Of a DNA stretch of 41,502 nt, positions 1 to 41,502 are shown in pieces. A program made the translations under genes and the position numbers. How positions within the stretch are numbered: position 1 is the stretch's first letter; every line of letters starts with the position of its first letter. Below the pieces are notes generated by a model that saw only the letters and a list, made by a program, of their open reading frames with translations, ran no database searches and was not told the DNA's origin. The stretch comes from an uncultured Clostridia bacterium (GTDB lineage Bacteria; Bacillota; Clostridia; TANB77; CAG-508), in contig CANQGV010000001.1 of assembly GCA_947623475.1 (NCBI GenBank), positions 1 to 41,502 of the forward strand, written 5' to 3'.

Positions 1-152
1 GCCATTATTTCTGCATGTTTTGTTGTGTCTGTTTTCGTTTCTTTTTGATTATGTGCCCTTGCTATAATTTTACCATCTTTTACTATTACACACCCTACTG
101 GTACTTCTAATTTTTCAGCTGCTTTTTTTGCTTCTTTTAGGGCTTCTTTCAT
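1..152 (-). CDS. tadA: tRNA-specific adenosine deaminase TadA, N-terminal part (gene continues beyond left edge)
   Basis: Reverse translation from the ATG at 152-150 gives MKEALKEAKKAAEKLEVPVGCVIVKDGKIIARAHNQKETKTDTTKHAEIMA. This is a cytidine/adenosine-deaminase-fold N-terminus ending in the zinc-ligand HAE motif. An AAGGTGA SD lies upstream. The gene is truncated by the window edge, so it is absent from the ORF track. Confidence 0.8.
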   Translation of the reverse strand, partial: MKEALKEAKKAAEKLEVPVGCVIVKDGKIIARAHNQKETKTDTTKHAEIM

Positions 153-239
153 AAATTTTTCCAAGTTTTCACCTTGTATATATAATATTTAGATTTTTAA
201 TTAGGGTTATATCTATAAACCTGTATGCTTTTTATTGTA

Positions 240-315
<76 letters not shown>

Positions 316-321
316 ATGTTT

Positions 322-945
322 TTATATTTTTATAATCTTGTTTTCTTTTAGTATATCATATACTTTGTGTATTGGTAATCCTACAATTGTATTATAGTTT
401 CCTTCTATTCTTTCAACAAATACACCAAATTCTTCTTGCATTGCATATGCTCCTGCTTTATCCATTGCTTTTCCTGTATTTATCCATTTGTCTATTTCTT
501 TATCAGATATTTCTTTAAAAGTTACTTTTGCTTCATCATATGTTTTGTATTGTTTGATCTTTCCTTCAGCTTCTATTATTATTGTCAAACCTGTAAAAAC
601 ACTATGTGTTCTATTTCCACTTGCTAATTCTTTTATCATTTGTTTAGCTTGTTTAGTGTTTTTTGGCTTTCCATATATTTTACCATCTTTTACTACTATT
701 GTATCTGACCCTATTACTACTCTTGATTCTTGTGTTTTGTCAAATATATCTTTTGCTTTTATGTTTGAAAGTCTTATTACTTGTTGTTGTGGTGTTAAAC
801 TTGGATCTAAAGTTTCGTCAACTCCACTTACTATTATATCAAATTTAGATACTATCATTTTTAATAATTCTTTTCTTCTAGGTGATGATGATGCTAATAT
901 TATTTTCATTTTTACTTTATGATATATTTTGATTAAATATATCAT
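322..945 (-). CDS. maf: Maf-like nucleoside triphosphate pyrophosphatase (septum formation protein Maf)
   Basis: KIILASSSPRRKELL N-terminal motif and full-length Maf-like sequence. An AAAGGAG SD sits directly before the ATG at 945. An alternative start at 909 (MKIILASSS) lacks an SD. Confidence 0.88.
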   Translation of the reverse strand: MIYLIKIYHKVKMKIILASSSPRRKELLKMIVSKFDIIVSGVDETLDPSLTPQQQVIRLSNIKAKDIFDKTQESRVVIGSDTIVVKDGKIYGKPKNTKQAKQMIKELASGNRTHSVFTGLTIIIEAEGKIKQYKTYDEAKVTFKEISDKEIDKWINTGKAMDKAGAYAMQEEFGVFVERIEGNYNTIVGLPIHKVYDILKENKIIKI

Positions 946-977
946 ATTCTCCTTTCTTTATGACTTGTTACTTTGGT

Positions 978-1006
978 ATAATACCATAAATTTAACAATT
1001 TTTCAA
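978..1006 (-). promoter_or_regulatory. putative sigma-A type promoter for maf
   Basis: On the minus strand: TTGAAA (1006-1001), a 17-nt spacer, then TATTAT (983-978), about 30 nt upstream of the maf SD. Confidence 0.4.
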
Positions 1007-1067
1007 TTTATTGTAACAAGTTTATAAGTTATTTATTAAAATTTTACGATATAGTATTATATTCGTT

Positions 1068-1096
1068 TTGACTATATGGTATTTTAGTGGTATAAT
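1068..1096 (+). promoter_or_regulatory. putative sigma-A type promoter for the ttcA-like gene
   Basis: TTGACT (1068-1073), exactly 17 nt of spacer, then consensus TATAAT (1091-1096). An AAGGAG SD follows about 60 nt downstream, before the ATG at 1185. Confidence 0.5.
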
Positions 1097-1184
1097 TATT
1101 GTTGCTTTTATGGTTTATAGGTTTGCCTTTATAAAACCTAAATTTATGTAAGGAGTAGTTAGTTTTATCTAACATAAATATATT

Positions 1185-1892
1185 ATGCAAAAGATTTTAA
1201 GCCATATGAGAAAGGCAATTGAAGAATATAATATGATTGAAGAAAATGATAAAATTGCAGTATGTTTGTCTGGTGGTAAAGATTCTATTACTTTACTTTA
1301 TGCTTTCAAAGCATTGCAAAGATTTTACCCTAAACATTTTGATATTATTGCAGTTAGTATAAACCCTGGTTTTAAATTTTTTGACTGTGATTTATTGCAG
1401 TCTGTTTGTGATGATGTAGAAGTTCCTTTGTTTATAGAAAATAGTCATGCACAAGAGATTGTTTTTGATATTCGTAAAGAAAAAAATCCTTGTTCTTTAT
1501 GTGCAAATTTAAGAAGAGGTATTATCAATTCTATTGCTATTAGAGAAGGTTGCAATAAAATAGCTTTAGGTCATAATGAAGATGATGTTTTAGAAACTTT
1601 TTTACTTAACCTTTTTTATACTGGTAGTATCAGGACTTTTTCTCCTGTTACTTATATGGATAGATCTGGAATAACTTTAATTAGACCTTTGGTTTATGCT
1701 TCTGAAAAAGATACTAGACGTTTTATTAGAAAAAACAATTTAACTGTTATGCCAAAGGCTTGTCCTATGGACGGAACTTCTAAAAGAGAAGATATGAAAC
1801 AAATGATTTTTAAACTTTCTAAATCAATTCCTATGATTAGAGCAAACTTATTTGGTGCTATAAAAAGAAATCTTGATGATTGGAAAATATAA
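1185..1892 (+). CDS. ttcA: PP-loop ATPase, tRNA 2-thiocytidine biosynthesis TtcA family
   Basis: SGGKDS PP-loop motif plus conserved Cys motifs (CSLCANLRRG, CPMDG) typical of TtcA-type Fe-S tRNA thiolases. Confidence 0.8.
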   Translation: MQKILSHMRKAIEEYNMIEENDKIAVCLSGGKDSITLLYAFKALQRFYPKHFDIIAVSINPGFKFFDCDLLQSVCDDVEVPLFIENSHAQEIVFDIRKEKNPCSLCANLRRGIINSIAIREGCNKIALGHNEDDVLETFLLNLFYTGSIRTFSPVTYMDRSGITLIRPLVYASEKDTRRFIRKNNLTVMPKACPMDGTSKREDMKQMIFKLSKSIPMIRANLFGAIKRNLDDWKI

Positions 1893-1898
1893 AATTTA

Positions 1899-1930
1899 AC
1901 CCTGTATATTTATTTATACAGGGTTTTTTG
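1899..1930. terminator. bidirectional intrinsic terminator between convergent genes
   Basis: Stem CCCTGTATA (1900-1908) / TATACAGGG (1915-1923) followed by TTTTTT. It lies between the stop codons at 1892 (+) and 1933 (-). Confidence 0.6.
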
Positions 1931-1932
1931 TT

Positions 1933-3930
1933 TTATTTTTTATTGTTGTTTATGTTTTTTGCTTCTTTTTTCTTTATTATAATTATTGTTGTGGCAATTC
2001 CTATAGCAACTACTAACGCTATAACAGCTGGTACTACTGAATGATTTGCTCCTGTTTTTGGTGCATTTATTCCACTAGGTGTTCCACCTTTAGTTTCGTC
2101 TTTACTACTCCATCCGTTTTTTGTTGAGTTGTTTTTTGATGTTTGGTTGTTTGTTGTTTGTGCTTTGTTTTGTGTTTGATTATTTGTTGTTTGTGTTTTA
2201 TTTTGTGTTTTATTGTTTATTGTTTGTGTTTGATTATTTGTTGTTGGGTTTTCTGTTGGTGTTGGATTCTTTGTTGGGTTACTTGGCTCTGGATTTTCTG
2301 TTGGTGTTGGATCCTCTGTTGGGTTACTTGGTTCTGGATCTTCTGCTGGTGTTGGATCTTCTGTTGGATTACTTGGATCTGGGTCTTCTGCTGGTGTTGG
2401 ATCCTCTGTTGGGTTAGTTGGTTTTGGATCTTCTGCTGGTGTTGGGTCCTCTGTTGGATTACTTGGCTCTGGATCTACTGCATTTTCTGGATCTGTGACT
2501 GTAAATGCATAAATTGGTATATCATACTCACTTAATTGCCATCCTTGTGTTAGATTATTATTTGAATATACATTTCCTGCTATTCTGTTGTCATTTTTAT
2601 CTTTACTGTTTGCTGCATCTACATTTTTTCCAAGGAATTCTATTGCAATTGAAAACTCATTTCCTGTTATTTTTAATGGTTTGTCTAGTCTAAATATTAT
2701 TCCTCCTCCAACATAATCTGTTATATTCTTTGCTTCTCCTACATAAGTATAGTCTTCTGTATTTAGATCTCCACTTTTTTCATTTACATATATTTTAGCT
2801 TTTGCTTCTGGATCTCCTGTTGCTGATGATCCAGATATAACAGCTATAGTTTCAAGGTATTCTTCTTCAGATTTTTTGTTGAATTTTACTCCAAAAAATT
2901 GATTAGCAAGGCAATTACCATTGTCATCTGTTATCATTCTTCCTTGATTACATCTCAATGTTTGTGCATATGTATATTGTGTTTTTGGTTTATAGTCGTC
3001 TGTATCAATTACTCCATACATTTGCGTTAAGCTTTCATCATCATAAGATATATAGAAATAACCTTTATCTCCCCAATTTTCTCCCCATGAGTTCAATACA
3101 ATCCATGCTCCATCATGTTCTGGCTTTATTTTAAAATTATCTTTTGAATAATTATCGTCCCAACCAACAATACTTACAGCATGTCCTCCAGCTTTCATAC
3201 CTTTTTTATAATATAATGAATTTGTTTGCTCATTAAAATATTCTGTTCCACCGTTTGGAGAAGCTATATTTGCTTTTACTGATCCATATTGCATAATGTG
3301 TGCTTTTGCTAATTCCCTAATACTTGCTTTTTCTTCATCATTGCTACAATCAGAAGAGTCAGGGAATTCTACTGCTGATTTCACAGTAGCAACTAATTTT
3401 GCATTTTCTATTTTACTATATTCATCTTTAGAAAAATCTTTATATGGTATTTCGCTTTCTAATGGAATTCCGTACATTTCAGCATAACGTATTACATCTG
3501 AAACACATCCTCCGTCGCCTTCTTCTCTTTTTTCGATACTTCCTACTTCTCTTATTCCATAAAACTCCTTTGATGTTACATAGTCTAAGTATCTTTCAGA
3601 TAAATTATAGAATTTACCTTTCTTTTTAGCATAATTTGTTTCTATACATTCTGTTGTAGCAAAAATATCACATAACCCTAACGGATTTTGATTTTCTACT
3701 TCTATATTTATGTAATCTTTTAAGTTATATTTATTAGGCATTTTTATATTGTCCAAATTATATAGCTTTTTTACTTTATCACTTTTTAAGTCTTTTACTT
3801 GTATATTATAATTTTTGCTTTCTTCAAGTGGCTCATTATTTGCTGCTTGAACATATCCTATTCCTGTAATAGAAATAGACATAACTGTAATTATTGTAAC
3901 TACTAAACTTTTTAAAAATATTTTTTTCAT
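1933..3930 (-). CDS. secreted papain-like (C1 family) cysteine peptidase with Pro/Thr-rich stalk and C-terminal cell-wall sorting signal
   Basis: N-terminal signal peptide (MKKIFLKSLVVTIITVMSISITGIGYVQA). C1-type His/Asn region GGHAVSIVGWDD and LNSWGENWGDKGYFYISYDD. A PT-rich repeat stalk, then APKTG followed by a hydrophobic segment and a KKKEAK tail. Confidence 0.85.
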   Translation of the reverse strand: MKKIFLKSLVVTIITVMSISITGIGYVQAANNEPLEESKNYNIQVKDLKSDKVKKLYNLDNIKMPNKYNLKDYINIEVENQNPLGLCDIFATTECIETNYAKKKGKFYNLSERYLDYVTSKEFYGIREVGSIEKREEGDGGCVSDVIRYAEMYGIPLESEIPYKDFSKDEYSKIENAKLVATVKSAVEFPDSSDCSNDEEKASIRELAKAHIMQYGSVKANIASPNGGTEYFNEQTNSLYYKKGMKAGGHAVSIVGWDDNYSKDNFKIKPEHDGAWIVLNSWGENWGDKGYFYISYDDESLTQMYGVIDTDDYKPKTQYTYAQTLRCNQGRMITDDNGNCLANQFFGVKFNKKSEEEYLETIAVISGSSATGDPEAKAKIYVNEKSGDLNTEDYTYVGEAKNITDYVGGGIIFRLDKPLKITGNEFSIAIEFLGKNVDAANSKDKNDNRIAGNVYSNNNLTQGWQLSEYDIPIYAFTVTDPENAVDPEPSNPTEDPTPAEDPKPTNPTEDPTPAEDPDPSNPTEDPTPAEDPEPSNPTEDPTPTENPEPSNPTKNPTPTENPTTNNQTQTINNKTQNKTQTTNNQTQNKAQTTNNQTSKNNSTKNGWSSKDETKGGTPSGINAPKTGANHSVVPAVIALVVAIGIATTIIIIKKKEAKNINNNKK
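1936..2064 (-). other. cell-wall sorting signal (APKTG + TM + basic tail)
   Basis: GCA CCA AAA ACA GGA (2064-2050) encodes APKTG. It is followed by ANHSVVPAVIALVVAIGIATTIIII and KKKEAKNINNNKK. This resembles the (S/P)PxTG motifs processed by clostridial sortases. Confidence 0.6.
2246..2484 (-). repeat. in-frame tandem repeat, about 48-nt period (about 4.5 copies) encoding PSNPTEDPTPAEDPxP units
   Basis: Near-identical 48-nt units are visible, e.g. tctgttgggttacttggttctggatcttctgctggtgttggatc. A second Q/T/N-rich degenerate repeat lies at about 2140-2245. Confidence 0.75.
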
Positions 3931-4092
3931 TTTTCAACATCCTTTGCTTTACAAAAATTCCATTTATAATTATACCACATTTTTCCAAGTTTTTCAAGGC
4001 TTTTGTGTGTTTTAATTTTTGTTACAAATCTAATTTTCTTGTATAATTAATTTTTCAACCAAGTATTTTAGGATGTTATTATTTTTGACAAC

Positions 4093-4121
4093 AAAAAACT
4101 GAGTATTTATTTTATACTCAG
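4093..4121 (-). terminator. intrinsic terminator downstream of the phosphohexomutase gene
   Basis: Stem CTGAGTAT (4099-4106) / ATACTCAG (4114-4121) with an A-run at 4093-4098, which is a U-tract on the minus strand. Confidence 0.5.
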
Positions 4122-4138
4122 CTCTTTATTTTTATATA

Positions 4139-5866
4139 TTATTTTTCTACTATTTCTAACATCGCATTTTTTAAGTTTTCTACTTTCTCTTCTGCTTCTT
4201 CTTTTGTTTCTGCTCTTATTCCCATATATAGTTTTATTTTTGGCTCTGTTCCTGATGGACGTATACAGCACCATGAATTATTTTCTAATTCATAATATAA
4301 AACATTTGATTTTGGAAGTCCTGTTGATGTAATTTCTCCTGTTAACATATTTTTATTTATGTCTTGTTCTACATCTTTAAATTCTAATACTTTGTATCCT
4401 CCAACTTCGTTTACTTCTGTATTTCTCATTTTTGTCATCATATTTTTTATTTCTTGTGCTCCAGAAGCTCCTTCTTTTACTATTGCTACTTGTGTTTCTA
4501 TATAGTAACCATATTTTTTATATATTTCATTCATTGCATCCCATAATGTTTTTCCTTTAGAACTATAATAACATGCTGCTTCACATAGCGCCATTACTGC
4601 TGCTATTCCGTCTTTATCTCTTGCATAATCTCCTATTAAGCATCCATAACTTTCTTCAAATCCAAATACATATGTTTTGTCTTTGTTTTCTTCAGCCTTT
4701 TTCATTACAGCTCCAATGTTTTTAAATCCTGTTAAAACTTCTATACATTCTAATCCATATTCTTTTGCTATAGCTCTTGTTAAATTAGAAGATACTATTG
4801 TTGTTATTATCATTCCATCTGATGGAAGTATTCCTTTTTCTTTCATTTGAGATATTCTATATTCTGCAATAAGTAATGCTGACATGTTTCCTGTATAATC
4901 CATATATTTTCCTGTTGCTGTATCTTTTGCATATATTCCTAGTCTATCTGCATCTGGGTCTGTTGCTAAAACTACATCTGCATCTACTTTTTCTGCTAAT
5001 TCTAATGCTAATTTGAATGCTTTTTTATCTTCTGGATTAGGGTAGCTAACTGTTGGAAATTCTCCATCTGGATCTTTTTGTTCTGGTACTACATATACAT
5101 TTTCCATTCCTAATTCATTTAAAAGTCTTTCTGCTATTTGGTTTCCTGTTCCATGTAATGGTGTATATACTACTTTTAGTTTCTTTCCTTCTTCTTTCAT
5201 TACTTCTGGGTTAATTATACATTTCTTTAATGTTGCTATATATTTGTCATCCATTTCTGTTCCTACTATATTAAATAACCCTTTTTCTTTTGCTTCTTCT
5301 TCTGTTGTCATTTTTATTTCACTATAACTTTCAACTGCTTTTACTTTTCCTATTATATCTTTATCTCTTGGTGCTACTATTTGAGATCCGTCATCCCAAT
5401 ATACTTTATATCCATTATATTTAGGTGGGTTATGACTTGCTGTAATCATTATTCCTGCTGTACATCCTAATTCTCTTACTGCATATGATAGTTCTGGTAC
5501 AGGTCTTAATTTTTCGAATAAATATGTTTTTATTCCATTAGCATTTAATATTAATGCTGTTTGTTTACTAAATTCGTCTGACATTCTTCTTGAGTCATAA
5601 CTTATAACTACACCTTTTTGTTGTGTTCCTTGTTCTATTATATAATTTGCTAATCCTTGTGTTGCTTTTCCTACTGTGTATTTGTTCATTCTATTTGTTC
5701 CAGCTCCTAAAACTCCTCTTAGTCCTGCTGTTCCAAATTCTAATTCTTGGTAAAATCTATCTTCGATTTCACTTTCATTACCTTTAATTGATAATAACTC
5801 TGCTTTTGTTTCTTCGTCGAAGTCTGGGCTATTTAACCACTCTTCGTAAACTTTCATATAATCCAT
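4139..5866 (-). CDS. pgcA: alpha-D-phosphohexomutase family enzyme (phosphoglucomutase/phosphomannomutase, PgcA-like)
   Basis: Active-site loop TASHNPPKYNGYK, metal-binding DPDADR, and GTAGLRG near the N-terminus. The length (575 aa) and N-terminal sequence resemble Bacillus PgcA. Confidence 0.85.
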   Translation of the reverse strand: MDYMKVYEEWLNSPDFDEETKAELLSIKGNESEIEDRFYQELEFGTAGLRGVLGAGTNRMNKYTVGKATQGLANYIIEQGTQQKGVVISYDSRRMSDEFSKQTALILNANGIKTYLFEKLRPVPELSYAVRELGCTAGIMITASHNPPKYNGYKVYWDDGSQIVAPRDKDIIGKVKAVESYSEIKMTTEEEAKEKGLFNIVGTEMDDKYIATLKKCIINPEVMKEEGKKLKVVYTPLHGTGNQIAERLLNELGMENVYVVPEQKDPDGEFPTVSYPNPEDKKAFKLALELAEKVDADVVLATDPDADRLGIYAKDTATGKYMDYTGNMSALLIAEYRISQMKEKGILPSDGMIITTIVSSNLTRAIAKEYGLECIEVLTGFKNIGAVMKKAEENKDKTYVFGFEESYGCLIGDYARDKDGIAAVMALCEAACYYSSKGKTLWDAMNEIYKKYGYYIETQVAIVKEGASGAQEIKNMMTKMRNTEVNEVGGYKVLEFKDVEQDINKNMLTGEITSTGLPKSNVLYYELENNSWCCIRPSGTEPKIKLYMGIRAETKEEAEEKVENLKNAMLEIVEK

Positions 5867-5889
5867 ATTTTACTTTCTCCTTTTTTATT

Positions 5890-5927
5890 TTATTTTAAAA
5901 GCCACACTTAAATATTTATGTGGCTTT
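5890..5927 (-). terminator. intrinsic terminator between the pyrophosphorylase and phosphohexomutase genes
   Basis: Stem AAAGCCACA (5898-5906) / TGTGGCTTT (5919-5927) with an A/T run on the 3' side of the minus strand. Confidence 0.45.
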
Positions 5928-5941
5928 GTAATCTTAAATTA

Positions 5942-7195
5942 TTATCTTGATATACCCTTTTTGTGATATGCTTCATATAATTTTCTAGCTGTTGATGGAC
6001 AATCCACACCTGCTGAATCTGCATTTTTTACTGGTGCAAATTCTTCTTCTCTTTTTACTCTTAATACTAACATTTCATCTAATGTTCCAAATGTATCAAA
6101 TAAGAATGATTCAAATTTATATGCATTTGGTGAATCTGGTACTATTAGTTTTCCGTCTTTATCTATATATGTTGCTTTTTTATGTGCTATATGGTATGGA
6201 AGTGGTAAACTTCCCATTCTTTCTACTGCTTCTATGTTAAATAAGTTGCAAAGTAGATTTGATTCTCCATATAATAATTCTCCATTTTCATCAACTGCTT
6301 CTGCCATATCATCAGTTATTTCTGAATATTCTATAACACTTGGTCTTCCATTTCTTTTACAGAATACTCCTACTTTTTCATGTGGATTAGCTTTAACAAC
6401 AGATTTACATGCTACTGTTACATTTTTATCCATTGCCATTCCTACAAATAATGGATCTACCATTTTTGCTAAACAGTTATCTACTCCTCCGATGAAAATC
6501 CATTCAACACCAAGTTCTCTCATTTTTTCTGTCATTTTATTTTTTACAAGTGCTTCATAAATTCCACCATGTCCGTTTGCTGCTAATTTTATAACTCCAT
6601 CTTCATTTATTAAAATTTTACCTTCTGTATCAACCATTGGTAATTGACCTTGTTTGAAGAAAAATATGTCTTTGTCTTTTTTGTATCCGAAGAATTTATT
6701 TTTTTCAAAAAATTCTATTGTTTGGTCATTGTTTTCTTCACTTGTCATTATAAACCATGGAACACGAACTCCGTATTTCTTTTCACCTTCTTTTAAATTA
6801 TCACATAATAATTCAAATAAAGATTTATGTGAGTCTAACCCTATATCATATGCTCCTTTTGGTCCATCAAATCCAAGTCTTGTTCCTTGACCACCAGCCA
6901 TTGTAACTGCTGCAAGTTTTCCTTCTCTTATTGCTTTTTCACCTATTTTTTCGTATTCTTTATACTTATCATTTAATTTATATTTATCAGTATATTCCAT
7001 ATGAGATATTTCGTCATTGCTTGTGTCTATTTTGTCTGCAGTTCTGTATAAGCTATTTACTAGTCCAAAATCTACATTTTCAATTTGATCTAGTAATTCC
7101 TTTTGTTTTTTTTCACTTAATGTTGCAAAATGATTTAATATGTGTTCTTGACCATATTTCTTTAGTTTTGCTTCAGCCTCTTCTTTATTGATCAT
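5942..7195 (-). CDS. UDPGP-family UDP-sugar pyrophosphorylase (UAP1/UDP-N-acetylhexosamine pyrophosphorylase-like)
   Basis: MAGGQGTRLG nucleotide-binding loop and overall UDPGP type 1 pattern. The start is moved to the ATG at 7195 (MINKEEAE), which is preceded by GAAAGGAAGAG. The track start at 7255 is an SD-less TTG. Confidence 0.8.
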   Translation of the reverse strand: MINKEEAEAKLKKYGQEHILNHFATLSEKKQKELLDQIENVDFGLVNSLYRTADKIDTSNDEISHMEYTDKYKLNDKYKEYEKIGEKAIREGKLAAVTMAGGQGTRLGFDGPKGAYDIGLDSHKSLFELLCDNLKEGEKKYGVRVPWFIMTSEENNDQTIEFFEKNKFFGYKKDKDIFFFKQGQLPMVDTEGKILINEDGVIKLAANGHGGIYEALVKNKMTEKMRELGVEWIFIGGVDNCLAKMVDPLFVGMAMDKNVTVACKSVVKANPHEKVGVFCKRNGRPSVIEYSEITDDMAEAVDENGELLYGESNLLCNLFNIEAVERMGSLPLPYHIAHKKATYIDKDGKLIVPDSPNAYKFESFLFDTFGTLDEMLVLRVKREEEFAPVKNADSAGVDCPSTARKLYEAYHKKGISR

Positions 7196-7368
7196 ATTTT
7201 TCTCTTCCTTTCTTGTCTTGCTACTTTTTAGCAGAATAGTTAAATTAAAAAACAAAATTAGTTAATTTTGTTTTATTTGACTTTTATACTATACCATTTA
7301 GTAAATTTAGTCAAGATTTCATTTGTAAATTTTCATATGACTATTTTGTTGAATATTTAAAAAACATT

Positions 7369-7397
7369 TTGCTATTTGTTTATTTTTATGGTAAAAT
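7369..7397 (+). promoter_or_regulatory. putative promoter of the HAD phosphatase gene
   Basis: TTGCTA (7369-7374), a 17-nt spacer ending in TGG, then TAAAAT (7392-7397). Confidence 0.35.
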
Positions 7398-7446
7398 AGT
7401 TTTCCATATAATTATTTTTTGTATTAAGAAAGGGATGTAATATTAA

Positions 7447-8226
7447 ATGGAGAAACTAATTGTTTTAGATTTAGATGGAACTCTTCTAAAAAAAGATAAA
7501 TCTGTATCACAATATTCAATAAATACCTTGTTAAAATTTAAAGAAAATGGTAATAAAATACTGTTTGCAACAGCAAGGCCTCCTAGGGATTCTTACAAAT
7601 ATGTTCCTATTGAATTAAGGGATAATCCTATAATTTGTTATAATGGTGCTTGTATTTTGCAAAACGATACTTTGATTTATAAAAAACAACTTTCTAAAAA
7701 TGTTTCTTTAGAAATTATGAAAAAAGCTAGAAGTTTTGGTTATAATCAAATAAGCATTGAAATTGATGATGCTTTATATTCTAATTTTGATACTTCTACT
7801 TTTTTTAAAGGTGCAAAAAATAAAATAGTTACTTTAGAAAACATCAATTTTGATAAAGCTTATAAAGTACTAATTTGTAGCGATATTCCAATTTCACAAG
7901 ATTTACTTCGTGAACTTCCAAATTCTTGCAAAGGGACAATTACAGATAATGGAAGACTTTGCCAAATTGTAAATAGTGAGGCTTCTAAATGGAATAGTGT
8001 AAAATCATTGTCTGATAAATTAAATATTGACACTAAAAATATTATAGCTTTTGGCAATGATTATAATGATTTAGATATGATTAAAAATGCTGGAATAGGC
8101 GTTGCTATGCAAAATGCTGGAGATGATATTAAACAAGCTGCAGATTTTGTTACTGATAGTAATAATGATGATGGTGTTGCAAAATATATTGAAAAAAATC
8201 TTTTAGTTTTTGAAAAAGCTTTATAG
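7447..8226 (+). CDS. Cof-type HAD-IIB family sugar phosphatase
   Basis: DLDGTLL motif I, FATARP motif II region and GNDYNDLDM motif IV. Typical length of about 260 aa. Confidence 0.85.
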   Translation: MEKLIVLDLDGTLLKKDKSVSQYSINTLLKFKENGNKILFATARPPRDSYKYVPIELRDNPIICYNGACILQNDTLIYKKQLSKNVSLEIMKKARSFGYNQISIEIDDALYSNFDTSTFFKGAKNKIVTLENINFDKAYKVLICSDIPISQDLLRELPNSCKGTITDNGRLCQIVNSEASKWNSVKSLSDKLNIDTKNIIAFGNDYNDLDMIKNAGIGVAMQNAGDDIKQAADFVTDSNNDDGVAKYIEKNLLVFEKAL

Positions 8227-8232
8227 TTGTTA

Positions 8233-8262
8233 AAAGACAGGTTTGACCTGTCTTATTTTTTT
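8233..8262. terminator. intrinsic terminator between convergent genes
   Basis: Stem AAGACAGG (8234-8241) / CCTGTCTT (8247-8254) followed by a T-run. Confidence 0.5.
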
Positions 8263-8717
8263 GTTACTATTCTTTCTTGATATTTTTTTGTTATTTCTTT
8301 GCTTTTGTTTGCAATTTCATTAAAGTCGTAACAATCAGCTATCCAAACATTTTCTTTTTCTTTTGTTATTTTTGCTATTTTTTTATTTTGCTCTTCTATG
8401 TATTTTTCTTCTCCTTTTATATAAATTGATACTTTTTCTTCCTTTTCTATTGCCTTTTGTAAGTATTCATATTTTACTTCTGAGTTTTCTGTCCAGTCTA
8501 TTTTTTCTATTTCTTTCTTTTCTTTTTCAACTATGTTTATCTTTGAAAGTACTGTTTTTATTGTTTCTTCTAAATTGTTTTGTGTAAATATTATTATTTT
8601 TTTGTTTTCTTTTAGTTCTTTTTTTATATTCAACAATCCTATCATTTCAAAATGATAATCACTTACATAAAACATATAAGCTTTTTTACTTTCGTTTTTC
8701 AACATCGTTTTACTCAT
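8253..8717 (-). CDS. hypothetical protein (Lys/Glu-rich, no recognised motif)
   Basis: 154-aa ORF with a GGATGAG-type SD-like sequence upstream. I recognise no family. Confidence 0.55.
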   Translation of the reverse strand: MSKTMLKNESKKAYMFYVSDYHFEMIGLLNIKKELKENKKIIIFTQNNLEETIKTVLSKINIVEKEKKEIEKIDWTENSEVKYEYLQKAIEKEEKVSIYIKGEEKYIEEQNKKIAKITKEKENVWIADCYDFNEIANKSKEITKKYQERIVTKK

Positions 8718-8921
8718 CCTTTCTAACTCAGTATACTAAAGACTTTTAGCCGATCTCTTTTGTTTTTTGTTGACTGGTAAATTTTACCATTTTATTTCAA
8801 ATGTGTCAATATTATTTCAATTATATTTCATCGCCTTTTTTCGACCTTGTATATTTTTTATTTTTTGGGAAATAATTAAAGTAAAGAATATTTTTCTAAT
8901 TTTGTTTATAGGAGTCATTTT

Positions 8922-9551
8922 ATGAAAAATTATAAAGTTTTATTATTATTACTATTTCTATTATTTGTATATACATTTTTTTGTGCTATAACATATGCTA
9001 ATGTAGTTTCTAATGATATTTCTGAAAATGTTTTTAGGTTACATGTTATAGCTAATAGCGATTCTGATGAAGACCAGAATTTAAAATATTTAGTAAGAGA
9101 TTCTCTTTTAAATTATATGGAAGAATTAAGCAAAGATTGTAAATCTAAAGATGAAGTTATTTCTATTGCTAAAGAACATAGCTCTGATTTTAAAAGTATA
9201 GCTGTGAATACCATTAGAGAAAACGGTTATGATTATGATGTTTCAATTAACATAGGTAATTTTGATTTTCCTACAAAAACTTATGGAGATATTTCTTTAC
9301 CTAGTGGTAATTATGATGCCCTAAGAGTGGAAATTGGCGAAGCTAAAGGTAAAAATTGGTGGTGTGTAATGTTTCCTCCTCTTTGTTTTATAGATATATC
9401 TTCTGGTGTTGTTCCTGAGGATTCTAAAGATTATTTAAAAGAAAATATGTCTGAAGAAGAATATAAACTAATTTCTTCTGAAGAAGACAACGTTTTTAAT
9501 CTTAAATTTAAACTTCTAGAATTCTTTGCTAATAATCATCTAATATCTTAA
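8922..9551 (+). CDS. spoIIR: stage II sporulation protein R
   Basis: N-terminal signal-anchor followed by the hallmark FRLHVIANSDSDEDQNLKYLVRD and NWWCVMFPPLCF motifs of SpoIIR. Confidence 0.85.
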   Translation: MKNYKVLLLLLFLLFVYTFFCAITYANVVSNDISENVFRLHVIANSDSDEDQNLKYLVRDSLLNYMEELSKDCKSKDEVISIAKEHSSDFKSIAVNTIRENGYDYDVSINIGNFDFPTKTYGDISLPSGNYDALRVEIGEAKGKNWWCVMFPPLCFIDISSGVVPEDSKDYLKENMSEEEYKLISSEEDNVFNLKFKLLEFFANNHLIS

Positions 9552-9675
9552 AATTACTTGCAATAATGCAAATATTATGTTATATTCATAGGAGTAGAGT
9601 GTTATTTTTACACTCTATTTTTTAAGCGAAAAAATAAATAATTATATATATATTAAATATTTGGGGGTAATCTAT

Positions 9676-10935
9676 TTGGAGAAATTATTAATAACAGGAC
9701 CAACAGCATTAAAAGGAGAAGTAGAAATAAGTGGAGCAAAAAATGCAGCAGTAGCAATATTGCCGGCAGCTTTACTAATAGATGGAACTTGTACTATTAC
9801 AAATTTACCTAATATTAGTGATGTTAAGTTGTCTTGTGAAATATTAGAAGCTTTAGGTGCAAAAATAACTTGGACTGACAAAAATACTGTAACTATTGAT
9901 TCTTCTAATATTACTTCTACACAAGCACCTTTAGGCTTAACAAGTAAGTTTAGAGCTTCTTATTATATAATTGGTGCTATGCTTAGCAGAATGGGGTCAG
10001 TACAAGTTGCTATGCCTGGTGGTTGTCAATTAGGTGCAAGACCTATTGATCAACATATAAAAGGTTTTGAAGCTTTAGGTGCAGAAGTTACTGTTGAAAA
10101 AGGACATATTAATGCCACAGCTAATAAATTAGTTGGTACTTCTATTTATATGGATATTGTTTCTGTAGGAGCTACAATTAATGTTATGCTTTCTGCCGTT
10201 CTTGCTGAAGGAACTACTGTTATAGATAATGCTGCAAAAGAGCCTCATATAGTTGATGTTGCAAATTTCTTAAATACAATGGGTGCTGATATTAGAGGTG
10301 CTGGAACAGATATGATAAAAATTAATGGTGTTCCTAAATTAACAGGTAATGCAACATATAGTGTCGTTCCAGATCAAATTGAGGCAGGTACTTTTATGCT
10401 TGCAGCGGTTGCTTCTAGAGGAGATTTGCTAATAAAAAATTGTATAACAAAACATTTAGAGCCAATTACTAGAAAGATTTTAGAGGTTGGCGGACAGATT
10501 GAAGATTTTGGTGATTCTATTCGTGTTTGGAATACTGAAAAGCCAAAACCTGCTACTATAAAAACCTTACCTTACCCTGGATTCCCAACAGATTTACAAC
10601 CACAAATGGGTGTTGTGCTTTCTTTAGCAGATGGTACTAGTATAATTAATGAAAGCATTTGGGATTCAAGATTTCAATATACTGAAGAACTTAACAAAAT
10701 GGGTGCTAAAATAAATGCTCAAGGTACAAGAGCTTATTTTGAAGGTGTTGACCATTTAGAAGGTGCTCCTGTTTTCTCTACAGATTTACGCGCTGGTGCA
10801 GCTCTTATTGTTGCTGGTGTAGTTGCTGAGGGTGAAACAGAAGTATATAATTTAGAACATATTGATAGAGGTTATGAAAATATAGAAGAAAAATTCAGAA
10901 AAATAGGTGCTAAAATAAAAAGAGTAACTGAATAA
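9676..10935 (+). CDS. murA: UDP-N-acetylglucosamine 1-carboxyvinyltransferase
   Basis: MEKLLITGPTALKGEVEISGAKNAA N-terminus, the active-site region MPGGCQLGARPIDQH, and full-length MurA similarity. The start is placed at the TTG at 9676, with a GGGGG SD 8 nt upstream. The track ORF opens at 9661. Confidence 0.9.
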   Translation: MEKLLITGPTALKGEVEISGAKNAAVAILPAALLIDGTCTITNLPNISDVKLSCEILEALGAKITWTDKNTVTIDSSNITSTQAPLGLTSKFRASYYIIGAMLSRMGSVQVAMPGGCQLGARPIDQHIKGFEALGAEVTVEKGHINATANKLVGTSIYMDIVSVGATINVMLSAVLAEGTTVIDNAAKEPHIVDVANFLNTMGADIRGAGTDMIKINGVPKLTGNATYSVVPDQIEAGTFMLAAVASRGDLLIKNCITKHLEPITRKILEVGGQIEDFGDSIRVWNTEKPKPATIKTLPYPGFPTDLQPQMGVVLSLADGTSIINESIWDSRFQYTEELNKMGAKINAQGTRAYFEGVDHLEGAPVFSTDLRAGAALIVAGVVAEGETEVYNLEHIDRGYENIEEKFRKIGAKIKRVTE

Positions 10936-10964
10936 TGTAATAGACAAAAGAAGGTAGAAATAAA

Positions 10965-11753
10965 ATGTTTGATTTTTGTAGTTTATATAGTGGAAGTAGT
11001 GGTAATAGTCTTCTTCTAAAATCAGATAATGCTAAAATTTTAATAGATGCTGGTGTAAGTTGTAAAAAAATTGAGACTGCATTAGAGGATGTAAATATTT
11101 CCCCTGATGAACTTGATGCAATTTTAGTAACTCACGAGCATTCTGATCATGTACAAGGTTTGGGAACATTTGTAAAAAAACATAATGTTCCTGTTTTTGT
11201 TAATCAAAAGACTCTTGATGCAATGCCTAAACAAAAAGATAAAATTTCAGATGATAAAATTAATTTATTTAAAAATACAGATCATTTTGAAATAAATGAC
11301 TTAAAAATTGTTCCTTTTGATATTCCACACGATGCTGCTAACCCTTGTGGTTTTAATATATATAATAAAAAGAAAAAAATGAGTGTGGCAACAGATATTG
11401 GAGATATGAATAAATACATATTAAAACATCTAGAAAATAGTAATTTTGTATTATTAGAATCTAATTATGATCCAGAAGTATTAAAATGTTCTCCTTACCC
11501 TTATTCTTTAAAAATGAGAATTGCTAGTTCTACTGGTCATCTTTCAAATGCTATGGCTGGAAAGACCCTTTCTTACCTTATACAATCTGGTCTTAAAACA
11601 GCTATGCTTGGACATTTGAGTAAACACAGTAATTTTCCAGAATTAGCTTATAAAACTGTTGTTGAGGAACTAATTTCAAATAATTATGATGAAAATTCTT
11701 TAAAGCTTTCAGTAGCTTCTAGAGATTCACATAGTAAAATTATAAAAATCTAA
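10965..11753 (+). CDS. MBL-fold metallo-hydrolase (YycJ/WalJ-like)
   Basis: HEHSDH metal-binding motif and a YycJ-like N-terminus (LYSGSSGNS). It lies next to rlmH, as in Bacillus. Confidence 0.85.
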   Translation: MFDFCSLYSGSSGNSLLLKSDNAKILIDAGVSCKKIETALEDVNISPDELDAILVTHEHSDHVQGLGTFVKKHNVPVFVNQKTLDAMPKQKDKISDDKINLFKNTDHFEINDLKIVPFDIPHDAANPCGFNIYNKKKKMSVATDIGDMNKYILKHLENSNFVLLESNYDPEVLKCSPYPYSLKMRIASSTGHLSNAMAGKTLSYLIQSGLKTAMLGHLSKHSNFPELAYKTVVEELISNNYDENSLKLSVASRDSHSKIIKI

Positions 11754-11769
11754 AAAGGAGATTTTATTT

Positions 11770-12249
11770 ATGCTTACTATAAATATTGTTTGTGTTGGTA
11801 AACTAAAAGAAAAATTTTTCAAAGATGCTGTTCAAGAGTATTCAAAAAGGCTTTCTAAATATTGTAAATTAAATATTTTAGAATTGCCTGATGAAAAGAT
11901 TCCAAATAATGGGAATGAAACTATTTTTAAAGATATAAAAATTAAAGAATGTAAAAATATAATCTCTCATTTAAAGAAAGATTCTTATATTATTTGTTTA
12001 GATTTAAAGGGAAAAGAATTTTCTTCTGAACAATTTTCTGCTAAAATTGATTCTATATCAATGCAATCAAGCTCTATAACATTTATTATAGGAGGCTCAC
12101 TTGGTTTGACAGATGAAGTTCTTTCATTTTCCAATGAACAAATTTGTTTTTCAAAGATGACTTTTCCCCATCAATTAATTCGTGTTTTTCTTTTAGAACA
12201 GCTTTTTAGAGCTTTTAAAATTTCACATGGTGAAACATATCATCGTTAA
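11770..12249 (+). CDS. rlmH: 23S rRNA (pseudouridine1915-N3)-methyltransferase
   Basis: 159-aa SPOUT-type protein with IGGSLGL and the typical RlmH C-terminus (ETYHR). Confidence 0.9.
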   Translation: MLTINIVCVGKLKEKFFKDAVQEYSKRLSKYCKLNILELPDEKIPNNGNETIFKDIKIKECKNIISHLKKDSYIICLDLKGKEFSSEQFSAKIDSISMQSSSITFIIGGSLGLTDEVLSFSNEQICFSKMTFPHQLIRVFLLEQLFRAFKISHGETYHR

Positions 12250-12431
12250 TTTATATATTTAAGATATTTTTTTTAATATATTTTTTGCTAATAATTTTAT
12301 AATAATTTTTCTTGTTAAAATAAAAATTAAAAAGAACAAAACTATTTTTAAAATATTTTTTCCTCCTTTATTAAATAACTATTTTACAAGAATATTAACT
12401 ATTTTTATTATAGTCTACATAATTTTTATTG

Positions 12432-12971
12432 TCAAGAAAAACCGTTTGACATCATTCGACAAACTACTACACTCGCAGCCATTCCAGCAATATCTGCTAA
12501 GAGGGCAGCTATTAAAATAAACCTCGTTTTTTTCACTTTTATACTACTTGTGTATATTGCAATTGTATAAATTGTTGTTTCTGTTGATCCCATTATTGTT
12601 GCTGCTATTAAACCTATTGGACTGTCTACTCCAAAATTTTTCATTATGTCTGTTGCAATGGCTATTGATGCATTTCCTGAAATAGGTCTTAATAATGCTA
12701 ATGGCATTATTTCTTCTGGAAAGTTTATAATTTTTAATAAAGGGGAAATAATATTAACAATAAAATCAATGAGTCCAGATCCTCTAAGTAAACTTATCGC
12801 AACAAAAAGGCCTACTAGTGTTGGAAATATTTTTAAAGTTATCTTTATTCCTTCACTAGCACCTTCTAAAAAGATGTCAAAAATTCTTTTCCTTTCTACT
12901 ATTCCATGTGCTAATATTAAAAATATTATTAGTGGCATAGCTATATTTGATAAAAATTTTATAAATTGCAT
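12432..12971 (-). CDS. spmB: spore maturation protein B (nucleoside-recognition/Gate domain membrane protein)
   Basis: Polytopic membrane protein, 179 aa, immediately downstream of a SpmA-like partner. Confidence 0.75.
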   Translation of the reverse strand: MQFIKFLSNIAMPLIIFLILAHGIVERKRIFDIFLEGASEGIKITLKIFPTLVGLFVAISLLRGSGLIDFIVNIISPLLKIINFPEEIMPLALLRPISGNASIAIATDIMKNFGVDSPIGLIAATIMGSTETTIYTIAIYTSSIKVKKTRFILIAALLADIAGMAASVVVCRMMSNGFS

Positions 12972-12975
12972 TTTT

Positions 12976-13566
12976 TTACCTTTCTTTTTTCTTTGTTATT
13001 TTTATCAGTATTTTTGCACTTATAGTTCCCACTATTGCTGCTATTATCGTTGCAACCCATACAGGAAAGATTATGCTTGTTGGATTTGTTGAGCCTAGAG
13101 AACTTCTAATTGCTATAACTGTTGTGGGAATCAACTGTAAAGATGCAGTATTTAGAACTATAAGCATTATCATAGAGTCAGATAATTCTTCTTTATTTTT
13201 ATTTTCTTTTTGCATAGAACTAATTGCTTTTAAACCTAGTGGAGTTGCTGCATTTCCTAGCCCTAATATATTTGCAATCATATTCATTGATATTTGTTGA
13301 GTTATTTTATTATTATTTTTTAATTCTGGAAATAATATCTTTATCAATGGTTTTATTGCTTTTGAAATTAATTTGACAAAACTTGTTTCTTCTGCTATAC
13401 TCATTAATCCACTCCACAGACAGAGTGATCCTAAAAGAGTTGTAGTAATTGTAACAGCATCTTGAGCTCCATCAAAGAAAGAATTATTTAATTGCTCTAA
13501 ATTTCCAGAGACGATGCCATATGCAATTGATAAAATTATAAATATAGGCCAAATTGAATTTAGCAT
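12976..13566 (-). CDS. spmA: spore maturation protein A
   Basis: 196-aa polytopic membrane protein with a SpmA-like N-terminus (MLNSIWPIFIILSIAYG) in a tandem spmA-spmB arrangement. Confidence 0.75.
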   Translation of the reverse strand: MLNSIWPIFIILSIAYGIVSGNLEQLNNSFFDGAQDAVTITTTLLGSLCLWSGLMSIAEETSFVKLISKAIKPLIKILFPELKNNNKITQQISMNMIANILGLGNAATPLGLKAISSMQKENKNKEELSDSMIMLIVLNTASLQLIPTTVIAIRSSLGSTNPTSIIFPVWVATIIAAIVGTISAKILIKITKKKER

Positions 13567-13673
13567 TTTATCACCTAAAATATTTTTATTCTTTTATTAT
13601 TTTTTTTAGTACAATTAATTGACCAATAACATTATTTATGATATTATATTGTTATTGAGTGAGGAGGGTTTTG

Positions 13674-13922
13674 ATGAAATCTACGGGAATTATTAGAAAA
13701 ATTGATGAATTAGGAAGAGTTGTAATTCCTATTGAATTGAGACATAAATTAGGAATAGATGTAAAAGATCCAGTTGAAATATATGTAAAAGGCACTTCTA
13801 TTGTTTTAAAAAAGTTTGAGCCAAATTGTGTTTTTTGTGGAAACACAAAAAATTTAACTGAATACAAAGATAAGTTGATATGCGATAAGTGTATAGAGAA
13901 ATTATCTGATATTAATAAATAA
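13674..13922 (+). CDS. abrB: AbrB/SpoVT-family transition-state regulator with C-terminal CxxC...CxxC element
   Basis: MKSTGIIRKIDELGRVVIPIELRHKLGI is nearly identical in pattern to the Bacillus AbrB N-terminus. A GAGGAGGG SD precedes the ATG at 13674. The track start at 13659 is rejected. Confidence 0.85.
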   Translation: MKSTGIIRKIDELGRVVIPIELRHKLGIDVKDPVEIYVKGTSIVLKKFEPNCVFCGNTKNLTEYKDKLICDKCIEKLSDINK

Positions 13923-13947
13923 AAACTCCACGATTGGAGTTTTTTAT
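13921..13947. terminator. bidirectional intrinsic terminator
   Basis: AAAAACTCCA-CGA-TTGGAGTTTTTT hairpin between the convergent abrB and rsmI genes. Confidence 0.6.
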
Positions 13948-13956
13948 TGTATAAAT

Positions 13957-14781
13957 TTATATGAATAATTTATATATATCATTTTTAGGTACATTTCTGT
14001 CTTTTGCTATTTTTTTTATTATTTCTTTTTTTTCTAGTCCTTGTTTTTCATAATATTCATAATGTTCTTGTATTGTCATTTTTTCAAATATATTTTCTTC
14101 TTGCTTTTTACTTCCTTCTATAATAATTACCATTTCACCTTTTAAATCTTGAGCTTTTTCTATTAATGTATGAATATCTTCTCTTATAAATTCTTCGTGT
14201 ATTTTTGTTAGTTCTCTTGCTATTACTATTTTTCTATCTTCTAATATTTTTTCTAGATCTATCAATGTTTCTTTTATTTTATGTGGTGCTTCATAAAGTA
14301 TTATTGTTTTTTTCGTTTTACTTATTTCTTCTAGTTTAACTTTTCTGTTTTTTTTGTTTGTTGGTAAAAATCCTAAAAATACAAATTCACTTGTATCAAT
14401 TCCTGATCCAATAAGTGCTTGAATACTTGCACATGCACCTGGTACTGGAATTATTTTTATTTTTTCTTTTATTGCTTCTTTTATTACTTCTGCTCCTGGA
14501 TCACATATTCCTGGAGTTCCTGCATCTGATACAAGTGCTATGTTTTCTCCTTGTTTTAATTTGTTTATTAAAATTTCTGTTTTAGTATCTTCGTTGTGTC
14601 TATGATAACTTATTAGTGGTTTTGAAATTTTAAAATGGTTTAAAAGTTTTAATGTGTGCCTTGTGTCTTCTGCTGCTATTATATTTACTTCTTGTAGAAC
14701 TTCTAATGCTCTTAATGTTATGTCTTTTAAGTTTCCTATTGGAGTTGCTACAATATATAATATTCCTTCTTCTTTTTTCAT
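13957..14781 (-). CDS. rsmI: 16S rRNA (cytidine1402-2'-O)-methyltransferase
   Basis: LYIVATPIGNLKDITLRALEVL N-terminus, a tetrapyrrole-methylase fold pattern, and the conserved position next to abrB. Confidence 0.9.
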   Translation of the reverse strand: MKKEEGILYIVATPIGNLKDITLRALEVLQEVNIIAAEDTRHTLKLLNHFKISKPLISYHRHNEDTKTEILINKLKQGENIALVSDAGTPGICDPGAEVIKEAIKEKIKIIPVPGACASIQALIGSGIDTSEFVFLGFLPTNKKNRKVKLEEISKTKKTIILYEAPHKIKETLIDLEKILEDRKIVIARELTKIHEEFIREDIHTLIEKAQDLKGEMVIIIEGSKKQEENIFEKMTIQEHYEYYEKQGLEKKEIIKKIAKDRNVPKNDIYKLFI

Positions 14782-14786
14782 TTCCT

Positions 14787-15560
14787 TTACTCTCCGTTTG
14801 TTTTATTTTCACTTTTTTTAGTTATGTTATAAATTTTATTTATTTCCTCTGTGTATTCCCCGTTTTCTTCATATACATATAGGCTTTTTTCTACTTTTAG
14901 AAATGCTTTTGCATTTTTTCTAGCTTCTATTAAAACTAATTTTGCGTTTTCTTCTTTATTTTTGTGTGAATATACGAAACGAATACGTTTTGGCTCTATT
15001 TTATATTTTCTCATAATTGATATGATGTCTACTAATCTTTCTGGCCTATGGACCATAAATAACTCTCCATTATCTTTTAAAATTTTGCTAGATATTTTTA
15101 TAAAATCTTCTAATGTTGCTGTTGTTTCAACTTTTGCTATATGTTTTTGCTTGTTTTCACTTTCTAGCCCTGTATTTTGTTTTTTATATGGAGGATTTGT
15201 TACAATTGCATCTATTGTTTTTTCTTTTATTTCTTTTTCTATATTAATTATGTCACTTTTTATTACTTTTAATTTTTGGTTTAACTTATTTATTTCTATG
15301 TTTTTGTTTATAAGGTCTACCATTTCTTTTTGCTTTTCTATACATATTATTTCTTTTGCTTTGGTCTTTTTTGATAATAATATTGATATTATTCCAGTAC
15401 CAGCTCCTAAGTCTACAACTGTTGAGTTAGGTTTTATTTTTTTTGCAAAGTCTGATAATAGAATTGCATCCATTCCAAAACAAAACCATTTTTTATTTTG
15501 AATTATGCTTAAACCTTTATATTGCAAATCTTCAATTTTTTCATTTTCTTCTAATTCCAT
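14787..15560 (-). CDS. class I SAM-dependent methyltransferase, tRNA1(Val) (adenine37-N6)-methyltransferase-like (YabB/TrmN6 type)
   Basis: SAM motif VVDLGAGTGII and catalytic NPPY (IVTNPPYKK). It lies upstream of rsmI, as yabB does in Bacillus. Confidence 0.75.
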   Translation of the reverse strand: MELEENEKIEDLQYKGLSIIQNKKWFCFGMDAILLSDFAKKIKPNSTVVDLGAGTGIISILLSKKTKAKEIICIEKQKEMVDLINKNIEINKLNQKLKVIKSDIINIEKEIKEKTIDAIVTNPPYKKQNTGLESENKQKHIAKVETTATLEDFIKISSKILKDNGELFMVHRPERLVDIISIMRKYKIEPKRIRFVYSHKNKEENAKLVLIEARKNAKAFLKVEKSLYVYEENGEYTEEINKIYNITKKSENKTNGE

Positions 15561-15637
15561 ATAATCACCTTTAATTATTTTACAACAATTTTCAATTTAT
15601 GTAAATATCTTACATATTATATATAAAGGAGATGTTT

Positions 15638-15808
15638 ATGAATAATTATTTGATTGATAAAGATAAATCTGTTCAAACTTCTAAGAAGAAGTTTAATTTT
15701 AGAGATTTTAAACATAATACTTACTGTTCTTTAAATAATATTGAGTGCTTTTTAAATAATGTTACTTGTTGCTATAAGGTTTTTAAGTTGTATAGATTGT
15801 TAAAATAG
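15638..15808 (+). CDS. possible small Cys-containing protein (56 aa), hypothetical
   Basis: AAAGGAGATG SD region 8 nt before the ATG at 15638. It translates to MNNYLIDKDKSVQTSKKKFNFRDFKHNTYCSLNNIECFLNNVTCCYKVFKLYRLLK. The stop overlaps a strong hairpin terminator. It is below the ORF-track size cutoff. Confidence 0.3.
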   Translation: MNNYLIDKDKSVQTSKKKFNFRDFKHNTYCSLNNIECFLNNVTCCYKVFKLYRLLK

Positions 15809-15843
15809 GAATGTTCCTTTCGTTTAGAAACATTCCTATTTTA
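15805..15843. terminator. bidirectional intrinsic terminator
   Basis: 11-bp stem ATAGGAATGTT (15805-15815) / AACATTCCTAT (15829-15839) followed by TTTT. Confidence 0.55.
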
Positions 15844-15871
15844 TATTACTTATTTATTTTACACATTATTC

Positions 15872-16129
15872 CTATAATTCCCCTAATAAGTATATGAATA
15901 TTATTCCTACATAGAATAATACTGTAAGTGCTATTCCTATAATTCCTGTTATTAGTCCTGCTTTTGCCATTTTACTTCCTGTTCTTTTTGCTGATTTTGC
16001 TCCAAATACTATTGCTAAAATACCTGTTGGTATTGAAATATACCAAAATCCAATAGCTACTGAAGATATTATTCCTAGTGTAAGTGCTGCTACATGCATT
16101 GATTGTTTCTTTTTATCTTTCATTTCCAT
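15872..16129 (-). CDS. small membrane protein, DUF4190-like
   Basis: 85 aa with two hydrophobic helices flanking GAKSAKRTGSKMAKAG, as in DUF4190 proteins. The start overlaps the upstream stop by 17 nt. Confidence 0.65.
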   Translation of the reverse strand: MEMKDKKKQSMHVAALTLGIISSVAIGFWYISIPTGILAIVFGAKSAKRTGSKMAKAGLITGIIGIALTVLFYVGIIFIYLLGEL

Positions 16130-18101
16130 CCTCCTTATTAATTTTTATTTCACTAATTGGCTCTAATGTATCTAAATTATTTACTTTTACTGCTTCTTCA
16201 GATACTGTGTATAAGTTATTGTCTATATATAAGCCTCTTAATAGATTTGTTTTTTTAGCATAGTAATCATAGTAACTATATTTTGAGGAATTTTTTAAAT
16301 TAATTGTAGGTGCTTCATGTGTTATAGTTCCTTTTAATTTAAATCCTTCTTCTAAGTTTATTTTATAAACAAAATAACCTTCTCCTATAATTCTTCCCGA
16401 ATAATTTTTATATGAATTTATTACTTCTTCTATTGATTCTGAATTATTTACTGCAAAATCTTTATTATAATTATTTACTGGTATTGCTATTAATTCTTTT
16501 TCTTTTGAGAATAATAGTGCTTTTGGATTTTTTAATATAGCTGAAGTTGTTCTGCTATCTCCTATTACAGTTTGAGACATTTGAACAGGCTCTCTTATAT
16601 CACTGACATCAAATAAAGCCATTTTCATTCCTATTATTCGTGCTGTTGTTGATATTACTTTACCATCTAAATTTCTGTCTATTTCTTCTTCTGTTTCCAT
16701 TCCAATTCCAATTATATGATTTTCATCATATGGATGTAAATATGTACTATAACCTGGTATTTTTAACTCTCCTAATACTTTAGGTTTAGATTCATCGCTT
16801 AAGTCTATTACAAATAAAGGATCTACTGTTTGATATGTTACTAAATAAACTTTATCTCCCATAAATCTTGATGAATACATATTCTCATTTTTTGCTATAC
16901 TATCAGATACTCCTATTTGATTCATTTTTTCATCAAATATTGTAACTCTTGTTCCATTTTTGTAATTATATGATGCAACTCTTAAATGTCCTTGATATTC
17001 ATCTAATGAATATTGATTTATTGTTTCTCCTTCTACTTCTCCTTTTGAATTATATTTAATGTCTCCATCATCTAATATATCAAATTTATATATTAAAGTT
17101 TTAGTTTTATAATTATAATTATAATTATATTTATTTCCATAATCGAAATAATCATCTAAACCAAAAAGACCTTTTATTCCAAATAAGCATTTCCAAAATC
17201 TATTTTCTTCTTTTTCCTCATTATATCCATTTTTCATATTTGCTATGTAAATTCCTTTTTCTGAGACATAAGCATTTGATATATCTAATGCATATGCATC
17301 TACATCAATTTGATTGTCTAAATTATTTAAATCAATTGTAGCTATTATTGTTTGAGCTTTTGAATTTATTTCTTCCATATATTTATAATTTTTCAAGCTT
17401 ATTTCTTTTTCTTCTCCGTCTTCTTTATATTTTCTTACTATTTTGTCTTTTTCTATTGTATAACTACCTGAAGATATAATATATACTTTGTCTCCTATAG
17501 CTCTTGATGTGTAATATGGTTGATAAAATTCATATTTTCTTTTTTCTTTTGGATCTTTTCTATCTGTTATATCATAAACTCTAACAGTTGTATGTGGACT
17601 ACTGTTATCATAATAACTACTATTTGTTGAACTTGTTCCTATTATTGTTAATTTATCTTTATTAAGTATAATATCTTCTGGTATACTTCCGTCTGAAGAG
17701 CTTATTTTTGATGCTATTTCAATAGCTTGTGGGTTTTTAACATCTGTTATTACTACATCATTTCCTGATAAAGAATATATATAATCTCCATCAGTTTTTG
17801 TAATATCTGCTTCATCTACATTTTCTACTTGTATATTTGTTTTAGAGTAATCTTTTTCTGAACTACTTTCTTCTTCACTTGCAATATCTTCTGCATTATC
17901 AATAACAGAATTCGAAGTTGTTCCTGTATCAGTAGATTTTCCTGTAACAGATGTTGGGTATGTAACTCCTTTAGATGATGAAGTATCTCCTGAATAATTT
18001 GTTGCTTCATTAGATCTAGGCATAGCTGATTGTTGATAACCTATACCTCCTATTTCACTAAATAATTCTGCTATTGCAAAAGGTGCACCTGGCATAAGCA
18101 T
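16113..18101 (-). CDS. beta-propeller domain-containing envelope protein, main body (frame continues from ORF 18058..18285 after a +1 shift at 18129-18126)
   Basis: Long extracytoplasmic-type sequence with repeated YxxGDxxY(I/L)(V/I) blades (GDYIYSLSG, GDKVYIISSG, GDKVYLVTYQ). There is no SD and no signal peptide at the track start. Confidence 0.75.
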   Translation of the reverse strand: MLMPGAPFAIAELFSEIGGIGYQQSAMPRSNEATNYSGDTSSSKGVTYPTSVTGKSTDTGTTSNSVIDNAEDIASEEESSSEKDYSKTNIQVENVDEADITKTDGDYIYSLSGNDVVITDVKNPQAIEIASKISSSDGSIPEDIILNKDKLTIIGTSSTNSSYYDNSSPHTTVRVYDITDRKDPKEKRKYEFYQPYYTSRAIGDKVYIISSGSYTIEKDKIVRKYKEDGEEKEISLKNYKYMEEINSKAQTIIATIDLNNLDNQIDVDAYALDISNAYVSEKGIYIANMKNGYNEEKEENRFWKCLFGIKGLFGLDDYFDYGNKYNYNYNYKTKTLIYKFDILDDGDIKYNSKGEVEGETINQYSLDEYQGHLRVASYNYKNGTRVTIFDEKMNQIGVSDSIAKNENMYSSRFMGDKVYLVTYQTVDPLFVIDLSDESKPKVLGELKIPGYSTYLHPYDENHIIGIGMETEEEIDRNLDGKVISTTARIIGMKMALFDVSDIREPVQMSQTVIGDSRTTSAILKNPKALLFSKEKELIAIPVNNYNKDFAVNNSESIEEVINSYKNYSGRIIGEGYFVYKINLEEGFKLKGTITHEAPTINLKNSSKYSYYDYYAKKTNLLRGLYIDNNLYTVSEEAVKVNNLDTLEPISEIKINKEDGNER

Positions 18102-18285
18102 TATTCTTGCTATTTCTGGAAGTTTTCCGCCTTCTTTCTACATTGTATACTTTTAACAATTCTCTTTCTGTTTTTACTGATCTAAATCCTTCTTTTGATT
18201 TTTTTGAAAAAGAAATACATAGTATTACAATAATAATTATTATTACCAACAATATTGCTATTGATATTTTTAATTTTTTCTTCAT
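18058..18285 (-). CDS. signal-anchor N-terminal segment of the beta-propeller protein (0-frame product 75 aa)
   Basis: MKKKLKISIAILLVIIIIIVILCISF signal-anchor with an SD (AAAGGAGGGG) upstream. After AGG-CGG the 0 frame reads a basic, junk-like sequence to a stop. Confidence 0.6.
   Translation of the reverse strand: MKKKLKISIAILLVIIIIIVILCISFSKKSKEGFRSVKTERELLKVYNVERRRKTSRNSKNNAYARCTFCNSRII
18126..18129 (-). other. putative +1 recoding site CGG_A (context AGA-AGG-CGG-A)
   Basis: In-frame CGG in ORF 18058..18285. GGA at 18128-18126 is in frame with ORF 16113..18101. The +1 frame opens only 3 codons upstream, after a TAG. Confidence 0.5.
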
Positions 18286-18387
18286 TTTTCCCCTCCTTTT
18301 TTTACATTATATTATTAGCTTATTTATTTTTCAACATTTAATATAAACTTTCTGTAAAAGGTTTTTTAGTTGCTCTTATTAGCTATA

Positions 18388-18411
18388 AAAAAGATGGCAT
18401 ACGCCATCTTT
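18388..18411 (-). terminator. intrinsic terminator downstream of the GerM-like gene
   Basis: AAAAGATGGC-ATAC-GCCATCTTTT hairpin with a U-tract on the minus strand. Confidence 0.55.
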
Positions 18412-18438
18412 TACTTTAATCTCATATCATTGTTCTTG

Positions 18439-19002
18439 CTAATTAGAATCTGTTAATCTTTCATAAGGTTCTTTAAATTCTTCGTTTTCTTGACCTTCTA
18501 TTATTATTTTTACTTTATTTACTTCTGTTAGTTCTGTTAATGTATTTACTACTGATTCTATTAAGTTTTCTTTTGCATTTTCTTTTTCTTTATCATAATT
18601 TAATATTTCACTAGATACATTTATTGTTAAACATTCATTTTTTAAAGAAGTTCCCAATATTGTTGTGTTTTCAGGTATTGTTTTTTCTAGCTTTTCGTTT
18701 GTTGGTCCTTCTATTAATAATTGTATTAAAGTTTGATATGGGTTATTTATCATTTCTTTTACATCTACAACTTTCGCTTCTGGCATGATTTTTCCTGTTT
18801 CTTTATTTAAAAAATATACTGTTACTACTGTATCTCTATCTTGTTTTTGTTCTTCTGATATTTCTTCTTCTGGTATATATTCTTCAATTGTAGCTGTTTC
18901 TTGTTCTTTTGTTTTTAATTTTTTAATTATAAATATTCCTGATATTAAAAGAATTATAAATAAAAAGACAAAGATTAATATATATTTTTTGTTCATAAGC
19001 AT
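18439..19002 (-). CDS. GerMN (germane) domain sporulation/germination protein, signal-anchored
   Basis: N-terminal TM segment, then VTVYFLNKETGKIMPE...NPYQTLIQLLIEGP...TTILGTSLKNECLTINVS, typical of GerM-type domains. The start may be the ATG at 18996. Confidence 0.75.
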   Translation of the reverse strand: MLMNKKYILIFVFLFIILLISGIFIIKKLKTKEQETATIEEYIPEEEISEEQKQDRDTVVTVYFLNKETGKIMPEAKVVDVKEMINNPYQTLIQLLIEGPTNEKLEKTIPENTTILGTSLKNECLTINVSSEILNYDKEKENAKENLIESVVNTLTELTEVNKVKIIIEGQENEEFKEPYERLTDSN

Positions 19003-19059
19003 TTTGTATGATTTATTTAATATATTAAATAATCATACACTCCTTTCTTTAAATTTTGT

Positions 19060-19088
19060 ATAATATATATTATTAAGTCTTTGTCCAA
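19060..19088 (-). promoter_or_regulatory. putative promoter of the GerM-like gene
   Basis: On the minus strand: TTGGAC (19088-19083), a 17-nt spacer, then TATTAT (19065-19060). Confidence 0.35.
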
Positions 19089-19108
19089 AATATAACTATT
19101 TTATTTTT

Positions 19109-19327
19109 TTAGTCCATACTTATATGTGGATTCATTTCTTCTAATGTTTTCCACTCTATGTTGTATTTCTCTTTTAATATTCTTTTTTTGTTAGTATTAA
19201 ATACATGTATATATCCTAGTGTATGTTCTACCCCTTGTTTTTTTAACATTTCTTTTACTTCTTTATCTACTTTTTCAAATATTTCTTTATATTCTTCCTT
19301 TTCTTCTATAGGATCATGTTTTATCAT
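19109..19327 (-). CDS. hypothetical small acidic protein (72 aa)
   Basis: ORF with an AAAAGGAGGAAAAA SD directly upstream. I recognise no motif. Confidence 0.55.
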   Translation of the reverse strand: MIKHDPIEEKEEYKEIFEKVDKEVKEMLKKQGVEHTLGYIHVFNTNKKRILKEKYNIEWKTLEEMNPHISMD

Positions 19328-19355
19328 TTTTTCCTCCTTTTTAGCTTAGCTTTAT

Positions 19356-20285
19356 TTATTGGTCTTCGTCAAAGCTTTTTACTTCTTTTTCTTTTGAATC
19401 TTTTATCATTTTTTTGCCTACAGTATCTCCTGATTGCACCATTTTACTGGCACTTCTAGTTCCTGTTGCTTTTTTAAATTGTTTTTTTTGAATTTTAAAA
19501 TTGTATAGTTGTTCTATTTTTGTAATTACACTTTCGTCTGCTCCTGCTTTTTCTAGCTCTTCTCTTTTTTCTATTATTTGTTTACATGTTTCTTTTATTT
19601 CTTCGTCTCTGTTTTGCAATTTTTCATAACATTTATTTAATAAGAAGTTTTTTAATGTATAACTTGCTGTTATGTCTTCATATTTTATTTCTTTCATTTC
19701 TAAGTCTGCCTCGTTATATTTTCCTCCTTTAACCTTTCTTAGGAATGTGTGTAAGTTATCTTCTTCAAATACTTCTTCTGGATTTTCCCTTGTTTTTTTT
19801 ATTTCGTTAATTGCCTCTTCTACCTGATCATAAACAGATTCTTTACCTATACTTTCTAAAACATTTTCTTCTTCTTCGTTTCTAGGATCTAATTCAGTCA
19901 TTGCTTGCAAATCTGATGTTATGTTTTTTCCTGTTTTTTCTTCATATCGTTTTATAATATTTTCTCTATCATAATATGCCATTTCTTCAAGCTCTGCTTT
20001 TATTTCTTCTTGACTTTTTCCTTCTTCTCTTAAAATTGCTTCTCTATGTTTTTTTAGTATATCTCCTCCTCTTATTGCATACAAATTTCCTTTTTTAGGT
20101 CTATGTTCTTCATCTATTCTTTCTTTTACTGATTCACTTAATGCCTTAGCTATATCTCCTTCAACACCATATTTATCTCTTCTAAAATTTATATTTTCTT
20201 CTCCTAGTTCTCTTATTGACCATTCTACATTTCTTCCTAATTCTTCTGCACATATTTCTCTAAATTCATCTTTTTCTCCGTACAA
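19356..20285 (-). CDS. acidic Glu/Lys-rich protein segment, likely the C-terminal continuation of the HEXXH protein after a +1 shift at 20280-20277
   Basis: Only an SD-less TTG is available as a start. The frame opens after a TAA five codons before the GGA at 20279. Confidence 0.55.
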   Translation of the reverse strand: MYGEKDEFREICAEELGRNVEWSIRELGEENINFRRDKYGVEGDIAKALSESVKERIDEEHRPKKGNLYAIRGGDILKKHREAILREEGKSQEEIKAELEEMAYYDRENIIKRYEEKTGKNITSDLQAMTELDPRNEEEENVLESIGKESVYDQVEEAINEIKKTRENPEEVFEEDNLHTFLRKVKGGKYNEADLEMKEIKYEDITASYTLKNFLLNKCYEKLQNRDEEIKETCKQIIEKREELEKAGADESVITKIEQLYNFKIQKKQFKKATGTRSASKMVQSGDTVGKKMIKDSKEKEVKSFDEDQ

Positions 20286-20844
20286 AAAATTCTTTTATTG
20301 CATCTAAATCTCTTCCCTTTGTTCTAAGTCCACCTAATATTGATTTTAATATATTTGCTTCAGGTCTATAATTGTAGTCTACAACAAAACCTCGTTTTTC
20401 TAATTTTTCATTTTCTTCTTTTGATATTCTAGGTATTTCTTTACCTTTTTGTAGATAATTATTTATACACATTTCAGCAAGTAGATTTGCCATAGCTTCA
20501 TCTATTATTCCTCCTCCATGTTGTTGTTTAGGCTCGTCTGCAATTGAATGTGCTAATTCGTGTATTGTGTTTGATACAGCCATTATTGTTCCTTTATATT
20601 CTTTAAGCCATTCTTCATTCCATAAAACTTTTCTTTCTTTTCTGTCAAAAAAAGCAATACCTTCTCCCATATCTTTTCCTTTTTCTAGCTCACATGTTAC
20701 ACTTCTTAACCTTATTTTTACAGAACTTGCTTCTTCTTCTCCATAAATGTCTCTGAAAAGTTCTTCAACCATTTCTTTAGCCACATCTAATAATTTTTCT
20801 TCTTCTTTTTCTAATTCTTTTCTTTCTTCTTCATTTATATACAT
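20266..20844 (-). CDS. HEXXH zinc-metallopeptidase-like protein (0-frame product 192 aa)
   Basis: HELAH at TIHELAHSIADE, followed by IIDEAMAN as a candidate third ligand Glu. No signal peptide. Confidence 0.65.
   Translation of the reverse strand: MYINEEERKELEKEEEKLLDVAKEMVEELFRDIYGEEEASSVKIRLRSVTCELEKGKDMGEGIAFFDRKERKVLWNEEWLKEYKGTIMAVSNTIHELAHSIADEPKQQHGGGIIDEAMANLLAEMCINNYLQKGKEIPRISKEENEKLEKRGFVVDYNYRPEANILKSILGGLRTKGRDLDAIKEFFVRRKR
20277..20280 (-). other. putative +1 recoding site CGG_A (context TTT-GTA-CGG-A)
   Basis: In-frame CGG four codons before the stop of ORF 20266..20844. GGA at 20279-20277 is in frame with ORF 19356..20285. Confidence 0.4.
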
Positions 20845-20924
20845 TTTTTACTTTATGTTATTTGAATAACATAAACTCCTTTCTTTTTTGTTTGGCTTTT
20901 GTTATAAAGGTTAGCCCTTTTGTT

Positions 20925-23900
20925 TTATGCTTTAGCTGTTTTCTTTTCTTTTTTTGTTGTTTCATTTTCTTTTTCAAGTGCTTTTTTATGTTTTTGTTTT
21001 AATTTTAAGTTGTCTTTTGCCACTGTCATAAGTAGTTTTATTCTATTTGCTTGATTTGACTCACTTGCACCTGGATCATAGTCTACTGGTGATATATTTG
21101 CTTCTGGGTATTTTTCTCTTATTGTTTTTATTACACCTTTTCCTACTACATGGTTTGGTAAACAAGCAAATGGTTGAACACATATTATATTTGGTATTCC
21201 GTTTTCTATGTATTCTATCATTTCTGCTGTTAAAAACCATCCTTCTCCTGTTTGGTTTCCTATTGAAAGTACATTTTTTACTTTGTTTTCTAAATGCCAT
21301 ATGTTGCATGGTAATAAATAGTCTTTGTTTGAATTCATAAGTGCAATTCTTACATCTTTTTCAAATAGTTCTACTAATTTTATTCCTAGTTTGCTTATTT
21401 TTGAAGATGTTTTATTTGTATTTAATAAGTTGTTAAATGTTATTTTGTGTGTTAGCATAAATTTTGCAAATCCCATAAAATCTGGAAGTATTACTTCTGC
21501 CCCTTCTTTTTCTAGTAGTTCTGCTGCAAAGTTATTTCCAAATGGGTGATATTTTATTAGTACTTCTCCTACTATTCCTACTTTTGGTCTTTCTTTTGAT
21601 GTGTCTAGCTCTATTTTTTCAAAATCTTCTACTATGTCATAAATTGATTTTTTAAATTCTCTACTGTTTGATTTTCCAACTAGTTTTCCACACTTTTTCA
21701 TCCATTTGTCGAAAACTTTTTTCGTTTCGCCTTTGTTTACTTCATATACTCTATTTTTTGTCAACATTTTTTGTAGTAAATCACCATATACTATACATTT
21801 TATTAACCCTTCCATTAGTGGGATTGTTAGTTTGAATCCTGACATTTTTTCCATTCCAACTAAGTTAAATGATATTACTGGTACTTGTGGAAATCCTGCA
21901 TCTTTTAATGCTTTTCTTATAAATCCTATGTAGTTTGTTGCTCTACAGCCTCCACCTGTTTGAGACATTATTAGTGCTGTTTTATTTACATCATATTTAC
22001 CACTTTCTAATGCTTCTATCATTTGACCTGTTGTTAATATTGATGGATAACATGCATCATTATTGACATATTTTAATCCTGTTTCAACTGTTTTTTGTGT
22101 ACATTTATTTAGTAGTTTTGCTTTATATCCATTTGCATTTAGCATTGATTCCAGTAATTCAAAGTGTATTGGTGCCATTAGTGGAACTAGTATTGTATAT
22201 TCTTCTTTCATTTGTTTTGTAAAGATGTTTTTCTTTAATTCATAGTTTCCTAGTTCTTTTTCTTCTCTTTTTTCTTTTATTCTTTTATTCATACTTGCTA
22301 GTAATGAACGTATACGTATTCTAACAGCTCCTAAGTTGTTTACTTCGTCTATTTTTATTAGTGTATACATTTTGTTATAGCTTGATAGTATTTCTTCTAC
22401 TTGATCTGTTGTAACAGCATCTACTCCACATCCAAATGAGTTTAATTGTACTAATTCTAGGCAATCTGTTTTTCCAACAAATTCTGCTGCTGCATATAAC
22501 CTTGCATGGAATACCCATTGGTCTACAACTCTTATTGGTCTTTTTACTTCTGCTTTATCACTTACGCTATCTTCTGTTAATACACATAATCCTAATGATG
22601 TAATTAATGTATCTATTCCATGGTTTATTTCTGGATCTACATGATATGGTCTTCCTGCTAATACAATTCCTCTTAAGTCATGTTTTTTCATGTATTTTAC
22701 TGTTTCTGTACCTTTGTTTCTAATATCTTCTTTACATTTTTTATATTCTGCTTCTGCTTCATTTGCTGCTTTTGTTAATTCAGATTTTGTAAAGTTATAT
22801 TCTTTAAATTCTGGTAATTCCATTACTTTTTTTACTAGATTTTTTGTGTCAAATGGTAGAAATGGATTTATGAATTTTACTTCTTTACTTTTTAGCCCTT
22901 CTATATTGTTTTTTAGAACTTCTGAATATGATATTACTATTGGACAATTATAGTGATTGTCTGCTCCTTCATATTCTTTTCTTGAATATGGCATACAAGG
23001 ATAAAATATTGTTTTTATTCCTTGTTCTAATAAGTTTTCAATATGTCCATGTGATAATTTTGCTGGATAACATACTGATTCTGAAGGCATTGATTCCATG
23101 CCTTTTTCATATATTTTTCTTGTACTTTTTTCTGAGATTATTACTCTAAAACCTAATTTAGTTAAAAATGTAAACCAAAATGGATAATCTTCATACATGT
23201 TTAATACTCTTGGTATTCCGATTGTTCCACGTTTTGCTTTTTCTTTTGGTAATGGCTCATAATTAAAAATTCTTTCATATTTGTATTGTACTAGGTTTGG
23301 TAAGTCTTTTGCTTTTGTTACAACTCCTGCACCTTTTTCACATCTGTTTCCAGATATGTGAATAGCACCATTGCTAAATTTATTTACTGTTAATTTACAA
23401 TGGTTTTCACATCTGTTGCAACGAGTATGTGTTATTTTTATTTCTAAGTTGTCTAGTTCTTCTGTTTTTAGTATTGTTGACATATATTCCATATCTAAGT
23501 TTGATTCATATTGTTCTTTTGAAAGTAATGCCATTCCATATGCTCCCATAAGTCCTGCTATGTCTGGTCTTACTACATCTTTTCCTACTATTTTTTCAAA
23601 TGCTCTTAATACTGCATCATTGTAGAAAGTTCCTCCTTGTACCACTATGTGGTTTCCTAGTGTTTCTACATCTCTTACTTTCATTACTTTTTGAATTGCA
23701 TTTTTTATAACTGAATATGAAAGTCCACTTGATATATCTCCTATCTCATAGCCTTCTTTTTGAGCTTGTTTTATTTTTGAATTCATAAATACTGTACATC
23801 TTGATCCTAAGTCTACTGGTCTTTTTGCATCTATTGCTGATTTTACAAATTCTTCTATTTCTAAGTTTAAGCTTTTTGCAAATGTTTCTATAAATGATCC

Positions 23901-25247
23901 ACATCCTGATGAACATGCTTCGTTTAACATTATATTGTCAATTGCACCATTTTTCATTTTTATGTATTTCATGTCTTGACCACCTATGTCTACAATGCTT
24001 GTAACATCTGGCTCAAACTCTTTTGCAGCTGTATAATGTGCTATTGTTTCGATTTCATTTAAGTCAACATTTAATGCTGTTTGTATTAATTTTTCTCCAT
24101 ATCCTGTTACTCCACTATAACGTAGTTTTGCTTTTTTAGGGATTACTGAATATAGTTTTTTTAACATTTTTATAACACTTTGTAATGGATTTCCTTCGTT
24201 GTTTGCGTACATTGAATATAGTAAATTGTTTTCATTATCTATTAGTACTATTTTAGTTGTTGTTGATCCTGCATCTATTCCAAGATAACAATCTCCTTCA
24301 TATTGTTTTATGTTTTTTTGGTTTACTTTATTTTTGTTATGTCTATTTTTAAACTTTTTATAGTCATTTCTATCTTTAAATAATGGTTCTAATGGAACAG
24401 TTGTAGTATCTTGTGATTCTTTTAGATTTTTTATTTTTGTTTTTAGTTCTTTTACTGTTATAGGTTTTGTATGTATTGAATCTAATGCTGCTCCTTTAGC
24501 AACTAATAAGTGTGCTTCTTCTGGTATTATTATTTCGTTTTTCTTTAATTTTAGTGTTTCTATAAATCTTTTTCTAAGTTCTGGTAAGTAGTTTAATGGT
24601 CCTCCTAAAAATGCTACTTTTCCTCTTATTGGTCTTCCACAAGCTAAACCACTAATTGTTTGATTTACTACAGCTTGGAATATTGATGCTGCTATATCTT
24701 CTTTTGCTGCTCCTTCATTTATTAATGGTTGAATATCTGTTTTTGCAAAAACTCCACATCTTGATGCTATTGGATATATTGTTTGGTATGTTTTTGCAAG
24801 TTCATTTAAACCTGCTGTGTCTGTATTTAATAGAGATGCCATTTGGTCTAGGAATGCCCCTGTTCCACCTGCACATGTTCCATTCATACGTTGTTCAATT
24901 GATTTGTCAAAATATATTATTTTTGCATCTTCTCCACCAAGTTCTATAACTACATCTGTTTGTGGCATGTATTTTTCTACTACACGTTTACAACTAACTA
25001 CTTCTTGTATGAATTTTATTCCTAAAAATTTGGCAGCAGACATAGCTCCTGAGCCAGTAAGTGCTATTGTATAGCTGTTTTCAGGATATTTTTCTATTAG
25101 TTCTTCTAATACGTTACATACTGTGTTTTTTGTATCAGAAAAATGTCTTCTGTATTCACTATGTATTATTTCTTGATTTTTGTTCATTACAACTATTTTT
25201 ACTGTTGTTGATCCTACATCAAGCCCAATATTTAAAACTTCTGCCAT
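20925..25247 (-). CDS. CoA-substrate-specific enzyme activase fusion: two BadF/BadG/BcrA/BcrD (HgdC-like) ATPase domains plus a 2-hydroxyacyl-CoA dehydratase-like/DUF2229 region
   Basis: Two acetate/sugar-kinase-fold starts (NIGLDVGSTTVKIV and YLGIDAGSTTTKIV) and Cys cluster motifs. The 1440-aa length is typical of clostridial YjiL/YjiM-type fusions. Confidence 0.85.
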   Translation of the reverse strand: MAEVLNIGLDVGSTTVKIVVMNKNQEIIHSEYRRHFSDTKNTVCNVLEELIEKYPENSYTIALTGSGAMSAAKFLGIKFIQEVVSCKRVVEKYMPQTDVVIELGGEDAKIIYFDKSIEQRMNGTCAGGTGAFLDQMASLLNTDTAGLNELAKTYQTIYPIASRCGVFAKTDIQPLINEGAAKEDIAASIFQAVVNQTISGLACGRPIRGKVAFLGGPLNYLPELRKRFIETLKLKKNEIIIPEEAHLLVAKGAALDSIHTKPITVKELKTKIKNLKESQDTTTVPLEPLFKDRNDYKKFKNRHNKNKVNQKNIKQYEGDCYLGIDAGSTTTKIVLIDNENNLLYSMYANNEGNPLQSVIKMLKKLYSVIPKKAKLRYSGVTGYGEKLIQTALNVDLNEIETIAHYTAAKEFEPDVTSIVDIGGQDMKYIKMKNGAIDNIMLNEACSSGCGSFIETFAKSLNLEIEEFVKSAIDAKRPVDLGSRCTVFMNSKIKQAQKEGYEIGDISSGLSYSVIKNAIQKVMKVRDVETLGNHIVVQGGTFYNDAVLRAFEKIVGKDVVRPDIAGLMGAYGMALLSKEQYESNLDMEYMSTILKTEELDNLEIKITHTRCNRCENHCKLTVNKFSNGAIHISGNRCEKGAGVVTKAKDLPNLVQYKYERIFNYEPLPKEKAKRGTIGIPRVLNMYEDYPFWFTFLTKLGFRVIISEKSTRKIYEKGMESMPSESVCYPAKLSHGHIENLLEQGIKTIFYPCMPYSRKEYEGADNHYNCPIVISYSEVLKNNIEGLKSKEVKFINPFLPFDTKNLVKKVMELPEFKEYNFTKSELTKAANEAEAEYKKCKEDIRNKGTETVKYMKKHDLRGIVLAGRPYHVDPEINHGIDTLITSLGLCVLTEDSVSDKAEVKRPIRVVDQWVFHARLYAAAEFVGKTDCLELVQLNSFGCGVDAVTTDQVEEILSSYNKMYTLIKIDEVNNLGAVRIRIRSLLASMNKRIKEKREEKELGNYELKKNIFTKQMKEEYTILVPLMAPIHFELLESMLNANGYKAKLLNKCTQKTVETGLKYVNNDACYPSILTTGQMIEALESGKYDVNKTALIMSQTGGGCRATNYIGFIRKALKDAGFPQVPVISFNLVGMEKMSGFKLTIPLMEGLIKCIVYGDLLQKMLTKNRVYEVNKGETKKVFDKWMKKCGKLVGKSNSREFKKSIYDIVEDFEKIELDTSKERPKVGIVGEVLIKYHPFGNNFAAELLEKEGAEVILPDFMGFAKFMLTHKITFNNLLNTNKTSSKISKLGIKLVELFEKDVRIALMNSNKDYLLPCNIWHLENKVKNVLSIGNQTGEGWFLTAEMIEYIENGIPNIICVQPFACLPNHVVGKGVIKTIREKYPEANISPVDYDPGASESNQANRIKLLMTVAKDNLKLKQKHKKALEKENETTKKEKKTAKA

Positions 25248-25448
25248 TTTAGTTTTCTCCTTTTTGTTAGTTTTGTGTTTTATTTTTGAGGGACAGATAT
25301 ACTCTTTTTTTCGTATTCTGCCCCTTCTTGTATTTTATACGCAAGTTTGTCTTTTGTCAAGCTTGTATTTATTGGCTTTAGTTGAAATTTTGGCGTTTTT
25401 GTGGTATCCTATATATAGGGAAAGTTTTGTTATATGAAGGAGATTTTT

Positions 25449-26147
25449 ATGGATAAGAATTATTATGAAATTCTAGAAATATCTACTTCAGCCTCTCAAG
25501 AAATTGTTGAGAAGGCTTATAAAACTTTGGTTAAAAAATACCACCCTGATTTACAAACAGGTACTAAGAAAACTGAATATGAAGAAAAGTTAAAACTTAT
25601 AAATGAAGCTTATGAAGTTCTTTCAGATCCTCAAAAGAGAAAATCTTATGATGAAACCCTTCCTAATAATAATATTTCTGCTGAGGATTATGAGAATTTA
25701 TATAGACAAAAAGAATATATGAAACAAAAAATTTCTCAAATGGAACAACAACAAAGAAATGGACAAACTGGTTATTCTAACCCTAATTATCAAAATAATA
25801 GAACTCAGACAAGTAATTATAATGATTATAGGGCTTCTCAACAAGAGTATATTAATAATATGAATGCTGCATATCAACAACAGGTTAATGATGCTATAAA
25901 TAAAGCTTATCATGATGCATATATTCAAGATTTGAGAAATAGAGGTTATAAAATTAAATATCATAGAAGTTGGAAAGATTATTTGGCTGCTTTTATAACA
26001 TTTTTGATTGTTGTTCTTATTTTAATTATTTTATGGCAGATTCCTTCTTTTAGAAATTATTTTATAAATTTGTATAATACAAATACTGTTGTGAGAATTT
26101 TAGCAGATTTCGTTATAAATATTTTTAATAGTTTTTCAGGTAAGTAA
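25449..26147 (+). CDS. J-domain (DnaJ-like) protein with Asn/Gln-rich linker and C-terminal transmembrane anchor
   Basis: NYYEILEIS...YHPD J-domain signature, a Q/N-rich middle and a hydrophobic [18 protein letters not shown] segment. A GAAGGAG SD precedes the ATG at 25449. Confidence 0.8.
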
Positions 26148-26190
26148 AAAGATGTTCAATTGCATATTTTGAACATCTTTTATTTTTTTT
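26148..26190. terminator. bidirectional intrinsic terminator; 3' end of the large minus-strand operon
   Basis: 12-bp stem AAAGATGTTCAA (26148-26159) / TTGAACATCTTT (26169-26180) followed by a T-run. Confidence 0.65.
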
Positions 26191-26824
26191 ATTCGATGAA
26201 TTCATTTGAGACAAATATATAACTATCTCCTTGTTTTTTTAATGTTACTTTTATTAACTTTGAGTCCGGATAATCTTTTAATTTTACATATACTATATAG
26301 TTGTCACCTTCTTTGACTCCCACTCTACAATTAACTTTTGAGTAACCTTCTCCAGAAAACGATTTTGCATATAATTCTCCATCTTCTATAAAAATCCAAT
26401 CTTTTAATTTTGACTCTATATCATTTATTTCTTTACCTGTTTTTTCTTTAATTAGATCTTTGACATCTTCTTCTTTCACAGCGACTAACAATGGAACTTG
26501 TGGCAATGTTCCAATTTCTTCCATAATCTTTTCATTGTATTCTTTTTTTTGATTATCTGATAGTTCTTTACTTATTCCTGCTCCTCTATATAATAGTTGA
26601 TTTATATTTATATCTGATGCATCTTGATATTCACAGAAAAGAAAACAATTATTTTTTTCGTCTTCCAAAAAATCCTTAACTTGATTTTTCTCCTCTTCTG
26701 TTAAATATGTTTCGCTTTCTTGTTTTTCTTCTTCTATTTTCTTTTGTTGATTTACTAATACTACAACAAATAAAACTATAACAAGTATACACGATATAAT
26801 TATATATATATTCTTTTTTTTCAT
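26189..26824 (-). CDS. signal-anchored hypothetical protein (211 aa), last gene of the operon
   Basis: MKKKNIYIIISCILVIVLFVVVLV anchor and an extracytoplasmic acidic domain. A GAGGA SD lies upstream. Confidence 0.6.
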   Translation of the reverse strand: MKKKNIYIIISCILVIVLFVVVLVNQQKKIEEEKQESETYLTEEEKNQVKDFLEDEKNNCFLFCEYQDASDININQLLYRGAGISKELSDNQKKEYNEKIMEEIGTLPQVPLLVAVKEEDVKDLIKEKTGKEINDIESKLKDWIFIEDGELYAKSFSGEGYSKVNCRVGVKEGDNYIVYVKLKDYPDSKLIKVTLKKQGDSYIFVSNEFIE

Positions 26825-26850
26825 AATTAAATCATTCCTCTTATATTTTT

Positions 26851-27873
26851 TTAAACTGTATATATAAAATAGTTCGCTACATTTTCATGCACAAAATTTT
26901 CATCAAGATACCAAATTTTATATCCTCCTACATCAAGAGGTTCTTTTGTTTGATGGGAAGTATGTTTAGCTGCTTGAGCCTCAGTTGTATTAGGATCTTT
27001 TATTAAAAATGATCCATTTTCATATCCACATATACATATAACATGTCCACTTCCTACTGGGAAGTAACTTCCAGAGTTACAAACAATCTGTGCTCCACTC
27101 TGTAATGCTTTTATTGCATCCTCTTTACTGTTAGATTGCGTCATTTTCAAATTAGCCAAACTAGGATATTTTGATGAAAACTCTGTAACGACTGATGTGT
27201 AAAGATCATAGTAAGTACCATCTGCAACAGTATAAGTACCATTAGCTAAACCAAATTGTGCAACTTCTATTGGAGATATTTCTTGATTAGCTAACTCAGA
27301 AAGCGCCATAGCAATAGCAGTAGGTCCACATCCAGAAGAACTCATTGAAAGCTCTGCAGGACCTTCTATATCTATTTGAGAAAAATTAAATCTTTTACCG
27401 AATTCTCCTGATACTGTTGTTGCTTCATCTTCTCCAAATCTAGCATAATTACCTTCAAATGTTTCTCTAAAACTACCTTGAACATTTTCATAATCAAAAC
27501 CATCTGTTAACCATGCATATGCTACTACAATAATTACTATTACTAGTATTATGCCTAACACAATCCATGTTACAGGATTAAATAATGCTGCTATAGCTGA
27601 TACAAGAGCATGTATCATATGAGCTACTAGTCGAGCAGCTCTAACAGCTGTTTGTACAGCCTTTCTTGCCATTTTTACAGCTTTTTGTGCTGTTTCTGCC
27701 GTTTTTTTTGCTCCGTCTGCTATCTTCCTAGCTCCTTGTACAGCTTTTTTACCAGTATCTACAGCTGATTTTCCTGCGTCTAGAACTTTTCCACCAGCAT
27801 CTACAGCACCTTTAGCTGCTCCACCAACTTGCTCTTGATCACTTTTGGGTGTTTTTTGTTCTTCTTCTCCCAT
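26851..27873 (-). CDS. membrane-anchored C39-like (papain-fold) cysteine peptidase with N-terminal basic heptad-repeat region
   Basis: SSSGCGPTAIAMAL (Cys) and GSGHVICICGYENGSFLIKDPN (His/Asp) match the peptidase_C39-like pattern. A central hydrophobic segment and an AAGGAAGG SD are present. Confidence 0.7.
   Translation of the reverse strand: MGEEEQKTPKSDQEQVGGAAKGAVDAGGKVLDAGKSAVDTGKKAVQGARKIADGAKKTAETAQKAVKMARKAVQTAVRAARLVAHMIHALVSAIAALFNPVTWIVLGIILVIVIIVVAYAWLTDGFDYENVQGSFRETFEGNYARFGEDEATTVSGEFGKRFNFSQIDIEGPAELSMSSSGCGPTAIAMALSELANQEISPIEVAQFGLANGTYTVADGTYYDLYTSVVTEFSSKYPSLANLKMTQSNSKEDAIKALQSGAQIVCNSGSYFPVGSGHVICICGYENGSFLIKDPNTTEAQAAKHTSHQTKEPLDVGGYKIWYLDENFVHENVANYFIYTV
27625..27816 (-). 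repeat. about nine in-frame 21-nt (heptad) repeats encoding (K/R)KAVxxA
   Basis: AKGAVDAG GKVLDAG KSAVDTG KKAVQGA RKIADGA KKTAETA QKAVKMA RKAVQTA VRAARLV, immediately before the TM segment. Confidence 0.6.
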
Positions 27874-27909
27874 TTACTTTCCTTCCTTTATTTCTTTTTT
27901 ACTAATCTT

Positions 27910-29244
27910 TTAGAAGTTTACATATCCAAAAGATAATGTAAAGTCCATATCTTCTTTTAATTTAATCATAAATTGCATTTTACCACTGTAATCTTCATCT
28001 TTTTCTTCTGTTCCTTTTTCATATAAATAAATTTCTAAAATATATATATCACTTTGTCTGTCTACATTCTTTATTTTATATGTGTAATGTTTAGGAAAAT
28101 AATATTCTTTAAAGTAATCTGTTAATTTTTCTTCTGTTAAAGAGTGATTATCTTTAAATCCTTGATCTAATTTTCTATATATCGTATGATAATCTCTGTT
28201 ATTCAACATATCAATAACTCTTTGAGCATTTAAACTTACTTTATCCTCTTCAGAAGCATTATTGTAAAGCTCTTTATTTTCTTCTGTTAATATTGTATAT
28301 GTATCCAATTTTACAGTAAAGTCCATAACTGATTTAACATTAAATACCATCAAATTTTCATATTGATCTTTAGATACATACTCTTCATAGCCTTCTTGTT
28401 GTCTTTTTATGTACTGTACTGTACTTATTCCTGAAATTTCGTCTTTAAAACTTTCTACATATTTTTTGAAATTATCAACATTTTCAAATCTTTCGTTTCT
28501 ATATTCTTCATCCAAATATTCATAAGCTTTTTCAGGGTTATTTAACATCATATTTTTATATTTTTCTACATATTTTCCAACAAGTTCTCCATCATTTAAT
28601 GTTATTTCTGTATATGTATTTCTTGTATTTTTGTCTATGCTATTACTGTTCTTTTCTTCCTCTAAATTAAGTTCTTCTGTTGGTTTTACTGAATATGTTT
28701 TATTATTCTTATCTATTTTCATTATAAATTTTTCAGTTTTATTAATTTCTTCATTTGTTTCTTTATCTGTTGATTTCCAACTAACTTCTATTGCATAAAA
28801 TTCTATATTGTTATCAGCTTGTTTGACTTTTATATCATCTACCGAACATCTTTGAACTTCATTTGATGTAATGTTTATGAACTCTTCCAAATTATCTTCT
28901 GTTATTTTGTTTTCTTCTATATATTCTTTATCGATAAAATCCAATAATGCTCTTTTTTTATCTTCTTCGCTATATATTCTAAATATTTCAGCTGTTGTCT
29001 GTCTTCCTCCTAAAGCATTTTGTTCTGATTTTTTAGTTATATCTACATTAGCAAATGTTAAATATTTTTGAATATTACTTTGAACTGTACAATACATTTC
29101 TTCTGAGGTTACAGCTCCATCTTCTACCTCTATTTGATTTGGTTCTTTTTGTGCTTTTTTCATGTCAACTAATATAATTGTTATTACAATTATTCCTATA
29201 AGTAATATTCCTATTATATACATCATTGTTATTTTTTTATTCAT
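27910..29244 (-). CDS. signal-anchored hypothetical protein with NTF2-like/DUF4878-like sequence patterns
   Basis: The start is moved to the ATG at 29244 (MNKKITMMYIIGILLIGIIVITIILV), preceded by AAGGAG. Patterns such as EKAYEYLDEEYRNERFENVDNFKKYVESF are present. Confidence 0.6.
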   Translation of the reverse strand: MNKKITMMYIIGILLIGIIVITIILVDMKKAQKEPNQIEVEDGAVTSEEMYCTVQSNIQKYLTFANVDITKKSEQNALGGRQTTAEIFRIYSEEDKKRALLDFIDKEYIEENKITEDNLEEFINITSNEVQRCSVDDIKVKQADNNIEFYAIEVSWKSTDKETNEEINKTEKFIMKIDKNNKTYSVKPTEELNLEEEKNSNSIDKNTRNTYTEITLNDGELVGKYVEKYKNMMLNNPEKAYEYLDEEYRNERFENVDNFKKYVESFKDEISGISTVQYIKRQQEGYEEYVSKDQYENLMVFNVKSVMDFTVKLDTYTILTEENKELYNNASEEDKVSLNAQRVIDMLNNRDYHTIYRKLDQGFKDNHSLTEEKLTDYFKEYYFPKHYTYKIKNVDRQSDIYILEIYLYEKGTEEKDEDYSGKMQFMIKLKEDMDFTLSFGYVNF

Positions 29245-29260
29245 ATTAAAACTCCTTGTT

Positions 29261-32200
29261 CTATGAAAGTGAACCATATGCACCAAAAATTTCATTCCAG
29301 AAATCTATTTTCATTTCTACTTGATATGCTGTAAATTGTCCTCCTTCATAAGCTGTTACTGGTGCTCCATCTGCATGTTCTCCTCCAACACTTTGACATT
29401 TCGTTACAAATTCTTCATGTGTTTTATATATTTTTGTACAACCAGCTCTATCTGGATCCATATAATAAGCTCCTCCTGTTCCTGGTCCACCAAATCCATG
29501 AACTCCTAATGATGAATATACTGATTGCATTCCAGCTAATGATCCTGGTGGTCCATAACCTGTAGGATCACATCCTGCAGCTTCTCTTTCTTGAGCTAAT
29601 TGAGTTATTTCTCCTGCATAAGTTCCTCCTTCTTCATATTCATCTAATACTTTTGCATATGCTTTTACACCTTCTTCTACTGATGCAAAGCCTCTACCTG
29701 TATTTGATCCATTAAATACTCCTATTCCCCAATAATTATGTGTTCCTCCTCCTGCTATAAAGTTTTGTTCTTGCTTAGCAGTTACTACAACTAATTCAGG
29801 ATTTACGCCTGCAGCAACTGCTGTATCGTAAATTGATCCTGCTTTATCTGCAAAGTTAGTTGCAAATGATGCATTTGATTTTGATCTATAAGCATTTAAT
29901 GCTTCTATAAATTTTTCTCTACTCAATACAGGTTTATCCAATGGTATCATTCCTGGAGTCTCTGAGTTTCCTCCTTGAGAAGATTGTTGAAAACCAAATT
30001 CATCTGGAGAGTACTCATCATTAAAACTTATTCCTGACATTGAATAGTACTCTGATATTACTTTTGAATATAAATATTGAATTACCTCTACTAAATTTGC
30101 TGTTTTTAAATTTCCTTCTAAGGTAGCACATATCCATGTAACAAAATTGTTTGAAGCTGATCTTAATCCACTTTCTTTGTATAATTCTACAAAATGTCTA
30201 TAATTTTCATAAGCAAATCCCGTTGTAGAAGCATAATTATATGTTATTGAATTCGAATCTGTTTCAGTTGTTATATTTGTTGTTTTTGATGGTTTCTTTT
30301 CTGCTTGTTCTTGCTCTTGATTAGGTTGATCAATTATCCCTGTAGTATTATTTTTATTTTGCAAATCTCTTTGAAGTGCTTCTGCTCCTTTTTGTATATT
30401 TTCTTGTTGTCGTTGCTGTTCTAATAGGTCAGCATTTGCTTTAGTAGGTCCTCCTTTAAGTTTTTTAGCTGTTGCTTTTAAAATATTATCTGTTTTATAT
30501 TCTGCTACTTCTGTGTTTATTACCTTTTCTTTTCCTTTATTCTCTTCTAACATCTTTCTGTTTTTCATCGCTATTCTTATTGTTTCTGTAGACATCTTCC
30601 TGTCTTTTGTATTTAATCCTAATGGATTCATGTTTTCTAATGGATTATTTTTTTCTAAAAAGTTATATGGTCTTAATGGATTTGATTTATCTGTAGAAGG
30701 ATTTATTGGAGTAATTTTTTTGTTTGGATCTAAAGGCTCTATTTTTACTTCTGGCTCTGAAGAATTAGTAGGACCTTGTACAATTTTTTGTCCTGTATTT
30801 GTATCAATTTCTTCATTGTTCGATATAGTACTTGTTGTATGTGCAGGTGTAGTTTTTCTTGTTCCTAATACTTCTATATCTATTCCTGATCCAAGATTAC
30901 TGTCAGCACTGATAAGTTCTTCTGTCGCTCCTGGAAACAAATTTACATATCGTACAAACCAATTGTCTATAAATGTTACTTCTGGCTCTTGTTTTGTGCT
31001 TTCTGTTATGACTTCTTTTGTTTCTTCTTGTGGTTCTGTTTCTCCTGTTTGATTTCCTTCAGCATCATACGTTATTTCATTTACAGTCGTTTTCGTTATA
31101 GTTTTTTTAGTGGTTACTCCATCTTTAATTGTGACTACATATTGGCTATCTATTCCTAATTGTGCTAAATTTTTTGTAAATTCTACATCTTTCGAGTTTA
31201 CCAATACCGCTAATAAAAGTTCCATTGGCATTGTGTATTTGTTTAATGCTTTTCTAACTCCTACAGCTGTTTTTGAAACTGTAAATTTTTTATCTCCTTT
31301 TGAGTTGTCATATTCCCATGCTCCTGTTATAATATCTCTTGTTGAATTTAATGTATATACATATAAAGCTCTTTTATCACCTGTTTTTACATAACTATTA
31401 AAAGTTTTTTCATCAACATATGATAAATCATAATATGTTGAGTCTATGTATACTTCTTCAGTTTCTTCTTCTTCTTCGTCTTCTATATCTGTTTTTTCAA
31501 AGTGTCCATAATCTCCGTCTTCTCCTCCCCAAGTCCATCCATAAGACTCAAAAACTTTATATACAACTGATTCTTTATCTATAAAAGCTGCTTCTGCTTC
31601 ATTATTCCATGCTTCTCTGTGTTCTCTGTCTACATAGTATTGAGCATTGTATGTTGCTGTTGATGTTTTGTTAGTTGTTTTTGGATTATATCTTGGGTTT
31701 ATATCGATTGCATTTCCTGTTATATGTGCTGCTCCTCCTGAATTATCATAATATAAACAACATGTATTGTTACTATCTGCTGACATTTGTCCTAATTCAC
31801 TTCTGTTGCTTGTTCTTTTTATCTTTGATCTATCTATTGACGGTTTTCCTTCATTTTCTATTTTTAATTTATTTTCTTCATTTTTATTTTGATCTTCTTT
31901 TATCTGTGCATTATTTTTCCCCTGGTTAAGTTTAGCATTTTTTATTAATTCTTGTGCTTTTTTCTCTTGATCTGTTTTTTCTTCTTGTTTTGCAGCATCT
32001 GCATAAAACTTATCTGAGTCAAAACTATCTAAGAAGTTTTCTGCTATTTCTATACTAGCCATCGGATATTTTTTATCATATAATTCATAAAATATATTTA
32101 ATACATCTTCAACTAATTTTTTATTTACTATCATATGACCTTCATGAAGTTTAAGATCAAAATCATAATATGGTATTGATAGGTATGCAAGATTTGATGC

Positions 32201-34033
32201 ATTAACAGATCCTGATAGTGAGCCTCCTTTTATTGTACCTTTCATTGCTTCTGATAAATCCATTGCTTTTCCCATACCTGGAATTTCTGGTACTTTGTTG
32301 TAAACTTCATCATTTATTTTCTGAGCCTCATCACCTTCTTCATAAGCTCCTATACTTTTTTTAGGTGTTAATCTTCTTACTTTTACAGAGCCTTGAAATC
32401 TATTTTTTGGATCTTCTTTTATATTCTGATTTTCTCCTATTGTTATTTTAGCATTTTCATTATTACTACTTCCTGTTATGTTTTTCCATCCTGAGCCTGG
32501 CACTCCTGTTGGAGTATATACATTACCTTTTTTTGAGCCATTATTTGTTGCTCCTGCTATACGGTATATTCCTATTGGTCCTCTGCTCCATCCAGAAGCT
32601 TGGCCAGAAGGTGCTGGTGTTGATATTGCTGCAGTTGAACCTGCATTGTACCATACATCACTTCCCCCTTCATTACCTCCATATATTTGGGCATGTCCAC
32701 TAAATAATACTATATCTCCTGCTTCTACATTTTCTTGACTTACTGCTTCTGCCCAATCTGCTGCTTCAAATTCTTGTTTCATTTGATCTGCATATCTATT
32801 TTGAACATCATAACCTATTTCATTTAATACCCAATCTACATATGTTGTACAATCTACTGTTTTCCTTCCACTAGCTTCTGATTCTTCTACCGTCAGACTT
32901 GGGTTTGGACCATATGTATATCCATTTTCTATTATTGAATGTACATGTTGTGCTGCTGCTACAATATCTTTTTCTCCACTTGATGAACTAGAGCTACTTG
33001 TTGAACTTCCTGTTGATGAGCTATTTGATGTTGTAGTACTTGATGTTGACCCTCCTGTTGTACTACCTCCTCCTTTACCACAATAAAGTCCATCTCCTTT
33101 TACTGGACCATTCGGAGGATTATTATTATCTGCACTACATGTTGGCGAATTAACCTGTGCATCTGTATATAAGTGTAATGGGTCTATAGCTTCGTCTTCA
33201 CCTTCCAGATTTACTTGAAGGTGACAGTGTGGTCCTGTTGAATTTCCTGTTGATCCTGCTAATGCTATTGTTTGACCTGGTTTTACCTTATCTCCTACAT
33301 TTACTTTAATTTCTGAATTATGTCCATATGTAACTGTTGCTTTTTTTCCATTTACATTTCCATCTAATTCCATTACAACTGCAAGTCCATAACCATAATA
33401 ACTTCCTGCTACAGTAACTGTTCCTGCTGCTATGGAAACTATTTCATCTCCTGTACTTGCTGCTATATCCATTCCTTGGTGATGCGTAGACCCTACTCCT
33501 CCAGGGCTTGCTCTATCTGCTTTTATTGACGTTATAGCACTACCTCTTTCTTCAGGCGTTGTATGCTTTTTTACCGGCCATTCATATGTTCCCGTTCCTC
33601 CAGAACTCGATTTTTCTCCAGCTTTTTCGTTTCCTCCTGCTTCTGCTTCTGTTCCGTTAGATATTGGATTATCAGATGTTACTACCCCTCCAAAACTAGG
33701 GAATTCTGTAGCAATTTCTGCTTTTAACATTTGCTTAAAGTCATCAAAGTTTTCTATTCCTAAATTTGTATATTTTTCTTTGTCTTTTTTGTATATAGAG
33801 TCTAGTTTATCATCTATATCATCAACAAATTCAAGGTAATACCCCTTTTGTGCATCTCCTTTTACTTGAACACATTGAGCTACATCAATAACTGGCTCGT
33901 CTGCTTCTCCTGACTCTTCTTCAGTAACTCCAGATCCTTCTTTTACATCTTCTGCTAAAAATACTTCTTGCCAATCTGGCATATTTGCCGCTTCTGATAA
34001 ATCTTCAACAAATATATCTATGAAATTGGCCAT
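29261..34033 (-). CDS. giant multidomain peptidoglycan hydrolase (M23 + NlpC/P60-like + M15 + unknown central region + GH73/lysozyme-like); probably continues from ORF 34005..34415
   Basis: M23: HHQGMDIAAS...GPHCHLQV. NlpC/P60-like: VDCTTYVDWVL...GDIVLFSGHAQIYGG. M15 (LAS): AAHITGNAIDI...GDYGHFE. C-terminal GVNPELVVVTAKQEQNF...NYWGIG. The ATG at 34033 lies just after GGTGGAGG. The track start at 34048 is a GTG. Confidence 0.85.
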   Translation of the reverse strand: MANFIDIFVEDLSEAANMPDWQEVFLAEDVKEGSGVTEEESGEADEPVIDVAQCVQVKGDAQKGYYLEFVDDIDDKLDSIYKKDKEKYTNLGIENFDDFKQMLKAEIATEFPSFGGVVTSDNPISNGTEAEAGGNEKAGEKSSSGGTGTYEWPVKKHTTPEERGSAITSIKADRASPGGVGSTHHQGMDIAASTGDEIVSIAAGTVTVAGSYYGYGLAVVMELDGNVNGKKATVTYGHNSEIKVNVGDKVKPGQTIALAGSTGNSTGPHCHLQVNLEGEDEAIDPLHLYTDAQVNSPTCSADNNNPPNGPVKGDGLYCGKGGGSTTGGSTSSTTTSNSSSTGSSTSSSSSSSGEKDIVAAAQHVHSIIENGYTYGPNPSLTVEESEASGRKTVDCTTYVDWVLNEIGYDVQNRYADQMKQEFEAADWAEAVSQENVEAGDIVLFSGHAQIYGGNEGGSDVWYNAGSTAAISTPAPSGQASGWSRGPIGIYRIAGATNNGSKKGNVYTPTGVPGSGWKNITGSSNNENAKITIGENQNIKEDPKNRFQGSVKVRRLTPKKSIGAYEEGDEAQKINDEVYNKVPEIPGMGKAMDLSEAMKGTIKGGSLSGSVNASNLAYLSIPYYDFDLKLHEGHMIVNKKLVEDVLNIFYELYDKKYPMASIEIAENFLDSFDSDKFYADAAKQEEKTDQEKKAQELIKNAKLNQGKNNAQIKEDQNKNEENKLKIENEGKPSIDRSKIKRTSNRSELGQMSADSNNTCCLYYDNSGGAAHITGNAIDINPRYNPKTTNKTSTATYNAQYYVDREHREAWNNEAEAAFIDKESVVYKVFESYGWTWGGEDGDYGHFEKTDIEDEEEEETEEVYIDSTYYDLSYVDEKTFNSYVKTGDKRALYVYTLNSTRDIITGAWEYDNSKGDKKFTVSKTAVGVRKALNKYTMPMELLLAVLVNSKDVEFTKNLAQLGIDSQYVVTIKDGVTTKKTITKTTVNEITYDAEGNQTGETEPQEETKEVITESTKQEPEVTFIDNWFVRYVNLFPGATEELISADSNLGSGIDIEVLGTRKTTPAHTTSTISNNEEIDTNTGQKIVQGPTNSSEPEVKIEPLDPNKKITPINPSTDKSNPLRPYNFLEKNNPLENMNPLGLNTKDRKMSTETIRIAMKNRKMLEENKGKEKVINTEVAEYKTDNILKATAKKLKGGPTKANADLLEQQRQQENIQKGAEALQRDLQNKNNTTGIIDQPNQEQEQAEKKPSKTTNITTETDSNSITYNYASTTGFAYENYRHFVELYKESGLRSASNNFVTWICATLEGNLKTANLVEVIQYLYSKVISEYYSMSGISFNDEYSPDEFGFQQSSQGGNSETPGMIPLDKPVLSREKFIEALNAYRSKSNASFATNFADKAGSIYDTAVAAGVNPELVVVTAKQEQNFIAGGGTHNYWGIGVFNGSNTGRGFASVEEGVKAYAKVLDEYEEGGTYAGEITQLAQEREAAGCDPTGYGPPGSLAGMQSVYSSLGVHGFGGPGTGGAYYMDPDRAGCTKIYKTHEEFVTKCQSVGGEHADGAPVTAYEGGQFTAYQVEMKIDFWNEIFGAYGSLS

Positions 34034-34415
34034 TCCGAGGGCCTCCACCTAAATCTTCGACTACATAAACTTCTTCTCCTATTACTACTGCATCTCCCAT
34101 TTCTAGTCCATTTGGATCTCCACTTATGTTTATTGCACAAGTTCTATGTGCTGTTGCTTCTCCACTTCCTCCTGCTATTTGTCTAGATCCAGGAGGAGTG
34201 TTATCTGCAGGTGAATAATGTGTTATTCTATATTGCCCTAAAGACCTTCCTTTTTTTCCTGTTACTGTTCCTTTTGTTGTAGTTGCGTAATCTTTATCAC
34301 ATAATCCTGCTTTAACCTTTTTCATAAAAGGAGGTAAAAAAACAGTTAATGTAATTACTGTAGTTACTATTGCGATTATTTTTATAATAATATTACGTTT
34401 TTTATTATGTTCCAT
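34005..34415 (-). CDS. signal-anchored 3D (MltA-type DPBB) domain segment (0-frame product 136 aa), probable N-terminus of the giant hydrolase
   Basis: The TM anchor IIIKIIAIVTTVITLTVFL, then YRITHYSPADNTPPGSRQIAGGSGEATAHRTCAINISGD...GDAVVIGEEVYVVEDLGGG matches the 3D-domain pattern but lacks the last Asp strand in the 0 frame. Confidence 0.7.
   Translation of the reverse strand: MEHNKKRNIIIKIIAIVTTVITLTVFLPPFMKKVKAGLCDKDYATTTKGTVTGKKGRSLGQYRITHYSPADNTPPGSRQIAGGSGEATAHRTCAINISGDPNGLEMGDAVVIGEEVYVVEDLGGGPRNGQFHRYIC
34034..34037 (-). other. putative +1 recoding site CGG_A (context GGA-GGC-CCT-CGG-A)
   Basis: In-frame CGG in the 3D-domain ORF. GGA at 34036-34034 and ATG at 34033 are in frame with the giant ORF, which then reads ANFIDIFVEDLSEAANM, the missing 3D strand. 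Confidence 0.5.
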
Positions 34416-34433
34416 ATATTTTTACCTCCTTCT

Positions 34434-35339
34434 CTATAATTCTAAATTAGCTTCTGTATAAGAATAATTTAATCCTTGTTCATAGTTGTCTAAGTTCTCT
34501 ATCATTTTTTTAATTGTAAGTGTTTCAAGTTTTAGTCCTTCTCTACTTGTTGTATAAAATTTTAATGGTATTTGCTTTGCCTGTCCTGGTTTTACTGTTA
34601 CATCTTCTTTTGATAATTCTGATACGGAAAAATAATAATTAACTCTATTATTATCTGTTATGTATATATTTCTATCTGAAAGCATTGGATCTAATATTGC
34701 TGTTTTTTTAGATTGATTTATAGCTGATATATTTATTATTGTATAATCTTTAAATATGTCCATTGTATCTATTCTTACTTTAAAAGTTCCTTCGCTTTGT
34801 GTGTTTTCAAATTTTATTCTTTCTATGAGTTTTGCAATATTTAATTTACCGTTTTTTATTGTGTAAAAATCTTCAGCATATTTTTCTTTTATGTATTTTC
34901 CAGATGACATTATATCGTCTCTTATTTCAACTTTGTATGTATCACCTGACCATACTTGGAAACCACATGTTTTAGGATTTGTGAAATTCAAATCACAATA
35001 ATCATATTTAAATCTTTCTACTGTCGGATATAACGCTTCTTTACATTCGTCTGATAATAGGCTATATGCTTCTTCATAATACTTCATATTGCAGTAATCG
35101 GTAAAAGTTTTTAATAATGATGTTTCTCTTTCGTATAATTTTGAACTTTTCTTTTCATTTGATACTTCTGATATATCTCTTCCATAATCAACACTTCTTT
35201 TTGCATTTTCTTGCTCAGCATTTTTCCTTTTAGCTACTTGGTTTAATAATTGAATAAATATAAGTATTATTGCAACTATACCTATTATTTTAAAAATATC
35301 CCTTTTATTCTCATAAAAAAACCTTCTTAATTTCTCCAT
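34434..35339 (-). CDS. signal-anchored hypothetical protein (NTF2-like region followed by a beta-sandwich-like region)
   Basis: TM segment IFKIIGIVAIILIFIQLL. FTDYCNMKYYEEAYSLLSDECKEALYP resembles NTF2/DUF4878-type lipoprotein domains. The C-terminal VTVKPGQAKQIPLKFYT resembles DUF4352-type Ig-like domains. Confidence 0.6.
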   Translation of the reverse strand: MEKLRRFFYENKRDIFKIIGIVAIILIFIQLLNQVAKRKNAEQENAKRSVDYGRDISEVSNEKKSSKLYERETSLLKTFTDYCNMKYYEEAYSLLSDECKEALYPTVERFKYDYCDLNFTNPKTCGFQVWSGDTYKVEIRDDIMSSGKYIKEKYAEDFYTIKNGKLNIAKLIERIKFENTQSEGTFKVRIDTMDIFKDYTIINISAINQSKKTAILDPMLSDRNIYITDNNRVNYYFSVSELSKEDVTVKPGQAKQIPLKFYTTSREGLKLETLTIKKMIENLDNYEQGLNYSYTEANLEL

Positions 35340-35353
35340 AATTTACCTTCTTA

Positions 35354-41502: not shown

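Follow-up and report, generated by a model that had tools for sequence, protein, structure and literature searches.

A membrane-anchored, multi-module wall hydrolase of small-genome Clostridia, probably serving a chromosomal type IV secretion cluster

The window analyzed here, a stretch of 41,502 nucleotides from an uncultured Clostridia bacterium, encodes one membrane-anchored protein of about 1,717 residues in which five wall-cleaving module types are combined with a conserved scaffold. The hydrolase family to which it belongs, in small-genome gut Clostridia, had not been described before and swaps its modules like cassettes. The hydrolase is probably the wall-breaching VirB1-type subunit of a domesticated type IV secretion system (T4SS) cluster that is chromosomally fixed and origin-proximal.

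Reading frame and extent of the gene

Under the standard reading the gene appears as two ORFs, one of 1,595 aa (29261..34048, minus strand) and one of 136 aa (34005..34415, minus strand). The 1,717-aa sequence (P0009) is the translation in which CGGA at 34037-34034 is taken as one Gly. The gene most likely encodes one polypeptide by +1 readthrough at CGG, as occurs at in-frame CGG codons across this genome: a strong Shine-Dalgarno sequence precedes the ATG at 34415 and none was found, on direct reading, at the internal GTG at 34048, which lies within the 3D domain. The sole membrane anchor also lies upstream of the junction, along with two thirds of the 3D domain, which further argues for one protein, as do the +1 junctions displayed by CGG codons genome-wide and by copies of the gene from relatives, where they are found at six different positions. 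In this genome the median number of open codons downstream of an in-frame CGG is 9 in its own frame, compared to 19.5-163 for control codons, and 69 in the +1 frame, compared to 5-12 for control codons. The genome-wide CGG pattern speaks against a sequencing error as the source of the split, and this explanation was rejected. Genes of this lineage are mis-annotated as broken when CGG +1 junctions are not read through.

Table 1. Features of the hydrolase gene and its neighbors (positions in the window).
Feature	Position	Strand	Details
Whole hydrolase gene	29261..34415	-	1,717 aa (P0009); stop 29261-29263
+1 frame junction CCT-CGG-A	34034..34037	-	Genome-wide CGG statistics and junctions of relatives
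Shine-Dalgarno AGGAGG	34425..34430	-	9 nt ahead of ATG 34415; read directly
N-terminal membrane anchor NIIIKIIAIVTTVITLTVFLPPF	34326..34394	-	Only anchor of the hydrolase
Divergent 3D (YuiC/MltA-like double-psi beta-barrel) module	33920..34259	-	Split by the frame junction
Conserved "head" scaffold module VQVKGDAQKGYYLEFVDDIDDKL...FPSFGG	33674..33892	-	45 representatives
Peptidase M23 module	33182..33484	-	HQGMD 33467-33481, YGHNS 33314-33328, HCH 33221-33229
Ser/Thr/Gly-rich linker	32975..33073	-	
NlpC/P60-type Cys-His module	32558..32971	-	Cys in VDCTTY 32840-32857, His in SGHAQIY 32681-32701
FQGSVKVRRLTPKKSIG motif (FQGxxxxRRxTP)	32348..32398	-	Best-conserved stretch of the entire family
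Peptidase M15_4 (LAS-type) module	31481..32236	-	HITGNAID 31703-31726, YGHFE 31496-31510
Lys/Asn/Glu-rich insert within M15_4	31796-31996	-	67 aa
Central scaffold module, conserved, mixed alpha/beta	30929..31471	-	
Thr/Asn/Lys/Glu-rich linker, poorly conserved	30209..30928	-	NPL-rich stretch 30611-30682
Helical "preC" scaffold piece, conserved (FVELYKESG...KTANLVEVIQYLYSK)	29963..30205	-	
C-terminal lysozyme-like module, distantly GH73-like	29264..29962	-	Invariant Glu1427 (codon 29768-29770) and Glu1568 (codon 29345-29347), P0001 numbering
Upstream 739-aa polytopic membrane protein (VirB6-like position)	35354..37573	-	T4SS_pilin-like hairpin
Upstream 301-aa membrane-anchored protein, no known family	34434..35339	-	Synteny conserved
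Downstream ~445-aa membrane-anchored protein	27910..29295	-	Synteny conserved; likely start ATG 29243 after AAGGAG

Enzymatic modules and scaffold

The protein begins with the membrane anchor, as do its relatives P0004 and P0005, and continues through the divergent 3D (YuiC-like) module, the "head", the M23 module, a Ser/Thr linker and the NlpC/P60 module; these are followed by the FQGxxxxRRxTP motif, the M15_4 module, the central module, a disordered linker, "preC" and the C-terminal lysozyme-like module. The original prediction of five wall-cleaving module types in one polypeptide is borne out, with HMM or profile support for all five. The outcome that the prediction had named as speaking against it, unsupported modules or modules with substituted catalytic residues, did not arise: catalytic residues are present in the sequences of the M23, NlpC/P60, M15_4 and C-terminal modules.

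The 3D copy of this hydrolase has, by itself, no match to Pfam (PF06725) or the PDB even when frame-joined, and its earlier assignment as a 3D/DPBB module, below the Pfam threshold alone, gains its support through family intermediates. It matches the equivalent module of family members (up to 6e-20), nine of the 20 aligned 3D modules match PF06725 (up to 2.3e-18), and their profile matches YuiC (1.7e-8). The Asp in VEDLG, 5' of the junction, and the Asp in FIDIF, 3' of it, are invariant in the family; the first classical 3D Asp is Asn in this hydrolase, at a position that varies across the family.

The earlier identification of the three peptidase modules is backed by Pfam scans and by their catalytic residues, with NlpC/P60 near its cut-off. 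The M23 module (residues 189-289, P0001 numbering) matches PF01551 with 80.4 bits (1.1e-22; cut-off 28.7), and its closest solved relative is LytM (2b44, E 4e-15), to which the HxxxD, catalytic His and HxH all align: HQGMD, YGHNS and HCH correspond to HYGVD, YMHNN and HVH of LytM, such that the zinc ligands and both catalytic His are kept. The NlpC/P60 module (residues 394-459, P0001 numbering) scores 22.1 bits in the whole-protein scan, just short of the cut-off of 23, and reaches 25.7 bits if submitted by itself; a search against PDB sequences returned nothing significant, with Spr/MepS at E 0.3-0.5 only. Its putative third polar residue is the Asn in WYNAGS, and the Cys/His/Asn pattern recurs in P0005. 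The M15_4 module (residues 773-852, P0001 numbering; 5.4e-11) scores 43.4-45.2 bits for PF13539 against a cut-off of 25 and keeps its zinc ligands, the H-x6-D and final His (HITGNAID and YGHFE), with no significant match among PDB sequences. As its two halves are contiguous in P0005, the 67-aa stretch between them is an insert; the low-complexity Lys/Asn/Glu-rich insertion that had been proposed to split this module is thus seen on comparison.

The C-terminal module scores 17.1 bits for PF01832 (GH73; E 0.0088), under the cut-off of 30.2, and phmmer found no match for it among PDB sequences. The aligned counterparts of Glu1427 are the ALES Glu of Auto (3fi7) and the IIES Glu of the GH73 module in P0094, a relative of identical module order in which a bona fide Pfam GH73 occupies the C-terminal slot. 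The structural model is all-alpha (pLDDT 83.6), and nearly all named Foldseek matches listed are lysozyme-like at E >=0.02, with nothing at E <0.02. The GH73 signals are weak but concordant, and the predicted fold is lysozyme-like. The N-terminal half aligns with GH73 proteins (Auto/Lmo1076 3fi7, AtlE, LytB) over the catalytic Glu and the N-x-[FW]-G turn, and GH73 N-acetylglucosaminidases give local structural matches over 110-130 residues; however, the module differs from GH73 in having an extra conserved half of ~110 residues with a second invariant Glu. It is treated here as a separate family inside the lysozyme-like fold. The original GH73/lysozyme-like call holds as far as the predicted fold and the aligned catalytic Glu are concerned, but the GH73 Pfam cut-off is missed, and the Gly/Cys tail once described as separate actually belongs to this conserved module.

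The head, FQG motif, central module and preC make up a conserved, non-catalytic scaffold, the parts of which are joined by flexible linkers. In the FQGSVKVRRLTPKKSIG motif, the residues F, Q, G, R, P, K and G are (nearly) invariant among 37 family members. The central module has zero matches in Pfam, and its AlphaFold model, built from 13 sequences, is poor (pLDDT 58.5), with meaningless Foldseek matches (TM 0.08-0.18). A center of roughly 480 aa had been set apart as uncharacterized; it does lack a Pfam match, but rather than one block it comprises the conserved central module, the disordered linker and the conserved helical piece.

The hydrolase family, its neighborhood and its proposed role

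An exhaustive search of representatives using residues 855-1595 as the query returned 488 representative matches, where word-indexed searches gave few. Of 77 genomes (1.0-2.0 Mb) from one Clostridia family, 51 carry the gene, as a single copy; in the remaining third it is absent or too diverged for detection. The head, central and preC modules recur across relatives with different enzymatic payloads of four to seven modules, and a tally of 37 members gave at least 15 enzyme families, which include GH3, a beta-lactamase-like module, GDSL esterase, SleB-like (Hydrolase_2), Phage_lysozyme and Phage_lysozyme2. The predicted five modules, while true of this protein, are therefore unremarkable within its family. 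Payloads vary widely inside a single genus, with scaffold and synteny constant. The new parts brought by this family are one undescribed lysozyme-like module and three undescribed scaffold modules.

The order of polytopic protein, 301-aa protein, hydrolase and 461-aa protein is maintained in at least 13 MAGs. Just upstream, relatives carry three T4SS_pilin genes, PrgI and an ATPase matching P-loop_TraG, DUF87 and AAA_10. In three of them dnaA lies 13 kb ahead of the VirB2-like pilins and ~20 kb from the hydrolase gene, which these pilins precede together with PrgI, a VirB4-like ATPase and a VirB6-like protein. The VirB6-like neighbor is present in the window; otherwise the T4SS link is drawn from relatives for this genome, as no ATPase, PrgI or small pilin gene is reached before its contig ends. 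When this MAG (73% complete) was searched for the ATPase, PrgI and pilins of the cluster itself, the one match was a 26%-identical ATPase on contig C146. Profiles of the flanking 301-aa and 461-aa proteins matched none of the solved structures, VirB8-like ones included, so that a VirB8-like protein was not recognized, and the 461-aa family gave only a faint DUF4864 hint. In a pairwise comparison, the neighboring C39_2 protein and the C-terminus of P0004 are alike at the motif level only. A mobile-element reading of the cluster was rejected, as its flanks are conserved and the locus is chromosomally fixed. The comparison with conjugation hydrolases made in the original prediction fits the gene order (VirB6-like, small membrane protein, hydrolase, membrane protein), but the cluster is a fixed chromosomal locus rather than a mobile element.

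VirB1-like hydrolases interact with VirB8-like proteins, and their presumed task is to breach the wall so that the T4SS can assemble (PMC11753425, PMC11323569). The enzymatic activities, docking and link to secretion that we infer for the present protein would fit such a role. As one extracytoplasmic, membrane-anchored chain of ~1,717 residues, its five modules held on the conserved scaffold, it would cut glycan strands with the 3D/YuiC-like and C-terminal GH73-like modules and peptides with the M23 endopeptidase, the NlpC/P60 cysteine peptidase and the M15_4 zinc peptidase. The thick wall would thereby be opened locally, letting the secretion machine assemble or reach the surface, and the scaffold may dock the hydrolase onto the neighboring membrane proteins.

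Radical payload turnover in one genus is not expected of an enzyme that acts only on its own wall, as that wall is presumably stable; the substrate range of the modules would tell whether the machine targets its own wall or that of other cells. The hydrolase could instead be an outward weapon or feeding tool aimed at the walls of other bacterial cells, be they partners, hosts or prey, in which long flexible linkers reach out beside a pilus-type machine and cassettes track target wall chemistries. A fixed scaffold and synteny with payloads that differ within a genus, the small size of the carrier genomes and the precedent of Patescibacteria, which with the same layout need their T4SS for epibiotic growth and for which the peptidase and lysozyme homologue beside virB4 are essential (PMC12102498), lend this some appeal. 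It is nonetheless unlikely, as the hydrolase is anchored in its own membrane, neither a release signal nor an immunity-like small gene was seen beside its gene, the carriers possess sporulation genes and are not known epibionts, and ordinary autolysins and phage lysins also commonly shuffle modules. With the same reserve, the hydrolase may be pictured as the business end of an inter-bacterial contact organelle, composed of a domesticated pilus-type T4SS and a cassette-swapping enzyme breaching foreign walls. If true, breaching would serve attachment, feeding or DNA capture as a parallel to Patescibacteria, and evolution would fit the enzyme payload to the target walls.

A housekeeping role as an autolysin in growth, cell separation, sporulation or germination, with the secretion genes merely adjacent, would agree with a single-copy gene that 51 of the 77 genomes carry at a fixed chromosomal position near the origin, with the SleB-like modules of some members and with the spore genes of the lineage. 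This is quite improbable given the strict co-linearity with the VirB6-like gene and two membrane proteins at every locus examined, a gene order matching ConG-CwlT and PrgH..PrgK, the third of genomes in which the gene goes undetected, and a payload turnover of a kind unusual for a core autolysin. Decay into a frameshifted pseudogene, with modules reduced to degenerate binding domains, is very unlikely. The two ORFs of the standard reading and the replaced 3D Asp could be read in this manner, and the LytM domain of PrgK is a precedent for degenerate modules (PMC11323569); however, the single +1 break at CGG, like those at the genome's other in-frame CGG, is the only interruption in 5.1 kb free of other stops, all 20 same-genus genomes examined have an intact orthologue, and none of the LytM-type zinc or catalytic residues, the NlpC/P60 Cys and His, the M15 H/D/H or the two invariant Glu has been lost. 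PHROG endolysin and tape-measure matches, all through the M23 part, together with the phage lysozyme cassettes of relatives, might suggest a prophage or tailocin tail lysin or a tape-measure-like protein. Such an identity is scarcely credible: a scan of 8 flanking cluster ORFs gave no match to PHROG capsid, portal or terminase families, the sole neighbor matches are weak tape-measure ones in a 340-aa protein, and in many species the locus occupies a fixed place between housekeeping genes.

Comparison with known systems

The probable role as a VirB1-type subunit has its nearest counterpart in PrgK of pCF10 from Enterococcus faecalis, which likewise has an N-terminal anchor followed by several wall-hydrolase modules, M23/LytM-type and Cys-His (CHAP/NlpC) type among them, and whose gene sits among VirB3-, VirB4-, VirB6- and VirB8-like genes (PMC11323569). 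Of the three predicted domains of PrgK, the SLT domain alone is active and the other two are inactive, the LytM site being degenerate (PMC11323569), whereas the present protein has five modules, an intact M23 site, and 3D and GH73-like modules instead of an SLT. The PrgK gene is also plasmid-borne, in contrast to the chromosomal, vertically inherited gene described here. According to references cited in PMC11753425 and PMC12102498, CwlT (ICEBs1), TcpG (pCW3) and TraG (pIP501) each join a glycan-cutting and a peptidase module in one protein, and their genes directly follow a VirB6-like gene. These proteins have two modules in 300-400 residues, compared to five in 1,717 residues here, and scaffold-based cassette turnover is unreported for them.

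The chromosomal T4SS of Patescibacteria resembles the present cluster in being MPF-FATA-like, near dnaA and in small genomes, with tandem VirB2-like pilins and no relaxase alongside; peptidase and lysozyme homologues adjoin virB4 (PMC12102498). It differs in belonging to another phylum, the carriers here being spore-gene-bearing Clostridia; in most patescibacterial classes VirB1 homologues are not closely associated with virB4, and a scaffolded multi-enzyme protein is not described (PMC12102498). The polyvalent proteins of Iyer et al. (2017) are likewise giant, with 2-15 domains reshuffled between relatives, and some have lysozyme, SpoIID-like or DD-peptidase domains for peptidoglycan breaching (PMC5512222). 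Their activities are disparate, directed at DNA, proteins and nucleotides, and they are believed to be injected alongside the DNA of the element (PMC5512222), whereas all identified enzyme modules here are envelope-directed, in a membrane-anchored protein encoded by a chromosomal near-core gene. The hydrolase was therefore not placed among the polyvalent proteins, its modules being envelope-directed only and its locus chromosomal and syntenic.

Known secretion-system wall hydrolases have two to three modules, whereas members of this family bear four to seven on a scaffold that stays fixed and trade them within a genus; with at least 15 enzyme families represented, the family therefore amounts to a natural library of cassettes for wall cutting whose insertion slots are defined.

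Enzyme modules of the hydrolase

The original prediction of five wall-cleaving module types in a single polypeptide holds, as M23, NlpC/P60, M15_4, 3D and GH73-like modules could all be located in the 1,595-aa ORF product (P0001) or the joined 1,717-aa protein (P0009), their activities being predicted from sequence. The closest solved relative of the M23 module is the active LytM fragment 2b44 (4e-15), in an alignment that brings together HxxxD, the catalytic His and HxH of both, and the module is found as claimed. The M15 metallopeptidase was also correctly described as split: H-x6-D and the final His are both in place, and a 67-aa Lys/Asn/Glu-rich insert, missing from the M15_4 of a relative's hydrolase (P0005), parts the N-terminal lobe (approximately 605-684) from the rest. 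The putative NlpC/P60 module has Cys and His motifs common to P0001 and P0005; it passes the cut-off when scanned alone and falls just short of it in the whole protein. The 3D module of P0009 taken alone has no match in Pfam or the PDB, but could be assigned through the family; it matches the corresponding module of other members at up to 6e-20, PF06725 is matched by 9 of 20 aligned family modules, and the profile built from these modules matches YuiC at 1.7e-8. Two invariant Asp lie one on either side of the frame junction, and the first classical Asp is replaced by Asn in the window.

Features of the hydrolase, its surroundings and its relatives (residues in P0001 numbering; P0009 = +122)
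Feature	Position	Strand	Remark
Long ORF, 1,595 aa (P0001)	29261..34048	minus	
Short ORF, 136 aa (P0002)	34005..34415	minus	3' end overlaps P0001 ORF
Frame junction CCT-CGG-A	34037-34034	minus	
M23	residues 189-289		Pfam 1.1e-22
NlpC/P60	residues 394-459		Pfam 22.1 bits whole protein, 25.7 bits alone; cut-off 23
M15_4	residues 773-852		Pfam 5.4e-11
C-terminal module	residues 1363-1595		kept to last residue
DnaJ-domain protein gene	25434-26147	plus	convergent with cluster
340-aa protein	26851-27873	minus	Gly/Ala/Lys-rich N-terminus, membrane helix, Peptidase_C39_2 domain
In-frame CGG at +1 junction	38365-38367	minus	joins 871-aa and 220-aa ORFs of polytopic paralogue
In-frame CGG at +1 junction	20278-20280	minus	joins ORFs 20266..20844 and 19356..20285
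VirD4-type coupling protein	G001:C1:121286-122476		
VirD4-type coupling protein	G003:C18:70354-71556		
VirD4-type coupling protein	G000:C6:22380-23573		

Of the predicted GH73/lysozyme-like C-terminal module, the lysozyme-like fold was borne out by structure prediction, but Pfam Glucosaminidase remained below threshold (17.1 bits; cut-off 30.2). Across 31 diverse sequences, neither Glu1427 nor Glu1568 varies. Searching PDB sequences with a profile gave the GH73 enzyme Auto as sole match (3fi7, E 0.0037) in an alignment spanning the catalytic Glu; this Glu also came into register in hhalign against the genuine GH73 of another relative's hydrolase (P0094), as did the N-x-[FW]-G turn. The AlphaFold model (18 sequences) is confident and all-alpha (pLDDT 83.6, pTM 0.85); its Foldseek search gave no match below E 0.02, with lysozyme-like enzymes making up all 50 PDB matches listed and most of the named viral ones, and GH73 enzymes the best local matches among those listed. 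The module reads as a new lysozyme-fold family that has GH73 as its closest neighbour and carries a further conserved half. Many representatives that differ in the rest of the protein also end in this GH73-like module, and in Bacilli MAGs (L021-L023) it occurs without the scaffold in ~480-aa proteins, directly behind an M23 domain.

Gene split and CGG junctions

A strong AGGAGG precedes the ATG of the short ORF by 9 nt; inspection of the sequence before the GTG opening the long ORF revealed no such Shine-Dalgarno-type AGGAGG. P0002 contributes the membrane anchor as well as the N-terminal two thirds of a domain, the remainder of which follows in the P0001 frame, one base further, and taking CGGA as one glycine yields the 1,717 residues of P0009. 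The source MAG (1.24 Mb, 73% complete; the window is its entire contig C1) was analyzed as a whole, comparing 53 in-frame CGG having at least 80 open codons upstream with 12 control codons. Downstream, the median number of open codons was 9 in the own frame (19.5-163 for control codons) and 69 in the +1 frame (5-12 for control codons); an own frame shut within 30 codons together with a +1 frame open for at least 50 was seen for 49% of CGG vs 1-7% of control codons. Relatives' hydrolase genes have CGG +1 junctions at six different places (L010, L011, L019, L030, L032, L040). Because of these CGG statistics and the relatives' junctions, the split is a trait of the lineage's decoding and not decay of the gene.

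Scaffold, slots and distribution

An exhaustive search with residues 855-1595 returned 488 representative proteins, whose matches separate into a central module (~860-1040), a helical preC (1282-1362) and the C-terminal module; a Thr/Asn/Lys/Glu-rich stretch between central module and preC is unconserved and modelled as disordered. The ~480-aa centre described as lacking recognizable motifs is divisible into the conserved central module, this disordered stretch and the conserved preC; the central module has no Pfam match, and its structure model is too poor for fold placement. The scaffold further includes two elements that recur in constant order among relatives, an N-terminal head (53-125) and the motif FQGxxxxRRxTPxKxIG, which is conserved more strongly than any other part of the family's proteins. 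The central module is present once per genome in 51/77 genomes of the window's family, 28/33 of its genus and 2/123 from other families of the order; carrier genomes are 1.0-2.0 Mb, nearly all 95-100% complete.

When the orthologue was rebuilt in 20 genomes of the genus and modules mapped with exemplars, scaffold order was constant and payload was placed in slots: before the head, between head and FQG motif, and on either side of the central module (one slot before it, one after it); preC is followed by a 'glycosidase slot' (GH73-like module, Phage_lysozyme2 or GH24), and there is a C-terminal slot (NlpC/P60 or C39_2). A Pfam tally over 37 scaffold proteins found Amidase_3 in 15, M15_4 in 13, NlpC/P60 in 10, Phage_lysozyme2 in 8, M23, C39_2, GDSL esterase and 3D in 7 each, GH73 in 6, Beta-lactamase2 in 5, GH3, CHAP and Phage_lysozyme in 3 each, and Hydrolase_2 and Amidase_5 in 2 each. 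Since large members hold four to seven Pfam families each, and one genome (L035) reaches seven enzyme modules, five modules are normal here; the novelty is the family and not the single protein. The window's module order is shared with L037 and P0094. Peptidase_C39_2, a fused cassette in 7/37 relatives, is in the window a separate gene two genes downstream, and the likeness of this 340-aa protein to the C-terminus of P0004, a relative's hydrolase, is limited to Cys and His motifs.

Neighbourhood and proposed function

The order polytopic protein, ~300-aa protein, hydrolase, ~450-aa protein is kept in at least 13 MAGs, in at least nine of which a convergent DnaJ-domain gene then closes the cluster downstream; beyond it, as in the window, there is a large ORF of BcrAD/DUF2229 size in both loci inspected. 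Two extra genes (26189-27873) separate the DnaJ-domain and 461-aa genes in the window. The 461-aa ORF, listed at 27910..29295, begins inside the hydrolase gene; its more likely start is ATG 29243, with AAGGAG upstream (MNKKITMMYIIG...). In relatives, yidC, jag, mnmE, mnmG, rsmG, parA, parB and DUF4446 lie upstream, followed by three T4SS_pilin genes, PrgI, a ~400-aa membrane protein and a ~655-aa ATPase matching P-loop_TraG, DUF87 and AAA_10; dnaA is found 13 kb ahead of the pilins (three genomes). The lack of an ATPase in the window reflects the contig edge, as the contig ends before any such gene. All four genomes examined encode a VirD4-type coupling protein (PF02534, 264-278 bits), and wherever its gene shares a contig with the secretion cluster, 45-50 kb separate the two; two relaxase families searched in G000 and G001 were not found. 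T4SS_pilin-like hairpins also occur in long frames of G000, on C80 (916 + 375 aa) and C141 (379 aa); these are probably further paralogues of the polytopic protein in a fragmented MAG.

The hydrolase gene order mirrors ConG-CwlT and PrgH..PrgK, the anchor-plus-hydrolases build resembles PrgK (PMC11323569), and in Gram-positive T4SS the opening of the wall is attributed to VirB1-like enzymes, as is binding to VirB8-like subunits (PMC11753425). On account of this order, build and role, the hydrolase is rather likely a VirB1-type subunit, which would breach the wall for the T4SS while its scaffold would dock it to the secretion machine. That it is instead aimed at other cells' walls is unlikely, although cassette turnover within the genus, the carriers' small genomes and a close parallel with a Patescibacteria system (PMC12102498) speak for it. 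A plain autolysin, which is improbable, a pseudogene, which is very improbable, and a phage lysin, for which the chance appears slighter still, all fit more poorly than a VirB1-type subunit.

Searches of the literature for such proteins found no description of this family. The nearest known proteins, PrgK, CwlT, TcpG and TraG, have two or three modules each, as originally stated for conjugation hydrolases; in contrast to these, the family described here has a conserved scaffold, slots and chromosomal inheritance. Conceptually, its closest counterparts are the polyvalent proteins described by Iyer et al. (PMC5512222), from which the family differs in that its detected enzymatic payload modules are all envelope-directed.
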